Of a stretch of DNA of 64,000 bases, positions 1 to 64,000 are shown piece after piece (position 1 is the stretch's first letter; every line of letters starts with the position of its first letter). This stretch comes from Bacteroidota bacterium (lineage in GTDB: Bacteria; Bacteroidota; Bacteroidia; UBA8524). The stretch is from contig WGMZ01000031.1 in NCBI GenBank assembly GCA_016124735.1, positions 121,992 through 185,991 on the forward strand, in the 5' to 3' direction. A program made the translations under genes and the position numbers. The notes below the pieces were generated by a model, which did no database searches, had not been told where the DNA came from, and saw only the letters and a list, made by a program, of their open reading frames with translations.

Positions 1-12
1 GTAAACTGTTGA

Positions 13-780
13 TTAAGCTTCTGCTGCTTCTTCTTTGCTGGAAGCGGCATCCTCGCCCTGCTTTTGGGCTTCCATCTCTTCTTTTTCCTTTTTTCTTTCG
101 TTCAAACCTTCAGAGATAGCATCAGTCAGTAAGCGGGTAACCACTGAGATTGACTTAGCCGCATCGTCGTTTGCCGGAATTGGGAAATCGATAGGAGTTG
201 GATCGGAGTTGGTATCGCAAATAGCGAATACCGGAATATTTAACTTCAAAGCTTCTTTAACTGCGATATGCTCACGCTTCACGTCTACGATAAATAGAGC
301 TGCTGGCAGACGATTTAAGTCAGCGATACCGCCAAGAACACGTTGAAGTTTAATTTTCTCACGCTCGAACTGAAGACGTTCACGCTTTGAGATATTTGAA
401 AAAGTACCATCAGAAGCAAGCTTGTCGATGTTTTGCATCTTTTTAATGGACTTACGAACGGTAGCGAAATTGGTCAACATACCGCCGAGCCATCTTTCAG
501 TTACGTAAGGCATTTTTACACGATCTGCTTCCGCTGCAACAAGCTCTTTCGCTTGTTTTTTGGTAGCTACGAACATGACTTTACGGCCTGATTTTACTAT
601 GTTTTTAATGGCTGACTGAGCTTCTTCGAGTTTAGATTTCGTTTTGTTCAGATCAATGATGTGGATTCCATTCTGCTCCATAAAGATGAATGGAGCCATT
701 TTAGGATGCCACTTTTGGGTAAGGTGTCCAAAGTGTACACCTGCATCCAACAATTCCTGAATATTGATGTTTGATGACAT
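13..780 (-). CDS. rpsB: 30S ribosomal protein S2
   Basis: 255-aa ORF. Strong full-length resemblance to the S2 family (HFGHLTQKWHPKM, TERWLGGMLTNF motifs) with an acidic C-terminal tail. Last gene of the rplM-rpsI-rpsB operon. Confidence 0.95.
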   Translation of the reverse strand: MSSNINIQELLDAGVHFGHLTQKWHPKMAPFIFMEQNGIHIIDLNKTKSKLEEAQSAIKNIVKSGRKVMFVATKKQAKELVAAEADRVKMPYVTERWLGGMLTNFATVRKSIKKMQNIDKLASDGTFSNISKRERLQFEREKIKLQRVLGGIADLNRLPAALFIVDVKREHIAVKEALKLNIPVFAICDTNSDPTPIDFPIPANDDAAKSISVVTRLLTDAISEGLNERKKEKEEMEAQKQGEDAASSKEEAAEA

Positions 781-798
781 GTTTTCTCTTTGTAAAAA

Positions 799-1185
799 TT
801 AACGTTTGCTGAATTGGAATCTTCTTCTGGCTTTTTTCTGTCCAGGTTTCTTTCTTTCAACCATGCGTGAGTCACGCGTGAGAAGACTGTCAGGTTTCAA
901 TGCTAAACGATGCTCGGGGTTAATCTCACAAAGAGCTTTAGCGATAGCCAGACGAATAGCTTGCGCTTGTCCGGTTATACCGCCACCATCAACATTCACT
1001 TTAACATCATACTTTCCGAGGGTTTCAGTCTTGTTGAAAGGAAGGGTTACCTCGTACTGAAGCAGTGGCGAAGGGAAAAAGCCTGCTAATTCCTTGCCGT
1101 TGATTTCAATCTTGCCTTCACCGGGAGTTAAATAAACCCGGGCGACAGCAGTTTTTCTTCTGCCTGATGTGTTGGTCACTTCCAT
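799..1185 (-). CDS. rpsI: 30S ribosomal protein S9
   Basis: 128-aa ORF with the basic C-terminus KKARRRFQFSKR typical of S9. Sits immediately downstream of rplM. Confidence 0.95.
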   Translation of the reverse strand: MEVTNTSGRRKTAVARVYLTPGEGKIEINGKELAGFFPSPLLQYEVTLPFNKTETLGKYDVKVNVDGGGITGQAQAIRLAIAKALCEINPEHRLALKPDSLLTRDSRMVERKKPGQKKARRRFQFSKR

Positions 1186-1195
1186 GTATAGTATA

Positions 1196-1639
1196 TTACA
1201 AGTTTATTTCTTTGGGTTGCTGAGCTGCATGCGGATGCTCGTTACCTTCGTAAACGAAAAGATTACCAAACACCTCACGACCCAAACGGTTTTTAGGCAG
1301 CATGCCTTTTACCGCGATCTCGATCAGAGAGACAGGTTTTCTTTTCAATTGATCTTTTGCCAAAGTCACTTTACGCCCTCCAGGATATCCTGAATAAGTC
1401 TGGTATTCTTTGGTTTCCATTTTGTCGCCGGTCAAACGAACCTTTTCTGCGTTGATGATAATAACGCAATCGCCACAATCCACGTGTGGAGTGAAGCTAG
1501 GTTTGTGTTTGCCACGAATGATTTTTGCCACTTCAGATGACAAACGACCCAAGGTCTTGTCTTCTGCGTTCACTACGAACCATTCTTTTTGAACGGTCTG
1601 TGCGTTGGCCGAAATTGTCTTATAACTAAGGGAATTCAC
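1196..1639 (-). CDS. rplM: 50S ribosomal protein L13
   Basis: 147-aa ORF. L13 family signature (KEWFVVNAEDKTLGRLSS...RGKHKP); conserved rplM-rpsI synteny. Confidence 0.95.
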   Translation of the reverse strand: MNSLSYKTISANAQTVQKEWFVVNAEDKTLGRLSSEVAKIIRGKHKPSFTPHVDCGDCVIIINAEKVRLTGDKMETKEYQTYSGYPGGRKVTLAKDQLKRKPVSLIEIAVKGMLPKNRLGREVFGNLFVYEGNEHPHAAQQPKEINL

Positions 1640-1778
1640 AGCTCTATGTTAATAATTGTTTCTTAAAAGGACGGCAAAGGTAAGACGATTGGAATTAATA
1701 TACAAGACGCCTTTTTAGTTTAGAACAGCGGGTACGAAGTTTATTCAATTTCATCCTTCCTGACCCGGCAGGCAATTT

Positions 1779-2237
1779 TTAATTTCCAATATACAGGACA
1801 TTCCCCTGCCTGGCCACATTATACGATTTCATTGCCGTATTGGCCGGCCCCTGAACCGGAAATCCGTCGGGCAATTGAAAACGGCTGTCGCAACATTTCA
1901 CGTATTCGTTGTTTGTGTACTGCCCACAAAACATATATATGTGTGTGGTGCTGTCCATCCAAAGAACTGAACAATCTTTTGTCGGCTCATAAGGACAGGC
2001 ACGGTCGTATGCATAATATTGGTCATCGTAGCCATGGTAAACGATGAGTCCATGGTATCCATCCGGAAAATACATCCAATTGCCCATAATCGTCAAGTCA
2101 AAATACCCGGGTAAGCTGAGGTTCACCTGCAGGCTAACCGGAACGTTGGGAATTGGCGTCTGATTCGTAGATGACCTTTTCTTGCAAGAGAAACTCATCC
2201 AGCTTAACAGGATAAAGATGCTAACTATCTTTTTCAT
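1779..2237 (-). CDS. Cys-rich putative lipoprotein (hypothetical)
   Basis: 152 aa. N-terminal signal peptide followed by a Cys (lipobox-like LLSWMSFSC). Seven further cysteines. No recognisable family. Confidence 0.45.
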   Translation of the reverse strand: MKKIVSIFILLSWMSFSCKKRSSTNQTPIPNVPVSLQVNLSLPGYFDLTIMGNWMYFPDGYHGLIVYHGYDDQYYAYDRACPYEPTKDCSVLWMDSTTHIYMFCGQYTNNEYVKCCDSRFQLPDGFPVQGPANTAMKSYNVARQGNVLYIGN

Positions 2238-2258
2238 CGTTTAATAAACGTTTGCCTG

Positions 2259-3104
2259 CTATGAATCGTATTTATAAAAGCCCTGTCCGGATTTCCTGCC
2301 GTGATGACCTGCATCTACTTTTTGTTGCTGGATGCGGCTTGGCCTAAACTTGGAATCCTGATGAAACAACTGATACATGCTGGAAGTCACGCTAAAATTG
2401 GTATCCACTCCTATTAGATCCATTAAACGGAAGGGTCCCATTTTAAATCCTATATTTTCAAGGAGACGATCAATCTGTGCATGGTCAGCGACTCCCTCCT
2501 CCAGCACTTTTAATCCCTCTACATAATAGTGACGCGCCACGCGATTCACAATAAAGCCCGGAGCATCTTTCGCCATTACCGGTGTTTTCCCAATGCCCTT
2601 AATCAAATCACGGGCCTTTTGAGCTATTTCATCATCGGTATGCGCTCCCGAGATTATTTCCACCAACTTCATGATATGGGCCGGGTTGAAAAAATGAACC
2701 CCCACCACCCGTTCCGGATGATCAACCTTGGCAGCTATTTGAGTGATTGGGATAGATGAAGTATTGGTAGCGAAAATGGTTTCGGCGTCATTTTGGGCGG
2801 CCAGTCGATTGAATAAGTCAATCTTCAAATCCAGTTTTTCTAAAATTGCTTCAATGATGAAATCAGCCTTCAAATCTGAAAATACCGTAGTAAATGAGAG
2901 TTTTTTCAGGGCCCTTGCCTTTCCTGATTCATCTAATTTGCCTATTTCAACCGCTTTACTAAGATGTTTAAGAATGGATTTCTCTGCCCGTTCGATCGCT
3001 TCAGTTTGCAAGTCGTAAACCATGGTTTCGTAACCCGCCATTGCAAAAACCTGGGCTATTCCGCTACCCATTGTTCCTGCACCTATGACCGCAATTTTCT
3101 TCAT
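2259..3104 (-). CDS. hbd: 3-hydroxybutyryl-CoA / 3-hydroxyacyl-CoA dehydrogenase
   Basis: 281 aa. N-terminal Rossmann motif IGAGTMGSGIA plus the 3HCDH C-terminal domain (GFIVNRV...GPFRLMDLIGVD). Confidence 0.85.
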   Translation of the reverse strand: MKKIAVIGAGTMGSGIAQVFAMAGYETMVYDLQTEAIERAEKSILKHLSKAVEIGKLDESGKARALKKLSFTTVFSDLKADFIIEAILEKLDLKIDLFNRLAAQNDAETIFATNTSSIPITQIAAKVDHPERVVGVHFFNPAHIMKLVEIISGAHTDDEIAQKARDLIKGIGKTPVMAKDAPGFIVNRVARHYYVEGLKVLEEGVADHAQIDRLLENIGFKMGPFRLMDLIGVDTNFSVTSSMYQLFHQDSKFRPSRIQQQKVDAGHHGRKSGQGFYKYDS

Positions 3105-3206
3105 GGAGCGAAGATAGATAAAGAGTACATAAGTACTAAGTACAAATGTACGAGAGACAAGAGACGAGAAACCTGCAACCTGTACCCATGACCATAGGCC
3201 ATAAAC

Positions 3207-3237
3207 TAAAAAACCCCGCCGGATTGCTCCAACGGGG
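3207..3237 (-). terminator. rho-independent terminator downstream of ald
   Basis: On the minus strand the sequence reads CCCCGTTGGAGCAATCCGGCGGGG followed by TTTTTT, a GC-rich 5-bp stem plus U-tract. It lies 24 nt after the ald stop. Confidence 0.6.
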
Positions 3238-3260
3238 ATCTTAAATATTCTAAGTATCGA

Positions 3261-4376
3261 TTAATTCAATACAGATTCAACCGGAGTGTAATCCAAATTG
3301 AAAGCTTCGGCAACACCGTGGTATACCACTTTTCCACCTACAACGTTCAAACCAAGTTTCAACTCATTGTTGTCGCTGCACGCTTTTTTCCATCCTTTTT
3401 CTGCCAATTGCAGGGCATAAGGAAGGGTAGCATTGGTCAATGCCAAGGTTGAAGTGTAAGGCACTGCTCCAGGCATATTTGCCACGCAATAGTGGATTAC
3501 ATCATCCACAGTATAAATTGGTTCTGCGTGTGTTGTTGGACGAGAAGTTTCAAAACATCCTCCCTGATCGATGGCTACGTCGCAAATTACCGCCCCTTTT
3601 TTCATAGTTGGAAGCATGTCGCGCGTAATTAATTTTGGCGCTTTCGCCCCCGGAATCAAGACACCCCCGATAACGAGGTCCGCATTTTTGATTTCCTCTC
3701 TGATATTGTACTCGTTGCTGTATTCTGTTTTGATATTCGCTGGCATGAGATCATCCAACTGACGCAAACGAGGAAGAGAAATATCCATAATGGTTACATC
3801 CGCTCCCAGTCCTGCAGCCATTTTTGCTGCCTGAGTACCTACGATACCGCCACCAAGAACAACCACTTTTGCCGGTTTCACCCCTGGTACGCCTCCTAAA
3901 AGGATTCCACGTCCACCCATAGGCTTCTCAAGGTATTTAGCTCCTTGCTGAACAGACATTCTACCAGCAACTTCAGACATTGGGATGAGGAGAGGAAGAG
4001 AACGATCGGTTTTTTCAACGGTTTCGTAAGCCAGACAAACAGCCCCTGATTTAATCATGGCATGTGTCAGAGGCTCATACGATGCAAAGTGGAAGTATGT
4101 GAAAACCAGCTGATCCTTTTTAATCAGAGGGTATTCCGATTCAATCGGCTCTTTCACCTTAATAATCATCTCTGCGATGGCGTATGTTTCCTCAATAGTT
4201 GGGAGCATGCTTGCACCCGCATTGATGTATTCTTCATCAGCAAATCCACTGCCCAGTCCGGCAGTCGATTGAACATACACTGTATGTCCGCGTTTTACGA
4301 ATTCGGTAACACCGGCAGGGGTCACACCTACCCGGTTTTCGTTATTCTTGATCTCTTTTGGAACTCCTATGATCAT
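3261..4376 (-). CDS. ald: alanine dehydrogenase
   Basis: 371 aa. Full-length AlaDH/PNT family (KEIKNNENRVGVTPAGV; NAD-binding VVVLGGGIVGTQAA; DVAIDQGGCFETS). Confidence 0.9.
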   Translation of the reverse strand: MIIGVPKEIKNNENRVGVTPAGVTEFVKRGHTVYVQSTAGLGSGFADEEYINAGASMLPTIEETYAIAEMIIKVKEPIESEYPLIKKDQLVFTYFHFASYEPLTHAMIKSGAVCLAYETVEKTDRSLPLLIPMSEVAGRMSVQQGAKYLEKPMGGRGILLGGVPGVKPAKVVVLGGGIVGTQAAKMAAGLGADVTIMDISLPRLRQLDDLMPANIKTEYSNEYNIREEIKNADLVIGGVLIPGAKAPKLITRDMLPTMKKGAVICDVAIDQGGCFETSRPTTHAEPIYTVDDVIHYCVANMPGAVPYTSTLALTNATLPYALQLAEKGWKKACSDNNELKLGLNVVGGKVVYHGVAEAFNLDYTPVESVLN

Positions 4377-4527
4377 GACACATTGTTAAAAGTGCGGCAA
4401 ATATATATTTTTTCCGCTTTCAGGAACGAGGTTTTGGAGATAGTTTTAGATTTGAGTTTATTGTTTATAGTTTATTGTTTATCAGGTTGTTAATTCCCTT
4501 GAAACTATAAACCATAGACGACTAAAC

Positions 4528-5025
4528 CTACTTCACGGCAATCACTGAAATCTCTACATTCACATTTTTTGGCAGTGTTTTCACTGCCACTGTTTCCCGT
4601 GCTGGAAAATCATTCTGAAAATAGGCCCCATATACCGCATTGACCTGCTGAAACAGGTTCATATCAGAAAGGAAGATGCTCGTTTTAACCACATGACTCA
4701 GATCCATATCCGCCGCTTTCAACACCTCCTGAATATTCTTCATCGCCTGAACAGTTTCCTGTTCTATGTTGTCCATTACCAACTCACCTGTTCCCGGATT
4801 GATGGCTATCTGGCCACTGCAATACAAAGTGCCATTCACCAAAACGGCCTGACTATAAGGTCCAATAGGAGCTGGGGCATTTAGGGAAGTAATGATTCTT
4901 TTTTCCATGGCTGTATGTTCTTCTTGTTTATTTTTGTGCTCAGAATCCTCCTCAGTCCCGCATGAATATAGCACTAACTGGCCCAACAAACAGGAAAGAA
5001 GAATGGAAGTCGAAAGTCGCATCAA
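4528..5025 (-). CDS. RidA family protein (YjgF/TdcF/L-PSP) with an N-terminal signal/lipoprotein-like extension
   Basis: 165 aa. Residues ~40-165 match the RidA fold (APIGPYSQAV...CSGQIA...ETVAVKTLPKNVNVEI). A ~40-aa N-terminal extension carries a hydrophobic segment and a Cys (LLSCLLGQLVLYSCG). Confidence 0.8.
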   Translation of the reverse strand: MMRLSTSILLSCLLGQLVLYSCGTEEDSEHKNKQEEHTAMEKRIITSLNAPAPIGPYSQAVLVNGTLYCSGQIAINPGTGELVMDNIEQETVQAMKNIQEVLKAADMDLSHVVKTSIFLSDMNLFQQVNAVYGAYFQNDFPARETVAVKTLPKNVNVEISVIAVK

Positions 5026-5618
5026 GCTGCAATATACTTGAATTTGACTTCGGAAAAGAAGTGCCTGCCCACGACGTTTTGGTTGATCTCAACTTCGACG
5101 ATCATCCCGAAAGAATCCTTGCCTATGCGCAGTTGGAAAGCCCATTAATCCTTTCATGCGTGAAAATTCAACTGCTGGGCGTGCTGGCTCATTTTGGAAT
5201 ACATCACAAAAAGAATGTTTTTGGAATCAATGCCATCCCTACCTTTATTCATCGCGAATTGAACGAGATGAGCATAGCTTTCGAAAGTGAAAGAAGCCTT
5301 GGCGATAAACTTTGCGAAGAAATTGGCATCAAGCCAGACTGGGTCCAAGACCGCGTGGGTTTGGTAACCGCTCGGGTCTTATTCATGATCATCAATGAAG
5401 CTTATTATACCGTGCAGGAAGGCACTGCCGGGAAATCAGATATCGATACCGGTATGAAGCTCGGCACTGCCTATCCCAATGGCCCTTTCGAATGGCTGGA
5501 AAAAATCGGCATCCGGGATGTTTACGAGGTACTGGACTCTCTCTATCAAGATACCCGTGAAGAACGATATAAAGTATGTTCTTTGCTTAAGACGGAGTAT
5601 TTGCAGTCAGTTTTGTAG
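4962..5618 (+). CDS. 3-hydroxyacyl-CoA dehydrogenase C-terminal-domain protein (no intact NAD-binding motif)
   Basis: The C-terminal ~100 aa match the 3HCDH_C domain (GLVTARVLFMIINEAYYTVQEG...GPFEWLEKIG). The N-terminal half has no GxGxxG motif. The annotated start overlaps the RidA gene by 64 nt, so the true start may lie further downstream. Confidence 0.55.
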   Translation: MNIALTGPTNRKEEWKSKVASSCNILEFDFGKEVPAHDVLVDLNFDDHPERILAYAQLESPLILSCVKIQLLGVLAHFGIHHKKNVFGINAIPTFIHRELNEMSIAFESERSLGDKLCEEIGIKPDWVQDRVGLVTARVLFMIINEAYYTVQEGTAGKSDIDTGMKLGTAYPNGPFEWLEKIGIRDVYEVLDSLYQDTREERYKVCSLLKTEYLQSVL

Positions 5619-5778
5619 TTAATAAATGCTAAATGGAAAATCGATGTTAGACATTCGATCCTCGACATGTAATATTCCTGGAAAGGGTGTTCAACACATG
5701 GCATGATTAATTTTGACTGGTATTAAATAATGTCTGATCAGCTTGGAATATAGATTGATTCGTTTCTGGTAAACGTCA

Positions 5779-6138
5779 ATGAATTCAATAAACAATTTCC
5801 GCAAGTTGGAAATCTACACCCGCAGTCTGAAATTAGCTTGCGAGATAATCCAAATTACAGATGATATTCGCCCCTTTCGATTGGGCGAGCAATTGGCTGG
5901 CTCATGTATCTCTGTTCCAAGTAATATTGCAGAAGGTTCTGTAAAATATTCAACGAGAGATTTTATTCGGTACTTAGAATACGCAAGCGGATCGATTGCC
6001 GAACTGCAGACTCAGTTATATATATTAAAAGCTAAAAACATTCTTGTTTCATCCAAAATAGAGGCATGGGTAAAAGAAGCCGAATCCATAGCATCCATGA
6101 TTCATATGCTGATTCAGCTTAAGAAGAAGTCCATTTAA
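5779..6138 (+). CDS. four-helix-bundle protein (23S rRNA intervening-sequence protein family)
   Basis: 119 aa. Typical family features: LEIY..S..LA..I...T..........L..QL.RS..SV..NIAEG, followed by EFI.FL..A.GS..EL.TQL. Confidence 0.75.
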   Translation: MNSINNFRKLEIYTRSLKLACEIIQITDDIRPFRLGEQLAGSCISVPSNIAEGSVKYSTRDFIRYLEYASGSIAELQTQLYILKAKNILVSSKIEAWVKEAESIASMIHMLIQLKKKSI

Positions 6139-6194
6139 CTTTTACAACGCCCTCAAAAGATTGAGGCGAATTTCGAGCGTCGAAAATCCAACGT

Positions 6195-7121
6195 CTAAGT
6201 TCTACTTAAAAAGTCCTCATACGCCAACCCAATTCCCTCTTCCAAAGAAGTCTTTGGCTTGAATCCCATTTTGTTTAAAGTGGAAACATCCATCAGTTTG
6301 CGCGGGGTACCATCCGGTTTATCCGTATTGAAGCGGAGCTCTCCTTCATAACCTATTACCTTCTTTATCAAAAGAGCCAGGTCTTTGATGCTTATATCTT
6401 CTCCTACCCCAACATTCACAAAAAGCTTCTCATTATACTTCTGCATAAGCAGGTAGCAGGCGTCGGCTAAATCATCTGCAAACATGAATTCACGCAATGG
6501 TGATCCGGTGCCCCAAATTTCAACTGATGCTGCCCCACTCTCTTTTGCTTCGTGGAACTTTCGAATGAGAGCCGGTAACACATGGCTGTTTTCGGGATGG
6601 TAATTGTCGTTGTATCCATAAAGATTGGTCGGCATCACCGCAACAAAATTATCTCCATACTGGTCGCGGTAAGATTCACATAATTTGATGCCTGCAATTT
6701 TCGCGATGGCATAAGGCTCGTTGGTTGGCTCCAATAATCCAGTTAGCAGATACTCCTCCTTCAAGGGCTGTGGCGCCAGTTTCGGATAAATGCAGGAAGA
6801 ACCAAAAAACATCAATTTCTTTACCCCAAATCGATGGCTTTGATGAATGATATTGCTTTCTATCATCAGGTTGTCATACAGAAATTCTGCTCGATAGGTA
6901 TTGTTGGCTACAATGCCTCCTACCTTGGCTGCGGCCAGAAAAACATATTCCGGACGTTCCATTTCAAAGAAGGCTTCAACAGCCAACTGATCACGAAGGT
7001 CAAGTTCTTTTGAGGTTCTGGTGATGATTTGGTCGTATCCTTCCTTCTCCAGCTTTCTCATCACAGCTGAACCCACCATACCCCGATGTCCGGCAATGTA
7101 AATTCTGGATGATTTCTCCAT
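6195..7121 (-). CDS. fcl: GDP-L-fucose synthase (GDP-4-keto-6-deoxymannose 3,5-epimerase/4-reductase)
   Basis: 308 aa. Full-length match to Fcl/WcaG ([13 protein letters not shown]...[19 protein letters not shown]). Stop codon directly abuts gmd. Confidence 0.9.
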
Positions 7122-8258
7122 CTATTCGAAATAATTCATCGTTTGAAATCCGCCCTCTTTCAGGAATTGATCTTTTTGCATCAGGTGCATGTCACTTTGC
7201 ATCATGTCTGCCACCAAAGCAGGCAAATCGTATTTTGGTTGCCAATTCAGAGCTTCCTTCGCTTTGCTTCCATCTCCAATCAATAATTCCACCTCTGTCG
7301 GACGGTAATATTTAGGGTCAACTTTCACTACTTCCTGTCCTATTTTAACAGCATCGGGTTTCACGCCAAATGCAAGCGCCTTTTTCTCTTCGATGGAAAT
7401 CACTTTGCCTGTTTCGCTTTCGGCAGAGCCCTTGAATTCCAACTCAATCCCAGCTTCCGCAAAACTCATTTTTACAAAATCCCGCACAGTCGTTGTAATT
7501 CCGGTTGCCACCACAAAATCATCTGCATGATCATGTTGCAAAATCTTCCACATGGCCTCCACATAATCTTTGGCATGACCCCAATCGCGCTGTGCATCCA
7601 GATTTCCGAGGTAAACGGACTCTTGGAGTCCCAACAGAATTCTCGATGTTGCCCTTGTAATTTTCCGGGTTACAAAGGTTTCCCCGCGAATGGGAGATTC
7701 ATGATTGAAGAGGATGCCGTTGCTGGCATAAATGCCGTATGCTTCCCGATAATTCACGGTGATCCAGTACCCGTACAATTTAGCCGCCGCATAGGGCGAA
7801 CGCGGGTAAAAAGGAGTCTTTTCATTTTGAGGTACTTCCTGAACCAAACCGTACAATTCAGAGGTGGACGCCTGGTAAAACCGCGTTTTCTTTTCCAGAC
7901 CCAAAATGCGAATGGCTTCAAGAATACGAAGCACGCCTATTCCATCTGCATTGGCTGTATATTCCGGAGTTTCAAATGAAACTTTTACATGCGATTGAGC
8001 CGCGAGGTTATAAATCTCATCCGGTTGCGTTTCCTGAATGATGCGAATGAGGTTTGTTGAATCCGTCATGTCTCCATAATGAAGATGAAACCGCAGGTTC
8101 TTCTCATGGGGATCCTGGTACAGGTGGTCGATCCGGTCGGTATTGAACAAGGAACTTCTCCTTTTGATACCATGCACCACGTAGCCTTTGTTCAAAAGAA
8201 ATTCAGCCAGGTATGCCCCGTCTTGTCCTGTTACTCCCGTAATCAGCGCAACTTTCAT
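7122..8258 (-). CDS. gmd: GDP-mannose 4,6-dehydratase
   Basis: 378 aa. Full-length Gmd ([19 protein letters not shown]...[20 protein letters not shown]). Confidence 0.92.
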
Positions 8259-8322
8259 GTTAATTTTACCTTAATTTGAAGAAATTTGGAATAACTGCGA
8301 AACTAAGGGATTTCGACCAGAC

Positions 8323-9648
8323 ATGATCACCATCTACTCAGAGAACAAAAGTCCGCGTTTGCTTTACACTTTGGAAGTGATCTTTAAAAGGTGTCTGGGG
8401 CTGGATTATAAACTAATCACCGATTGGGATAAGTTTAAGAAGATCGATCTTCCACGCATCAACTATTCGGAAAGAGATTATAAAAAGAGCCTTCGTATCG
8501 TGCCTCACAAGCTTCTATTTGAAGATGAAATTCGTGACATCAATCCGAAGGTAAAAGACTGGGATGGACTACCGGCGTTTTTTCAAACCTACAAAAAAGG
8601 CGATTGTCCCTTCGATCTGTTTGCCGCCACCTTTTATCTGGTGAGCCGATACGAAGAATACCTGGATTTCAAGCCAGACCAACACGGGCGCTTTCCTGCC
8701 ACGGAAAGTCTGGCCTATAAAGAAGAATTTCTGGAGCAACCCATAGTGAACGACTGGGCAGCACGCCTGGTTGCGCTGCTCGAAAAGGATTATCCGGACT
8801 ATGCGTTTCAACACAATGACTTTCAGTTTATCAGCACCATTGATGTCGATATGGCATTCAGCTACAAACACAAAGGAGTTTGGAGAAACCTGGGCGGATT
8901 CACTCGGGAACTTTTGAACCTCGATTTAAAAAAGCTTGACAAAAGAATCCGGGTACTGACAGACCAGGAAGAAGATCCTTTCGACAATTTCCGGTACCAG
9001 GAAAAACTGCATGACAGTCTGGGTGTCGAAGTGATTTATTTCATCCTGCTGGGCGATCATGGTAAATACGACAAGAATATTGACTGGGACAACGATGCGT
9101 TTGTCGACATCATTCAATCTCTGGCGGAAAAACATGAAGTGGGAATACATCCATCTTACTATTCCAACAAAGTGAAAAAGAAGGTCGGTGAAGAAATTGA
9201 ACGATTGCAATCAATTACTGTTAGTACCATTGAAAGCAGCCGTCAGCATTTCTTAAAACTCGACATCCGAGAAACCTACAAAGTACTGATGCAAAATGGA
9301 ATATTGAGGGACCATTCAATGGGCTATTCGGAGGTGACAGGATTCAGAGCGGGAATTTGCTCTTCCTATCCGTTTTTCGATTTAGTAAAAAATGAATCCC
9401 GGGAATTTATTTTATACCCTTTTGCAGTGATGGATGTCGCGCTCAATCATTTTATGAAACTTAGTCCCGAGGAGGCCATACAGAAAGTTCAGCTGCTTAT
9501 GGACCGGGTTAAAAAACATAAAGGGCTTTTTATCAGTGTCTTTCATAATGAATCGCTGAGCGATTTTGACAATTGGGAAGGATGGAGAACGGTTTACGAA
9601 GCTATCCTCCAAATGGCAACACATGAGCATTATTCAGTACCTGCGTAA
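8323..9648 (+). CDS. conserved hypothetical protein, possibly polysaccharide-deacetylase-like
   Basis: 441 aa. Weak NodB-like features (a TIDVDMAF Asp-pair and an HPSYY His motif). Overlaps the downstream GNAT gene. The family assignment is tentative. Confidence 0.4.
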   Translation: MITIYSENKSPRLLYTLEVIFKRCLGLDYKLITDWDKFKKIDLPRINYSERDYKKSLRIVPHKLLFEDEIRDINPKVKDWDGLPAFFQTYKKGDCPFDLFAATFYLVSRYEEYLDFKPDQHGRFPATESLAYKEEFLEQPIVNDWAARLVALLEKDYPDYAFQHNDFQFISTIDVDMAFSYKHKGVWRNLGGFTRELLNLDLKKLDKRIRVLTDQEEDPFDNFRYQEKLHDSLGVEVIYFILLGDHGKYDKNIDWDNDAFVDIIQSLAEKHEVGIHPSYYSNKVKKKVGEEIERLQSITVSTIESSRQHFLKLDIRETYKVLMQNGILRDHSMGYSEVTGFRAGICSSYPFFDLVKNESREFILYPFAVMDVALNHFMKLSPEEAIQKVQLLMDRVKKHKGLFISVFHNESLSDFDNWEGWRTVYEAILQMATHEHYSVPA

Positions 9649-10543
9649 TCTGGACATTTCCACAGAGAAATGGGATGCGTGTATACGCGATTCCGAACCA
9701 AGTCTGATCTATGCCTATTCCTGGTATCTGGATGAAGTATGCGATCAATGGGATGGGTTGGTATTAAACGACTACGAGGCAGTAATGCCATTACCATTCA
9801 CTAAATTCCTGGGCATTCGAATCGGACTCCAGCCGCTTTTCGCCCAACAACTGGGAATTTTTAGCCGGGAACTTATTGATCCTACCATCATCGACGCTTT
9901 TCTGAATTCAATCCCCGCAAAATTCAGATGGGTTCGATACCAGTTAAATTATCGAAATAAAGAAGTTCAATTTCCGACCCGAAGCAATTTTGTTCTGGAC
10001 CTAATTCAACCGTATGAACTGCTTCAAAAAAACTATTCGTCCAATCTAAAAAGAAATCTCAAAAAGTCTGTAAACTCATCCTGCGTGTTGCTGGAAGGCA
10101 TTGACTTTCCTTCCATGCTTGAGTTGATTGAATTTCATGCGCAACAAAAAAATACGGGGATCACAGGAAAATCAAAAAGCAAACTCAGCCAACTGATGAA
10201 TATTCTCACGAACAAAGGGGTATTGATGAGTGTTGGACTGTATTCTCCGATGAATCATTTATGTGCCACGGCGCTCTTTTTAAAAGACCGGGAACGAATC
10301 TATTACCTTGTTGGTGCCATGGATGATACGGGAAGAGACTATTATGGATTAGGACGGATAATGGATTATGTAATCGAAAAACATTCCGGGCAGGCCTATA
10401 CCCTCGATTTTGAAGGATCAGAAATTCCAGGTATTGCGCGTTTCATGCGTCAATTTGGACCACAGAACTCTCCATATCCCGTATATTTAAGAAAGGGATT
10501 TGGCCTTTTTAATTCTTTGATGACCCGAAAATTAGGTGACTGA
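9623..10543 (+). CDS. FemAB-like GNAT family acyltransferase (putative)
   Basis: Length and composition resemble FemAB-fold GNAT proteins that commonly pair with the preceding gene family. Start chosen at MSIIQYL, which gives a 26-nt overlap with the upstream gene; the ORF track begins at 9566. Confidence 0.5.
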   Translation: MSIIQYLRNLDISTEKWDACIRDSEPSLIYAYSWYLDEVCDQWDGLVLNDYEAVMPLPFTKFLGIRIGLQPLFAQQLGIFSRELIDPTIIDAFLNSIPAKFRWVRYQLNYRNKEVQFPTRSNFVLDLIQPYELLQKNYSSNLKRNLKKSVNSSCVLLEGIDFPSMLELIEFHAQQKNTGITGKSKSKLSQLMNILTNKGVLMSVGLYSPMNHLCATALFLKDRERIYYLVGAMDDTGRDYYGLGRIMDYVIEKHSGQAYTLDFEGSEIPGIARFMRQFGPQNSPYPVYLRKGFGLFNSLMTRKLGD

Positions 10544-10651
10544 AAAAGCCTGAATCGGGAAAATTTCGACAATCTCAATCCGGACCACCATTTTCCATCT
10601 TGTTTCCATCCAAAAAACCTTATTTTGCGGAACTTTTTGAAAAAGTGAATT

Positions 10652-12778
10652 ATGGCAGTTATTGAAAAAATCAGACAACGTAGTGGCCTTCTTATTGGAA
10701 TTATTGGTCTTGCGTTGCTCTCCTTTTTGATTTCCGACGCGATTAACAGCAACTCTAGCTTGTTCCGTGGACAAGATAATACCGTTGGAGTCATCGATGG
10801 AAACACGATTACGTATCAGGATTTCAGCGAGAAATCGCAACAGATTGCAGATAATCTGGAACAACAGGGTCAACCTGTGAACGAGTTTACCCAGAACATG
10901 ATTCGGGAACAACTTTGGAATGACTATTTCCAAAAACTTGTTGTCGATAAGCAGTACGAAGAACTGGGTTTGACCGTAAGCAATGTAGAATTGTTTAACG
11001 CGGTTACAAATCCTGTTGACATTCCTCAAATCAGAGATGCTCAGGCATTTAAAAATCCGGAAACACAGCAATTCGACCCAAACAAGGTCATCGAATACCT
11101 GAAAAACTTAGACAAGGACGAAACCGGCCAGGCGAAAAGACAATGGGTGGATTTCGAAGAAAAAAGTTTGAAGCCACTTCTTGTTCAGAAAAAATACAAT
11201 GCCCTGTTGAGTAAAGCGGTTTATCGTACCGCGCTTGAAACCAAGTTTGAAACTGAATCCAACCTGGTAAGTGCCGATGCAAAAGTGGTGGGATTTAATT
11301 TTAACAGCATTGTAGATGATTCGGTTTCAGTAAGCGATGACGAAATGCAAGCTTATCTGGATGCGCATCCGGATAAATACCAGCAAAAAGCAACTCGTCG
11401 CCTGGAATATGTAATGTTCGACATCTTTCCTTCCAAAGAAGACACATTAAAAACCCTGAATTGGGTTGAGAGTAAAAAAGAAGGATTCGAAACTGCAAGC
11501 AATGATACTACTTACATTAATAACTGGAGTGAGACCGGTTTCGACACTACCTTCAAACCTCGTGGTACCTTCCCGGAAACTGTGGATGAGCAAATCTTCT
11601 CTTCTCCGGAAGGTACAGTGATCGGACCAACCTACGAAGGAGGAAAATTCTCCATCTATAAAGTCCTCCATTTCAAAGAAGACACAGTTCCTTATATCCG
11701 TGCTCAGCAAATCCTGGTAAAACCAAGAGGAGGATACGAAAGAGAAGACTCATTGAAGGCATTGTCCAGAGCAAATGCAATGGCTGCAGCTTTGAGAAAT
11801 GGCGCCGACTTCACTCAAATGGCCAAAGACTCCAGTCAGGATTATCGTACTGCTTCCAAAGGCGGCGACCTTGGATGGATGAAAAAAGGAAGCGGAGCCT
11901 TGAAGCAAGAAGTTGAAAGACAATTGTATGAGACTCCATTGGGAGGAATCATTGTTGTTCGCAGTTCTACAGGTGTTCAGATCTTGAAGGTCACCGGCGC
12001 AAAAACCACTAAACTCGCCATGGTTGGCGAAATTGGACGTGTTGTAAACTACAGCAGCACCACAGAAAATGCCGTGTACGACAAAGCCTACCAATTCGCC
12101 GCCAACAGCCGCGATGGTAATGCATTCTCCGACAATGCAGAATCCGCAGGCTATATCAAACGCATCACGGAAGACCTTACTGAAGGCGACGCCACTATAC
12201 CCAATATTGAAAATTCCCGCGAGCTTGTTCGCTGGGCATTCAATCCAGATCGTGAATTAAACGACGTTTCTGATGTTATTACAGTCGATAATCGCTTTGT
12301 GGTTGCGCGATTGGTAGACATAAAAGAAGCAGGAATTGCGAAAATAGATGATGTACGCGAACGTTTGGAGAACGATACCCGCATACAGAAAAAAGCAAAA
12401 ATGCTGATGACCCGCATCAATGATGCAATGGCTCCGGATAAGTCCATTGAACAATTGGCTATCGACATGGGAGCGATTGTAAACAATGCCCCGAATACGG
12501 TATTCTCCAATCCGAACCTGCCATTTATTGGCAACGATCCGGCGCTGGTTGGAGCAATTATGGGTGCTGAAGTGAATAAAATGTACGGCCCTCTCGAAAC
12601 GACGAATGGGGTATATGCCTTCATTGTAACGAACCGTCAGGAAAATCCATTTCAGGGCGATTTGAAACAAGAGCAACTCAAAATGATCAACGAAACAGGC
12701 AATCAAATTACAGGTCGCGCTTTTGAAGCCCTGAAGAAGATGGCGGATATTAAAGATTACCGTTACAAATTTTTCTAA
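10652..12778 (+). CDS. periplasmic peptidyl-prolyl isomerase / chaperone (PpiD/SurA-like)
   Basis: 708 aa. N-terminal membrane anchor (LLIGIIGLALLSFLI), a SurA_N-like region, and a parvulin PPIase domain (QILVKPRGG...DFTQMAKDSSQDYRTASKGGDLGWMKKG). Confidence 0.8.
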   Translation: MAVIEKIRQRSGLLIGIIGLALLSFLISDAINSNSSLFRGQDNTVGVIDGNTITYQDFSEKSQQIADNLEQQGQPVNEFTQNMIREQLWNDYFQKLVVDKQYEELGLTVSNVELFNAVTNPVDIPQIRDAQAFKNPETQQFDPNKVIEYLKNLDKDETGQAKRQWVDFEEKSLKPLLVQKKYNALLSKAVYRTALETKFETESNLVSADAKVVGFNFNSIVDDSVSVSDDEMQAYLDAHPDKYQQKATRRLEYVMFDIFPSKEDTLKTLNWVESKKEGFETASNDTTYINNWSETGFDTTFKPRGTFPETVDEQIFSSPEGTVIGPTYEGGKFSIYKVLHFKEDTVPYIRAQQILVKPRGGYEREDSLKALSRANAMAAALRNGADFTQMAKDSSQDYRTASKGGDLGWMKKGSGALKQEVERQLYETPLGGIIVVRSSTGVQILKVTGAKTTKLAMVGEIGRVVNYSSTTENAVYDKAYQFAANSRDGNAFSDNAESAGYIKRITEDLTEGDATIPNIENSRELVRWAFNPDRELNDVSDVITVDNRFVVARLVDIKEAGIAKIDDVRERLENDTRIQKKAKMLMTRINDAMAPDKSIEQLAIDMGAIVNNAPNTVFSNPNLPFIGNDPALVGAIMGAEVNKMYGPLETTNGVYAFIVTNRQENPFQGDLKQEQLKMINETGNQITGRAFEALKKMADIKDYRYKFF

Positions 12779-12797
12779 GCCCTAAGATTTGCAGATA

Positions 12798-12826
12798 AAA
12801 GCCAGCATTCGTGCTGGCTTTTTTTA
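12798..12826 (+). terminator. rho-independent terminator after the ppiD-like gene
   Basis: AAAAGCCAGCA-TTCG-TGCTGGC followed by TTTTTTT. Perfect 7-bp GC-rich stem plus T-tract, 20 nt after the stop. Confidence 0.75.
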
Positions 12827-12838
12827 TTACTTTGTTTT

Positions 12839-13594
12839 ATGCTTCATTTCAGCGACCGTGGTAATGGACATACTTTGGTGATGCTTCATGGTTTTTGTGA
12901 AGATCATCGAATTTGGGAATCCTTCATCGCTCAATTTCCTGATAGCCTTCGAATTATTTGCATGGACCTTCCGGGTTTCGGAAAAAGCCAGAATGGACAG
13001 GAAGATTTAAATTCCTGGGCACAGTATTGTCTAGATACCTTAAAATCAGCCGGATTTGACAAATTTTCCCTTTGTGGCCATTCCCTCGGTGGTTATGTTG
13101 CACTGGCCATGCTGAATAAGGCTCCTGAAAGGATATTGCATTATATTTCTTTTCATTCCACCGCCGAACCCGACTCAATGGAGCGCGCCCAAAACAGACT
13201 TCGCCAGGTTCGCTTTCTCCAAAATTATGGGGTGGATCCTTATGTGAGGCAATTGGTGCCCGGATTATTCCGCCCGGGAACAGACGAAGTAATTATTCAA
13301 TATGCCCTGAATATTGCCTCGGAACAGAATGCCGAATGCCTGGCTTCCGCTTTAAGATCAATGCTTCAGCGGCCAGACCGGAATAAACTCCTGAAAAGTA
13401 TAAGCTGCCCTGTAATGTATATCAGTGGAGTTCATGATGCCATTTTAAGCATGGACACACAAACAACGCAGATTAATTCCTGCATAAAGGGGAAACATCT
13501 TGTCTTGAAAAATTCCGGACATATGGGAATGTTGGAAGAACCCGAAATATGTCGTGCCACACTTCTTGAATGGCTGAGTTTAACTCCTAGCTAA
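12839..13594 (+). CDS. alpha/beta hydrolase fold protein
   Basis: 251 aa. HGF oxyanion motif and nucleophile elbow GHSLGG; C-terminal His (SGHMGM). Confidence 0.8.
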   Translation: MLHFSDRGNGHTLVMLHGFCEDHRIWESFIAQFPDSLRIICMDLPGFGKSQNGQEDLNSWAQYCLDTLKSAGFDKFSLCGHSLGGYVALAMLNKAPERILHYISFHSTAEPDSMERAQNRLRQVRFLQNYGVDPYVRQLVPGLFRPGTDEVIIQYALNIASEQNAECLASALRSMLQRPDRNKLLKSISCPVMYISGVHDAILSMDTQTTQINSCIKGKHLVLKNSGHMGMLEEPEICRATLLEWLSLTPS

Positions 13595-14630
13595 GGTTCC
13601 AGGTGGCGCTGACAGATCGCCATTTGTCGAGACAAGATTGAAAATCATCCGGAAGTTCTGATTCGAAGTACATCTTTTCCTTTGTTTTCGGATGAATAAA
13701 TCCAAGTGACTTCGCATGGAGTGCCTGTCTGGGCAAGGTTTCAAACTGATTTTGAATGAACTGCCTGAATTTAGGCAATTGTATGCCCTTCAGAATTTTA
13801 TCCCCGCCATAGGTCCGGTCGTTGAAGATTGGATGACCAATGTACCGCATATGCGCGCGGATCTGATGGGTTCTTCCGGTTTCCAGCCTACATTCTATCA
13901 GGGTCGCATAATGAAAGCGCTCCAAAACTTTCCAGTGCGTGATTGCCGGTTTGCCTTTATCCGGGTCTTCAAAGACCATCATCTGCAAACGGTCCTTGGG
14001 ATTTCTGTCGAGGTTGCCCTCAATTGTGCCTTCGTCTTCCTCAAAATCGCCCCAAACCAAGGCCTGGTAACTTCTTTCAATGCTGTGGTCAAAGAATTGC
14101 TTCGCCAAATGGGTCATGGACAATTCGTTCTTGCTTATCACCAACAATCCGGAGGTGTCTTTGTCGATGCGGTGAACTAATCCCGGTCTTTGCTCGCCAT
14201 TTCTGGAAACCGGTAATTGATCGAAATGGTAAACCAAAGCATTGACCAGCGTCCCGGTATAATTATTAAATCCTGGATGGACTACCATTCCGGGTGCTTT
14301 ATTGACAATGAGCAAGTCATCGTCTTCAAAAAGAATATCCAATGGAATGTCTTCCGGGTACACCGTGGTATCTCTGGGCGGGTTAGGAAGAACCACGCTT
14401 ATTATGTCGAGCGGCTTTACCTTGTAGTTGGATTTAACCACGTGGTCATTAACCAAAATGCACCCTTCCTGCGCGGCATTCTGAATCTTGGTACGGCTGG
14501 CATTTTCAATGCGCAGCATCAGGAATTTATCGATGCGCAATAAACCCTGGCCTCTATCCACCTGAATTCGGAAGTGCTCATAGAGTTCCTGATCTTCATT
14601 ATCCTGATTGAATTCCTCTTCTTCGCGCAT
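13587..14630 (-). CDS. rluD: RluA-family 23S rRNA pseudouridine synthase (RluD-like)
   Basis: 347 aa. S4 domain followed by the catalytic motif HRIDKDTSGLLV and HQIRAHM. Confidence 0.85.
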   Translation of the reverse strand: MREEEEFNQDNEDQELYEHFRIQVDRGQGLLRIDKFLMLRIENASRTKIQNAAQEGCILVNDHVVKSNYKVKPLDIISVVLPNPPRDTTVYPEDIPLDILFEDDDLLIVNKAPGMVVHPGFNNYTGTLVNALVYHFDQLPVSRNGEQRPGLVHRIDKDTSGLLVISKNELSMTHLAKQFFDHSIERSYQALVWGDFEEDEGTIEGNLDRNPKDRLQMMVFEDPDKGKPAITHWKVLERFHYATLIECRLETGRTHQIRAHMRYIGHPIFNDRTYGGDKILKGIQLPKFRQFIQNQFETLPRQALHAKSLGFIHPKTKEKMYFESELPDDFQSCLDKWRSVSATWNLS

Positions 14631-14793
14631 GGTACAAAGATGCTCACATTTTGCCGATTGAATGGCCTACAAAAGAAAAAACCCTTTTGTGTGTGGGCAC
14701 AAAAGGGCATTCATGTGTTTTGGTTTGGTTTGGTTTGACAGTATAAAGCTTGATATCTTTACGAGTACTAAGTTAACAATAAAATAATCATAA

Positions 14794-16035
14794 ATGCGTT
14801 ATCCGGTCACTGTTTTTTTTTCGATTTTTTCATGGATTCTCTCAATACCCGCATCGGCGCAGGTTATCAGCCAAAATAAAAATATGCCCAATGAAGTTTC
14901 CATCGCGGTTAATCATCTTGATGAGTCCTATATCGTGGTCGGAAGTAACATTAACAACCTCTATTCCAGTGCAGATAGCGGACAAAGCTGGAAAGAGTTT
15001 TCGATTCAAAGCACATTCGGAATTGGAGGAGATCCCTGCCTGAACTCAGATGATTCGGGGATCTTCTATTATGCTCACCTGAGTCGCACTCCCGGAAAGA
15101 AAAGACCCGAGTGGTACGACCGCATGGTAGTGCACCGCTCACTAGATGGAGGACAAAGCTGGAACGAAGGCGTTGGGGTTGGATTCAACAATGGGAAGAT
15201 GCAAGACAAAGAATGGCTATGCAGCGACGGCAACTCCAGTAGTCCGTACAAAGGCAACCTCTATATCAGCTGGACTGAGTTCGACGAATACAATAGCAGC
15301 GATCCCGACAAACATAGTCGCATCCGTTTTGCGCGAAGTACAGACCGGGGATTAAGTTTTGAAGAACCGGTGGTGGTATCGGATATGGAAGGAAATTGCG
15401 AAGATGATGATCAAACAGTTGAAGGTGCCACCGTTGCCATCGGACCTTTTGGAGAAATCTACATTGTCTGGGCAGGAAATGGTAAACTTTGGATGGATGT
15501 ATCGCTCGATGGAGGAAAAACTTTTGGAGTAGATAAAGTGATTGCAGATTTGCATGAAGGATGGACCCTGGAGATTGACCATATTTACCGAAGCAATGGC
15601 ATGCCATTTATTGCGTGTAACCCGCAGACAGGAGAGATATGGGTTTGTTTTAGCGATCGCAAGGAGGGAGAAGTAGCCCGAATTAATTTGTTGAGAAGTC
15701 CCGGCGATTTAAGTGTTTGGACAACCTACAATGTGGGCAATCCGGATATGGGCGATGTATTCTTTCCAAATGTATGCCTGAATCCACGCACGGGCCAGGT
15801 CGGTGTAGTCTATTACCAATGTCGTGGAAAAAAGAAAATGCAGGTAGACCTGTACTTGCTAAGTGCCTTGCATGCGCCATCGCATCAAACCTTATCCAAA
15901 CCGTTTAAGAGGCCGGGAAAAAAAGTGTTTTTCGGCGACTACATTGATTTGGACTATATCGGCAAGAGTTTCATAGCTACCTGGACCAGTTTTGAAAAAA
16001 AGAAGCTGGTAGTCCGGGTAAAAAGAGCCGAATGA
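14794..16035 (+). CDS. BNR/Asp-box repeat protein (sialidase-like glycoside hydrolase fold), secreted
   Basis: 413 aa. Signal peptide. Four Asp-box motifs (SADSGQSW, SLDGGQSW, STDRGLSF, SLDGGKTF). Confidence 0.65.
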   Translation: MRYPVTVFFSIFSWILSIPASAQVISQNKNMPNEVSIAVNHLDESYIVVGSNINNLYSSADSGQSWKEFSIQSTFGIGGDPCLNSDDSGIFYYAHLSRTPGKKRPEWYDRMVVHRSLDGGQSWNEGVGVGFNNGKMQDKEWLCSDGNSSSPYKGNLYISWTEFDEYNSSDPDKHSRIRFARSTDRGLSFEEPVVVSDMEGNCEDDDQTVEGATVAIGPFGEIYIVWAGNGKLWMDVSLDGGKTFGVDKVIADLHEGWTLEIDHIYRSNGMPFIACNPQTGEIWVCFSDRKEGEVARINLLRSPGDLSVWTTYNVGNPDMGDVFFPNVCLNPRTGQVGVVYYQCRGKKKMQVDLYLLSALHAPSHQTLSKPFKRPGKKVFFGDYIDLDYIGKSFIATWTSFEKKKLVVRVKRAE

Positions 16036-16114
16036 AGTACAAGTAGTTGTGGAGGAGAAATAATACCGGAACATAAATTATTTATAATTTGAATTTCAGT
16101 AAATTACTTCTATC

Positions 16115-16429
16115 ATGCTAGGAAACAGACCCTGGACCGATTGGATAAATGAGTATTCGAAGAGCCACCAAAATCCGGCGAATCGTCTTTGCCATATTAT
16201 TGGAATCCCGTTGATTGTCCTATCTATTGTCATGCTACCATTGGCCCTATTTTTCAAGGGGATTTGGATGTATTCCCTGGCTTTCTTTCTGATAGGTTGG
16301 GCATTTCAGTTTATCGGACATGCCTTTGAAAGAAAAGCTCCGGAATTCTTTAAAGATTGGCGCTTTCTATTTGTAGGTGTTCGTTGGTGGATTCAAAAGG
16401 TGCTGCTTCGCAAGGATAAAAGCAGCTGA
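16115..16429 (+). CDS. DUF962 (Mpo1-like) membrane protein
   Basis: 104 aa. Two TM helices and a conserved HIIG...GHAFE pattern. Confidence 0.6.
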   Translation: MLGNRPWTDWINEYSKSHQNPANRLCHIIGIPLIVLSIVMLPLALFFKGIWMYSLAFFLIGWAFQFIGHAFERKAPEFFKDWRFLFVGVRWWIQKVLLRKDKSS

Positions 16430-16458
16430 AAGCCGGGAGCTTTTTTATATTTGTCGCA

Positions 16459-17208
16459 ATGAAACTGCTTGAAAATAAAGTTGCCCTGATTACTGGCGCC
16501 ACGCGCGGTATAGGTAAGGGAATCGCTGAACGTTTTGCTTCAGAAGGTGCAGATGTAGCCTTTTCTTTTGCCTCATCTGAGGAGAAAGCCCGAAGCCTGG
16601 AAAAGGAACTGGAAGCCAATTATGGAATCAAAGCCAAAGGCTATAAGTCCAACGCCGCCGTATTCAGTGAATCAGAAGAACTGGTCAATAATGTGTTGGC
16701 TGATTTTGGAAAAATCGATATTCTGGTAAACAATGCAGGAATCACACGAGATAATTTATTAATGCGCATGACGGAGGAGCAATGGGATGAGGTAATCAAT
16801 ACCAATTTGAAATCCTCTTTCAATCTCACAAAAGCCATCATGCGTCCTTTCCTGAAACAGAGATCCGGCTCCATCATTAACATGACTTCCGTGGTCGGCG
16901 TAATGGGAAATGCAGGACAAGCAAACTACGCGGCATCAAAGGCCGGGATGATTGGATTTACGAAATCGGTTGCCAAAGAACTGGGTTCACGTAATATTCG
17001 CTGTAATTCGATTGCGCCCGGATTCATCGCTACGGAAATGACCGATCAATTGGGAGAAGAAACGCTGAAATCATGGTCTGAAAGTATTCCGTTGAAACGA
17101 GGAGGAACACCGGAAGACGTGGCCAATGCCTGCGTGTTCCTCGGTTCTGATTTGTCTGCCTACATCACTGGTCAAACATTGCATGTAGACGGTGGTATGT
17201 TGATGTAG
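16459..17208 (+). CDS. fabG: 3-oxoacyl-[ACP] reductase
   Basis: 249 aa. TGATRGIGKGIA and NNAG motifs; YAASK catalytic motif; full-length SDR of FabG type. Confidence 0.88.
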   Translation: MKLLENKVALITGATRGIGKGIAERFASEGADVAFSFASSEEKARSLEKELEANYGIKAKGYKSNAAVFSESEELVNNVLADFGKIDILVNNAGITRDNLLMRMTEEQWDEVINTNLKSSFNLTKAIMRPFLKQRSGSIINMTSVVGVMGNAGQANYAASKAGMIGFTKSVAKELGSRNIRCNSIAPGFIATEMTDQLGEETLKSWSESIPLKRGGTPEDVANACVFLGSDLSAYITGQTLHVDGGMLM

Positions 17209-17301
17209 GTTATAGAGATTTTAGAGGATTTAGACTTTTTAGACGAATAAGAGATTATGTCCTTCATCCCTACCTTGGCTATATCAAATTAAAACAAACA
17301 A

Positions 17302-18813
17302 CTATTCTACAATTACTTTAGCAGAATAGGTATTCCCAAGATAATCCTGTATGCGGAGCAGATAGATGCCGTGAGCTAATTTCCGGGTATCCATCTCCTT
17401 TGCTGCAGGATTTATAGTTATACAGCGACCCTGCATATCGCAGAGCGTAATCGACTGCGCTTCCTTTTCATGGGGCAACTCCCAGTGCAGAATTCCACTT
17501 GTGGGGTTTGGGTAACATTTCAGCTGGCCCTGAATTTTAGGTCTTGCTAAACCAGAAATATTTTGCTTCCAATAATTCTGCACCTCATCCGCATGGATAT
17601 AATAATCGCAAATATTATCTAATACACTCTTTTGTTTTTGAGTGAAGATATAGGCAATATCCAACTTGATAATGTCTCCATGATTCAGTGAAACCGGTCC
17701 GGTGGTGCCAAGCATATTTCTTCGTCCCGGCACAATACCGGAACTTCCATATTCCGTCCATCCACTTCCTTTGCAGGGGTCGCCCTGAAAAAGAAATGAT
17801 TTTTGCGACGAATTGGGATCCGATATTTCACTTCCATCCTTCCACTTTGCTTTCATATACCCGTAGTATTCCTGGGGAGTTTCGGGCCAGCCCATATAAT
17901 TGTTTGTGTTCCAGTTGAATGAAATACTCTTATTCATGCGGGCATTTAAAAACTTGACGCCCATCACCGGTGGTTGATCGAGATAACCATTGGAATCATA
18001 AGGATAACCGTTGTAACAGAAATAACTGTTTCTCGCGCTATCGGTACTAATGTAATTATCACCATCAAAACCCAGCATAAAGTCGGTGTAGATTCCGGCA
18101 TACACTGAATCGTAGCGGGAGTAACTTCGATTTATTATCCGGTACTGAACAAAAACAACCTGCGGAAGTTCAGACATGGTGTATACCATTTGATAGACTT
18201 CCAAACCCATGGCTTGTGTGCCGCTCTGTTGATGATACGGACGCTTGTCGTTGTAAATCGAATAGGCCGCTTCCTGTCCTTTGAAATATGGTATTTCGCC
18301 GGAATCCGGCTCATAAATCATGTTTTGATTCAGGTCAATAAAGGGCGCCAATACCGGACTGTAATCTCCGGGCCGTGAATTCGATCCGGGCCAGTTTTCG
18401 ATCACCCAGGGTGCGGTATAGTTTGAGTTGTTGTAAGCTGATTTATGGATAGCCACTTGCGCGGAATCTACATGCCAAGTGAAATTCCAATAGGATGTAT
18501 CGTCTGCCTGTATTGTGCTCCGGTCTACTGGGCCTGGTTGAAAGTCTCTGCCGCTGCTGTCGTAACATGCAATGGCCAAACGAATTCCTCCGGAGCTGTC
18601 TTGCCCCCCTACCCACAGCCCGGAAGAGCGGATACCATATACTCCGGAACCTTTAGGCACTTCAAACCCAGGTTTTCCACGGTTTTCGAAATTAACCCCG
18701 GCATTTTGTACATAATAGCGTATTCCTCCCATTTGAAGCACTTCGATGCTTTGCTGGCCAAACAGAATGGTATTGAGAAAGATGAAAAAGAAAAACCCTG
18801 CCTTGCGTTTCAT
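17302..18813 (-). CDS. T9SS type-A C-terminal-sorting-domain protein (secreted, function unknown)
   Basis: 503 aa. Signal peptide. The C-terminal ~80 aa fit the T9SS CTD pattern (CYPNPTSGILHWEL...GIYLLRIQ...KVIVE). Confidence 0.7.
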   Translation of the reverse strand: MKRKAGFFFFIFLNTILFGQQSIEVLQMGGIRYYVQNAGVNFENRGKPGFEVPKGSGVYGIRSSGLWVGGQDSSGGIRLAIACYDSSGRDFQPGPVDRSTIQADDTSYWNFTWHVDSAQVAIHKSAYNNSNYTAPWVIENWPGSNSRPGDYSPVLAPFIDLNQNMIYEPDSGEIPYFKGQEAAYSIYNDKRPYHQQSGTQAMGLEVYQMVYTMSELPQVVFVQYRIINRSYSRYDSVYAGIYTDFMLGFDGDNYISTDSARNSYFCYNGYPYDSNGYLDQPPVMGVKFLNARMNKSISFNWNTNNYMGWPETPQEYYGYMKAKWKDGSEISDPNSSQKSFLFQGDPCKGSGWTEYGSSGIVPGRRNMLGTTGPVSLNHGDIIKLDIAYIFTQKQKSVLDNICDYYIHADEVQNYWKQNISGLARPKIQGQLKCYPNPTSGILHWELPHEKEAQSITLCDMQGRCITINPAAKEMDTRKLAHGIYLLRIQDYLGNTYSAKVIVE

Positions 18814-18864
18814 TTATTTCAAATTAAACCAAAGCAGGGTAAAGACTGAAAATTTTTCGTTGTA

Positions 18865-20319
18865 TTAGAAGTTATATCTCACTCCAGTGAACAAATTGTA
18901 GGAATTATACTTCTGAGTCATCCCGAAAGAGGAATTAGTTAATGATGTCACTCCGAAGCGCAAACCCGGTTCAAAGAGCAGGTCGAAATGCTTATCCAGT
19001 TTGTAACTGGCTGTCAGATTGAACATCACGTTCAGGCCTGCATACCCTTTGTATGGATTAGATGCCCCATTCAATTTGATTACATCGGTCACCGATGGGT
19101 TCACGATTTGACCTCTTTGACGGAATGCCAGGTTAAAGACCGGCCCGCCAGAAAGCCCCAGATCCCATTTATTCGTAGTATACATGTGGTAATTCAACAA
19201 GATTGGAATATCCAGGAAGGTATAGGAATTTGATGAGCGGAAAGTGGTAGTACTTCCCGGCATGGTATCCTTCACCTCGTAAGTAATCTTTTGAGGACCA
19301 TTGATTGGGTCGATGATATACCCTGTTTTTTGGTATACGTTGATTTGATCGGGGGAAGTATAATTGAAATTAAGGTTCTCATGAATCTGGCTAAAAGATA
19401 GGCCGGAACGAACACTTAAGATGCGGTTGAAACGGTATTCTGCTCTCATCTGGAAGGTGTAAGCAGCGCCAACTTTCTCGTATTTATTTCTTGCATTCCG
19501 ATAGGCTGGATTGCCTCCCTGAAAATGACGGTTTACAAAGTCGTAAGATCCAAGAATTTCTACCGACCAGGGTGAAGGAGTAATCGGAGGATTGACCACC
19601 GGCTGCTGCGCTTTTTCCGGTTGCGGATCGTTCGCTTCCTCAGATGATTTCACCAGAGGATCTTCTGTCACTTCCGGAATTTCCTCTCCTTGTACCTCTT
19701 CAACGATTTGCTCATTGTTTTCCATTTGCTCCGGAACGTCCACTTTTTCCTGCTCTTTTGGAGGAGTCACATTCGTTCCGTTTTGAGCCAGCTCCGTTTT
19801 AGAAGGCTCCTCCTGTGGCGCCATTTCCTGCGGTGTTTCTTCTGATGCCCGATTCTGAGGAGTAGCATTACTTGCCCGAGTTGGAAGTTCTGCTCTGAAT
19901 GGATTTGTTGTTGCCGGCAGTTGATTTGTTGACGCTTCAGATTGAAAAGATTGATTTTCTGCCTGCAAATCTGTGATAGAAGGAGCTTCTTCGCTTTTCC
20001 CTGCGCTTCCGGATGGAGCCTCTGGAGCAGGGGCTTCATTCACGGCCTGGGTTTGACTCAAGGCATGGTCATCTATCTTACCGTCTTTCAAGATCAGTAT
20101 AGCTGCTGAACTTATCAGGACAAGCCCCGCTGCCAGTGACATATACCAGCGGGCATTCTGTTTAAAGTTGTTAATCAACTTGTAAACAGGCGTACGTGTC
20201 TGATCAATCCTTTCCCATACATGCATGGGGGGTTCTACCGAATATTGGTCGAGCCCGTCACGGAACAGATCATCAATGGGATGCCTATTTTCGTTCATAT
20301 TCAATGTTTTGAGATTCAA
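18865..20319 (-). CDS. putative anti-sigma factor with a C-terminal outer-membrane beta-barrel-like domain
   Basis: 484 aa. Short cytoplasmic N-terminus, one TM helix (WYMSLAAGLVLISSAAILIL) and a ~170-aa Pro/Glu/Gln-rich linker. The C-terminal ~230 aa have alternating beta-strand pattern ending in the aromatic ...GVRYNF. Start overlaps the stop of the ECF sigma gene. Confidence 0.5.
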   Translation of the reverse strand: MNLKTLNMNENRHPIDDLFRDGLDQYSVEPPMHVWERIDQTRTPVYKLINNFKQNARWYMSLAAGLVLISSAAILILKDGKIDDHALSQTQAVNEAPAPEAPSGSAGKSEEAPSITDLQAENQSFQSEASTNQLPATTNPFRAELPTRASNATPQNRASEETPQEMAPQEEPSKTELAQNGTNVTPPKEQEKVDVPEQMENNEQIVEEVQGEEIPEVTEDPLVKSSEEANDPQPEKAQQPVVNPPITPSPWSVEILGSYDFVNRHFQGGNPAYRNARNKYEKVGAAYTFQMRAEYRFNRILSVRSGLSFSQIHENLNFNYTSPDQINVYQKTGYIIDPINGPQKITYEVKDTMPGSTTTFRSSNSYTFLDIPILLNYHMYTTNKWDLGLSGGPVFNLAFRQRGQIVNPSVTDVIKLNGASNPYKGYAGLNVMFNLTASYKLDKHFDLLFEPGLRFGVTSLTNSSFGMTQKYNSYNLFTGVRYNF

Positions 20320-20839
20320 TAACTTTCTTTTGTAACCATTTTCTGGCTTTGGCTAACTGAGAACGGGATGTGCCTTCATTCACGCCGAGGGTGTCTGCAA
20401 TTTCTGCATGACTGAATCCTTCAATGGCGTAAAGGTTAAACACTACTTTGTACCCTTCGGGTAAGTCCTGAACCATCCGCATGAGTTCCCCCTGCGATAG
20501 TTTGTCCAGCACCGTTGCTTCCTGAGGCATATCGTAATTGTCGTCAATCCCGATTACCTCATTCTTAAAGCTATTCTTGCGGTATAGCTTCAAAGCAGTG
20601 TTCACCATAATCCGGCGAATCCATCCTTCAAAAGAACCGTTGCCCCTGAACTTGGAGACATTATCAAACACTTTAATAAAGCCTTCCTGCAAAATATCCT
20701 CCGCCTCGAGATCAGTACGAGCATATCGGCGACATACTGCCAGCATTTTGCCGGAGTAGGTCTTGTAGAGCGCGTATTGACTTGCCCTATCCTCGCGGAT
20801 ACACCCGTTGATCAGTTCTTCTTCACGCATAAATTGCAA
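20285..20839 (-). CDS. ECF-subfamily RNA polymerase sigma-70 factor
   Basis: 184 aa. Region 2 (DILQEGFIKVF) and region 4 HTH (EGFSHAEIADTLGVNEGTSRSQLAKARKWL). Confidence 0.88.
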   Translation of the reverse strand: MQFMREEELINGCIREDRASQYALYKTYSGKMLAVCRRYARTDLEAEDILQEGFIKVFDNVSKFRGNGSFEGWIRRIMVNTALKLYRKNSFKNEVIGIDDNYDMPQEATVLDKLSQGELMRMVQDLPEGYKVVFNLYAIEGFSHAEIADTLGVNEGTSRSQLAKARKWLQKKVIESQNIEYERK

Positions 20840-20990
20840 ACAAGACTTGGTTTGGCACCTTGTTCAGTAAGCCTAAGAGGACTTAAGTTACAGAAATGTT
20901 GCCCGTCGGCGAAAGATTTTTGATAAAATTCCCGTTCCTTCCGGGCTATCCGTCTATTATGCTTGAAAGCGAAAGATAAAAGCATGACTT

Positions 20991-23108
20991 TTGTTCTCGA
21001 CCATATACATGCAAAGCTTTGATATCTTCTTCCATCTGCCTGCCTGGTATTTGCTGCTCTGTACTATTTTCGCAGCAGGCGGCGCGTGGCTATTGTACCG
21101 ATTTCCACTTTTTGGAGAAGAGGACCGTCTATGGGTCCGGCGCTTTCTGGGGGCGTTCCGCTTTGCCTTTCTTTTTATCCTGAGTGCACTATTACTGGAA
21201 CCTTTAATCCGGCATGAACGAACGGAAATAGAAAAACCCGTGGTGGCCCTTCTCGTAGATGACAGTGAATCCATTCGATTGCAGAAAGATTCGGCTGATA
21301 TCAAAGCGAAACTGGCCCAGGCAATTGAACAATTGCGCTCAGGGCTTGGAAGCACCCACCAAGTCCAGGTATTTTTAGCTGCCGATGGTATCAGCGAAGG
21401 CAAATCACCTGACTTAAATGCTCCGGCTACCAATCTATCGAAGGCACTGAAAGATCTTGACAATCAATTTGAAAACAGGAATCTGGGGGCAACCATTTTA
21501 TTCAGCGATGGATTGTATAATCAAGGGAGCAATCCGATTTATGTGATGCGCAAATCATCTGCACCGATCTATACCGTCGGGTTAGGCGATACAACTGAGC
21601 AAAGAGATCTTTGGATTGAAGAAGTACGACAAAACAGACTCGCATACCTGAGCAACCGCTTCCCATTATCCATCCGCTGCAAAGCCAATGATCTTAAAGG
21701 GCAGAATACCCGCCTACGCATCAAAAGTGGCGAACAATTGCTGCACGAGGAAACCCTTCAAATCAATGAAGAAGTTTGGTCGAAAACCCTGGATGTCAGT
21801 CTTAAAGCAGAGCATGCCGGGATGCAACGTTTTGATATTTCGCTCGAGGTTCTGCCTGGTGAGCACAGCCGCCTCAATAATCACAAAACCATCTACATGG
21901 AGGTGGTCGACGGGCGCAATAAAATTCTGATTTTAGCCGAAGCCCCGCACCCGGACTTAGCTGCCCTTAAAGAGGCCATAGAGAGCTACGACAAATACAA
22001 AGCAGAGGTCGTTTTAAGCTGGAATCTCGGGCCGGTGAATTGGAAAGATGTCAATCTTCTGATTCTCCATAGTTTGCCATCGCTGCGTTTCCCCATCGTC
22101 GATTATCTCGAAGATGCCGAAAAGAATAGTGTTCCCGTGCTTTATATTGTTGGTGAGTCGACTAATCTGAACCAAATCCGCACCTGGAGCCGGGGAATCT
22201 ATGTGCAAAGCAATCTAAGCGCCAGCAATGATGCCCTGGCTGCATTCAATCCAAATTTTCAGCTATTCACTTTGGAAGACGCAACGCTTTCGGCCCTGAA
22301 ACGCTTCCCTCCATTGTCCAGTCCGTTTGGGAATTATTCTCCCGTTCCCGACAACAGGGTGTTGTTCAAGCAAAAAATTGGAATGGTAGAATCAGGCGAT
22401 CCTCTTTTAGCCTTTTCAGATGATGCCGGACAAAAGACGGGTGTATTGTTTGGAGAAGGATATTGGCGCTGGCGATTGTACGATTACGAATTGAACGCTA
22501 ACCACAATGCCAGCGATGAAATAATCCAGAAAGTCGCCCAATATTTAGTAGCGAAGAAAGACAAACGGCCCTTTCGGGTGATTCCCGTTAAACAGCGTTT
22601 CGATGAAAACGAACGCCTTTTGTTCAGGGCCGAACTGTATAATGCCAGTTTTCAACTGGTCAATGAGCCTGACGTATTTTTAAAAGTACGGAACAGCCAG
22701 GGCAAGGAGTTTACCTATCAATTCACGCGAGATCAGGACGCCTATTCATTGGATGCTGGTTATCTTGAGCCTGGCGATTATACTTTTTCATCTACCACTC
22801 AATTTGACGGAAACCAGTACCATTCAGATGGATTGTTTTCTGTAAGTCCCCTTCAATTGGAAGCTCTCAATACACGGGCAGATTTTGATTTGCTCCGGCA
22901 ATTAGCCGACAAAAACGGTGGTCAGTTTTATACGGATGGCCAGCTTCAGAAGCTTATCAGTCAGATTGACGAGAACGAAGCCATTCACAGTATTTCTTAT
23001 ATGAAATCTAATCTGGAAGATATCATTCGTCTCCCCTGGCTTTTCTGGCTATTGGTTGTATTTATCAGCGTGGAGTGGTTTGTAAGGAAGTATTTTGGAG
23101 CCTACTAG
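20991..23108 (+). CDS. membrane-anchored VWA-domain protein
   Basis: 705 aa. Two N-terminal TM helices. MIDAS motif DxSxS (LVDDSESI) in a VWA-like domain. C-terminal TM helix (LFWLLVVFISV). Confidence 0.6.
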   Translation: MFSTIYMQSFDIFFHLPAWYLLLCTIFAAGGAWLLYRFPLFGEEDRLWVRRFLGAFRFAFLFILSALLLEPLIRHERTEIEKPVVALLVDDSESIRLQKDSADIKAKLAQAIEQLRSGLGSTHQVQVFLAADGISEGKSPDLNAPATNLSKALKDLDNQFENRNLGATILFSDGLYNQGSNPIYVMRKSSAPIYTVGLGDTTEQRDLWIEEVRQNRLAYLSNRFPLSIRCKANDLKGQNTRLRIKSGEQLLHEETLQINEEVWSKTLDVSLKAEHAGMQRFDISLEVLPGEHSRLNNHKTIYMEVVDGRNKILILAEAPHPDLAALKEAIESYDKYKAEVVLSWNLGPVNWKDVNLLILHSLPSLRFPIVDYLEDAEKNSVPVLYIVGESTNLNQIRTWSRGIYVQSNLSASNDALAAFNPNFQLFTLEDATLSALKRFPPLSSPFGNYSPVPDNRVLFKQKIGMVESGDPLLAFSDDAGQKTGVLFGEGYWRWRLYDYELNANHNASDEIIQKVAQYLVAKKDKRPFRVIPVKQRFDENERLLFRAELYNASFQLVNEPDVFLKVRNSQGKEFTYQFTRDQDAYSLDAGYLEPGDYTFSSTTQFDGNQYHSDGLFSVSPLQLEALNTRADFDLLRQLADKNGGQFYTDGQLQKLISQIDENEAIHSISYMKSNLEDIIRLPWLFWLLVVFISVEWFVRKYFGAY

Positions 23109-23177
23109 TTTAGGGTTGAGGGTGTAGTGTTGAGTTTTGTCTCTCAACCCTACACCCTCCGCTCTAAACCAAACAAG

Positions 23178-23738
23178 CTATCTCTTCTTCGGGAACTTCA
23201 TCCGGTAATCGGCATCCACTTTTCCTTTGCTTATATCGCTCAGTTTTTTGGTGAGGAGTCTGCGCCGGAAGGGGTTGATCAAATCAACAAATAGAATTCC
23301 ATCCGTATGATCGTGTTCATGTTGGATGACACGCGCCGCCAAACCATCAAAAGTTTCTTCCTTCAATTCGAAATTCTCATCCATGTATTCGATGGTGATT
23401 TTTTCATTGCGGCTTACTTTTTCTCGTATTCCGGGAATACTCAGGCAGCCTTCTTCAAATTCCCATTCGTCGCCTTCTTCATCTACGATATAGGCATTGA
23501 TAAACACCCGTTTAAATCCCTTAAGGTTCGGGTCATCTTCCTCAAATGGAGAAGCATCCACCACGAAAAGGCGTATGGGCAAACCCACTTGTGGGGCAGC
23601 CAGTCCTACTCCATGGCTGGCGTACATGGTTTCGAACATGTTGTCAATCAGTTCTTTGAGGTTCGGATATTCGGCGCTGATTTCATCTGCTTCTTTACGA
23701 AGCACAGAATCTCCGTATGCATGTATGGGAAGAATCAT
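23178..23738 (-). CDS. def: peptide deformylase
   Basis: 186 aa. GVGLAAPQVG, EGCLSIPG and HEHDHTDG motifs. Confidence 0.92.
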   Translation of the reverse strand: MILPIHAYGDSVLRKEADEISAEYPNLKELIDNMFETMYASHGVGLAAPQVGLPIRLFVVDASPFEEDDPNLKGFKRVFINAYIVDEEGDEWEFEEGCLSIPGIREKVSRNEKITIEYMDENFELKEETFDGLAARVIQHEHDHTDGILFVDLINPFRRRLLTKKLSDISKGKVDADYRMKFPKKR

Positions 23739-24145
23739 GTTTGTGCTAAAAAGTCCTGCAAAATTAACGTTGCGCTCACAGAATCCAAAAGCCGCTTATC
23801 TTTCCGGTCCTTTTTCTTGACTCCCGAGGCAATTAAACTTTGCTGAGAAATTTTAGAGGTGAAGGTTTCATCTATCCGATGAATAGGTTTCTCGGGAAAT
23901 TCGTTCCTAAGCTTGTCAATGAAAATTAAAATTTCCTTTTCAATATCCGAGGGCCTGCCATCGAGGCGAAAAGGTTGACCTACCACAAATGCTTCGACAA
24001 GCTCTTTTCGACAATATGTTTTGAGATATTCCATTAAAGAGGAAGTATCAACCGTTGTCAGAGCCGAAGCAATAATTTTAAGCGGATCCGTAACGGCCAG
24101 ACCCGTGCGCTTACCGCCATAATCGATAGAAAGTATTCTTCCCAA
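23735..24145 (-). CDS. ruvX: Holliday-junction resolvase-like protein RuvX/YqgF
   Basis: 136 aa. N-terminal ILSIDYGGKRTGLAV motif. 4-nt overlap with def. Confidence 0.88.
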   Translation of the reverse strand: MGRILSIDYGGKRTGLAVTDPLKIIASALTTVDTSSLMEYLKTYCRKELVEAFVVGQPFRLDGRPSDIEKEILIFIDKLRNEFPEKPIHRIDETFTSKISQQSLIASGVKKKDRKDKRLLDSVSATLILQDFLAQT

Positions 24146-24147
24146 AG

Positions 24148-24627
24148 CTATTTCTTATCAGGGTCGTCGCCGTCCAGTGTAAATATCACCGGCAATGTTT
24201 GTTTTACCCGAACGTGTTTCCCTCTTTGCATTCCGGGTTTCCAGTCGGGCATACCCTTTACAATTTTCACGGCGGCAGAATCCAAAAGCGGATGTGCTCC
24301 TCTAACCACCTGAACATTAGAAACTTTTCCATCCTTTTCTATCACAAAGCTTACATAGACTTTTCCAGAAATACCCTGTTCTTTCGCTTTCAAAGAATAT
24401 TCGGCGCGACTGGCAATGTATTTATACATGGCTTGCTGGCCTCCCGGGAATTCCGGCATTTGCTCCACAAATAGGAAGACTTCTCCGTCTTTTTCGGTAC
24501 TCTTCTCTTCTATCGGATTCTCTTTTGGCGGATCACTGTCGTCGCGATCTCCTGCGTTCTGTTGTGCAACCACTGATGTGGTTATAAGTGCCAATCCGAG
24601 TGCGAGGGTCAATTGTCTTATTTTCAT
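24148..24627 (-). CDS. secreted TonB C-terminal-domain protein
   Basis: 159 aa. Signal peptide. TonB_C-like segment (EQMPEFPGGQQAMYKYI...GKVYVSFVIEKDG...V). No proline-rich or TM region. Confidence 0.65.
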   Translation of the reverse strand: MKIRQLTLALGLALITTSVVAQQNAGDRDDSDPPKENPIEEKSTEKDGEVFLFVEQMPEFPGGQQAMYKYIASRAEYSLKAKEQGISGKVYVSFVIEKDGKVSNVQVVRGAHPLLDSAAVKIVKGMPDWKPGMQRGKHVRVKQTLPVIFTLDGDDPDKK

Positions 24628-24635
24628 GGTATCTG

Positions 24636-25052
24636 CTAAAAATTCAGTTTCTTCTTCTTGGGTTTCTCCGATACTCCCAGATAAAAACGAATGGGTAAGA
24701 CATACTGAACTTCAACGGCTATGCCTTTTTGCATGCCCGGATTCCATCCCGGCATATTTCTCACTTCGATATCAGTTACCTCGCCCTTCTCATCTACTCC
24801 AAATTGTGCCACTACCCTTCCTTGAATGTTATGTTCCCGCCCATCGGATAGGGACCATCGATTATCCGAAATATACTTGAACATGGCGGTTTCTCCTCCC
24901 GGGAATTCAGGTGTATCCTCCACTATCTTGTATATAATTCCTGTGTCCTTTGGCCTCAGATTCGAGTCAAAACTTTCCCCGTTTTCCTGTGCAAGTGCTG
25001 AATAAGCAGCTAAGCTCAGGGTGAAGGCAAGGACCAGGTTTCGGATGTTCAT
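24636..25052 (-). CDS. secreted TonB C-terminal-domain protein (tandem paralog)
   Basis: 138 aa. Signal peptide. EDTPEFPGGETAMFKYI...GRVVAQFGVDEKGEV. Paralog of the adjacent gene. Confidence 0.65.
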   Translation of the reverse strand: MNIRNLVLAFTLSLAAYSALAQENGESFDSNLRPKDTGIIYKIVEDTPEFPGGETAMFKYISDNRWSLSDGREHNIQGRVVAQFGVDEKGEVTDIEVRNMPGWNPGMQKGIAVEVQYVLPIRFYLGVSEKPKKKKLNF

Positions 25053-25081
25053 TTTTGGTGAAATAGGTACTACATGAATAC

Positions 25082-26263
25082 TTAGTTTTTTCTTAAGGTA
25101 ATTCGAAAGGTTGTTCCTTTTCCAGGAGTTGATTCCTTTACGAAAATCTTACCCCGGTGGTATTCCTCAATAATACGCTTGGCGAGAGAAAGTCCCAAAC
25201 CCCAGCCTCTTTTTTTCGTGGTAAAACCGGGCTTAAAAACATCCTTTGTTTTAGATGATGGAATACCCTTACCGGTATCCCGGATATCAATATGAATGAG
25301 GTTTTTTGTCTCTGTTAGATGAAAGCTTATCTCCCCCTGTCCTTCCATTGCATCGATGGCATTTTTGGTAATATTCTCCAAAACCCAGTCGAAGAGTTGA
25401 ACATTTACCCGGGCAAAGCAATTATGGAGTTCCTCGGCATGCACTTCAAATTTGACTTTGCTGGAAGCACGGGTACTCATATAGGCTACCGATTGGTCAA
25501 TCATGGCTTTGATATCCCGGTCTTCGAGTACAGGAGTAGAGCCAATTTTAGAAAAGCGCTCCGATACCAGCCGAAGTCTTTCTATGTCTTTTTCCATCTC
25601 TCTCAGCATTTCCTCCGTGGGAGGTCCATCTAAATCTTTAAAAAGGTCAATCCAGGCAATCAATGAGGAGATAGGTGTACCCAATTGATGGGCCGTTTCT
25701 TTGGCTAGCCCAACCCATACTCTGTTCTGCTCAGACCTTCTGGATGCACTAAATGCGAGATAAGAAACCAGTAGAAATAGCGAGATGATGCCAATCTGGT
25801 AATAGGGATAGTATTTTAACTGAGTAAGAAGGGTGGAATTGTGATAGTACACATAATTTTTCCGTCCTTCCAGGTATTCAATTACGATCGGCTCATTTTC
25901 CTTTTTCATTTCCTGCAGTTGTTCCTGCAGGTATTTCGGGTCATTGGCCCGAACGGTATCAAGGTTCTGATAGTTCAGAATGGTTCCCTGCTCATCGGTG
26001 AGGATAATGGGAATATTGTTGCTGCTGGTTCGCCTGACCTCCATGAGGAAGGTTACATCCTCATCGTCTGATTCGACGAGACGTTGCATGGCCGCAGTCC
26101 ATTGATTCACCCTGTTCTGCTCCTCCCTGGCCAATTTTTTCACCAATTGGTTGGTATAAAGCAGCGACATGATGGCAATATTCACTGCAAAAATGAGCAG
26201 TACGATTTTCCAAATCAGTTTCAGCTGAAAAGACATCCTGACGAAATTACCCAAAAAGCGCAC
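25082..26263 (-). CDS. sensor histidine kinase
   Basis: 393 aa. Two TM helices flank a periplasmic segment. HisKA H-box (AHQLGTPISSL) and HATPase_c N/G boxes. Confidence 0.8.
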   Translation of the reverse strand: MRFLGNFVRMSFQLKLIWKIVLLIFAVNIAIMSLLYTNQLVKKLAREEQNRVNQWTAAMQRLVESDDEDVTFLMEVRRTSSNNIPIILTDEQGTILNYQNLDTVRANDPKYLQEQLQEMKKENEPIVIEYLEGRKNYVYYHNSTLLTQLKYYPYYQIGIISLFLLVSYLAFSASRRSEQNRVWVGLAKETAHQLGTPISSLIAWIDLFKDLDGPPTEEMLREMEKDIERLRLVSERFSKIGSTPVLEDRDIKAMIDQSVAYMSTRASSKVKFEVHAEELHNCFARVNVQLFDWVLENITKNAIDAMEGQGEISFHLTETKNLIHIDIRDTGKGIPSSKTKDVFKPGFTTKKRGWGLGLSLAKRIIEEYHRGKIFVKESTPGKGTTFRITLRKN

Positions 26264-26282
26264 TATTCTTTAATTTGCTGCC

Positions 26283-27014
26283 GTGATTCTTGAAACAAAA
26301 CATGGCCGATTCGACCTGGATCAGGGTTTGGATCTGAGTATACCCGTTCGGCGGGGAGAAAATTCTGTGGAAGCATTCTATATCCCGCATGCCCGAATGG
26401 AGCCATTCTGTGCCGGCGGATTTGTTGGCTCTGTTACCGAAGGTGGCGCCTGCAATTGCGAAAACATTCACTTCAATGCACATGGAAACGGAACCCATAC
26501 CGAGTGTGTTGGACATGTAAGCCGCGAGGCCCATTACCTGCTCGATAGTCTTCACCGCCATTTTTTTGAAGCGCAAATTGTGAGCATCGCTCCCATAAAA
26601 CAAGAAGATGGAGATCATTTGGTTCTTCCTCATCAGATTCCCAACGAATTGCCCGAGGCACTCATTATCCGCACACTTCCCAATTCGAACGAAAAGAAGA
26701 CAAAAAAATATTCCGGAACCAACCCGGTTTATCTGCATCCGGATACTGCTACTAAAATCCGGGAAGCCGGTGTGAAACACTTATTGATTGATCAACCATC
26801 GGTTGACAAAGAAGAAGATGGAGGCGCCCTTGCAGCACATAAGAATTACTGGAATTATCCTACTCACCCACGACTCGATGCTACCATTACTGAATTGATC
26901 TATGTTTCAGAAAGCATTCCTGATGGATTTTACCTTTTGAACCTGATGACTCCCTCAATGGAGAGTGATGCAGTGCCGAGCAAGCCGATGATATTTGCAC
27001 CCATTGAAGAATAA
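26283..27014 (+). CDS. cyclase family protein (kynurenine-formamidase-like)
   Basis: 243 aa. HGNGTHTE motif characteristic of the cyclase/arylformamidase family. Confidence 0.6.
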   Translation: MILETKHGRFDLDQGLDLSIPVRRGENSVEAFYIPHARMEPFCAGGFVGSVTEGGACNCENIHFNAHGNGTHTECVGHVSREAHYLLDSLHRHFFEAQIVSIAPIKQEDGDHLVLPHQIPNELPEALIIRTLPNSNEKKTKKYSGTNPVYLHPDTATKIREAGVKHLLIDQPSVDKEEDGGALAAHKNYWNYPTHPRLDATITELIYVSESIPDGFYLLNLMTPSMESDAVPSKPMIFAPIEE

Positions 27015-27039
27015 AATATTCTCTTCGATAAATCGAGGT

Positions 27040-28161
27040 TTATTGGATCATCAACTTGGCTCTCTCTTTACGGCCACCTTCTGATTCCAACTCAAGAATA
27101 TAGGTGCCCGAAAGGATGCCGGAAATATCCAGCCAGTACTTTTCTCCCTGTGCTGATTTGTTTATCACAATTCTTCCGCTCAGGTCATAAAGTCGAACGG
27201 AAATTAGCCCTCCGGAAGTTCCAATCCAAACGCCACCGGAGGCAGGATTTGGGTATATGTTAAACTTCCCATCCACCTGTTTCAGTCCGTTGGTTTGCAC
27301 CTGAACCGACCATTCTGCGGTATCATGGCAACCGTAATCATTGATAGCCACAAGGCGGTATTGGGCATCTTCCCAAAGCTGAACCTGCAAGACATTGCTC
27401 TTTTCGGCTAACTCAATCGTTTGCCCGAAATAAAGATGATACCACTGGTAATCCAATGCCTTGCTATAGGATGAGGTTGCCTTAAGTTCATACATCCCCG
27501 CTGCCGGTAATTTCGTGTAGCCTACTCCGTCTATTTTCAGTTTGATCCCCTGTTTCACCCATATTGTGTCTTTGTAAGTATTCATTGCAGAAGCATCCCC
27601 AATTAAGGTGGTATAAACGTAATATTTCCCTTCTAACAAATGGGTCGTCCCGGAAAATGATCCTATTGATGCGACAAAGTTTTCCATACTGTCTCGCAGG
27701 GTAATTGAACCACCCAAGGTAGTCCAGTCATTGACTTCAGTATGGAATTCTACCCATCCACACCCAGATTCAATGGCAGAGTAGCTGATTCTTTCGGGCA
27801 TTCCATTTACCTGAATAAAAAAGGTATCTGTAGTCGAATTCATTCCATCGGATAAAGTTACATAAAACGGATAGGGTGTATGAGAGGAATCCGTTGCAAG
27901 TGGTGTCCAGCATAGTTGTGCTGAAGCATGTTTAACCATGCCATTATTGCATTGAAAAGTTGCTGTTTTCACTGGTGAATCCCAGGATATCCGGACGGTA
28001 TCGTTCGGGTCAATATCATCCGATTCAATTTGGAAACACGCTTGTTGTCCGGTAAGGACTGTAATCAATTTGAGACCTTGAACAAAAGTTGGAGGTGTAT
28101 TCTGTGCAAGAGCAGCAATGCAGAAAAATAATACCGGCAGTGTCAGGGAAATTCTTTTCAT
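27040..28161 (-). CDS. T9SS type-A C-terminal-sorting-domain protein (secreted, function unknown)
   Basis: 373 aa. Signal peptide. CTD pattern FNIYPNPASGGVWIG...VRLYDLSGRIV...GTYILELESEG...KLMIQ. Confidence 0.7.
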   Translation of the reverse strand: MKRISLTLPVLFFCIAALAQNTPPTFVQGLKLITVLTGQQACFQIESDDIDPNDTVRISWDSPVKTATFQCNNGMVKHASAQLCWTPLATDSSHTPYPFYVTLSDGMNSTTDTFFIQVNGMPERISYSAIESGCGWVEFHTEVNDWTTLGGSITLRDSMENFVASIGSFSGTTHLLEGKYYVYTTLIGDASAMNTYKDTIWVKQGIKLKIDGVGYTKLPAAGMYELKATSSYSKALDYQWYHLYFGQTIELAEKSNVLQVQLWEDAQYRLVAINDYGCHDTAEWSVQVQTNGLKQVDGKFNIYPNPASGGVWIGTSGGLISVRLYDLSGRIVINKSAQGEKYWLDISGILSGTYILELESEGGRKERAKLMIQ

Positions 28162-28213
28162 ATCTCAAAGAGAACGCATCTGACGCGAGTTTGTTGCCTG
28201 GCAATGCAGGTTT

Positions 28214-31200
28214 TTACCTAACCAGGCTAATTGTGCCGCTTAGGTTCTTCCTTCCTCCATCGTCCAAATCTACTTTTAGCTGATAGATATAGGCTCCTGT
28301 GGGAAGAAGTTCACCACTGCGTTGGTCGGTACCATCCCAATGGAAATTCGGATCGCTCGATTCGTAAATCAATGCTCCCCAACGGTCATAAATCTTGATA
28401 TGCAGGGCATAGATCCCTGTTCCTGTTACAAAGAATTCGTCGTTTAATTTGTCATCATTTGGCGTGAATCCGCTGGGCACATAGCAGCTGAAGATTTCTC
28501 TTACCTGGTAAACGGCTTCTGCGGTATCCTTGCAGCCAAACTCTGATTCAACAAAATACAAAACAGTGTAATGACCGGTATCCGCGTAGCGATGGAATGG
28601 AGCAAAGAGCTGAGAATTTGCACCGTCTCCAAAGTCCCAGTAGTTTTTATAGGCGTGGGACGTTTTATTTACGATATGCGCTGTTGGCTCTAATATGGTG
28701 CTACTCTCAGGCTTAAAACTAATTTGTGCTACTGGTTTCGGATGTACCACAATCGGCACGTATTCGGAAGTATCGGTACAACCATAAATGCTGGTCACTA
28801 CCAAACGTGTTTGGAATGTTCCCGGTGCATCATACAAATGTGCACCATAGGGGTCGCTCTTACTTTCATAAACATTGGTCTCATATTCCCAGAACCAATT
28901 GCAGTATCCGCCCAAGGCGAAATAGTCTGAAGAGAAAAGCACTTCCATCGGCTGACATCCCGTATCAAGATCAACTGAGAAATGGGTGTCTGGCAATGGA
29001 GCCAGTCGAACACTAACCGTATCATAGGATGGGAAGGAACAATTGTCTGTTAAAGTGACGACATAATCTTCTGCCGTGTAGGTAATGACTGCCTTCTTAT
29101 TGCCGTTCCCCAAACCGTGGCTCCAGGTATATTGGTAATTGGTTGGAACTCCACCACTGGCATAGGCTTTCATTACGATGGGCCGGTCGGGACATATTAA
29201 TGTATCGCCCGTTGCTACCACTTTTAATGGAGTCGAAATCTTCACTTTCACCTCTGCGGTATCCCAGGGACTGCATCCATCACTGATCATTACACGGAAT
29301 GTGGAATCAATCAAAGGTTGGACATGCTGAACCGCTCCATTCCCAACATATTCCCAATGGTAGGAATAATTTCCAAGAAGTCCGCCCTTGCCAACTGCCT
29401 GAACCGTTGCAATGGCACCGTGACAAATCGTGGTATCGCTTGGAGTTGCAGAAACTTCCAATGGGTCTCTCAAAGTCACCTTGATTGTAGAAGAGTCGTT
29501 GATTACTGTGCAGTTATCCTGCAATCTCACCGAATAAGTCGATGAAGCTGCCGGAGTTACGCTGTAAGGAATATTTGCCGGAAGGGTGGTTTCTGTGGTT
29601 CCATCGCTCCATACAAACTCATAAGTTGGACTATTTCCGCCTGTTCCGTATGCACGCAGCAAGGCGGTGTTGCTCACGCAAATCGTTGTATCGGGACTCG
29701 TACTAATGCTCAATGGGTTTCGGAGACTTACTTTGAACGAATCATCTGTTGATAACAAGGTACAGTTATCTGTGAGTGTGACCGTATACGTCGTTTCCTG
29801 ACTTGGGGTAATTTTAATGACATTTCCGGGGCCAATATTTTTCCAGTTGAATGTATAGTGTAGAGAGTCGCCTCCCGATCCGTCAACATGGAGGTACATA
29901 CTTTCGCCCCGACATATTAAGGTGTCTGACTGAACTTTGAGGTTCAAGGGGAATCTCAGGCTGATATTGATGGATGTCGTATCCGTAAAATTGGTACAGG
30001 CATCCGATAATTTCACTTTATAGGTAGTTACCTGTTGAGTTGGCACAACATATACCGAATCCCTGGATGGAAGGTTATGGTCCCAGGTGAAGGTATATCC
30101 TCCGGAAAAGCCGCCCGTTCCCCAAACATTCAGTAATATTCCCTGGCCGTTACAAATGGTGGTATCAGTACGCGAGAAAATGCGCAGTGAGTCACGCCGA
30201 AAAGCCGTAAAATAAGCGGAATCTTTTTCATCCGAACATCCTCCATCATCTACTACCAATTTAAAAGTAATTGATGTATCCTGACTTGGCCAGGTAAAGG
30301 CACTGTCCGTCTTTACCAGATTGGTATCGACATACCAATTATAATGGTATTGAGAATCCAATCCTCCGGAAGTGAGTGCATAAATATTAACCGATTCACC
30401 GATGCAAAGGGTGGTGTCTGAGCGTGGATTTGCCTTGAGGTGGCCCCTTACATTGATTGTAACGATTGCCGTATCCCTGAGTATGGAGCAACTATCGTAT
30501 AAAACCGCCTTATAAGGAGTGGTTAGGCGCGGATTGACCAATACAGAGTCTCCATAATCTACCACCGAATTATCCAGGCTGTTAATCCAGGTATAATGGT
30601 ATTGTTTCGGTTTACCCCCCGTTGCTGTGGTCGTTAACCAAACCGATTCTCCCTGACAAATTGTTGTGTCCTGGCGTGGAATCAAACGAGGCTGAGAAAT
30701 GACCCGCATAGTCATGGTGTCCAGAAAATAGCAGGATGTTGCCGAGTCTACACTTCGAAGAATAAACGAATGTGTTGAATCCGGATAAATGCTTGGATCT
30801 ACCAGGGATGAATCGTTCAGAAAAATATCTGAAAACCAGGCGAAATCTATTCCGCCACTTGCATGCAGGGTTATTGTATCGCCGTAACACATGGAGTCAT
30901 CACTCCCCGCGTTGGTTGGAGGAACCCCTTTTATGGTCAAATTTGTCTCGAATGGATAACCTCTTACAGCAGGCGCTGTTCCACTTACCCTCAAACGATA
31001 GCCAGTTCCTTCCGGCGAAGTGAGTGGTAGGACCCCGGATAAAACCCCCGAGCCCGTATCCTTTATGGAGCCAATATTAACAGCATCAAAGAAAACACCT
31101 GTCCGGTTTGACAATTCGATATAAAACATATTCGTTGTGTCAAATACTTCATGTTTGGTATACCAAACCCTGATAGAGTCACCAGGGCAGGCTGTTTTTG

Positions 31201-32824
31201 GCGCAAACGAATCAATCTCAATATAATTCTCACGAATAGCCCATATAACCGGAGTATTGTATCCAAGGCCCGTCTCCCACGCAATCACATTGGTGTCGTT
31301 ATTAAAGTACAAGCCGATGGTATCACCTTCAACCGAAGTACCCCAGCTTTTGCTGTCTTTCCAATAAGTTGCTCCGGCATTATCCGTTGCCACCCCACCC
31401 CCATTGGTTTTTTCATTCCAATAGTACACGGTTCCGGTATGCAAACGGGTACCCGAACGGGCATTCCAGTCGCAGGAGCCATTCTTAGATATTTTTAACA
31501 GGAAAGCATCCGTTTGATAATAGCCGCCTCCCCAGGCTGTCGCCGAAAAAGGAGGCACATAAAACTGACAAATACTCGTCGAATCCGTTGTTCGGTCGAT
31601 CGTGCCGGATACAAATATTTTACCCGAATAATCGACATCCATGGAAGCGATGTTGATGCGTTGATTCAACCACCACCAGCCTGAAGGATTGCTGGTCGTT
31701 GTATTGTCACCAAAGCGTTTGACCCAATCTATAGTTCCATTGTTATTCAATCTGGAAACATATAAATCATCGAATCCAAGTCCTCCATTATTGGTGAACT
31801 TGGCGTTACCAAAACTATCTGCCCCTGACGATGATTGCATTTTACCTCCAACATAAATATACCCTTGCTCATCTACTGCCAAAGCAGAAGCGGTCGATCC
31901 CATTTGGGTCGCCCAAACCGGAGTACCATTGTTTGGAAATACCCTCATCACAAAGCCATTTTGATCGCTTTGTGTCGATCCGGCATAGAGCTTACCGCTC
32001 CCGGATTGAATGGTATTTGTAAAAGATCCCGAAACATACACGCGCCCGGTACGGTCAACTTTCACGTCTCCTCCCGCCGATTGCCAGGCTGATTGACCAT
32101 CTGCCGTAGCAATTCGCTTGCAGTAATAAGCGCTGCCATCTGTTGCTAACTTGAGTAAGAAAACACTCCAGCCCTGGCTGCTGCCAGAGATACCAGTATT
32201 TCCATATTGGAAATAGCCCTGAAACAATCCAGTAATATAAATATCGCCATTGGCGCTGCAAGTAATTCCGGTCGGGTAATCATTTGCATTTCCTCCAACA
32301 GTCATCGCCCAGTCCACGACGCCATCAGGTTTGATTTTCACCAGCCAAATATCTCCTTGCCCATAACTTCCAACTGTTTGACCCGCAATAGAAGTAACTC
32401 CATTGTAGGTCGATCCGATGATATAAGAATTCCCTGCTGTATCAATTGCAAGGGAAGTAGTCCACAGATACCCCGTCGCATCTATTGAAGTAGCCCATTG
32501 AGCAACTCCCTTTCGGTTGTACTTGGCCATGTATGGCGTAGCATATTGATTCGACCCTGCCTGGGCATAAACACTGTCTCCAAAATCAAGAGCCCCTGTT
32601 CCATAACCGGCATAACTGTACTGACTTCCTATTGAATAGACATTTCCGTACTCATCGCAAACCATATCACGAGAACCAGAGCCCCAGGTAGCTGTGCTCC
32701 AATAATGCGCGCCCTGTCCATCTACTTTGCTCCAATCGTATTTTTGGCCACTAACAGAGGCAACAGAAAATAGAAATAAAACAAGAACCGTTAATAACGA
32801 TTTCGAGTTTTGGTTTTGTCTCAT
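28214..32824 (-). CDS. large cell-surface adhesin-like protein with beta-propeller repeats, ~8 tandem SprB-type repeats, a PKD-like region and a T9SS type-B (gliding-motility-associated) CTD
   Basis: 1536 aa. Signal peptide. N-terminal repeated G..Y..G / DG..W motifs consistent with SBBP beta-propeller repeats. Eight ~85-aa repeats carry DTTIC.GES..L...GTGG...Y.Y.W. C-terminus matches the type-B CTD (FTPNDDKLNDEF...IYDRWGALIY...WDG...GAYIYQL). Confidence 0.75.
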   Translation of the reverse strand: MRQNQNSKSLLTVLVLFLFSVASVSGQKYDWSKVDGQGAHYWSTATWGSGSRDMVCDEYGNVYSIGSQYSYAGYGTGALDFGDSVYAQAGSNQYATPYMAKYNRKGVAQWATSIDATGYLWTTSLAIDTAGNSYIIGSTYNGVTSIAGQTVGSYGQGDIWLVKIKPDGVVDWAMTVGGNANDYPTGITCSANGDIYITGLFQGYFQYGNTGISGSSQGWSVFLLKLATDGSAYYCKRIATADGQSAWQSAGGDVKVDRTGRVYVSGSFTNTIQSGSGKLYAGSTQSDQNGFVMRVFPNNGTPVWATQMGSTASALAVDEQGYIYVGGKMQSSSGADSFGNAKFTNNGGLGFDDLYVSRLNNNGTIDWVKRFGDNTTTSNPSGWWWLNQRINIASMDVDYSGKIFVSGTIDRTTDSTSICQFYVPPFSATAWGGGYYQTDAFLLKISKNGSCDWNARSGTRLHTGTVYYWNEKTNGGGVATDNAGATYWKDSKSWGTSVEGDTIGLYFNNDTNVIAWETGLGYNTPVIWAIRENYIEIDSFAPKTACPGDSIRVWYTKHEVFDTTNMFYIELSNRTGVFFDAVNIGSIKDTGSGVLSGVLPLTSPEGTGYRLRVSGTAPAVRGYPFETNLTIKGVPPTNAGSDDSMCYGDTITLHASGGIDFAWFSDIFLNDSSLVDPSIYPDSTHSFILRSVDSATSCYFLDTMTMRVISQPRLIPRQDTTICQGESVWLTTTATGGKPKQYHYTWINSLDNSVVDYGDSVLVNPRLTTPYKAVLYDSCSILRDTAIVTINVRGHLKANPRSDTTLCIGESVNIYALTSGGLDSQYHYNWYVDTNLVKTDSAFTWPSQDTSITFKLVVDDGGCSDEKDSAYFTAFRRDSLRIFSRTDTTICNGQGILLNVWGTGGFSGGYTFTWDHNLPSRDSVYVVPTQQVTTYKVKLSDACTNFTDTTSINISLRFPLNLKVQSDTLICRGESMYLHVDGSGGDSLHYTFNWKNIGPGNVIKITPSQETTYTVTLTDNCTLLSTDDSFKVSLRNPLSISTSPDTTICVSNTALLRAYGTGGNSPTYEFVWSDGTTETTLPANIPYSVTPAASSTYSVRLQDNCTVINDSSTIKVTLRDPLEVSATPSDTTICHGAIATVQAVGKGGLLGNYSYHWEYVGNGAVQHVQPLIDSTFRVMISDGCSPWDTAEVKVKISTPLKVVATGDTLICPDRPIVMKAYASGGVPTNYQYTWSHGLGNGNKKAVITYTAEDYVVTLTDNCSFPSYDTVSVRLAPLPDTHFSVDLDTGCQPMEVLFSSDYFALGGYCNWFWEYETNVYESKSDPYGAHLYDAPGTFQTRLVVTSIYGCTDTSEYVPIVVHPKPVAQISFKPESSTILEPTAHIVNKTSHAYKNYWDFGDGANSQLFAPFHRYADTGHYTVLYFVESEFGCKDTAEAVYQVREIFSCYVPSGFTPNDDKLNDEFFVTGTGIYALHIKIYDRWGALIYESSDPNFHWDGTDQRSGELLPTGAYIYQLKVDLDDGGRKNLSGTISLVR

Positions 32825-32988
32825 GATATCTCAAAATTACTTTAATCGTTACAAATCAGGGAGATTTTCACAGATTTAATCGACTAAAATAGAGCTTGGT
32901 TTGAAGGAAAGATGTGTTTAGTTAACGAAACGTTGCCTACTGTTTAGGCATTTATCGAAACCCGAATGAATTTTACTATTTTCGACCA

Positions 32989-33438
32989 ATGAAGTATGCA
33001 ATTCTTTTGATGTCAACTTTGTTCATTAGTTCCTGCGCATTGCTTAAAAAAAAGCAGTGCACCGAAATTAATCTGGGTACCCCAAACGTTTTTATGACTC
33101 AGGTAACCCCTGATGCCGGGATGTATATTTTTAAAATCACAGAAGGAGAATTAAACCAAACTGAATTGCACTTAAATATTCAGATTGAAACGGGTGATAA
33201 AGATGCATTTATCATCAAAATGGGAGAAGAACCCAAAAGTAAAATGATCCATAAAGAGGCCTGGGTATGGAAACAGAAGGTGAACGAAGAAAAGATGGAG
33301 GTAAGTGCAACAGGACAGATTCAATTGGATTATGCAGGAAAAGTTTATTGCTTCAATCTAACTTATGAAGGCAGCTCTATGAAAATGCCCATGCCGGAAG
33401 GCGCGCCGCCAGAAGCACCTCGTGAGATGCCTCATTAA
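32989..33438 (+). CDS. hypothetical lipoprotein
   Basis: 149 aa. Lipobox LFISSC. No recognisable family. Confidence 0.45.
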   Translation: MKYAILLMSTLFISSCALLKKKQCTEINLGTPNVFMTQVTPDAGMYIFKITEGELNQTELHLNIQIETGDKDAFIIKMGEEPKSKMIHKEAWVWKQKVNEEKMEVSATGQIQLDYAGKVYCFNLTYEGSSMKMPMPEGAPPEAPREMPH

Positions 33439-34055
33439 TGCCTGAAGTAATCAAAAAGCAGATACGCAGCAATTCCGATAAAAACCATTCCAGTGATGCG
33501 GTTAACCCAAACCAGAATGGAATCATTGAGAAATTTTTTAATCCGGTGTGCAAGGAATGAGATCAACACTTCTGCCCCGAATATAGCAATCAGGCATCCG
33601 GCGAAAAAAATGACCAGATGCGATGTATCATAACCCCAGGTTCCTCTTGCCATGGCCGCAATGCCTGCCCAAAACAAAAAATTCACCGGATTCAGAATAT
33701 TTAAAAGGAAGCCATTACTCACGAATGAAAATAGAAACATGGCTTTTCCTAACTTACTTTCCGGGTAGCTTAATTGCTTCTGCTTTCCAAATAGTAAATT
33801 TAAACCCAGCGCAGTGAGCAGAATGACAGCCCCGGCATATATCCAGATATTTTTCTCTTCCGGATCCATGAAGGAAACCCCCAGTATGGCCAAACAAATG
33901 AAGATAAAGTCGGAAAAGACGACACCCGATGCAATCAACATCCCTTTTTTCCAACCGTGGGTAATGCTGTTTTGGATCAGCGAAAAAAAGACGGTACCGA
34001 GCATAAAACTCATCCCAAAACCAAATACCAGTCCTTTCCCCAGGGCATATATCAT
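33435..34055 (-). CDS. LysE/RhtB family amino-acid exporter
   Basis: 206 aa. Six predicted TM helices. Pattern typical of LysE-type translocators. Confidence 0.7.
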   Translation of the reverse strand: MIYALGKGLVFGFGMSFMLGTVFFSLIQNSITHGWKKGMLIASGVVFSDFIFICLAILGVSFMDPEEKNIWIYAGAVILLTALGLNLLFGKQKQLSYPESKLGKAMFLFSFVSNGFLLNILNPVNFLFWAGIAAMARGTWGYDTSHLVIFFAGCLIAIFGAEVLISFLAHRIKKFLNDSILVWVNRITGMVFIGIAAYLLFDYFRH

Positions 34056-34091
34056 GCGGCAAAATAAATCATTTTTACCTTTGGCCCATCT

Positions 34092-35447
34092 ATGACAGCT
34101 GTTTGGGTTGTAAGTGCATATCTGCTTTTACTTCTGGCAGGAAGTTTTCAGCATCGAAAGGGCAATGTCGACGCCGATTCATTCTTGCTCGCAGGAAGAC
34201 GGTTGACCCTTTTCCCCTTTGTTGCCACCATGGTGACCACCGCCTACGGATGGATCTTTGGGATTGGTGAGTTATATTACCAATATGGTATTAGCGCCTG
34301 GCTATTCTTAAGCCTCCCCTACACTATTTTCGCTGGAATCATGGCATTTTTTCTCTCCGGAAAAATCCGGAAAGAGCAAATTCACTCGGTACCCGAACTG
34401 CTCGAAAAATACTACGGGAAAGGCTTCGCAAAACTTGGATCTCTGGCGGTTTTGATCACCATTTCTCCTGCCATGTACGCCTTGATGTGTGCACAACTGC
34501 TCAGTTCCATTTTCCCGATCCCAATATGGATTTCCATCATGCTCGCCTTGTTCTTTTCTTCGGTCTATTTATACAATGGAGGATTGGCCGCATTGGCAAA
34601 AAAAGATGGATGGAAATTCATCCTGATGTTCGGAGGTTTTGCAGTTGCTTTAGGATATTTATTTATTCAATATGGACCATTGCCCTTAAAAGGAATGCCA
34701 GCCGGAAGTCTGAAATTCTCACTGCACGCTCACTTTTGGGAGGTGCTATCCTGGTTTATTCTGGCTAGTTTACTCTTTGCAGATCCGGGCTTCCATCAAC
34801 GGATTTATTCTACCCATAATGCAAGAACGGCGCAAGTCGGTCTCTTCATTTCCATTTTGTGCTGGACCTTTTTTGACTTCCTTGCCGGTTCTGTCGCTTT
34901 GTACGCACTGGGATTGATGCCCGAATTGGAGAATAGTGCATTTGTCTATTTAGCTCTTGCCACTTCCCAGTTACCGGAATGGATTGCAGCTCTGTTTATA
35001 CTGGGCTTACTCGCCACCATTATGTCAACCCTCGATAGCTTCCTGTTTCTTTCGGCACAAACTCTGATGTTGGATTTATTCAATAAGAAAACGGAAACGA
35101 AAAAGGAAATGCGAAAAGGACTTCTTTTAAGCAGTGTATTGACATTTCTCATACTTATTCCATACCAGCAAGAAAGCGCCGTGCGTATTTTCTACGACTT
35201 TACTCCGTATATCGTATGCATACTGGTGCCTCCGGTCTTGTCCATCTTTATTCCCTCAATCAAAATCCAATCCCGTCAGCTATGGGTGCAGGTGCTTGTT
35301 TCTATCCTTGTTTGTCTTATCTGGAATTGGGCATACAGCAACAATGACGAAGCGTTGAGTGCCGTTGTACCTGCCATTCTAGCAAGCATTGGTATACAGG
35401 CCTTCTTTTTGCTATATAATAAAAGCATGTCAGGAATGCAGAATTAG
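34092..35447 (+). CDS. sodium:solute symporter family transporter
   Basis: 451 aa polytopic membrane protein with an SSS-like N-terminal region (LLAGR.L..FPFVATMVTTAYGW). Confidence 0.65.
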   Translation: MTAVWVVSAYLLLLLAGSFQHRKGNVDADSFLLAGRRLTLFPFVATMVTTAYGWIFGIGELYYQYGISAWLFLSLPYTIFAGIMAFFLSGKIRKEQIHSVPELLEKYYGKGFAKLGSLAVLITISPAMYALMCAQLLSSIFPIPIWISIMLALFFSSVYLYNGGLAALAKKDGWKFILMFGGFAVALGYLFIQYGPLPLKGMPAGSLKFSLHAHFWEVLSWFILASLLFADPGFHQRIYSTHNARTAQVGLFISILCWTFFDFLAGSVALYALGLMPELENSAFVYLALATSQLPEWIAALFILGLLATIMSTLDSFLFLSAQTLMLDLFNKKTETKKEMRKGLLLSSVLTFLILIPYQQESAVRIFYDFTPYIVCILVPPVLSIFIPSIKIQSRQLWVQVLVSILVCLIWNWAYSNNDEALSAVVPAILASIGIQAFFLLYNKSMSGMQN

Positions 35448-35462
35448 TTTGATATTTGCACT

Positions 35463-35828
35463 GTGGATTCAAAACGACAGGAAAAATTTGCCCGATTAAT
35501 TCAAAAGGATCTGGGCGAGATCTTCCAGATGGTTTCCCATCGCTATTTCAATGGAGCCTTTATCACCATCAGAGAAGTAAAGGTGACTCCAGACCTCGGT
35601 CTGGCCAGGGTTTACCTCAGCTTCTTTCAGGTAGATGATAAAGAAGACATGCTGGAAAAGGTAGACATGCATGCTAAAGAAATCCGGCACGAATTGGCAC
35701 AACGCATTCGCCACCAGGTACGCAAAATTCCGGCCTTGGAATTTTTTGTGGATGATACACTCGATTACGCCCAGCACATGGAAGATGTTTTCAAAAAGCT
35801 TCGCGAAGAGGAGGGAAGCAAAGATTAA
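35463..35828 (+). CDS. rbfA: ribosome-binding factor A
   Basis: 121 aa. KH-like RbfA signature (RLIQKDLGEIF...TIREVKVTPDLGLARVYLS). Confidence 0.85.
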   Translation: MDSKRQEKFARLIQKDLGEIFQMVSHRYFNGAFITIREVKVTPDLGLARVYLSFFQVDDKEDMLEKVDMHAKEIRHELAQRIRHQVRKIPALEFFVDDTLDYAQHMEDVFKKLREEEGSKD

Positions 35829-35830
35829 TC

Positions 35831-36637
35831 ATGTTTTACGATCCGGTCAAAGATATGTTGGGCGGGATGTTTACCCGTCACCCTTTCCTGCGCAGAGTAT
35901 TTTATCGATTGCTTGACGCTTTGCTTTTGCGGTCCTGGCATATGCACCGCGAAATAAAAATCTGGTCGAAAGAGCATAAAAAAGCGACTCATATTCTTGA
36001 TGCCGGCTGCGGCTTCGGGCAGTACAGTTATTTCCTGCATAAGCTAAACCCTCGATACAGTATCCTGGGCCTCGATATCAAAGGCGATCTGGTTTGCCGA
36101 TGCAATTCCTTTTACCGGGAACGCAAAATCAGCAATGTGTATTTCAAAACCGGCGATATCAATCAATATAGGCAGGAATCCGCTTTCGATCTGGTTGTTT
36201 GTGCGGATGTTTTGGAATATGTGGAAGATGAAAACAAAGTCTTTAAAAATGTCTACGAAAGTCTGAAGGAAAACGGCATTTTCCTGATGTCGGTTCCAAC
36301 AGATGGAAAGACAATGATTAATATCCATCAATTTCGTTTTCGCGAAGAAGGAAATCAGTTGCACGATGGATACAATATGAGCGACTTAAAAATTCGTCTC
36401 AAAAAGGTGGGCTTTAAAAAAGTAAGAGCGCGCTATACTTACGGAAAGCCGGGACAAATATCCTGGATGCTTTCCACCAAGTGGCCGGTGGAACTCCTCC
36501 GGCTCTGGAAAGGCATGGTAGTCCTTCTCCCAATTTATTTTCTTCTTATCTTTCCGGTCTGTCTGATTTTAAATTTTATGGACACCCATATGGGCCATTT
36601 AACCGGAGCCGGATTGATTCTGAAAGGATATAAATGA
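35831..36637 (+). CDS. class I SAM-dependent methyltransferase
   Basis: 268 aa. Motif I ILDAGCGFGQYS and a post-I acidic residue. C-terminal TM segment. Confidence 0.7.
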   Translation: MFYDPVKDMLGGMFTRHPFLRRVFYRLLDALLLRSWHMHREIKIWSKEHKKATHILDAGCGFGQYSYFLHKLNPRYSILGLDIKGDLVCRCNSFYRERKISNVYFKTGDINQYRQESAFDLVVCADVLEYVEDENKVFKNVYESLKENGIFLMSVPTDGKTMINIHQFRFREEGNQLHDGYNMSDLKIRLKKVGFKKVRARYTYGKPGQISWMLSTKWPVELLRLWKGMVVLLPIYFLLIFPVCLILNFMDTHMGHLTGAGLILKGYK

Positions 36638-37860
36638 TATTAAGTCGTTTTATTGCCAGACGCTACCTGTTTTCAAAAAACAACCCAAATGCCATCAATA
36701 TCATCAGTGGCATTTCTGTTTTGGGCTTCACTGTTGGTGCCATGGCGCTGGTCACGGTTATGTCGGTATTCAATGGATTCGAATCGCTTGTCCATTCGCT
36801 TTACTCTGCCTTCGACCCTTCGATTAAAGTAGAAGCTAAATACGGCAAAGTTTTTCATGTAGACTCCATCCCTTTTTATCAAATTAAAAACCTTGATGGT
36901 GTGGATGAAGTAGCCCGGGTTTTAGAGGAAAACGTGGTGCTGCGCTATGATGAAAGGCAGGCAATTGCCACCATGAAAGGGGTAAGCAGGGAATTCGTGG
37001 ATGTAACCAGGCTCGACAGCATGATTTTCGAAGGACAACTTCTTCTTGAAAGCGGAACGCAGAATTTCGCCGTTGCCGGCATTGGCATTGCAACCCGCCT
37101 GGGTCTGTCGACCTACAATGACTTCACCCAATTGGCTATTTACATTCCCCGACGTGATGCAGGAATCACCATGAATCCGGAGAAAGCATTGAATCAGGCG
37201 TTTTTGCGCCCCAGCGGAGTTTTTAGCATCGACGACGATATCAATAATAAATACGTGATTGTTCCATTGCGTTTGGCGCAGGATTTACTCAGCTATGGAG
37301 ATGAAGTCAGCGCCCTGGAGATCAAAGTGAAAGATGGATATCGGGTAGACGAAGTGCAGGAAGAATTAAAACATTTACTGGGCGACGACTTCTACGTTAA
37401 AAATCAAGAAGAACAGGAGGCGAATCTTTATAAAGTGTTCCGATATGAAAAATGGGCGACCGCTCTTATCATGGTATTCATTCTAATATTGCTCACGTTC
37501 ACGGTTGTATCCTCTCTTAGCATGCTCGTGATGGAAAAAAGAAAAGACATTGCGGTGCTCCGTTCCATGGGAGCCAGAGATCGATTTATTCGCGCAATTT
37601 TTATTCGCGAAGGACTGATGATTGCACTCAGCGGAGGAGTTATTGGACTCCTACTCGGGTTCGCCATTTGCTACTTGCAACAAACGTATGGAATCATTGG
37701 TTTCGGCGGACTCGGTACTTTTATCGTGAACGCTTATCCAGTTCAATTGAATCCCTGGGACTTTTTGGTGACCTTTCTCTTTATTCTGCTTCTTGGATTC
37801 GCTACTTCCTTTTTCCCTGCAAGAAAAGCGGCACGCCTGGATTCACGTATGGAGTATTGA
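36634..37860 (+). CDS. FtsX-like ABC transporter permease (LolE/DUF214 type)
   Basis: 408 aa. An N-terminal TM helix, a large periplasmic domain and three C-terminal TM helices. Conserved rbfA-linked synteny in Bacteroidota. Confidence 0.8.
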   Translation: MILSRFIARRYLFSKNNPNAINIISGISVLGFTVGAMALVTVMSVFNGFESLVHSLYSAFDPSIKVEAKYGKVFHVDSIPFYQIKNLDGVDEVARVLEENVVLRYDERQAIATMKGVSREFVDVTRLDSMIFEGQLLLESGTQNFAVAGIGIATRLGLSTYNDFTQLAIYIPRRDAGITMNPEKALNQAFLRPSGVFSIDDDINNKYVIVPLRLAQDLLSYGDEVSALEIKVKDGYRVDEVQEELKHLLGDDFYVKNQEEQEANLYKVFRYEKWATALIMVFILILLTFTVVSSLSMLVMEKRKDIAVLRSMGARDRFIRAIFIREGLMIALSGGVIGLLLGFAICYLQQTYGIIGFGGLGTFIVNAYPVQLNPWDFLVTFLFILLLGFATSFFPARKAARLDSRMEY

Positions 37861-38017
37861 GAAGAAAATCCGGTTCTTGCATCCACCTGCTCAAACTGAC
37901 TACTGCTCTTGAACGTTAACAAAAGTGAGAGATTGGGCCATTAGATGAGTGACTATATGAATTCTTTGGTCTATCGTCCATGAACAATCTACTGTCGGAG
38001 GTCGACCAAACAAAGGA

Positions 38018-38698
38018 CTAATCTTTTTCCCAGACCCGGCAATCTGATCCGGCTTTCTTCCAGATCATCCAATGCTTTTTATGAGCCAGATGAATCATTC
38101 TTTTCCTTAAAAGCTTCGGGTAGAAAATTCTGCACCAGGTTCCCCGACGCGAAAAGGGTTCAAGCACTCCAATCTCTGCAAGTATATCGTAGCTTGCCGC
38201 GGCGCAGCGCATTCCTAAAAAGGCATAATCGTAGGGGCAGTTTTCAGGGTATCGCTTCACAATACTATCCAATCTGTGACTTTGAGCTGAATCGAGCGGA
38301 ACCAGAATGGTCATGACTTTAAGTGAAGCGGAATCCGACTGTTTAAAGGTATGCCAGAACGCTTTCATGCTCCTTAAGGAATATGCACTATGCGGACATC
38401 TTTGCCTTTCGATGTAATGAAACTTCCCTTTTGGCGCAAAATCGATCACCTTCCCGGTATCGTATTCAATTCCCACATGTCCGCCATGAATCCCGCCAAA
38501 CCACTTTGGTTCTTGTTTGCATCCATTTTTTGGTCTTGATCCATAAATGAAATGCACCTTAATCCAGGAGGTGTCCTGAGCTAAAGAACCCGTATGCGAG
38601 ATTAATAGGAAGAAAGATACATAAGCCACTAATTTCCGAAAGGAAAGACGCGTCAATCCGTGGATAGTCTTGGCAAAACTCGGTTGTGGTCGTATCAT
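38018..38698 (-). CDS. hypothetical secreted protein
   Basis: 226 aa. N-terminal hydrophobic signal-like segment. Several Cys/His residues. No family recognised. Confidence 0.4.
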   Translation of the reverse strand: MIRPQPSFAKTIHGLTRLSFRKLVAYVSFFLLISHTGSLAQDTSWIKVHFIYGSRPKNGCKQEPKWFGGIHGGHVGIEYDTGKVIDFAPKGKFHYIERQRCPHSAYSLRSMKAFWHTFKQSDSASLKVMTILVPLDSAQSHRLDSIVKRYPENCPYDYAFLGMRCAAASYDILAEIGVLEPFSRRGTWCRIFYPKLLRKRMIHLAHKKHWMIWKKAGSDCRVWEKD

Positions 38699-38824
38699 GT
38701 ATGCTTGAGAGTGAATGTTTTACACGGTATAATAACTGAACAAATCGCATGCCGCTGTCGAACACATTCTACACGACAATTCTAACCCACGCATGAATTC
38801 GGAATGATTATTTTTGTCCGCATG

Positions 38825-39379
38825 AAATACCTGATTGCCGGTCTGGGAAATATAGGAGCAGAATATGCCAACACCCGTCATAATATCGGATTTAATGTGG
38901 TGGACGAATTGGCTCGCCGCATGGGTGTGCAATTTGAAGTTGGACGCCATGCATACATTGCTGAAGGTAAATTTAAAGGAAGGACTCTGGTATTAATCAA
39001 GCCCACCACTTACATGAACCTGAGCGGTAAGGCAGTGAATTACTGGATGAAAGAAGCGAAAATAAAAGATGAAAATCTATTGGTCATTACCGACGATCTT
39101 GCCCTGCCCTATGGAAAGTTGCGAATGAAGGGCAAAGGCAGTGATGGCGGGCATAACGGACTCAAGGACATCAATTTGGTTCTTGGACATAACCACTATC
39201 CACGACTCCGCTTCGGCATCGATGCTCGTTTTCATAAAGGACATCAGGTGGATTATGTGCTGGGCAAATGGAATGCGGAAGAAGAAAAGTTTCTGGACGA
39301 CTATGTCCAAAAAGCCGCAGATGCTGCTGAAGCATTCTGCAGTATCGGACTCGAAAGAGCCATGAATTTCTTCAATTAG
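38825..39379 (+). CDS. pth: peptidyl-tRNA hydrolase
   Basis: Start chosen at MKYLIAGLGNIG. Conserved HN(I/L)GF and GGHNGLKD motifs. Confidence 0.9.
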   Translation, partial: KYLIAGLGNIGAEYANTRHNIGFNVVDELARRMGVQFEVGRHAYIAEGKFKGRTLVLIKPTTYMNLSGKAVNYWMKEAKIKDENLLVITDDLALPYGKLRMKGKGSDGGHNGLKDINLVLGHNHYPRLRFGIDARFHKGHQVDYVLGKWNAEEEKFLDDYVQKAADAAEAFCSIGLERAMNFFN

Positions 39380-39434
39380 GAATATTTTCTTTCTTAAATG
39401 AATATATATTCATCTATTTTGCTTATCTTTTATT

Positions 39435-40019
39435 ATGGCAAGAGTTAAAGATAAGAATAAGCTTCATGCCATTCATGAGGCAGCATTGCATCTGGTAGTA
39501 AAAACAGGATTCACCAGCTTGAAGATGGCAGAGGTAGCACGTGAAGCAGGCATTGCCACAGGAACTCTGTATATTTACTATCCATCCAAAGAAGATTTGG
39601 TCAATATGCTTTACAGAAATATCAAATCAGAAATGGTGGAGCTTTTCGACGCAATAGTCATCGATGAGAACAATTACAAGCTCACTTTCCGGGAAATCTG
39701 GATGCGGTACTTTCGTTTTTGCATGGAAAATCCAGACAAAATGCTCTTTGTCGAACAATTCCATTATAGCGGCATTATTGAAGATGAGATTATTAAAAGC
39801 ACCAATAAAGCCATGGCTAAGATTGAAGATTTTCTGGCCTATGGCCAGCAAAGCGGCTGGATTGTCAAGGGCGGCCTTCACCTCCAAAAAGCATTTTTGC
39901 ACGGCGCCATTCATGAATGGGTTAAAAGCTTTGTAGCTAAACGGGTTAAACCCGGCGAAGAAACAGTTGAAAATTGCTTCAACATGACGTGGAATGGCCT
40001 GCATGTTGCACACCTTTAA
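39435..40019 (+). CDS. TetR/AcrR family transcriptional regulator
   Basis: 194 aa. N-terminal HTH (GFTSLKMAEVAREAGIATGTLYIYYPSKEDL). Confidence 0.8.
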   Translation: MARVKDKNKLHAIHEAALHLVVKTGFTSLKMAEVAREAGIATGTLYIYYPSKEDLVNMLYRNIKSEMVELFDAIVIDENNYKLTFREIWMRYFRFCMENPDKMLFVEQFHYSGIIEDEIIKSTNKAMAKIEDFLAYGQQSGWIVKGGLHLQKAFLHGAIHEWVKSFVAKRVKPGEETVENCFNMTWNGLHVAHL

Positions 40020-40055
40020 TTGGTCCTGAATTCCTGACTCACCTAATTCGTAACT

Positions 40056-40820
40056 ATGTATCCTTTAAAAAGTAAAAAATATAAAACCGGTATCGCCCTC
40101 GGTGGTGGTGGAGCCAGAGGTTACGCGCATTTGGGCGTATTGCAGGCATTGAAAGAAAAGGGAATTGAGGGAGATATATTCGCAGGAACCAGCTCTGGGG
40201 CGATCGCCGGTGCATTCATGGCCTCTGGCATGGATCCCCTCGAAGTATTTAAAATCATGAAACGGAATTCCATCTTCGACTTTGCCAAGATGACCATTCC
40301 TTCACTTGGCTTGATGAGACTGGGTCATCTGGGAAAATACCTGGGAGCACATATTCAATATGAAAATCTGGAAGACTTGCCCAAACCACTGATAATAGCC
40401 GTTTCCGATCTTTTCGAGGGAAAAGTCTGCTATCTAAAAGAAGGCCCTTTGATTCCTTTGGTGCAGGCCTCTGCTTCCATTCCGGTATTATTCTCACCAG
40501 TCGAATTAAACAAGACACTTTATGCCGATGGCGGCATCTTTGATAACCTTCCTTATATGGCAATTCAGGATCAGTGTCGCTATGTTTATGCCATCCATAT
40601 TAGCCCGGTTCGTCCGGTGAATCATCTAAAAAACCTTGCTCAAATTGCTACCCGCACCTTCGAATTGAGCGTGAATGGACATATTGAAGAAACACGTGGC
40701 AAGAAGCTCACGATCATTGCTCCCAAAGGAGTAGAGAATTATGATATTCTCGACGCCAAACATGCCGATCGTTTATTCGAAATCGGTTATGAACATACCA
40801 TCAAAATGAATCTGGACTGA
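40056..40820 (+). CDS. patatin-like phospholipase
   Basis: 254 aa. GGGARG oxyanion motif, GTSSG nucleophile, and a DGG catalytic Asp motif. Confidence 0.85.
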   Translation: MYPLKSKKYKTGIALGGGGARGYAHLGVLQALKEKGIEGDIFAGTSSGAIAGAFMASGMDPLEVFKIMKRNSIFDFAKMTIPSLGLMRLGHLGKYLGAHIQYENLEDLPKPLIIAVSDLFEGKVCYLKEGPLIPLVQASASIPVLFSPVELNKTLYADGGIFDNLPYMAIQDQCRYVYAIHISPVRPVNHLKNLAQIATRTFELSVNGHIEETRGKKLTIIAPKGVENYDILDAKHADRLFEIGYEHTIKMNLD

Positions 40821-40875
40821 CTCAAGTCATTTTTTGGCCTTGCCGAATTCCTTATCTTTATAAAAACCATAGATT

Positions 40876-41163
40876 ATGAACAGAGAAGAATTTCACGCCT
40901 ATGCAGACAAGAAAATAGATGAGATCTATGACCGTCTGGATGAATTAGAGAAAAAACGTGATTCCGCCACAGCCGCGGCAAAAGAAAAGTATTCCGATCA
41001 GATTGAAGCAGCCAAGAAAAAACGCGATGAACTAAAAGCAGATTTGCAAAAGCTAAAAGGCGCCAGTGGCGAGTCCTGGGAAGAATTGAAACTTGCATTT
41101 AATGAAAGCGCCGAATCCTTCAAGGTTCATCTTTCCAATATAAAGGCCCGCTTTAACGAGTAA
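40876..41163 (+). CDS. hypothetical coiled-coil protein
   Basis: 95 aa, Lys/Glu-rich with heptad-like periodicity. Overlaps the menF-like gene tail by 11 nt. Confidence 0.4.
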   Translation: MNREEFHAYADKKIDEIYDRLDELEKKRDSATAAAKEKYSDQIEAAKKKRDELKADLQKLKGASGESWEELKLAFNESAESFKVHLSNIKARFNE

Positions 41164-42151
41164 GGACCACTTTCGCCTTCTCGACCGTTTCCAGCCATTC
41201 CTGTTCAGGATTTGACTTCGCGGTAATTCCTGCCCCTACATACTGGTATGATTTACCATGTAACTGATGCAGGCAGCGCAGATTAACAAACAAGCGGCTT
41301 TCGGATGCGGATATTGTACCCATAAATCCGCTGTAATATGAACGAGACATTCCTTCGTGTTCCCGGATGAACTGCATCGCTTCCCCTTTCGGAATTCCTG
41401 CCACGGCAGGTGTTGGGGAAAGTCTTTGCAAGGCTTTCATGTCGCCGGGGTAATGCTCGTTTAATGAGGCTTCGATGCGGGTTTTAAGATGCAAAAGATG
41501 ACCGCTTTGGGAATATTCTTTGTCCTTTTGCTCCACATTCGAACTCCAGTCAGACACGCAGAACTTAATGTATTGCGTAACCAGATCCTGTTCTTCTTCC
41601 TCTTTGTATCCGAATGATGTATCCGGGCGCTGTGTTCCAGCCAAAGCCATGGTTTCTAGTGAATTTCCATTGCGATGTAAAAGCAGCTCCGGACTCGCTC
41701 CCATCCATAATCCTGTTGAGGGGCTAAACCAGAGGTAGCAAAATGCATCTTGATTTTTTAGACAAAGGCCATGGAAGTGATCCAAAGGATCTGCGTAATC
41801 ATGCCCCAGGAAAATGGCTCGTGCTGCCACAATCTTTTTGTAGCCTCCATTCCGAATCGCTTCAACGGAAGCATTTACATAATTGATGTAATCTGACTTA
41901 CCCCCGCAGTTTGGTGCCTCGATATGGATGGGGCTTTCCACCCCACTCACCCCTATACCATAAATGGGCAATTCATCTGTATCAAACGGGGCAAAGATAA
42001 ATCCAGGTTTGTCGGGCATTATTCCATCCCAGGCTTTTTCCAATGCAGGACCAAGATGATGCAGGGAGGGCTCATTCGGAAATCTCCAAATCACCCAGCT
42101 CATCCCATTTCTTATGGCCGAGTCAAGCTGTTCTTTATAATCGGAGCCCAT
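41153..42151 (-). CDS. menF: isochorismate synthase-like chorismate-binding enzyme
   Basis: 332 aa. Chorismate-binding C-terminal domain motifs (AGIPKGEAM, SRSYYSGFMG, GAGITAKSNPEQEW). Confidence 0.65.
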   Translation of the reverse strand: MGSDYKEQLDSAIRNGMSWVIWRFPNEPSLHHLGPALEKAWDGIMPDKPGFIFAPFDTDELPIYGIGVSGVESPIHIEAPNCGGKSDYINYVNASVEAIRNGGYKKIVAARAIFLGHDYADPLDHFHGLCLKNQDAFCYLWFSPSTGLWMGASPELLLHRNGNSLETMALAGTQRPDTSFGYKEEEEQDLVTQYIKFCVSDWSSNVEQKDKEYSQSGHLLHLKTRIEASLNEHYPGDMKALQRLSPTPAVAGIPKGEAMQFIREHEGMSRSYYSGFMGTISASESRLFVNLRCLHQLHGKSYQYVGAGITAKSNPEQEWLETVEKAKVVLTR

Positions 42152-42587
42152 CGTCCTTTATTTCAACTACGGTCATCGTAAGCCTGCTTACACATACCCG
42201 ATCTCCCACTTCATCCCGGATATCAATGTCCCACACCTGAGACGACTTGCCCACATGATAGGGACGGGCTGTTCCGTAAACATAGCCCTCCTTCGCCGGT
42301 TTGAGATGGTTGGCATTGATTTCCATTCCAAATGCCACGTATTTGTTTCGATCGATTAAAAGATTGGCTGCCATGCTTCCGAGAGTTTCCGAAAGTGCGA
42401 GAGAAGCGCCGCCATTCAGCATTTTTAACGGCTGAAAAGTTCTTTCATCTACCGGCATCCGGGCTTTAAGAAAATCTTCATGAATCTCAATGTATTCAAT
42501 TCCAATTAATTCGGCCATGGTGCCCTTCATCCGCTCATTTAATTGCTGGAGCGGTATATTTGTGTCAATTTTTGGTAACTGTCTCAT
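42135..42587 (-). CDS. hotdog-fold thioesterase (PaaI/DHNA-CoA hydrolase type)
   Basis: 150 aa. LNGGASLALSE...G motif of PaaI-family thioesterases. Overlaps the menF-like gene by 17 nt. Confidence 0.7.
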   Translation of the reverse strand: MRQLPKIDTNIPLQQLNERMKGTMAELIGIEYIEIHEDFLKARMPVDERTFQPLKMLNGGASLALSETLGSMAANLLIDRNKYVAFGMEINANHLKPAKEGYVYGTARPYHVGKSSQVWDIDIRDEVGDRVCVSRLTMTVVEIKDDGLRL

Positions 42588-42589
42588 CT

Positions 42590-43231
42590 ATGAACGGAGT
42601 GTTGCAAAGTTCCTCTAAGCCACAGAAAAAAACAATTTACCTTATCCGTCATGGAGAAACGGAATTCAATCGATTGGGCATTGTCCAGGGAAGCGGCGTC
42701 GATAGTGACCTGAACGGAACAGGTCTTCATCAGGCAGAGCGCTTCTTTTTGAGTTATCGGAGTCATCCATTTGATCGGATTTACACTTCGGCCCTGCGAA
42801 GAACACAACAATCTGTTCAATCTTTTTTAAGTTCAGGCATCCCTCATACCATACTTCCAGAATTGAATGAGATCAGTTGGGGAGATTACGAAGGGAAAGA
42901 AAGTAAAGCATTCTGGAAACAGGATTATTTGGATATGATTGAGGCCTGGAAGAACGGAAATCTGGAATACCGCATTCCCGGCGGTGAAAATCCTTTGGAA
43001 TTGCAAACAAGACAAAAAATAGCCCTGCAACATATCCTTTCCCGTCCGAACGAAGAACAGGTTTTGGTTTGCATGCACGGACGTGCCATGAAGAGTTTCC
43101 TTTGTCTGATGCTGGACCTGCCTTTGAATCGAATGGATGAGTTCGAACATCAAAATCTCTGTTTGTATTTACTGGAACACGAGAATGGTCGTTTCAAATT
43201 ATTGGAAGCCAACAATACCCGGCACCTTTAA
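42590..43231 (+). CDS. histidine phosphatase family protein (phosphoglycerate-mutase-like)
   Basis: IYLIRHGETEFN catalytic RHG motif. Start chosen at MNGVLQ; the ORF track starts at 42560. Confidence 0.75.
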   Translation: MNGVLQSSSKPQKKTIYLIRHGETEFNRLGIVQGSGVDSDLNGTGLHQAERFFLSYRSHPFDRIYTSALRRTQQSVQSFLSSGIPHTILPELNEISWGDYEGKESKAFWKQDYLDMIEAWKNGNLEYRIPGGENPLELQTRQKIALQHILSRPNEEQVLVCMHGRAMKSFLCLMLDLPLNRMDEFEHQNLCLYLLEHENGRFKLLEANNTRHL

Positions 43232-43299
43232 GGATCGAAACAGCCCGTTTTTAATGTTATTCATACTAACCTATATTTGCAGCACTTTTTAAAACCGAT

Positions 43300-44439
43300 A
43301 TGAATTTTGAACTGAGTGAAGAACACCTGATGATCCAACAAGCAGCGCGCGATTTTGCGAATGCTGAATTGTTGCCAGGCGTATGCGAACGCGACGAGAA
43401 GGGCATTTTCCCAATGGAACAAATCCGTAAAATGGGTGAGCTCGGCTTTATGGGGATGATGGTTAGCCCTGAATACGGCGGTGGAGGAATGGATACCATT
43501 TCTTATGTGTTGGCAATGGAAGAAATTTCCAAAGTAGATGCATCTGCATCGGTGGTTATGTCGGTAAATAATTCTCTTGTTTGCTGGGGACTCGAAACCT
43601 ACGGAAACGAAGAACAAAAACAAAAATACCTTGTACCGATGGCGAGCGGAAAAGTGCACGGCGCATTTCTCCTGTCGGAGCCTGAAGCGGGATCAGACGC
43701 AACATCACAGCGCACTACCGCATTCGATCAGGGCGATTATTACCTGTTAAATGGTACAAAAAACTGGATCACCAACGGAAGCACCGCCGACTACTATTTG
43801 GTAATCGCTCAGTCTGACGTGGAAGCCGGCCACCGTGGTATCAACGCATTCATCGTTGAAAAAGCATGGGACGGTGTAACAGTGGGTAAGAAAGAAGATA
43901 AAATGGGAATTCGTGGATCCGATACCCATTCCATTATGTTCCAGGACGTAAAAGTTCCAAAAGAAAATCGCATCGGAGAAAATGGATTCGGATTTAAATT
44001 CGCCATGAAAACATTGGCGGGTGGCCGTATTGGTATCGCTTCCCAAGCTTTGGGTATTGCTTCTGGGGCCTACGAAAGAGCACTGGCTTATTCCAAAGAA
44101 CGTAAAGCGTTCGGAAAAGAAATCATGAACCATCAGGCCATTCAATTTAAACTGGCAGACATGGCCACTGAGATTGAAGCCGCACGCTTGCTTTGTTTGA
44201 GAGCGGCCTGGTTAAAAGACCAAAAGCAAGATTATGGTTTGGCCTCTTCCATGGCTAAAGTATTTGCTTCTGAAACGGCCATGAAAACAACAACCGAAGC
44301 CGTTCAGGTTCACGGAGGTTATGGTTACGTTCGCGAATATCATGTAGAAAGAATGATGCGTGATGCAAAAATCACCCAGATTTACGAAGGCACTTCTGAA
44401 GTAAACCGCATTGTGATTTCCAGAGCAATTTTGAAGTAA
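43300..44439 (+). CDS. acyl-CoA dehydrogenase (short/medium-chain type)
   Basis: 379 aa. Full-length ACAD with the catalytic C-terminal YEGTSEV motif. Confidence 0.9.
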   Translation: MNFELSEEHLMIQQAARDFANAELLPGVCERDEKGIFPMEQIRKMGELGFMGMMVSPEYGGGGMDTISYVLAMEEISKVDASASVVMSVNNSLVCWGLETYGNEEQKQKYLVPMASGKVHGAFLLSEPEAGSDATSQRTTAFDQGDYYLLNGTKNWITNGSTADYYLVIAQSDVEAGHRGINAFIVEKAWDGVTVGKKEDKMGIRGSDTHSIMFQDVKVPKENRIGENGFGFKFAMKTLAGGRIGIASQALGIASGAYERALAYSKERKAFGKEIMNHQAIQFKLADMATEIEAARLLCLRAAWLKDQKQDYGLASSMAKVFASETAMKTTTEAVQVHGGYGYVREYHVERMMRDAKITQIYEGTSEVNRIVISRAILK

Positions 44440-44471
44440 TATTCAATCTGCAGATGGACCAAAATATTTAA

Positions 44472-44500
44472 AACCCGGCAAACGTCGGGTTTTTTGTTTT
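44472..44500 (+). terminator. rho-independent terminator after the acyl-CoA dehydrogenase gene
   Basis: AACCCGGC-AAAC-GTCGGGTTTTTTGTTTT. A 6-bp GC stem plus T-tract, 35 nt after the stop. Confidence 0.7.
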
Positions 44501-44514
44501 TCGGGAAAACTCAG

Positions 44515-44735
44515 CGAAATATTGTCACTCAGGCCCTCCGGGCCGAGTGACCTGCGATTTCTTTGCTCCGCTTAAGAGCGCTCCGGACTTTCCGGATCGA
44601 GCGCTTCAGGTTTCCGGAAAAAATCAACAGCTTAACATTCCTGCCAAATATTGTCACTCGGCCCGGAGGACCTGAGTGACCTGCGATTTCTTTGCTCCGC
44701 TTAATAGCGCTCCGGCCTTCCGGGCCGAGCGCTCC
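44515..44735. repeat. REP-like palindromic repeat doublet (two ~120-bp units, each with two GC-rich hairpins)
   Basis: Unit 1 (44515-44640) and unit 2 (44645-44735) share ATATTGTCACTC-[GGCCC..GGGCC]-GAGTGACCTGCGATTTCTTTGCTCCGCTTAA-AGCGCTCCGG...CCGG..GAGCGCT. Hairpin A is a 12-bp stem; hairpin B is built on the AGCGCT palindrome. Confidence 0.8.
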
Positions 44736-44810
44736 CAATCCTCTGAGTATTTTGACATTCCCTGGACTTTTGGACTCGTGATGTGTTCGAATCAGCTATA
44801 AATTGTCTGT

Positions 44811-45281
44811 ATGCAAACTTTCTTTTTTACTTGTGTCGCCACCTCCAGAAAGCCCATCTTTGATCGCCAAAACCTCGATTTCATTAATGCAATCATTCAA
44901 TGTTGCGAGTACTTTTCCTTACGCCCGAGTTTCTTGCTTCACGCTTTAAGCATAATGCCTAATCATATTCATTTCTTATATTCAGAAATAGACTGTAAAA
45001 CAGATTTTAATACCCGCTTTCTTCGATTCACAACCAAACAAATACTTTCTACAAATAATCTTAGGTTAAAACATGAAAGAGTATCCTTTACATCCAATTA
45101 TAATGACAGAAAAACTCAAGTTTGGAGACCAAGAAGCAAGCTAATCCTGGTACATAATAAGCAACAATATTTTGCAGTGAAGAGGTATATCCATTCAAAT
45201 CACCTCAAGGAATTTTGGAAAGGTGCCGCTTTCAATCAAAAATTCCCCAGTCTGACTTTTTCGCCAAGATTCTGGGATTGA
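44811..45281 (+). CDS. IS200/IS605-like HuH (Y1) transposase, REP-associated tyrosine transposase (RAYT) candidate
   Basis: 156 aa. N-terminal FHxTxxTxxRKPIF-like segment, an HIH (HuH) motif in MPNHIHFLY, and a C-terminal RYIHSN resembling the IS200 catalytic Tyr motif YIxNQ. Flanked on both sides by the same palindromic repeat. The stop codon lies 1 nt from the downstream repeat. Confidence 0.65.
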   Translation: MQTFFFTCVATSRKPIFDRQNLDFINAIIQCCEYFSLRPSFLLHALSIMPNHIHFLYSEIDCKTDFNTRFLRFTTKQILSTNNLRLKHERVSFTSNYNDRKTQVWRPRSKLILVHNKQQYFAVKRYIHSNHLKEFWKGAAFNQKFPSLTFSPRFWD

Positions 45282-45495
45282 TTGTCACTCGGCCCGGAGG
45301 GCCTGAGTGACCTGCGATTTCTTTGCTCCGCTTAATAGCGCTCCGGCCTTTCCGGATCGAGCGCTTCAGGTTTCCGGAAAAAATCAACAGATTAACATTC
45401 CAGCGAAATATTGTCACTCCGCCCGGAGGGCCTGAGTGACCTGCGATTTCTTTGCTCCGCTTAATAGCGCTCCGGCCTTCCGAGCTCAGAGCTCC
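45282..45495. repeat. REP-like palindromic repeat doublet (copies 3 and 4)
   Basis: Units at 45282-45401 and 45405-45495 are about 90% identical to units 1-2 and in the same orientation. Spurious ORFs 44529..44738 and 45232..45417 lie inside these repeats. Confidence 0.8.
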
Positions 45496-45517
45496 CTACA
45501 TTTTCTGGTAATTGTCT

Positions 45518-46246
45518 TTATAAAAGAATCCGAATACCAAAATTGGCGGAATATTGGACACTGGCATATTTAGTCTCATTCAACCAATTATTAAGAATCG
45601 TCTGATGTGGCCCATATAAGCCTTTTAATTCCTGTTTCCAGGCCAAACCTGTCCTGTCATTAAATGGGACCAGGATTCCAAGCTCACCAAAAACTTGAAA
45701 ATCGCAGCACTTCCAACTCATCAGAGAATAATTGTAGCCCATACGGAAAAACGAATAGATATTCCAGGTTGATCCTTTCCCTGTAAAAGTCCTATAAGCC
45801 AAATTACCAGAGGAATCACGCAAAGATGAATAACCCTCCAATCGAAAGGTATACGTTTGCCAACTCAATCCAAAATCAAGGTAAATCGAATTTTTCTTCT
45901 CTTTTCCAAATTTTCTCTGAAGTCCTGCAGATACCATACTACGCGATTGTTGTTCACTCCCTGTAAGAAAAAACATCGCATTTGTTGTCTGACTGAATGT
46001 TTGAGGATAATAGTATTGACCCGACTGAAAAAAATCCAACATTGTTCGAAGTTGCCAAAGGGAATCGAGTTTCCAATACTTACCAATTCCTGAGCCTATA
46101 TCATAATGTCCGGTTTTTATCGCATGCTTTTGTCCTGGCATAGTGGCAAAATAAAATCCTTCTTGTAAACTGAAGACTGTTTGACCATTTACATTGTTCG
46201 CCAGGAAAAAAGTTAAAATTAATACTACTATTCCTCCTTGTTTCAT
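45518..46246 (-). CDS. hypothetical outer-membrane beta-barrel-like protein
   Basis: 242 aa. Signal peptide (LILTFFLANNVNGQ). Alternating aromatic/polar pattern. Confidence 0.4.
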   Translation of the reverse strand: MKQGGIVVLILTFFLANNVNGQTVFSLQEGFYFATMPGQKHAIKTGHYDIGSGIGKYWKLDSLWQLRTMLDFFQSGQYYYPQTFSQTTNAMFFLTGSEQQSRSMVSAGLQRKFGKEKKNSIYLDFGLSWQTYTFRLEGYSSLRDSSGNLAYRTFTGKGSTWNIYSFFRMGYNYSLMSWKCCDFQVFGELGILVPFNDRTGLAWKQELKGLYGPHQTILNNWLNETKYASVQYSANFGIRILL

Positions 46247-47064
46247 TATTTCAGTTTGAATGGAATGCTTACCGAACCCACCGTCAGTGTTGCATCATTG
46301 TCGCAAGTACCGTTACCGTAATCGATTATTCTTGGAGTAATACCTGTTTTACTGATTTGAAGAACCCCTTTATCAATATATGCACATGCCAATGCTCTAT
46401 GTAGATTGCTTTGTATATCCAGATTGTATACGGCATTGGAGGAAGTAGTCAAGGTTGCTGAACCTTCCATCTCCCAGGCATCGTCGGTCCAGTTAGCTGG
46501 CGTTCCGCTTCCGGCAACCCAATGCATAATCCTGTTACAAATCCAGCCTACAGTTCCACCATTCAATGGTTTTATTACAGTGCCATTCACATCTACCTGC
46601 CAATGTGGATTACTGTTCGCATCCAACCCAAGATTGGTTACCATTTTGGTACCATTTAATCCATAGTCGTTCACATAATAATTGGAAGGAGTGATAGTAA
46701 TCACATTCCCGCTATCCCAATAGGTTTTGGTATAGGTAATGTCGAGGACTCCCCTTCTGAATCGATTGTCTTTACACAAACAGTTGCTGGAGCCAAAATC
46801 AACTTTAATTTTTTTGTTCGATTGATCCAGTGTTACCGTAGCACAGCCCGCACTTTTAAATGATGAAAGGCTGCCAGATTCCGCTTCATCTGCAATGGAT
46901 TTTAAATCTCCAAAATACTGTTCGGAGATAACCAGTTCCTGCCCCATAAGCAGGTCACCCGAGTTTTCAGGTTGCGAAGTAGTTGTTTTGTCTTTTTTAC
47001 AGCTCGCAAAAATGAGCACAGAGAGAACGGCGGAAAGTATTCCGCAATTTTTGGATATAGTCAT
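46246..47064 (-). CDS. hypothetical lipoprotein
   Basis: 272 aa. Lipobox IFASC. Ser/Thr/Asn-rich. Translationally coupled to the downstream OM protein gene (1-nt overlap). Confidence 0.45.
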   Translation of the reverse strand: MTISKNCGILSAVLSVLIFASCKKDKTTTSQPENSGDLLMGQELVISEQYFGDLKSIADEAESGSLSSFKSAGCATVTLDQSNKKIKVDFGSSNCLCKDNRFRRGVLDITYTKTYWDSGNVITITPSNYYVNDYGLNGTKMVTNLGLDANSNPHWQVDVNGTVIKPLNGGTVGWICNRIMHWVAGSGTPANWTDDAWEMEGSATLTTSSNAVYNLDIQSNLHRALACAYIDKGVLQISKTGITPRIIDYGNGTCDNDATLTVGSVSIPFKLK

Positions 47065-47080
47065 AGTTGATTCGTTTTTA

Positions 47081-48307
47081 CTACAAATGGGCGCCGACCA
47101 GAAGATCGATATCCTTGTATTTCAAGTTGAACCGCTCCCCGATATGGCGTTTAACCAGATTTCCTTTATAAATATACACTCCATTACGGATAATCATATT
47201 CTCCCAGAAATAGTTTTTAAACCCTCCGCTATCGGCAATATCCAGTAGGATTGGTGTAAAAATATTGCTCAAAGCATAGCTGGCTGTTCTGGCCACACGC
47301 GACGGAATATTTGGCACTCCGTAATGAATGACATCATGTTTCAGTACCGTAGGATTGGTATGGGTAGTTACTTCGGAGGTTTCAAAACATCCCCCCTGAT
47401 CAATACTAACATCCACAATGACCGCTCCGGGTTTCATCTTACTGACCATTTCTTCGCTTACCACATTCGGGCTTCTACCTTCGTCACTTCGTAAAGCCCC
47501 AATAGCCAAATCGCATGTAAGAAGTGCCTTACCTAAAATATTGGGCTGAATAATGGAGGTGAAAACAGGAATACCGATATGATTTTGCAAACGACGCAGC
47601 TTCGCTAAGGAGTTGTCAAAAACCTTGACACTCGCTCCCAATGCAACCGCAGTTCTGGCCGCGTATTCTCCCACTGTGCCTGCACCGATAATCACCACTT
47701 CGGACGGAGGGATTCCAGATATTCCGCCCAGCAATTCGCCCTTGCCGCCACGAGGGTTGCCGAGGTATTCAGCACCAATCAGCACAGCCGATCTTCCCGC
47801 AATCTCGCTCATGCTCCGAATGATGGACAATGTGTCTTCCTGATCTTTCAGAAACTCGTAGGCAATGGCGGTAATCTTTTTATTGATGAGCTGCTTGATA
47901 TAGGAATCCGTGAGGTTGGTCATCTGAATAGCCGAAAACAAATAATGTCCCGGCGTCATCATATCAATCTCCTCTTTGGTGGGAGGATCAATCTTTAAGA
48001 TGATATCCGATTTATATACTTCCTCTTTGCCGTATACAATCTTGGCACCCGCTTCACTGTACTGGCGGTCTTGGAAATTGGCGTTTTTTCCCGCTCCGGA
48101 TTCAATGGTTATTTCATGTCCGGAATTTACCAGCAAGGCAACAGATGAAGGGGTAAGTGGAACGCGGTTTTCCTGATAGGTAATCTCCTTCGGTATACCA
48201 ACAGAGAGCCGCAATTCGTTTTTTCTGATCTCCAACAATTGTTCTTGTGGCTGCAGAGACGCCTGCTTTGCCAACTCCTGAAAAGGCGATTTGGGGGTTT
48301 CTTTCAT
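47081..48307 (-). CDS. alanine dehydrogenase/PNT-family NAD(P)-binding protein (second Ald paralog)
   Basis: 408 aa. AlaDH/PNT N- and C-domains (VGIPKEITYQENRVPLTP; VIIGAGTVGEYAA; VSIDQGGCFETSE) with a ~35-aa N-terminal extension. Confidence 0.75.
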   Translation of the reverse strand: MKETPKSPFQELAKQASLQPQEQLLEIRKNELRLSVGIPKEITYQENRVPLTPSSVALLVNSGHEITIESGAGKNANFQDRQYSEAGAKIVYGKEEVYKSDIILKIDPPTKEEIDMMTPGHYLFSAIQMTNLTDSYIKQLINKKITAIAYEFLKDQEDTLSIIRSMSEIAGRSAVLIGAEYLGNPRGGKGELLGGISGIPPSEVVIIGAGTVGEYAARTAVALGASVKVFDNSLAKLRRLQNHIGIPVFTSIIQPNILGKALLTCDLAIGALRSDEGRSPNVVSEEMVSKMKPGAVIVDVSIDQGGCFETSEVTTHTNPTVLKHDVIHYGVPNIPSRVARTASYALSNIFTPILLDIADSGGFKNYFWENMIIRNGVYIYKGNLVKRHIGERFNLKYKDIDLLVGAHL

Positions 48308-48349
48308 GAAAGCCGAATAGGTCTTTTAAAGGTACGAATATTCCCCGAA

Positions 48350-49060
48350 TTAGCGATAATAACTACGGTCGCGGTAAGGGAATTTTTTCGAACATCGCCG
48401 ATTCGCAATATTTATAGCATCATTTGCTTTCGTGTTGTAGTTAATATTCAATCTCAGCGGGACATTCCACAACATGCTTCCGTCGGCGCCATTCATCAAT
48501 TGACAATTCAGTTTGATCTCGTATGTCTTACTCGCATTAGAACTTACGTATGGCAAGGCAGTCGCTCCTGGAACCTGCATATTTCTAAGCACCTGTCCTG
48601 CGGCTATAATCCCAAAAGATTCCAGATCCGACAGGAATTTTTCCTTTTCCACCCGGGTGCATATCACCGATTGAACACCAAGAATACCCGCCAATCTTTC
48701 CGGCGATTCCTTCCATGCATCTGTAAGTACAACGCCACTATCCAATAGCAGGCGATTGGTAGTGGACGGGTTTTGAATTTCAATCTTGATTTTATGCCTG
48801 CCTGTTCCCGACCTTCTCAACAATTGGTTGTATAAGCTCAGTTGGAAGGCCTGAGATTCTGTTTCATTGATTTTCTGAAGGTCAGCAGGAGAAAGCTCTT
48901 TGATGAGTTTTCCAGTATAAACCATCTGATAAGGAATGATGGCCACCGATTGATGGTCTTGCGTTTTTTGTGTGAATTGTGGATTGGTGTACACATGGGC
49001 ACAGGAGGCCAGCATTAACAGGATTGGGGCCAGCAGAGGCAGTAGGTAATTTTTTCTCAT
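48350..49060 (-). CDS. hypothetical lipoprotein
   Basis: 236 aa. Lipobox LMLASC. No family recognised. Confidence 0.45.
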   Translation of the reverse strand: MRKNYLLPLLAPILLMLASCAHVYTNPQFTQKTQDHQSVAIIPYQMVYTGKLIKELSPADLQKINETESQAFQLSLYNQLLRRSGTGRHKIKIEIQNPSTTNRLLLDSGVVLTDAWKESPERLAGILGVQSVICTRVEKEKFLSDLESFGIIAAGQVLRNMQVPGATALPYVSSNASKTYEIKLNCQLMNGADGSMLWNVPLRLNINYNTKANDAINIANRRCSKKFPYRDRSYYR

Positions 49061-49096
49061 GGTTTCAGGACGAAGCGGTTAATCCTTCACTTCACT

Positions 49097-49507
49097 CTAC
49101 CAGCTAATACTTCTTTTTCCATCTTCCTCATGATTCAGGCTCACCCGAATTCCCTCTTCCGGCAATAAATCCAGCACCACTTCGGGCCATTCAATCAGAC
49201 AAATTGAACCTGAATCCAGGTATTCCAAAAATCCGATATCGAGTGCCTCATCCAGGCTGTTCATACGGTATAAATCGAAATGAAAAATGTGTTCGTCTGA
49301 ATTTTGATATTCATTAACCAGGCCAAAACTTGGGCTCGACACAAAATCACTTACTCCTAATGCTTTGCATATTTCCTGAATAGTAGTGGTTTTTCCCGTT
49401 CCCAAATTTCCGGAAAAGGTCATTATTCTTGATTCCTTTACCAGGTTTGCCAATGTTTTAGCCACCTCCCGTGTATTTTCTATGCTGGAAAGCAGATACT
49501 TTGGCAT
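49097..49507 (-). CDS. tsaE: tRNA threonylcarbamoyladenosine biosynthesis protein TsaE
   Basis: 136 aa. Walker A GNLGTGKTT typical of YjeE/TsaE. Confidence 0.85.
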   Translation of the reverse strand: MPKYLLSSIENTREVAKTLANLVKESRIMTFSGNLGTGKTTTIQEICKALGVSDFVSSPSFGLVNEYQNSDEHIFHFDLYRMNSLDEALDIGFLEYLDSGSICLIEWPEVVLDLLPEEGIRVSLNHEEDGKRSISW

Positions 49508-51060
49508 TATCCTTTTCCTTTGAGTGAGACAATCGGTATCATCATCTCTTCCATAGAAATACCTCCATGCTGAAAGGTATCCCGATAATATTTCACGTAG
49601 TAATTGTAGTTATTCGGATACGCGAAAAATCCTTGTTCCTCTGCAAAGACATAGGCCGAGCTCACGTGCAGGCGGGGTAAAAATCCTTCTGCCGGATTCT
49701 TGATCTCAAAAACTTCCTTTCGGTCGTAGCTCAGATTCTTGCCTTGCTTATAACGCAAATTGGTATTGGTATTTTTATCGCCCACAATTTTAATTGGATC
49801 TTTGACCCGGACGGATCCGTGGTCTGTTGAAATAATCAATTTCACCTTTTTATCGCTGATGCGTTTAAGTGCTTCCAACAAAGGCGAATGCTCAAACCAA
49901 CTTAAAGTCACAGAGCGGTAGGCTGCCTCATCTTCCGACAACTCACGCATCAATGACACATCAGTACGGGCATGTGACAATGCATCCACGAAATTGTAAA
50001 CTATCACACTCAGGTCAAAATTCAGCATGTTCGGGATCTGGTCTACCAGGCTCTTACCTCCGTCCAGATTGGTTATTTTGGTATAGCTGAACTTTGTGCC
50101 TTTTCGGGTTCTGTTTAATTGATCTGCGAGAAAATCTTCTTCAAAATTGTTCTTCCCTCCCTCGTCTTCGTCGTTGCTCCACATCTTCGGAAACCGCTTT
50201 TCAATTTCTGAAGGCAGGAGGCCGGAAAAAATCGAATTCCGGCAGTATTGGGTGGTAGTTGGGAGAATACTCATATAAAGGTCTTCCTCCTCCACCGTAA
50301 AATATTCACTCAGCACCGGTTGTATCACTTTCCATTGATCAAAGCGCAGATTGTCAATCAAGAGAAAAACCACCGGGGTTTCACCGTCCACATGAGGAAG
50401 GATTTTACGGCGCATCAACTCATGACTCATCATCGGCGCTTTCGGATCCCGGTTATTGACGAAGTTAAGGTAGTTTTTCCGAACAAAATCCGACCAGTTA
50501 TGATTGGCCTCGGCCTTTTGCGTATTCAACACTTCATCCATCCCGGAATCTTTCGATGCACGAAGCTCCAGGTCCCAATACACCAACTTCCGGTACATTC
50601 CTTTCCACGCCTCGAAATCCAAATCATCCATAAAAGCCATGGAGATATTGCGGAAATCCTGCTGGTATCCCTGGGCCGTCTTTTCGGAGATGAGACGTTT
50701 GTTATCGACTATCTTTTTAATGGTCAGCAAAATCTGATTCGGATTCACCGGTTTGATCAGGTAATCGGCAATTTTAGAACCGATGGCCTCCTCCATGATG
50801 TATTCCTCTTCACTTTTGGTAATCATCACCACGGGCACGTCGTTCATGGCTTCTTTGATTCGACTCAGTGTTTCCAGTCCGCTTAAGCCCGGCATGTTCT
50901 CATCTAAAAAGATGACATCGAAGCGCTTTTTCTGAACTTCATCCACCGCATCAAGACCACTGTTTACGGTGGTTAAATCGTATCCTTTTCCTTGCAGAAA
51001 GAGAATATGGGGTTTCAATAAATCGATTTCGTCGTCAGCCCAGAGTATTTTAATTGCCAT
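49507..51060 (-). CDS. porX: response regulator with C-terminal PglZ (alkaline-phosphatase-like) domain, PorX-like
   Basis: 517 aa. N-terminal CheY receiver (ILWADDE...D at FLDENMPG) and a ~380-aa C-terminal PglZ-type domain. Length and architecture match the T9SS regulator PorX. 1-nt overlap with tsaE. Confidence 0.65.
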   Translation of the reverse strand: MAIKILWADDEIDLLKPHILFLQGKGYDLTTVNSGLDAVDEVQKKRFDVIFLDENMPGLSGLETLSRIKEAMNDVPVVMITKSEEEYIMEEAIGSKIADYLIKPVNPNQILLTIKKIVDNKRLISEKTAQGYQQDFRNISMAFMDDLDFEAWKGMYRKLVYWDLELRASKDSGMDEVLNTQKAEANHNWSDFVRKNYLNFVNNRDPKAPMMSHELMRRKILPHVDGETPVVFLLIDNLRFDQWKVIQPVLSEYFTVEEEDLYMSILPTTTQYCRNSIFSGLLPSEIEKRFPKMWSNDEDEGGKNNFEEDFLADQLNRTRKGTKFSYTKITNLDGGKSLVDQIPNMLNFDLSVIVYNFVDALSHARTDVSLMRELSEDEAAYRSVTLSWFEHSPLLEALKRISDKKVKLIISTDHGSVRVKDPIKIVGDKNTNTNLRYKQGKNLSYDRKEVFEIKNPAEGFLPRLHVSSAYVFAEEQGFFAYPNNYNYYVKYYRDTFQHGGISMEEMMIPIVSLKGKG

Positions 51061-51240
51061 AGTTAGTGTAACGCATGAATCCCGTTTTCCTTACGCAAAG
51101 GTGGGAAAATATAATGGAAGACCATAGACCATGGTAGATGTTCCATAGCTCAATTGGCTCAAATCACTTATTCCGTAATTATTTCATGATTCTCCACTTT
51201 ATCTGCATTTTGCCCAAGATGGGGATCATCCTATTTCTTT

Positions 51241-51314
51241 TTATTGTATGTTCATTTTGTCTTGATGTTTCGACTTGGCTCAGCATAAATTCCAAATGAA
51301 AGAAAAAATCAATT
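51241..51314. repeat. ~70-bp hairpin-bounded interspersed repeat, copy 1
   Basis: TTATTGTATGTTCATTTTGTCTTGATGTTTCGACTTGGCTCAGCATAAATTCCAAATGAAAGAAAAAATCAA. About 90% identical to 60961-61032. Terminal inverted repeat GTTCATTT...AAATGAA. Confidence 0.6.
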
Positions 51315-51497
51315 TCTTAAAGACTGTGATGTGATCTTTAGCTGGCGCAAGTATTAGGGGCCTGGCTTCCGTCCAGAAATCTATCGGGAGGGCACACCTG
51401 CGGTCTGACGGAGCATTGCAAGCCTGCCAGCATCCGGTTCATTGGAGGAATTGTTTCTCTCAGATAAACCCAATTTGCCGTAAATTCGCTGCCTGCT

Positions 51498-52715
51498 TTG
51501 AATAAAAGAAAAAACATCAACGACCCGCTTTACGGATTTCTCACCCTTCCCTACGACATCCTTTTCGATCTGATTGAACATCCCTACTTTCAGCGATTGC
51601 GGCGGATTCGTCAGATGGGAATGAGCCACCTGGTTTTTCCCGGAGCCAACCATACCCGTTTTCACCATGCGCTGGGTGCCCTATTCCTGATGAACGAAGC
51701 GTTGAAAAACCTGCGCGATAAAGATGTGGAAATAACCGATGACGAAGCCGAAGGGGCCTGTATCGCGATCTTATTGCATGATATAGGTCATGGACCATTT
51801 TCGCATACCCTGGAAAGAACCATCGTGAGCGGTGTGCACCACGAAGACATCTCGCTGGCCATGATGGAGCAGATGAATGTGGATTTCAAGGGGCGACTGG
51901 ATACGGCCATTGCCATATTCACCGACAAATACCCGAAGCATTTTTTACATCAATTGGTCAGCTCACAACTAGACATGGATCGCCTGGATTACCTACTCCG
52001 CGATAGTTTTTACTCGGGTGTTTCTGAAGGGGTGGTTAGCTCCGACCGCATTATCAAAATGCTGTATGTAGTGAATGATGAGTTGGTGGTGGAAGAGAAA
52101 GGGATTTATTCCATCGAGAAATTCATCATTGCCAGAAGATTGATGTATTGGCAGGTCTATCTCCATAAAACAGTTGTGGCTGCCGAAGAATTACTCCTGA
52201 AGATTCTGGAGCGGGCCAAAGAACTGGCCTCCAAAGGGGAAGAGTTATTCTGCACTCCCGATTTTCATTACTTCCTGTACGATCACAGTGAAAAAGAAGA
52301 TTTCGTGCATCGACGGGATTTACTGAATCGTTTTTCATTGTTAGATGATAATGATGTGATGAGTTCCATCAAAGTTTGGATGAGCCATTCCGACAAAGTG
52401 CTGAGTATTCTATGCGAAAACCTGATCAATCGTCATCTGCCTAAAATAAGGGTGGAACGCAGTACGATTCCCAGAGAGGAGATTCAGAAACATCGCGAAA
52501 AGATGATGAAAAGGTTAAATCTCAGCGAATCGGAATCGCGCTATTTTGTCTATTCCGGAAAACTGGAAAACAAGGCCTACGATACGCAAAGCCGCGGAAT
52601 CTCTCTTTTGATGAAGAGTGGTGAGGTAGTGGATATCGCTGAAGCTTCCGATAATTACAACTTGAAGGCCCTGAAAGGCAGTGTACTCAAGCACTTTCTT
52701 TGTTATTACAAATAG
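51498..52715 (+). CDS. HD-domain phosphohydrolase (dGTPase-like HD superfamily)
   Basis: 405 aa with an apparent TTG start. HD motif H...HD (RFHHALG...LLHDIGHGPFSH). Confidence 0.8.
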   Translation: MNKRKNINDPLYGFLTLPYDILFDLIEHPYFQRLRRIRQMGMSHLVFPGANHTRFHHALGALFLMNEALKNLRDKDVEITDDEAEGACIAILLHDIGHGPFSHTLERTIVSGVHHEDISLAMMEQMNVDFKGRLDTAIAIFTDKYPKHFLHQLVSSQLDMDRLDYLLRDSFYSGVSEGVVSSDRIIKMLYVVNDELVVEEKGIYSIEKFIIARRLMYWQVYLHKTVVAAEELLLKILERAKELASKGEELFCTPDFHYFLYDHSEKEDFVHRRDLLNRFSLLDDNDVMSSIKVWMSHSDKVLSILCENLINRHLPKIRVERSTIPREEIQKHREKMMKRLNLSESESRYFVYSGKLENKAYDTQSRGISLLMKSGEVVDIAEASDNYNLKALKGSVLKHFLCYYK

Positions 52716-52736
52716 CTAACTTGCACACGATTTTCT

Positions 52737-53789
52737 ATGCAAATTACTGCCGAAGCATTATGCCAACTCCTGAACGGCACCCTGGAAGGGGATGCCCGGG
52801 CCGTAGTGGATTCTGTAGCCAAGATTGAAGAAGGCCATTCACACTCGCTCTCCTTTCTTGCCAATCCAAAATACGAAGAGTTTCTCTATACCACCGAGTC
52901 AGGAATCGTTTTGGTTTCCAAGGATTTTAAACCCAGCAAACCCGTTCGCACCACCCTTGTTCGTGTAGATGACCCTTATGTAGCATTCACTGCCATCTTA
53001 AGCGAATACGTTGCGCAAATCAACAATAAATCAGGTATTGAAGAACCTTCCTTTATCGGAGAGAATAGCGAAGTAGGAGAAGGGATCTATCTTGGCGCAT
53101 TTGCCTATATCGGCAAAAACTGCCGCATCGGGAAAAACGTAAAAATCTATCCGAATTGTGTGATTGGCGATAATGTGGAAATTGGCGACAATACGATCCT
53201 TTATCCCAATGTAACCGTCTATCTGCACTGTAAAATCGGCGCTAACTGCATCCTTCATTCCGGGGTGGTGGTTGGATCAGATGGATTTGGTTTTGCACCC
53301 CAAACGGATGGAAGCTATGCCAAGATACCGCAAACCGGAAATGTAGTAATAGAAGATGAGGTGGAAATTGGTGCCAATACCTGCCTCGACCGGGCAACCA
53401 TGGGCAGCACCATTGTCCGCAAAGGAGCGAAGCTTGATAACCTGGTCCAGATTGCCCACAATGTAGAGGTGGGGGAGAATACGGTCATCGCAGGCGCCAC
53501 GGCCGTAGCCGGAAGCACCAAACTCGGTAAGAACATGGTTGTAGGCGGACAAGTAGGTATTGCCGGTCATATTCAGTTGGCCGACGGGACTAAAATTGCT
53601 GCTCAATCGGGAATACTCAGCACCATCAAAGAACCCGGAAAAAACATGATGGGCTCTCCCGCGTTTGAATTCAAACAATATTTTAAATCGCAGGCAGTTT
53701 TCCGAAATTTGCCGGAGTTAGATAAACGTGTTCATGATCTGCAACAGGAGCTCGATGCGCTTAAAGTAGCAATGAACGAAAATAAATAG
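52737..53789 (+). CDS. lpxD: UDP-3-O-(3-hydroxyacyl)glucosamine N-acyltransferase
   Basis: 350 aa. LpxD N-terminal domain, hexapeptide left-handed beta-helix repeats and a C-terminal coiled-coil. Confidence 0.9.
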   Translation: MQITAEALCQLLNGTLEGDARAVVDSVAKIEEGHSHSLSFLANPKYEEFLYTTESGIVLVSKDFKPSKPVRTTLVRVDDPYVAFTAILSEYVAQINNKSGIEEPSFIGENSEVGEGIYLGAFAYIGKNCRIGKNVKIYPNCVIGDNVEIGDNTILYPNVTVYLHCKIGANCILHSGVVVGSDGFGFAPQTDGSYAKIPQTGNVVIEDEVEIGANTCLDRATMGSTIVRKGAKLDNLVQIAHNVEVGENTVIAGATAVAGSTKLGKNMVVGGQVGIAGHIQLADGTKIAAQSGILSTIKEPGKNMMGSPAFEFKQYFKSQAVFRNLPELDKRVHDLQQELDALKVAMNENK

Positions 53790-53792
53790 ACT

Positions 53793-55214
53793 GTGAAACA
53801 GACAACACTCAAAGAACCCATTGAATTTCGTGGGGTGGGGCTCCATACCGGAGCAGAGAATGTGATGACGGTTTTGCCGGCACCCGAAAATCATGGCTAT
53901 AAATTCCAGCGTATGGACGCAGAAGGCCAGCCGATAATCGAAGCCGATTGTGATTTGGTAGTGGATACATCCCGCGGAACCACGCTCGAAAAGCACGGTG
54001 CCCGTGTTTATACCGTAGAACATATCCTGGCTGCTCTGGCAGGATCAGAAATCGACAATGCCCTGATTCAACTCACAGGTCCGGAAATTCCAATCATGGA
54101 TGGAAGTTCGGAAATATTCATCAGAGAAATAATGCGTGTGGGAACGGTTGAACAAGATGCGGACAGGGAATATTTTGCTATTCCTCAAAACATCCGTTAT
54201 ACCGAAGAAGAAAGAGGTGTTGATATGGTCGCCATGCAGCTGGATGATTATCGTCTGACAGTAATGGTTGATTATAATTCTCCCGTATTGGGTAGCCAAC
54301 ACGCTTCCATTACCAGTCTGAAAGAATTTAAAGATGAAGTAGCACCAAGCCGCACCTTCTGCTTCCTGCATGAGTTGGAACAGCTTCTGGAAGCCAACCT
54401 CATCAAAGGAGGCGACTTGAACAATGCAATAGTTATAGTGGATCGAGTGGTAGAACCCGGAGAGCTGGCACATCTCGCTTCCCTCTTTAATAAACCCACG
54501 GTCGAAGTTCGGAAAGAAGGCATCCTGAACAATGTTGACCTTCGTTTCCAGAACGAGCCGGCACGGCATAAATTGCTCGACCTCATTGGCGATCTGGCTC
54601 TAATCGGAATGCCAATCAAAGCACAAATCATGGCTGCGCGTCCAGGGCATGCCGCCAACGTGGCGTTTGCTAAAAAGATCAAAGCCATGATCAAAAAGAG
54701 GAAAGCCAAGGCCAATGTTCCTCACTATGATCCGAACAAAAAACCTGTTCTCGATCACGTTGCCATTTCAAACCTCCTGCCCCATAAGTTTCCATTCTTG
54801 TTGGTAGACAAGGTAATTGAGCTGAGTAGCAACCATGTGGTGGCTGTAAAAAATGTCACTGCCGATCAGTATTTCTTTCCAGGCCACTTTCCAAATAACC
54901 CAATCATGCCTGGAGTTCTCATGGTAGAAACCATGGCGCAGGCAGGCGGTGTATTGGTTTTAAGTGATGTGCCAGATCCCGAAAATTACAGCACCTATTT
55001 TATGAAAATAGATAATGTACGGTTCAAAGACAAAGTTGTTCCGGGCGACACCCTGGTTTTAAGATTGGAACTAACCGCTCCTATTCGCAGAGGTGTGTGT
55101 ATGATGAAAGGAATCGGATATGTCGGAGATAAAGCTGTAATTGAAGCAGAAATGATGGCACAAGTAATACGCGACAGAGCACCGGCAGACGAACCAGGAA
55201 CTCCATCCGCTTGA
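53793..55214 (+). CDS. lpxC/fabZ: bifunctional UDP-3-O-acyl-GlcNAc deacetylase / 3-hydroxyacyl-ACP dehydratase (LpxC-FabZ fusion)
   Basis: 473 aa. N-terminal LpxC (HTG...TVEHILAAL), C-terminal FabZ hotdog ([19 protein letters not shown]). GTG start. The fusion is characteristic of Bacteroidota. Confidence 0.9.
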
Positions 55215-55237
55215 TATAAACCAAAAAGAAAAGGAAA

Positions 55238-56029
55238 ATGATTCAACCCCTTGCTTACGTAGATCCACAGGCAAAGATTGCCGACAATGTGGTGATTGAG
55301 CCCTTTGTGACGATACATAAGAATGTACAGATCGGCGAAGGCACCTGGATTGGTTCCAATGTAACCATTTTTGAAGGTGCCCGCATTGGAAAAAACTGCA
55401 AAATTTTTCCAGGAGCCGTCATATCTGCCGCACCACAGGATCTGAAATACAAAGGAGAAGAAACAACCCTGGAAATAGGCGATAATACGGTTATACGTGA
55501 GTGCGTAACCCTCAACAAAGGAACAGCTCTGGACAAAAATAAAACCGTCATTGGCTCCAATTGCCTTATCATGGCTTATGTCCACGTGGGGCACGATTGT
55601 ATCATTGGAGACAATGTTATTATTGCGAACAGTGTGCAATTGGCGGGACATATCGAAGTGCAGGATTTTGTTTACATCGCCGGAACCACAGCTGTTCATC
55701 AGTTTGTGAAAATCGGAGCCCATTCCATGGTAGCAGGTGGTTCTCTTGTTAGAAAAGACGTTCCTCCCTACACCAAGGCCGGACGCGAGCCAATTTCTTA
55801 TGAAGGCGTAAACTCCATCGGTCTGCGCCGAAGAGGGTTTAGCCCGGAGAAGATTTCCGAAATACAGGAGATTTACCGAATTCTCTATTTACGCGGACAC
55901 AACAACTCCAAAGCCATGGGCATCATTGAAAAAGAGATGGAACCCACCAAAGAACGTGACGAAATTCTGAGCTTTATCAAGGAATCCGACCGGGGAGTAA
56001 TGAAAGGTTATATCTCCCGAAGGGATTAA
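55238..56029 (+). CDS. lpxA: acyl-ACP--UDP-N-acetylglucosamine O-acyltransferase
   Basis: 263 aa. Hexapeptide repeats and a C-terminal LpxA helical domain. Confidence 0.9.
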   Translation: MIQPLAYVDPQAKIADNVVIEPFVTIHKNVQIGEGTWIGSNVTIFEGARIGKNCKIFPGAVISAAPQDLKYKGEETTLEIGDNTVIRECVTLNKGTALDKNKTVIGSNCLIMAYVHVGHDCIIGDNVIIANSVQLAGHIEVQDFVYIAGTTAVHQFVKIGAHSMVAGGSLVRKDVPPYTKAGREPISYEGVNSIGLRRRGFSPEKISEIQEIYRILYLRGHNNSKAMGIIEKEMEPTKERDEILSFIKESDRGVMKGYISRRD

Positions 56030-56032
56030 AAA

Positions 56033-56659
56033 ATGGAAGCCTTTGAAATTCGTGTCGAAGGCGCAGGGAAAAAATTCGGACGCGACTGGATTTTCAAGGC
56101 CGTGAATGCCCAATTTTCCCTTGGCGAAAAAGTAGCCATTCTTGGACATAACGGTTCGGGGAAGAGCACTTTTCTTATGTCTCTTTCTGGCTTTTATGCC
56201 CTATCAAAAGGAAATATCTGTTGGTTTCAAACTGAAAAAAATATTGAAGATTTGAATTGGTACCAGCACTATGCTCTGATCTCTCCGCTGCTTGAACTTC
56301 CGGAAGATTTTACCATCGACGAATTCCTCGATCTCCATTTTCATCTGAAAAAGATGAAAGCCGGTTGGACCAAACAAAAAATGCTGGAACGTACAGGTTT
56401 AGAAAATGCCCGGCATAAGTATCTAAAGCACTTGTCTTCTGGCATGCGTCAGCGTCTTAAACTGCTTGCTGCATTTGTGCCGGACCTACCTGTCATCTTT
56501 CTGGATGAACCCTGCACCAACCTCGACGAGCATGGTATTTCCCTGTACAAGGAACTTATCACCGAATCCAAAGACCAGTTGATTCTGGTGGCGTCGAACA
56601 TGAAAGTGGAATACGAATTCTGCGAGCGGGTGATCGAGATGGAGGCGCTTCGGGCTTAG
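56033..56659 (+). CDS. ABC transporter ATP-binding protein (orphan, no permease adjacent)
   Basis: 208 aa. Walker A GHNGSGKST, signature LSSGMRQRL, Walker B IFLDEP. Confidence 0.8.
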   Translation: MEAFEIRVEGAGKKFGRDWIFKAVNAQFSLGEKVAILGHNGSGKSTFLMSLSGFYALSKGNICWFQTEKNIEDLNWYQHYALISPLLELPEDFTIDEFLDLHFHLKKMKAGWTKQKMLERTGLENARHKYLKHLSSGMRQRLKLLAAFVPDLPVIFLDEPCTNLDEHGISLYKELITESKDQLILVASNMKVEYEFCERVIEMEALRA

Positions 56660-56675
56660 TTTGCTTTTCGAGATT

Positions 56676-57040
56676 TTTAACGCAGGACGCAAAAAGGGAA
56701 TGCTGGCGCACAACGGAGACGCGGTTGTGTTTGACACTGATTGCAAATTCTTTGAAAAAAAATGAACGCAGAGGACGCAAAATGGGAATGCTGGCGCACA
56801 ACGGAGACGCAGTTGATTTTGCTCGCTCAAATTTAGACGCGGGGACGCAAAAGGTTAAGCTTGCGCCAGACGGAGACGCGGTTTTGATTGCCGATGAATA
56901 TTTCATCCCAATAAATATTCGACGCGGAGACGCGGTTGTGCTTGACTCTGATTAATTCTTCATTGAAATAAATTTTGACGTGGGGACGCAATAATTTAAA
57001 CGCCTGCGCCTGAAGAAGACGTAGTTGTGTTAATGCGTTC
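56676..57040 (+). repeat. array of ~5 degenerate 57-86-bp repeats (family 2, forward orientation)
   Basis: Units begin at 56680, 56766, 56836, 56921 and 56978. Core: GACGC.GGGACGCAAAA...GCTGGCGCACAACGGAGACGCGGTTGTG. The array starts 17 nt after the ABC ATPase stop. Confidence 0.7.
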
Positions 57041-57119
57041 CTTGTCAAAGTATGGTCAAAACAGTGTCATATTCAATCCGATGCATTGACCATTAGTTGA
57101 AACATATGGAAATTCCAGT

Positions 57120-57518
57120 ATGAATCAGTTGGATAAAGCTAAAATTGAAAACCGAATAGCTACCAAAATTATTGAAGCAGCATTCGAGGTTTATGATCAA
57201 CTTGGGCCAGGGTTAATGGAAAGTGCCTATTCTTATTGCTTGATGTTGGAATTTAAAGAAAAAGGTTTGGCCTTTAAATCTGAACTGGCGTTACCCATTG
57301 AATATAAAAGCCACAAGCTAAACCATCATTACCGACTAGATTTTCTGGTCGAGGACAAAGTCGTAATCGAATTGAAAGCAACAGAATCGATTCATGAAGT
57401 GCATTATGCGCAACTGTTAACCTATTTGAAATTAAGTCGGCGTAAACTAGGACTATTGATCAACTTCCATTCTTCCTTCTTTAAATCAGGAATAAAACGA
57501 GTCGTCAACGGATTATAA
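57120..57518 (+). CDS. GxxExxY protein (PD-(D/E)XK-like small protein family)
   Basis: 132 aa. Family-defining G..ES.Y (MESAYSYCL) plus conserved D...E.K (DFLVEDKVVIELKA). Confidence 0.8.
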   Translation: MNQLDKAKIENRIATKIIEAAFEVYDQLGPGLMESAYSYCLMLEFKEKGLAFKSELALPIEYKSHKLNHHYRLDFLVEDKVVIELKATESIHEVHYAQLLTYLKLSRRKLGLLINFHSSFFKSGIKRVVNGL

Positions 57519-57548
57519 ATGACCCATCGAAAGAGAGAACTGCGCCTC

Positions 57549-57828
57549 CGTTGCGCGACAGCTTAATTCTCCTGCGTCTCCGTTAAAAATTCAAGCGATC
57601 ATGAATTTATCCGGGAAATAACTCTTTCTCACTATCAAAAAAACTGCGCCTCCGTCGTGCGACAGCCCAAATTATCCTGCGACTCCGCATTAACAATTCA
57701 AGCGAGCATAAATTTATCCGGGAAATAACTCTTTCTCACTATCAAAAAAACTGCGCCTCCGTCGGGCGTCAGCCTATAAACTTCTGCGACTCCGCGTCAA
57801 AAATTAGAGCGAGTAAAGAAAATGAAGC
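57549..57828 (-). repeat. array of 3 ~105-bp repeats (family 2, inverted orientation)
   Basis: Units at 57549, 57654 and 57760. The reverse complement aligns to the 56.7-kb array (…TTAAGCTGTCGCGCAACGGAGGCGCAG vs …TTAAGCTTGCGCCAGACGGAGACGCGG). R1 and R2 share an identical 40-bp tail. The array ends 2 nt before the stop of the M20 peptidase gene. Confidence 0.75.
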
Positions 57829-57830
57829 GC

Positions 57831-59012
57831 TCAGTTACCGAGCTCCCGTAACGCCAGCCAGGCCATTAATCCAGCTCCAACAGGCAAGGCGTCTTCGTCG
57901 ATATCGAAGTTAGGGGTATGCACAGAAGCAGTGATTCCTTTCGCCTCGTTTCTCACTCCGAGCCGGTAGAAGGTAGCCGGCATTTCCTGGGAGTAATAGC
58001 TGAAATCTTCGGCAGCCATCCAGATATCGAGATCTTTTACATTCTCTTCTCCGAGGTATTCCTGCGCCCATTTTTTCGCATCCTGACTCAGACGGATATC
58101 GTTTTTGAGAAATGGATAACCGTGCTCAATTTTTACTTCGCAGGCACCGCCCATGGATTCGGCGATACCACTGGCCATTTTTTCAATCTTCTGCAGGGCC
58201 TCCGCTCTCCATGTTTCATCCAGTGTGCGGAAGGTTCCTTCCAACTTCACTTCGTTGGGGATGACATTGGTCGCGCCATTGGCAATCACTTTTCCGAAAG
58301 ATAAAACAGAAGGAACAATTGGAGCGGCATTTCTGCTCACGATCTGCTGAAGTCCGGTGATGATATTCGCGGCAATCAAAACCGGATCGATATTGAATTG
58401 GGGCATGGCACCATGTCCGCCTTTGCCTTTCACCGTCATGTAGATTTCATCGCAGCTGGCCATATAGAGGCCAGAGCGGAAACCAACAGTGCCCACGGGC
58501 AACAGTGGCATCACATGCTGACCGATGATGGTATCTACGTCTTCAATGGCTCCGTCCTGAATCATAAGAGAAGCGCCTCCCGGCATTTTTTCCTCACCGG
58601 GTTGGAAGATGAGTTTCACGGTTCCGTTCCACTCCTCTTTTGTTTCGTTTAAAATTTTTGCTGCCCCTAAGAGAGAGGTTGAATGTACATCATGACCGCA
58701 AGCGTGCATCACGCCGTTGTTCTTAGAACCATAACTCCGTCCATCTACCTCCTGAATAGGGAGTGCGTCCATATCGGCGCGTAAAGCTGTTGTCTTTCCG
58801 TTCTCTTTGCCCCGGATATAGGCCACAATTCCGGTATTGGCCGCATGTTCCAATTCGGTGATGCCCATTTCCCGCAATTGCTTTTCGATAAAGCGTTGGG
58901 TTTCGTATTCCTGAAAGGATAATTCCGGGTTTTGATGAATATGATGACGAATCGCACGGATTTCCTCGTGGATTTGCGCTGCGCGTTGTTTAATTTTGTC
59001 CTTCAAGCTCAT
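57831..59012 (-). CDS. M20/M25/M40 family amidohydrolase (N-acyl-amino acid amidohydrolase type)
   Basis: 393 aa. Metal-binding MHACGHD motif and dimerisation domain. Confidence 0.8.
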   Translation of the reverse strand: MSLKDKIKQRAAQIHEEIRAIRHHIHQNPELSFQEYETQRFIEKQLREMGITELEHAANTGIVAYIRGKENGKTTALRADMDALPIQEVDGRSYGSKNNGVMHACGHDVHSTSLLGAAKILNETKEEWNGTVKLIFQPGEEKMPGGASLMIQDGAIEDVDTIIGQHVMPLLPVGTVGFRSGLYMASCDEIYMTVKGKGGHGAMPQFNIDPVLIAANIITGLQQIVSRNAAPIVPSVLSFGKVIANGATNVIPNEVKLEGTFRTLDETWRAEALQKIEKMASGIAESMGGACEVKIEHGYPFLKNDIRLSQDAKKWAQEYLGEENVKDLDIWMAAEDFSYYSQEMPATFYRLGVRNEAKGITASVHTPNFDIDEDALPVGAGLMAWLALRELGN

Positions 59013-59039
59013 GCAAAAACAAAGCTAAGGCTTTCTTTT

Positions 59040-60953
59040 ATGATCCCTAAACACATCGTCGACGAAATCATGGCCACCGCCCGTATTGAGGAGGTAATCG
59101 GCGATTTTGTGGCGTTGAAAAAATCGGGATCCGACCTCAAAGCATTGAGTCCGTTTAGTCAGGAGAAGACGCCTTCTTTCTACGTCTCCCCTAACAAGCA
59201 AATCTTTAAGGACTTTAGTTCGGGCAAGGGAGGCAACGTGGTGACCTTCCTGATGGAGCACGAGCAAATCAACTATCCGGAGGCGCTACGTTTTCTGGCC
59301 AAAAAATACGGCATCACCATTCCGGAAGAAAAGGAAGTTACCCCGGAGGAGATACAGGAAGCCAACGAAAAGGAAAGTCTGTATATCGTGTTGCAATATG
59401 CGCACGACTTCTACCGCGACCAATTGGAAAATACCGAAGAAGGAAAAGCCATCGGCAAAAGCTATTTTCTCGAACGCGGTTTCCGGAATGAAACAATAGA
59501 GAAATTTGGATTAGGATTCTCTCAAGCCCAATGGGATGCGTTCAGCGCCGATGCGCTGGCAAAAGGCTTCAAGTCTGAATTTCTGGAGATTGCCGGTCTC
59601 AGCAAAGTGAATGAAGCGGGTAAGCGTTACGATATGTTCCGTAACCGTGTCATCTTCCCCATCCACAACCTGGTGGGCAAGGTGGTGGCTTTTGCCGGAA
59701 GACAATTAAGCAAGGAAGACAAGGGCCCCAAATACCTGAACTCACCGGAAACGCCGGTTTACCATAAAAGCGATATCCTGTATGGAATGTTCTTCGCCAA
59801 GAACATGATCCGGATGAAGGACAAATGTTTTCTGGTGGAAGGCTATACCGACGTCATCACCCTGAATCAATCGGGAATTGAAAATGTGGTGGCTTCATCC
59901 GGCACCTCATTGACGGAAGGCCAAATCCGACAGATACGCCGATTTACGCCGAACATCACTGTTTTGTATGATGGAGACCCTGCCGGATTAAAAGCGTCTC
60001 AACGCGGTATCGACCTGATTCTGGCCCAGGGTATGAATGTACGTCTGGTCATCTTCCCGGATGGAGAAGATCCGGATTCTTATTGTCAGAAAGTAGGCGG
60101 ACAGGAGTTCGAAGCCTATATCGAAGAGCACGAACAGGATTTCATCCTCTTCAAATCCCAATTACTCTTTGGAGAAAGTGGCAAAGACCCGCTAAAAAAG
60201 GCCGAAGCCATAAAAAGTATTGTGGCCAGTATTGCGCTCATCCCCGACCCGGTTACCCGAACAGTTTTTGCGCAGGAATGTGCGAAAATCATGGAGGTCC
60301 CAGAGCAGGTCATTGCCGCCGAACTGGGAAAATCCCGTCGAAAAGAACTGGATGAAAGCACGCGGAAGAATCTGGAAGCGGCGCAAATAGCCGAACAAAT
60401 TGCTGCGGAGGAAGAGGTGGTATCGCACCTTACCGAAACGGATAAACAAGAACAGCAGATTCTCAAACTCCTGATCCGGCATGCCAGCGATGCCTACGAC
60501 GAAGAGCGATCCGTTGCCCGCTTTGTCTTGGATGAAATTGATGAAGGCATGGATTTTCGCAATCCCCTGTATCAGCGTATCCTTGCCGAAGCACGTGAAG
60601 TCATCGATAAGGGAGAAGCCCTTGATGCGAGCTATTTTGTGCAACATCCTGACCCACAGGTAAACGGTTTCGCGGCCGATGTGCTGCAGGACCGCTACCG
60701 TGCGAGCGATCGCTGGAGAGAGATTCATGAAATCAGTCTGATACATGAGGATGAAAATTTTAAGCCGGATGTTTTTAGTGCGATTCTTCATTATAAAATT
60801 CGTCGGGTAGAAACGGCCATCGAAGCCAACCAGGAAGAGCTGAAAGACGCTTCGGAAGATGAAGCCATCGATCTGCTGATGCAGAAACAACTCTACCTGA
60901 TTGGATTGCGCAAGGCGCTTTCTGAGTTGATTGGGGCGACGATAATTAAGTAG
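59040..60953 (+). CDS. dnaG: DNA primase
   Basis: Start chosen at MIPKHIVDEI, 27 bp from the divergent M20 gene start. Zinc-finger region, TOPRIM (EGYTDVI...DGDPAG) and a C-terminal helical domain. Confidence 0.9.
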   Translation: MIPKHIVDEIMATARIEEVIGDFVALKKSGSDLKALSPFSQEKTPSFYVSPNKQIFKDFSSGKGGNVVTFLMEHEQINYPEALRFLAKKYGITIPEEKEVTPEEIQEANEKESLYIVLQYAHDFYRDQLENTEEGKAIGKSYFLERGFRNETIEKFGLGFSQAQWDAFSADALAKGFKSEFLEIAGLSKVNEAGKRYDMFRNRVIFPIHNLVGKVVAFAGRQLSKEDKGPKYLNSPETPVYHKSDILYGMFFAKNMIRMKDKCFLVEGYTDVITLNQSGIENVVASSGTSLTEGQIRQIRRFTPNITVLYDGDPAGLKASQRGIDLILAQGMNVRLVIFPDGEDPDSYCQKVGGQEFEAYIEEHEQDFILFKSQLLFGESGKDPLKKAEAIKSIVASIALIPDPVTRTVFAQECAKIMEVPEQVIAAELGKSRRKELDESTRKNLEAAQIAEQIAAEEEVVSHLTETDKQEQQILKLLIRHASDAYDEERSVARFVLDEIDEGMDFRNPLYQRILAEAREVIDKGEALDASYFVQHPDPQVNGFAADVLQDRYRASDRWREIHEISLIHEDENFKPDVFSAILHYKIRRVETAIEANQEELKDASEDEAIDLLMQKQLYLIGLRKALSELIGATIIK

Positions 60954-60960
60954 TTATTGT

Positions 60961-61032
60961 TTGGTTGTGTTCATTTTGCCTTGATGCTTCGACCTCGCTC
61001 AGCATAAATTCCAAATGAACCAAAAAATCAAG
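60961..61032. repeat. ~70-bp hairpin-bounded interspersed repeat, copy 2
   Basis: TTGGTTGTGTTCATTTTGCCTTGATGCTTCGACCTCGCTCAGCATAAATTCCAAATGAACCAAAAAATCAA. Lies 8 nt after the dnaG stop. Confidence 0.6.
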
Positions 61033-61194
61033 GCCAAAATATGCTTCCCCGCGCGCGATTTTTTTCTTTCCTTTTTTCTAAAAAAAATATGGAAAGAGAA
61101 TATGAACATCCGGAGTTTTCCAATTAAGAATTACCCGAAGGCATCCAATGGACAAAAAAATTAAATTGATCCCATTTAATATTCAGACTTCCAA

Positions 61195-61680
61195 CTACCC
61201 TTTGACAGGCACTTCGCAGTGATGCCCTTCTTCCCTTAAGGTCTTTTCAATCACTTCGCCGTCGATTAAGGCCCAATGCTCGGCAATCTTTCCATCGGCC
61301 AATCGGAACATCCTGAAACCGGGGCTTACCAGTTCCTTTTCACTGGCCGGAATTCCCCGCCACTCGCCGATATGGCGCAGGTTCATCTTTAATTTGACTA
61401 CAACTTTGTCTTCCTCACAGACCATGTCTTCGATGTGGGTTTCATGTTCGAAGGCTTTCCCTGTTGCCCGAACCCAGACTTTGAGTCCGTCGGCATCATT
61501 GCGCATGGCCGGAGGTAAGGAATGATCGATAAAATCGGGACAAACAAAGTGATCGAGACGATCGAGGTTTTGCTGATTCCATATTTCCTGAATGAAATCG
61601 GCGACGAATTGTTTTGTGTTCATTTCTTTATGATTAATGGCACAAAGGTCTTGCAGTCCATTCAGGCGGACCTGCGTCAA
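61195..61680 (-). CDS. SnoaL-like / ester cyclase (NTF2-like superfamily) protein
   Basis: 161 aa. The NTF2-like pattern is preserved. Alternative start at MNTKQF (61623). Confidence 0.55.
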   Translation of the reverse strand: MTQVRLNGLQDLCAINHKEMNTKQFVADFIQEIWNQQNLDRLDHFVCPDFIDHSLPPAMRNDADGLKVWVRATGKAFEHETHIEDMVCEEDKVVVKLKMNLRHIGEWRGIPASEKELVSPGFRMFRLADGKIAEHWALIDGEVIEKTLREEGHHCEVPVKG

Positions 61681-61691
61681 AAGTCACAAAA

Positions 61692-62261
61692 TCATTTCGC
61701 CCGGATTCGGCTCAGTGTTTCCCTGCTAATGCCCAGGTAGGAAGCCAGTTGGGTCAGTGAAACCCGTTGAAGCAAAGCCGGTTCCCTCTGTAAAAGTTTT
61801 TCATAGCGTTCTGTGGGACTCAATACCCGAAGATCAGTAGCACGCTGCTCTTGTTCGCTCAGGAGCTTCTGGAGAAATTTTCTGCCAAAGGCCTCAATCT
61901 CATGCGAACTTGAATAGGCCTGAAGTAAATCCACCTTTGGAATCCGGATGGCAATGCCTTTTTCGATGGCTATCAACGAATAGTCCGAAGGACTGCTGCG
62001 ACTCAAACTGGCAACATGGGTAAAGAAATCTCCTTCGAAGAAAAAGTCGAGATTGAATTCTTTGCCTTCTTTGTCCAGACTCGCTTTGCAACACCCTGCA
62101 TTCAGAAACCAGATATGCTCACAAACCGCCTCCTCTTTGAGCAGATAGTCGCCTTTTTGAAAAGTTAGCTCTTCACAAATCGAGGCAAGAATTTCCCAGG
62201 CTGAATCCGATAAGGGAGAGATTCCTTCGATGATTTGCCGGAGTTGATTGAAAGGAGGCAT
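61692..62261 (-). CDS. Crp/Fnr family transcriptional regulator
   Basis: 189 aa. cNMP-binding-like beta-roll and C-terminal HTH (SLTQLASYLGISRETLSRIR). Confidence 0.8.
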   Translation of the reverse strand: MPPFNQLRQIIEGISPLSDSAWEILASICEELTFQKGDYLLKEEAVCEHIWFLNAGCCKASLDKEGKEFNLDFFFEGDFFTHVASLSRSSPSDYSLIAIEKGIAIRIPKVDLLQAYSSSHEIEAFGRKFLQKLLSEQEQRATDLRVLSPTERYEKLLQREPALLQRVSLTQLASYLGISRETLSRIRAK

Positions 62262-62369
62262 TGGTGCAAAAATAGGGAAGGTGAGGTTATTGAATCGCCT
62301 CTCTTGAAAACCGTATTTTGAGCTTAGGTACGAGAAGAACTTTTAAGCAGTTATGATAAATGCATTGCT

Positions 62370-62789
62370 CTAAAAGAGCGAATCCAATTCCAAATATTTT
62401 TCTTTCATCTGACTTAAGGCAAAGGCAGCTGCAGAGGCAGCAAAGACTGAGAAATCCAAAGGTGCCTTTATCCCGGTGGAAAATGCCATCGACAATCCGA
62501 AGAGCAATAAAAGAAAGCCACTCAATCGAGCAACCCATTCTGTTTTAAAGCCAAAGATGAGGAAAATGGCCAAAAGCACTTCAGCTGCTGTCGCAAGAAT
62601 TCCTGCAATCGAAATTAAAGATTCAGGCAGCCATGGATTGATGAGTTGGGTATAGGCCAGAAAATTTTCCCAATTACCCCATACCGAAACTTCCGTGCTC
62701 CACATTCCAAACCGATCGGCTACTGCGGATAAAAATCCAGCTGATAGTGCCAGCCGCAAAAAGAGTTTGATCAGGTGTTGTGCCTTCAT
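62370..62789 (-). CDS. DoxX family membrane protein
   Basis: 139 aa. Four TM helices. DoxX-like. Confidence 0.7.
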   Translation of the reverse strand: MKAQHLIKLFLRLALSAGFLSAVADRFGMWSTEVSVWGNWENFLAYTQLINPWLPESLISIAGILATAAEVLLAIFLIFGFKTEWVARLSGFLLLLFGLSMAFSTGIKAPLDFSVFAASAAAFALSQMKEKYLELDSLF

Positions 62790-62949
62790 CTTGGTCGCTG
62801 TTAGCGTTCAAAGAAAGGTATAGTCAAAAAGAGAGACAAGGGTTTTAGGTTTATTCACTCTTTCTCCTCTCTATTTCTGTTTATTGCACTCACGTACGTC
62901 TGAATCGCGGATTATTCAGCTTACGCCGATTTGTATTCGGAAACAGATT

Positions 62950-63032
62950 CTAACTATTCGCAAATAAAACCGCGACTCCGTTTGGCGCCAGCCAAAGCAA
63001 TTGCGACTCCGCGTTAAAAAATTTGAGCGAGC
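62950..63032 (-). repeat. solo copy of the family-2 repeat
   Basis: …GCGACTCCGTTTGGCGCCAGCCAAAGCAATTGCGACTCCGCGTTAAAAAATTTGAGCGAGCAG aligns with the 57.5-kb units. Lies 5 nt after the prfC stop. Confidence 0.55.
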
Positions 63033-63037
63033 AGATA

Positions 63038-64000
63038 CTAACGAACCGCGTAAATATCCACCGCCGTATCTTCCCGGTATTCTGAGGTGAAGTGGAACTT
63101 GATATCCGGAAATGCTTCGCCGGCCATCTTGAGTGCCCAGGCAGATTCGGCAAGGAAGACGGGGTTTTCGTCTTTGTCGCGGGCGATATTGCTGCCTTTT
63201 CTGAGGATGAATTCATCCAGCTTCTTTCTGTCGTCGCAGGAAATCCAGCAGGCTTTGTAGAGGTTCATGAACATAAAATCAGCTTTGGCGCCGTATTCGT
63301 GTTCGAGACGAAACTTGATGACGTCGAACTGCAGTTCGCCCACCGTTCCAATGATTTTTCTGTTCCCTGGTTGTTGTATAAACAACTGGGCTACGCCCTC
63401 TTCAGAAAGCTGTTGCACGCCCTTGTCGAGCTGTTTGGCTTTGAACGGATCCTTGTTGATGATCTCGCGGAAAATCTCCGGAGAGAAACTTGGGATTCCT
63501 TTGAAGTGCAGGTCCTCGCCCTCGGTAAGTACGTCGCCAATCTTGAAGTTGCCGCTATCGTATAAACCGATTACATCGCCCGGGTAAGCTTCTTCCAACA
63601 AGTTCTTCTCGTTGGCCATAAAGCTGGTTGGGTTCGCAAAACGCAGCTTCTTGTTTTGGCGAACATGGTGGTAAAAGGTATTACGTTCGAACTTACCTGA
63701 GCACACCCGCATAAAAGCGATGCGATCGCGGTGGTTCGGGTCGAGGTTGGCGTGGATCTTAAAAACAAAGCCGGAGAATTTGGGCTCGTTGGCCTTGATT
63801 TCTCTTTCTACCGCTTCCCTTTCCGTTGGTGCCGGAGCAATCTCAATAAAGGTATCCAGCATTTCCTGCACCCCGAAATTGTTGATGGCCGAACCAAAGA
63901 ATACCGGAGCCAGCAATCCATCCAAATAGGTAGATGACTCAAAGGGTTCGTAGACGCCTTCAATCAGTTCCACGTTCTCGCGGAGCTCATTGGCAAAGCG
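63038..64000 (-). CDS. prfC: peptide chain release factor 3 (partial, N-terminus beyond the window)
   Basis: The C-terminal ~320 aa of RF3, including the EF-G-like domains. The reading frame stays open to the window edge. Confidence 0.88.

What the first reader, a model, noticed from the sequence alone, without database searches (positions are those of the whole stretch)
56676..57828. A GxxExxY gene sits between two inverted arrays of a degenerate ~80-105-bp repeat, and every copy lies immediately 3' of a gene stop
Five forward units (56680-57040) and three reverse units (57549-57828) flank the 132-aa GxxExxY ORF; a solo reverse unit sits at 62950-63032. The conserved core is GCTCAAATTT-AGACGCGGGGACGCAAAA-N-TTAAGCTTGCGCCAGACGGAGACGCGGTT. 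Each copy starts 2-17 nt after a stop codon: the ABC ATPase (+), the M20 peptidase (-) and prfC (-). Read along each upstream gene's transcript, the repeat is always in the same orientation. That is the behaviour of REP/BIME-like 3'-UTR elements. It could also mean the GxxExxY gene plus inverted arrays is a composite mobile cassette. GxxExxY proteins are abundant in Bacteroidota and have no established function, so any association with a dedicated repeat would be informative.
Basis: seen in the sequence. Interest (0 to 1): 0.7.

Follow-up and report, generated by a model that had tools for sequence, protein, structure and literature searches.

The report
Nuclease gene bracketed by inverted repeats
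A small nuclease gene of unknown function (GxxExxY) sits here inside inverted arrays of a GC-rich repeat, and the same gene-between-inverted-repeats layout recurs around its relatives in many bacteria, which suggests a compact, undescribed gene-plus-repeat element comparable to REP/RAYT systems.

Summary
The repeat is real. There are eight full ~75-nt copies and one truncated copy: five forward, three reverse and one solo. No other copy occurs in the 64 kb. Only the outermost copy of each array abuts a stop codon, and single units have no structure of their own.

The association with the GxxExxY gene is not local chance. The four closest homologues, each with different neighbours, are flanked the same way. 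Across 85 loci the heptamer CRCRRAG is about 25-30 times enriched, pointing inward, within 100 nt of both ORF ends. The arms begin TTAAC-CRCRRAG and often overlap the upstream gene's stop codon. The window's box A is this canonical arm.

Gene-less inverted doublets also exist: at the same site in a 92% relative, in two related MAGs, and at 39 or more places on each of two Gemmatirosa megaplasmids. The site is empty (15 nt) in 86% relatives.

The protein is an intact Cas4-like PD-(D/E)XK nuclease.

Best reading: a nuclease gene with cognate inverted repeat arms and non-autonomous doublets, analogous to RAYT/REPIN or transposon/MITE pairs. The architecture and the association are shown. Nuclease action on the arms and the mode of spread are inferred.

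The parts
56033..56659 (+). ABC transporter ATPase gene (last gene of the lpxD-lpxC/fabZ-lpxA-ABC string). Its stop codon TAG (56657-56659) is directly followed by repeat F1.
   Evidence: NCBIfam ABC ATPase hits. The synteny is conserved in relatives L118, L120 and L123.
56660..56733 (+). Repeat unit F1: box A TTTTTAACGCAGGACGCAAAAAG, then GCTGGCGC, then box B ACGGAGACGCGGTT.
   Evidence: nhmmer E 2.8e-17. Its box A aligns with the arm at the same site in L118.
56748..56821 (+). Repeat unit F2.
   Evidence: nhmmer E 3.8e-15. 80% identical to F1.
56817..56890 (+).
   Evidence: nhmmer E 1.2e-19.
56898..56946 (+). Repeat unit F4: an internally deleted copy in which the start of box A is fused to the end of box B.
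   Evidence: nhmmer E 0.0027 and the unit alignment.
56956..57030 (+). Repeat unit F5, the innermost forward copy and the most diverged.
   Evidence: nhmmer E 1.9e-15. 52-65% identical to the other copies.
57033..57119 (+). 87-nt leader between the last forward unit and the ATG. Part of it (tgtcaaagtatggtcaaaacagtgtcatatt) resembles the leaders of the two closest homologues.
   Evidence: Read by eye against the L034 and L037 leaders; no alignment score was computed.
57120..57518 (+). GxxExxY gene, 132 aa: a minimal PD-(D/E)XK nuclease with E34, D74, E84 and K86 intact.
57534..57605 (-). Repeat unit R1, the innermost reverse copy. It starts 15 nt after the GxxExxY stop. Its outer end ...CTCCTGCGTCTCCGTTAAAAA corresponds to the canonical 3' arm ...CTYYGYGGTTAA.
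   Evidence: nhmmer E 1.2e-17. Compared with the canonical arms.
57638..57712 (-). Repeat unit R2.
   Evidence: nhmmer E 3.2e-18. TRF period 107. 85% identical to R1.
57745..57820 (-). Repeat unit R3, the outermost reverse copy, about 10 nt from the M20 stop codon (57831-57833).
   Evidence: nhmmer E 3.6e-20.
57831..59012 (-). M20 amidohydrolase gene, convergent with the ABC ATPase gene. In relatives the two stop codons are 15-102 nt apart instead of 1171 nt.
   Evidence: NCBIfam TIGR01891 375.6 bits. Orthologous loci.
62961..63038 (-). Solo repeat unit S1, abutting the prfC stop codon (63038-63040). It has no convincing inverted partner: only a 9-12-nt complementary stretch about 50 nt away.
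   Evidence: nhmmer E 2.9e-18. Fold of 62895-63040 gives z -1.56, not significant. The alignment of the candidate partner is weak.

Best explanation
The locus is a lineage-specific, amplified example of a widespread cassette. The cassette is a ~125-aa GxxExxY gene (a minimal Cas4/RecB-like PD-(D/E)XK nuclease) bracketed by inverted arms.

Each canonical arm reads, from outside to inside, TTAAC-CRCRRAG followed by 1-3 more CRCRRAG heptamers at 8-9-nt spacing. In the window's lineage the arm has grown into a ~75-nt unit: box A, which is the canonical arm, plus GCTGGCGC and a second motif pair, box B. That unit has been tandemly duplicated to five copies upstream and three downstream.

The same arms without the gene form inverted doublets (long hairpins) at other sites just behind stop codons.

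I propose that the nuclease and the arms are a cognate pair. The protein, probably as a dimer, binds the heptamer clusters and cuts at the arms or at the cruciform they can extrude. Break repair or recombination then copies arms, with or without the gene, into new intergenic sites. This is the relation of RAYT to REPINs, or of an autonomous transposon or homing gene to its non-autonomous derivatives. The position right behind stop codons and the co-orientation with the upstream gene let a promoter-poor cassette be transcribed by read-through with little harm to the host.

Shown: the architecture, the specificity of the gene-repeat association, co-divergence of arm motif and protein, the existence and excess of gene-less doublets, presence/absence at the orthologous site, and an intact nuclease fold and catalytic residues.

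Inferred: that GxxExxY binds or cuts the arms, that the element moves, and how it moves.
For: 1. Closest homologues. The four nearest (71, 67, 59 and 58% identity), from four metagenomes and each with different neighbour genes, all have related units forward upstream and reverse downstream.

2. Flank repeats in 80 unselected homologue loci. 25 of 73 have flanking inverted repeats scoring 36 or more, and about 19 have strong direct flank repeats, which in the six loci inspected are copies of whole gene-less doublets. Among 115 control genes the rates are 1.7% and 0.9%.

3. Heptamer density. CRCRRAG occurs at 12.7 per kb (forward) in the 100 nt before the ATG and 15.4 per kb (reverse complement) in the 100 nt after the stop. 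Beyond 500 nt it is about 0.5 per kb, which is chance level. The arrangement 'A gene A-prime' is seen on both sides in 25 loci and on one side with the same polarity in 23; the opposite arrangement is seen in 2.

4. Specificity. 146 of 156 heptamer clusters in 322 kb lie within 400 nt of a GxxExxY ORF.

5. Arm anatomy. Arms start TTAAC-CRCRRAG with 8-9-nt spacing.

6. Position. The upstream stop codon lies a median of 14 nt before the first heptamer. In 6 of 29 loci that stop is the TAA of the arm terminus itself.

7. Co-divergence. The arm motif variant tracks protein similarity: 59.0% identity within a class against 53.4% between classes, matched by 0 of 2000 permutations.

8. Independent isolates show the canonical layout: Bacteroides finegoldii and Bernardetia sp..

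9. Gene-less doublets.
- They occupy the same site in L118, whose M20 protein is 92% identical.
- They occur in MAGs UBA8524 and LC018.
- In Gemmatirosa they occur at 39 or more places on each of two megaplasmids, against 3 or fewer GxxExxY places.

10. Empty site. The M20/ABC intergenic region is 15 nt in relatives whose M20 is 86% identical.

11. Co-orientation. The upstream neighbour is co-directional in 51 of 55 loci and in all six annotated isolates, including Sphingomonas fabD-GxxExxY-fabG.

13. Copy number here. Short-read contigs of the same organism end inside the arrays, as expected for a sequence repeated in the genome.
Against: - There is no biochemical or in vivo evidence that GxxExxY binds or cuts these arms.
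- No target-site duplication could be identified. A TTAA duplication would be indistinguishable from an extension of the inverted arm.
- Paralogues and homologues are diverged (about 50-60% identity), unlike the near-identical copies of an active insertion sequence.
- 21 of 80 classified loci have no heptamer cluster within 150 nt.
- Distant homologues (34-40% identity) have other, sometimes direct, flanking motifs or none.
- The heptamer was derived from, and then measured on, largely the same loci. Independent confirmation rests on only three canonical isolate loci.
- Within the window, array copies resemble their neighbours (80-85%) more than their mirror partners (58-69%). The arrays therefore grew by local duplication, not by repeated insertion.
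- A 125-aa nuclease with no extra DNA-binding domain would be an unusually small mobility enzyme.
Confidence: 0.5

Rival explanations
1. Arms act at the RNA level. The inverted arms pair in a read-through transcript to form a long stem that encloses the GxxExxY ORF. Gene-less doublets form a simple hairpin. This structure would serve as an RNase III processing site, an mRNA stabiliser or a terminator. GxxExxY would be an ordinary host nuclease whose expression is controlled in this way and would not act on the repeats.
For: - GxxExxY genes are almost always co-directional with the upstream gene, and arms leave little room for a promoter: the median distance from the innermost heptamer to the ORF is 32 nt, and sometimes 0-5 nt.
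- Doublets fold very stably.
- The elements sit just behind stop codons.
Against: - What is conserved across phyla is a polar heptamer motif with fixed spacing, not merely complementarity.
- Arms are only about 80% complementary. Transition mismatches show no wobble bias on the sense strand: 86 are compatible and 80 break the pair.
- There are no U-tracts or terminator-like sites beyond chance in the window's arrays.
- This reading does not explain why the arm motif tracks the protein, or why doublets outnumber genes and are dispersed.
Confidence: 0.2
2. GxxExxY is a passenger. The arms are the sites of some other enzyme acting in trans, such as a transposase or recombinase encoded elsewhere. 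GxxExxY would be cargo carried between them, as in integron cassettes or MITE-captured genes, perhaps with a defence or repair role.
For: - Gene-less doublets vastly outnumber genes in Gemmatirosa. Plasmid 2 has 39 or more doublets and no GxxExxY hit.
- The protein is very small.
- It shows weak similarity to Cas4.
Against: - In 322 kb of loci, no cluster-flanked cargo other than GxxExxY was noticed. 146 of 156 clusters are adjacent to a GxxExxY ORF. That sample is centred on GxxExxY genes, however, and ORFs next to the 10 distant clusters were not examined.
- The arm variant co-varies with the protein.
- I noticed no candidate transposase or integrase next to the cassettes in the gene lists; I made no systematic search for one.
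- The window's RAYT-like gene has its own, different REP.
Confidence: 0.2
3. Generic REP/BIME-like 3'-UTR repeats of this genome. The GxxExxY gene would merely have landed, or been retained, in a repeat-rich intergenic spacer.
For: - Copies abut stop codons in transcript orientation at three sites in the window.
- Relatives carry other hairpin-type repeats at the same kinds of site.
Against: - Only 3 intergenic sites in 64 kb carry the unit, and two of them are the flanks of the single GxxExxY gene.
- All four nearest homologues and about two thirds of 80 others show the same bracketing.
- Single units are unstructured.
Confidence: 0.07

Closest known systems
REPIN / RAYT systems (REP doublets plus the REP-associated tyrosine transposase, an HUH Y1 enzyme related to IS200/IS605 TnpA)
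   Same: - A small nuclease-type gene is flanked by the repeat that also occurs, without the gene, as inverted doublets forming long hairpins in extragenic sites.
- Doublets outnumber the gene.
- The sequences are lineage-specific, and the repeat type follows the protein.
- The location is just behind genes.
- The window itself holds a RAYT-like gene with its own REPs at 44497-45496 for direct comparison.
   Different: - The enzyme has a PD-(D/E)XK (Cas4/RecB-like) fold, not HUH/Y1.
- The elementary repeat is a cluster of tandem 8-9-nt units, not itself a palindrome.
- According to its family description (my recollection, not tested here), GxxExxY genes form paralogous families in many genomes, whereas RAYTs are typically single-copy.
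- The gene is almost always co-oriented with its neighbours.
Autonomous TIR transposon with MITE derivatives
   Same: - Terminal inverted repeats with internal tandem protein-binding-like subrepeats.
- Short gene-less versions consisting of the two arms and a short spacer.
- Presence/absence polymorphism at orthologous sites.
- Insertion inside otherwise conserved gene strings, for example fabD-fabG.
   Different: - The whole element is only about 0.5 kb.
- There is no DDE, serine or tyrosine transposase.
- No recognisable target-site duplication.
- Copies are diverged rather than near-identical.
Free-standing homing endonuclease genes, including PD-(D/E)XK homing enzymes such as I-Ssp6803I
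   Same: - A small nuclease ORF lies in the middle of a sequence (the doublet) that also exists uninterrupted elsewhere. This is the classic 'gene splits its own target' logic.
- PD-(D/E)XK homing enzymes are a precedent.
   Different: - The target would be a dispersed intergenic palindrome rather than a conserved gene or intron site.
- No cleavage data exist.
- There is no sequence relationship to characterised homing enzymes beyond the fold.
BIMEs / REP arrays of enterobacteria
   Same: - Mosaic arrays of repeats in alternating or inverted orientation directly after stop codons.
- L041 shows three tandem gene-less doublets after a stop.
   Different: - The units are not short palindromes.
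- There is no evidence for gyrase, IHF or Pol I binding.
- They are associated with a different gene family.

Membership tests
GxxExxY protein (TIGR04256 / Pfam PF13366 PDDEXK_3) | Scores above the curated cut-off of the family models. | tested here: met
   TIGR04256 144.8 bits against a cutoff of 35. PF13366 142 bits against a cutoff of 22.
GxxExxY protein (TIGR04256 / Pfam PF13366 PDDEXK_3) | PD-(D/E)XK fold with the catalytic E...D...ExK residues. | tested here: met
REP (repetitive extragenic palindrome) | The unit is a short imperfect palindrome that forms a hairpin on its own. | tested here: not met
   Four single units fold no better than shuffles (z +2.0, +1.6, -0.6, +0.5).
REP (repetitive extragenic palindrome) | Extragenic, many copies per genome. 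| tested here: inconclusive
   All 9 copies are extragenic. The genome-wide number is unknown because only 64 kb is in hand. Short-read contigs break inside the arrays. In Gemmatirosa the related doublet has 39 or more places on each of two megaplasmids.
REPIN/RAYT | Two inverted repeat copies form a long hairpin (doublet). | tested here: met
   L009 doublet -106.9 kcal/mol, z -11.8. L118 doublet z -2.4. Further doublets in L024, L030, L031 and L127.
REPIN/RAYT | The associated gene is a RAYT (HUH Y1 transposase), itself flanked by the repeat. | tested here: not met
   The flanked gene is a PD-(D/E)XK nuclease. The window's RAYT-like ORF (NF047646, E 6e-14) is flanked by a different palindrome.
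TIR transposon / MITE | Terminal inverted repeats delimit the element. | tested here: met
   Arms have a median length of 43 nt and 80% identity. They start TTAAC-CRCRRAG and abut the ORF.
TIR transposon / MITE | Target-site duplication flanks the TIRs. | tested here: inconclusive
   No direct repeat is seen outside the arms. A palindromic TTAA duplication could not be told apart from the arm terminus.
TIR transposon / MITE | Encodes, or depends on, a transposase of a known class. | tested here: not met
   The only ORF is GxxExxY. There is no transposase family hit.
Homing endonuclease gene | The nuclease ORF interrupts a sequence that exists uninterrupted elsewhere, and the enzyme cleaves the uninterrupted form. 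| not testable with these tools
   Filled and gene-less forms both exist, including at the orthologous site. Cleavage cannot be tested in silico.
Intrinsic (rho-independent) terminator | A GC-rich hairpin followed by a U-tract. | tested here: not met
   Two terminator-like sites are found in 56500-58000 against 1.8 expected, and neither lies within a repeat unit proper.
Any Rfam RNA family | A covariance-model match. | tested here: not met
   No hit at gathering threshold in the window. Only sub-threshold spurious hits at E up to 1 in the region and in 8 cassette loci.

The most novel reading that the evidence does not exclude
GxxExxY proteins number about 34,000 clusters at 50% identity and have no known function. 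On this reading they are the nucleases of an unrecognised class of very compact (~0.5 kb) mobile or homing cassettes.

The inverted heptamer-cluster arms (TTAAC-CRCRRAG x2-4) would be the enzyme's cognate sites. Gene-less arm doublets would form REPIN-like hairpin populations in Bacteroidota, Gemmatimonadota and beyond. This would be a second, non-HUH solution to the REP/RAYT lifestyle, one that inserts at or next to stop codons in the orientation of the host operon.
Probability: 0.4. Interest if true: 0.88.

Novelty: new variant of a known kind. Interest (0 to 1): 0.78.

Why it matters
GxxExxY/PF13366 is one of the larger protein families with no assigned function. The profile search found 33,814 clusters at 50% identity. 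Only three papers in the searchable library mention the name, and none addresses function.

A specific, polar and co-diverging association with a defined DNA motif gives the family a testable substrate for the first time. It suggests what the proteins do: act on their own flanking arms and on dispersed doublets.

If correct, this adds a second enzyme class to the REPIN/RAYT paradigm of long-lived intragenomic replicators. It would explain a class of intergenic hairpin repeats in Bacteroidota, including gut Bacteroides. It would also affect practical work. These repeats break short-read assemblies, as seen here. The cassettes sit inside operons such as fabD-fabG. Their arms can supply the host gene's stop codon.

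Tried and rejected
- Exact look-up of the window's GxxExxY protein found no contig. The source contig (MAG 'Bacteroidetes bacterium', protein MBI1222869.1, 200 kb) could not be retrieved, so the repeat could not be counted genome-wide in this organism.
- The strict DNA pattern scan of species-representative genomes returned mostly chance hits in high-GC genomes. Only 5 of 31 loci, all from MAGs UBA8524 and LC018, were real relatives.
- A scan of viral contigs for the protein found nothing.
- No solved structure was found by sequence.
- Rfam searches found nothing.
- PADLOC and PHROGs gave only weak Cas4-like or unannotated hits, so the gene is not a recognised defence system.
- Intrinsic terminator idea: rejected.
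- RNA-stem selection test by wobble bias: no signal.
- Nested-insertion origin of the window's two arrays, prompted by multi-tier doublets in Gemmatirosa: not supported, because neighbouring copies are more alike than mirror partners. The Gemmatirosa composites share junctions, so they may be copies of one composite element.
- A decayed inverted partner for the solo copy at 62.9 kb: not convincing.
- Target-site duplications: none recognisable.
- Literature searches by family name, Pfam id and arm sequences turned up nothing relevant.
- My first neighbour-strand tally was wrong because of an ORF-overlap threshold. It was corrected.
Full report
**1. What is in the window**

The sequence at 56.6-57.9 kb contains a degenerate repeat of about 75 nt. 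A profile built from the copies finds eight full copies at E 1e-15 to 1e-20, one internally deleted copy, and nothing else in the 64 kb.
- Forward copies: F1 56660-56733, F2 56748-56821, F3 56817-56890, F4 (deleted) 56898-56946, F5 56956-57030.
- Reverse copies: R1 57534-57605, R2 57638-57712, R3 57745-57818. TRF reports period 107.
- Solo reverse copy: S1 62961-63036.

Only the outermost copy of each array abuts a stop codon, so the title claim is overstated.

Each unit consists of three parts: box A (TTTTTAACGCGGAGNCGCARAAG), GCTGGCGC, and box B (ACGGAGNCGCGGTT). Single units are not palindromic and fold no better than shuffled sequence. There are no terminator-like sites beyond chance and no Rfam match.

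Neighbouring copies are 80-85% identical, while copies from opposite arrays average 62%. The arrays therefore grew by local tandem duplication.

Short-read contigs of the same organism (Logan SRR10063242) end inside the arrays. That is what happens when a sequence is repeated in a genome.

**2. The block is an insertion relative to close relatives**

The string dnaG / M20 / ABC ATPase / lpxA / lpxC-fabZ / lpxD is conserved in relatives. The space between the M20 and ABC stop codons differs as follows.
- Window: 1171 nt.
- L118 (M20 92% identical): 102 nt. This is a gene-less inverted doublet whose arms align with box A of F1 and R3.
- L120-L122 (86% identical): 15 nt, with no repeat.
- L123/L124 (83% identical): 94 nt, an inverted cluster of a different heptamer, GTCAACG.

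**3. The unit elsewhere**

A strict pattern scan of species-representative genomes found true relatives only in two Bacteroidota MAGs, UBA8524 and LC018. There the units occur as tail-to-tail inverted doublets with no gene between them. Each doublet starts right after a stop codon. Three of the four lie between convergent genes and one lies between co-directional genes. Such a doublet folds into a very stable hairpin (-106.9 kcal/mol, z -11.8).

**4. Association with GxxExxY**

The window has a single GxxExxY gene. Two of its three repeat sites are that gene's flanks.

The four closest homologues in the protein collection are 71, 67, 59 and 58% identical. They come from four different metagenomes and each has different neighbour genes. 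All have related units forward upstream and reverse downstream.

I then fetched 80 further homologue loci (45-59% identity), chosen by protein similarity only.
- 25 of 73 have flanking inverted repeats scoring 36 or more.
- About 19 have strong direct flank similarity. In the six loci inspected, this consists of copies of whole gene-less doublets on both sides of the gene.
- Among 115 other genes in the same loci the rates are 1.7% and 0.9%.

The arms are built from tandem heptamers of consensus CRCRRAG. The variants are CGCAAAG, CACAAAG, CGCAGAG, CACAGAG, CGCGGAG and CACGGAG.
- Over 85 loci the motif reaches 12.7 per kb (forward) in the last 100 nt before the ATG.
- It reaches 15.4 per kb (reverse complement) in the first 100 nt after the stop.
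- Beyond 500 nt and inside the gene it falls to the chance level of about 0.5 per kb.
- The inward-pointing polarity outnumbers the opposite one by 48 loci to 2.
- 146 of 156 clusters in 322 kb lie within 400 nt of a GxxExxY ORF.

Read from outside to inside, arms begin TTAAC-CRCRRAG and continue with 1-3 further heptamers at 8-9-nt spacing. The window's box A is exactly this arm.

The stop codon of the upstream gene lies a median of 14 nt before the first heptamer. In 6 of 29 cases it is the TAA of the arm terminus itself.

The arm variant follows protein similarity: 59.0% identity within a class against 53.4% between classes, matched by 0 of 2000 permutations.

Arms are about 80% complementary. 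Their transition mismatches show no wobble bias on the sense strand, 86 compatible against 80 breaking. This argues against selection for an RNA stem.

**5. Independent confirmation in cultured organisms (PLSDB)**
- Bacteroides finegoldii: radA | TTCACCACAGAGGACGCAGAGGACACGGAG ... gene ... CTCTGTGACCTCTGTGTCCTCTGTGGTGAA | FAD protein.
- Bernardetia sp.: ade | cassette | manC.
- Gemmatirosa kalamazoonensis: the gene is followed by a gene-less doublet, GAACCGCAGAGGACGCAGAGGGCCGCAGAGG...CCTCTGCGTCCTCTGCGTCCTCTGCGGTTC.

That doublet has at least 39 places on each of two megaplasmids, with the reporting limit reached. GxxExxY has at most 3 places on one megaplasmid and none on the other. In 100 kb sampled there are about a dozen doublets, some in two or three nested tiers, and one frameshifted gene.

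More distant homologues (34-40% identity) differ.
- Sphingomonas has only a 5' arm.
- Treponema has a single inverted ACACGGATTCG.
- A Fusobacteria isolate has the related motif in direct orientation.
- Prevotella has another tandem motif.
- Persicobacter has none.

The canonical arm therefore characterises a large clade, not necessarily the whole family.

**6. Gene orientation**

The upstream neighbour is co-directional in 51 of 55 loci and the downstream neighbour in 47 of 59. Divergent arrangements do not occur. All six annotated isolates are co-directional on both sides, including an insertion between fabD and fabG. The window, with convergent neighbours, is one of the rarer contexts.

**7. 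The protein**
- E34, D74, E84 and K86 are invariant in the alignment.
- The AlphaFold model is confident (pLDDT 93.8).
- No solved relative is found by sequence, and there is no defence-system assignment.
- The family is very large: 33,814 clusters at 50% identity. It includes tandem two-domain forms, which fit action as a dimer.
- Steczkiewicz et al. 2012 (PMC3424549) list PDDEXK_3 with unknown function and multiple transfers.
- No paper in the searchable library describes its function or flanks.

**8. Interpretation**

These things are shown:
- a recurrent, polar, family-linked cassette (arm - GxxExxY - inverted arm);
- gene-less arm doublets in excess of the gene;
- filled, doublet-only and empty states at one orthologous site;
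- an intact nuclease.

The most economical explanation is a cognate nuclease-and-site module that spreads or is maintained through nuclease action on the arms. This is analogous to RAYT/REPIN, to transposon/MITE pairs, or to a homing gene that splits its own palindromic target. That step is inference, and I put it at about 0.5.

The rivals are as follows.
- RNA-level stem (0.2).
- Passenger gene moved by another enzyme (0.2).
- Generic 3'-UTR repeat with a coincidental gene (0.07).

The element fails the membership tests for REP (the unit is not a palindrome), for RAYT association, for terminators and for known transposase classes. So it works like these systems without being a member of any of them.

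**9. Verdict**

The finding opens a testable hypothesis for a very large family of unknown function. Novelty: a new variant of a known kind (nuclease gene plus cognate dispersed inverted repeats). Interest: 0.78.

Noticed in passing
window 44497-45496: A 156-aa ORF (44811-45281, +) carries an HUH-like motif (PNHIHFL). Its best family hit is REP-associated tyrosine transposase (NF047646, E 6e-14, 52 bits, below the 80-bit cutoff), with a weaker hit to Pfam Y1_Tnp (E 1.4e-3). It is flanked by two 240-nt direct repeats. Each repeat carries two copies of the 28-nt palindrome GTCACTCRGNCC....GGNCYGAGTGAC, giving 4 copies against 0 expected. This looks like a classical RAYT/REP module in the same genome, with a repeat unrelated to the GxxExxY units.
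   Followed up: partly
L120:3160-3830 (relative whose M20 protein is 86% identical): Downstream of prfC there are five or more tandem copies of a ~124-nt unit. Each contains an inverted repeat (GTCAGTTCGAGCCTGTCGAGAA ... TTCTCGACAAGCTCGAAGTGAC). This is another hairpin repeat family at the site where the window has the solo unit and three small genes.
   Followed up: no
L123:7183-7276 and L123:2521-2560 (UBA8524-like relative): The convergent intergenic spacers are filled by inverted clusters of other tandem heptamers: GTCAACG/GTCGACG between M20 and ABC, and GACCATG after prfC. They have the same build as the GxxExxY arms (tandem 7-mers, inverted) but different motifs and no gene.
   Followed up: no
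L128:15490-15650, L128:28238-28404, L129:340-581 (Gemmatirosa kalamazoonensis megaplasmids): Two- and three-tier nested doublets occur, with a CAC-type doublet inside the loop of a CGC-type doublet. The junctions are shared between copies. This means either insertion into doublet centres or propagation of a composite element.
   Followed up: partly
L127:1494-1868: The Gemmatirosa GxxExxY gene next to the doublets appears frameshifted after about 46 codons. It is either a pseudogene or a sequencing error.
   Followed up: no
L131 (Sphingomonas parapaucimobilis NZ_CP155749.1): A GxxExxY gene lies between fabD and fabG, inside the conserved fatty-acid synthesis operon. It has a canonical 5' arm (CACGCGAAGGCGCGAGGACGCGAAG) touching its ATG and no 3' arm. 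Its stop codon is 2 nt before the fabG start.
   Followed up: partly
L041:about 2080-2440: Three tandem gene-less doublets (TAACCACGAAGACACGAAGAGCACAAAG...CTCTGTGAACATTGTGCCTCTGTGGTAA) directly follow a stop codon upstream of a GxxExxY gene. This is a BIME-like array of doublets.
   Followed up: no
protein representatives P0241-P0249 and others: The top-scoring family members are proteins of about 270-295 aa with two complete GxxExxY domains in tandem. They may be fused dimers or read-through of adjacent genes.
   Followed up: no
L130 (Treponema saccharophilum) and L133 (Fusobacteria bacterium ZRK30): Distant GxxExxY homologues from two other phyla share a flanking motif, ACACGGATT. It is inverted in Treponema and direct in the Fusobacteria isolate.
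   Followed up: no
window 61195-62789 compared with L120 and L123: The segment between prfC and dnaG varies among close relatives. The window has three small genes there (SnoaL-like, Crp-like, DoxX-like). L123 has a Fic gene. L120 has only tandem hairpin repeats.
   Followed up: no
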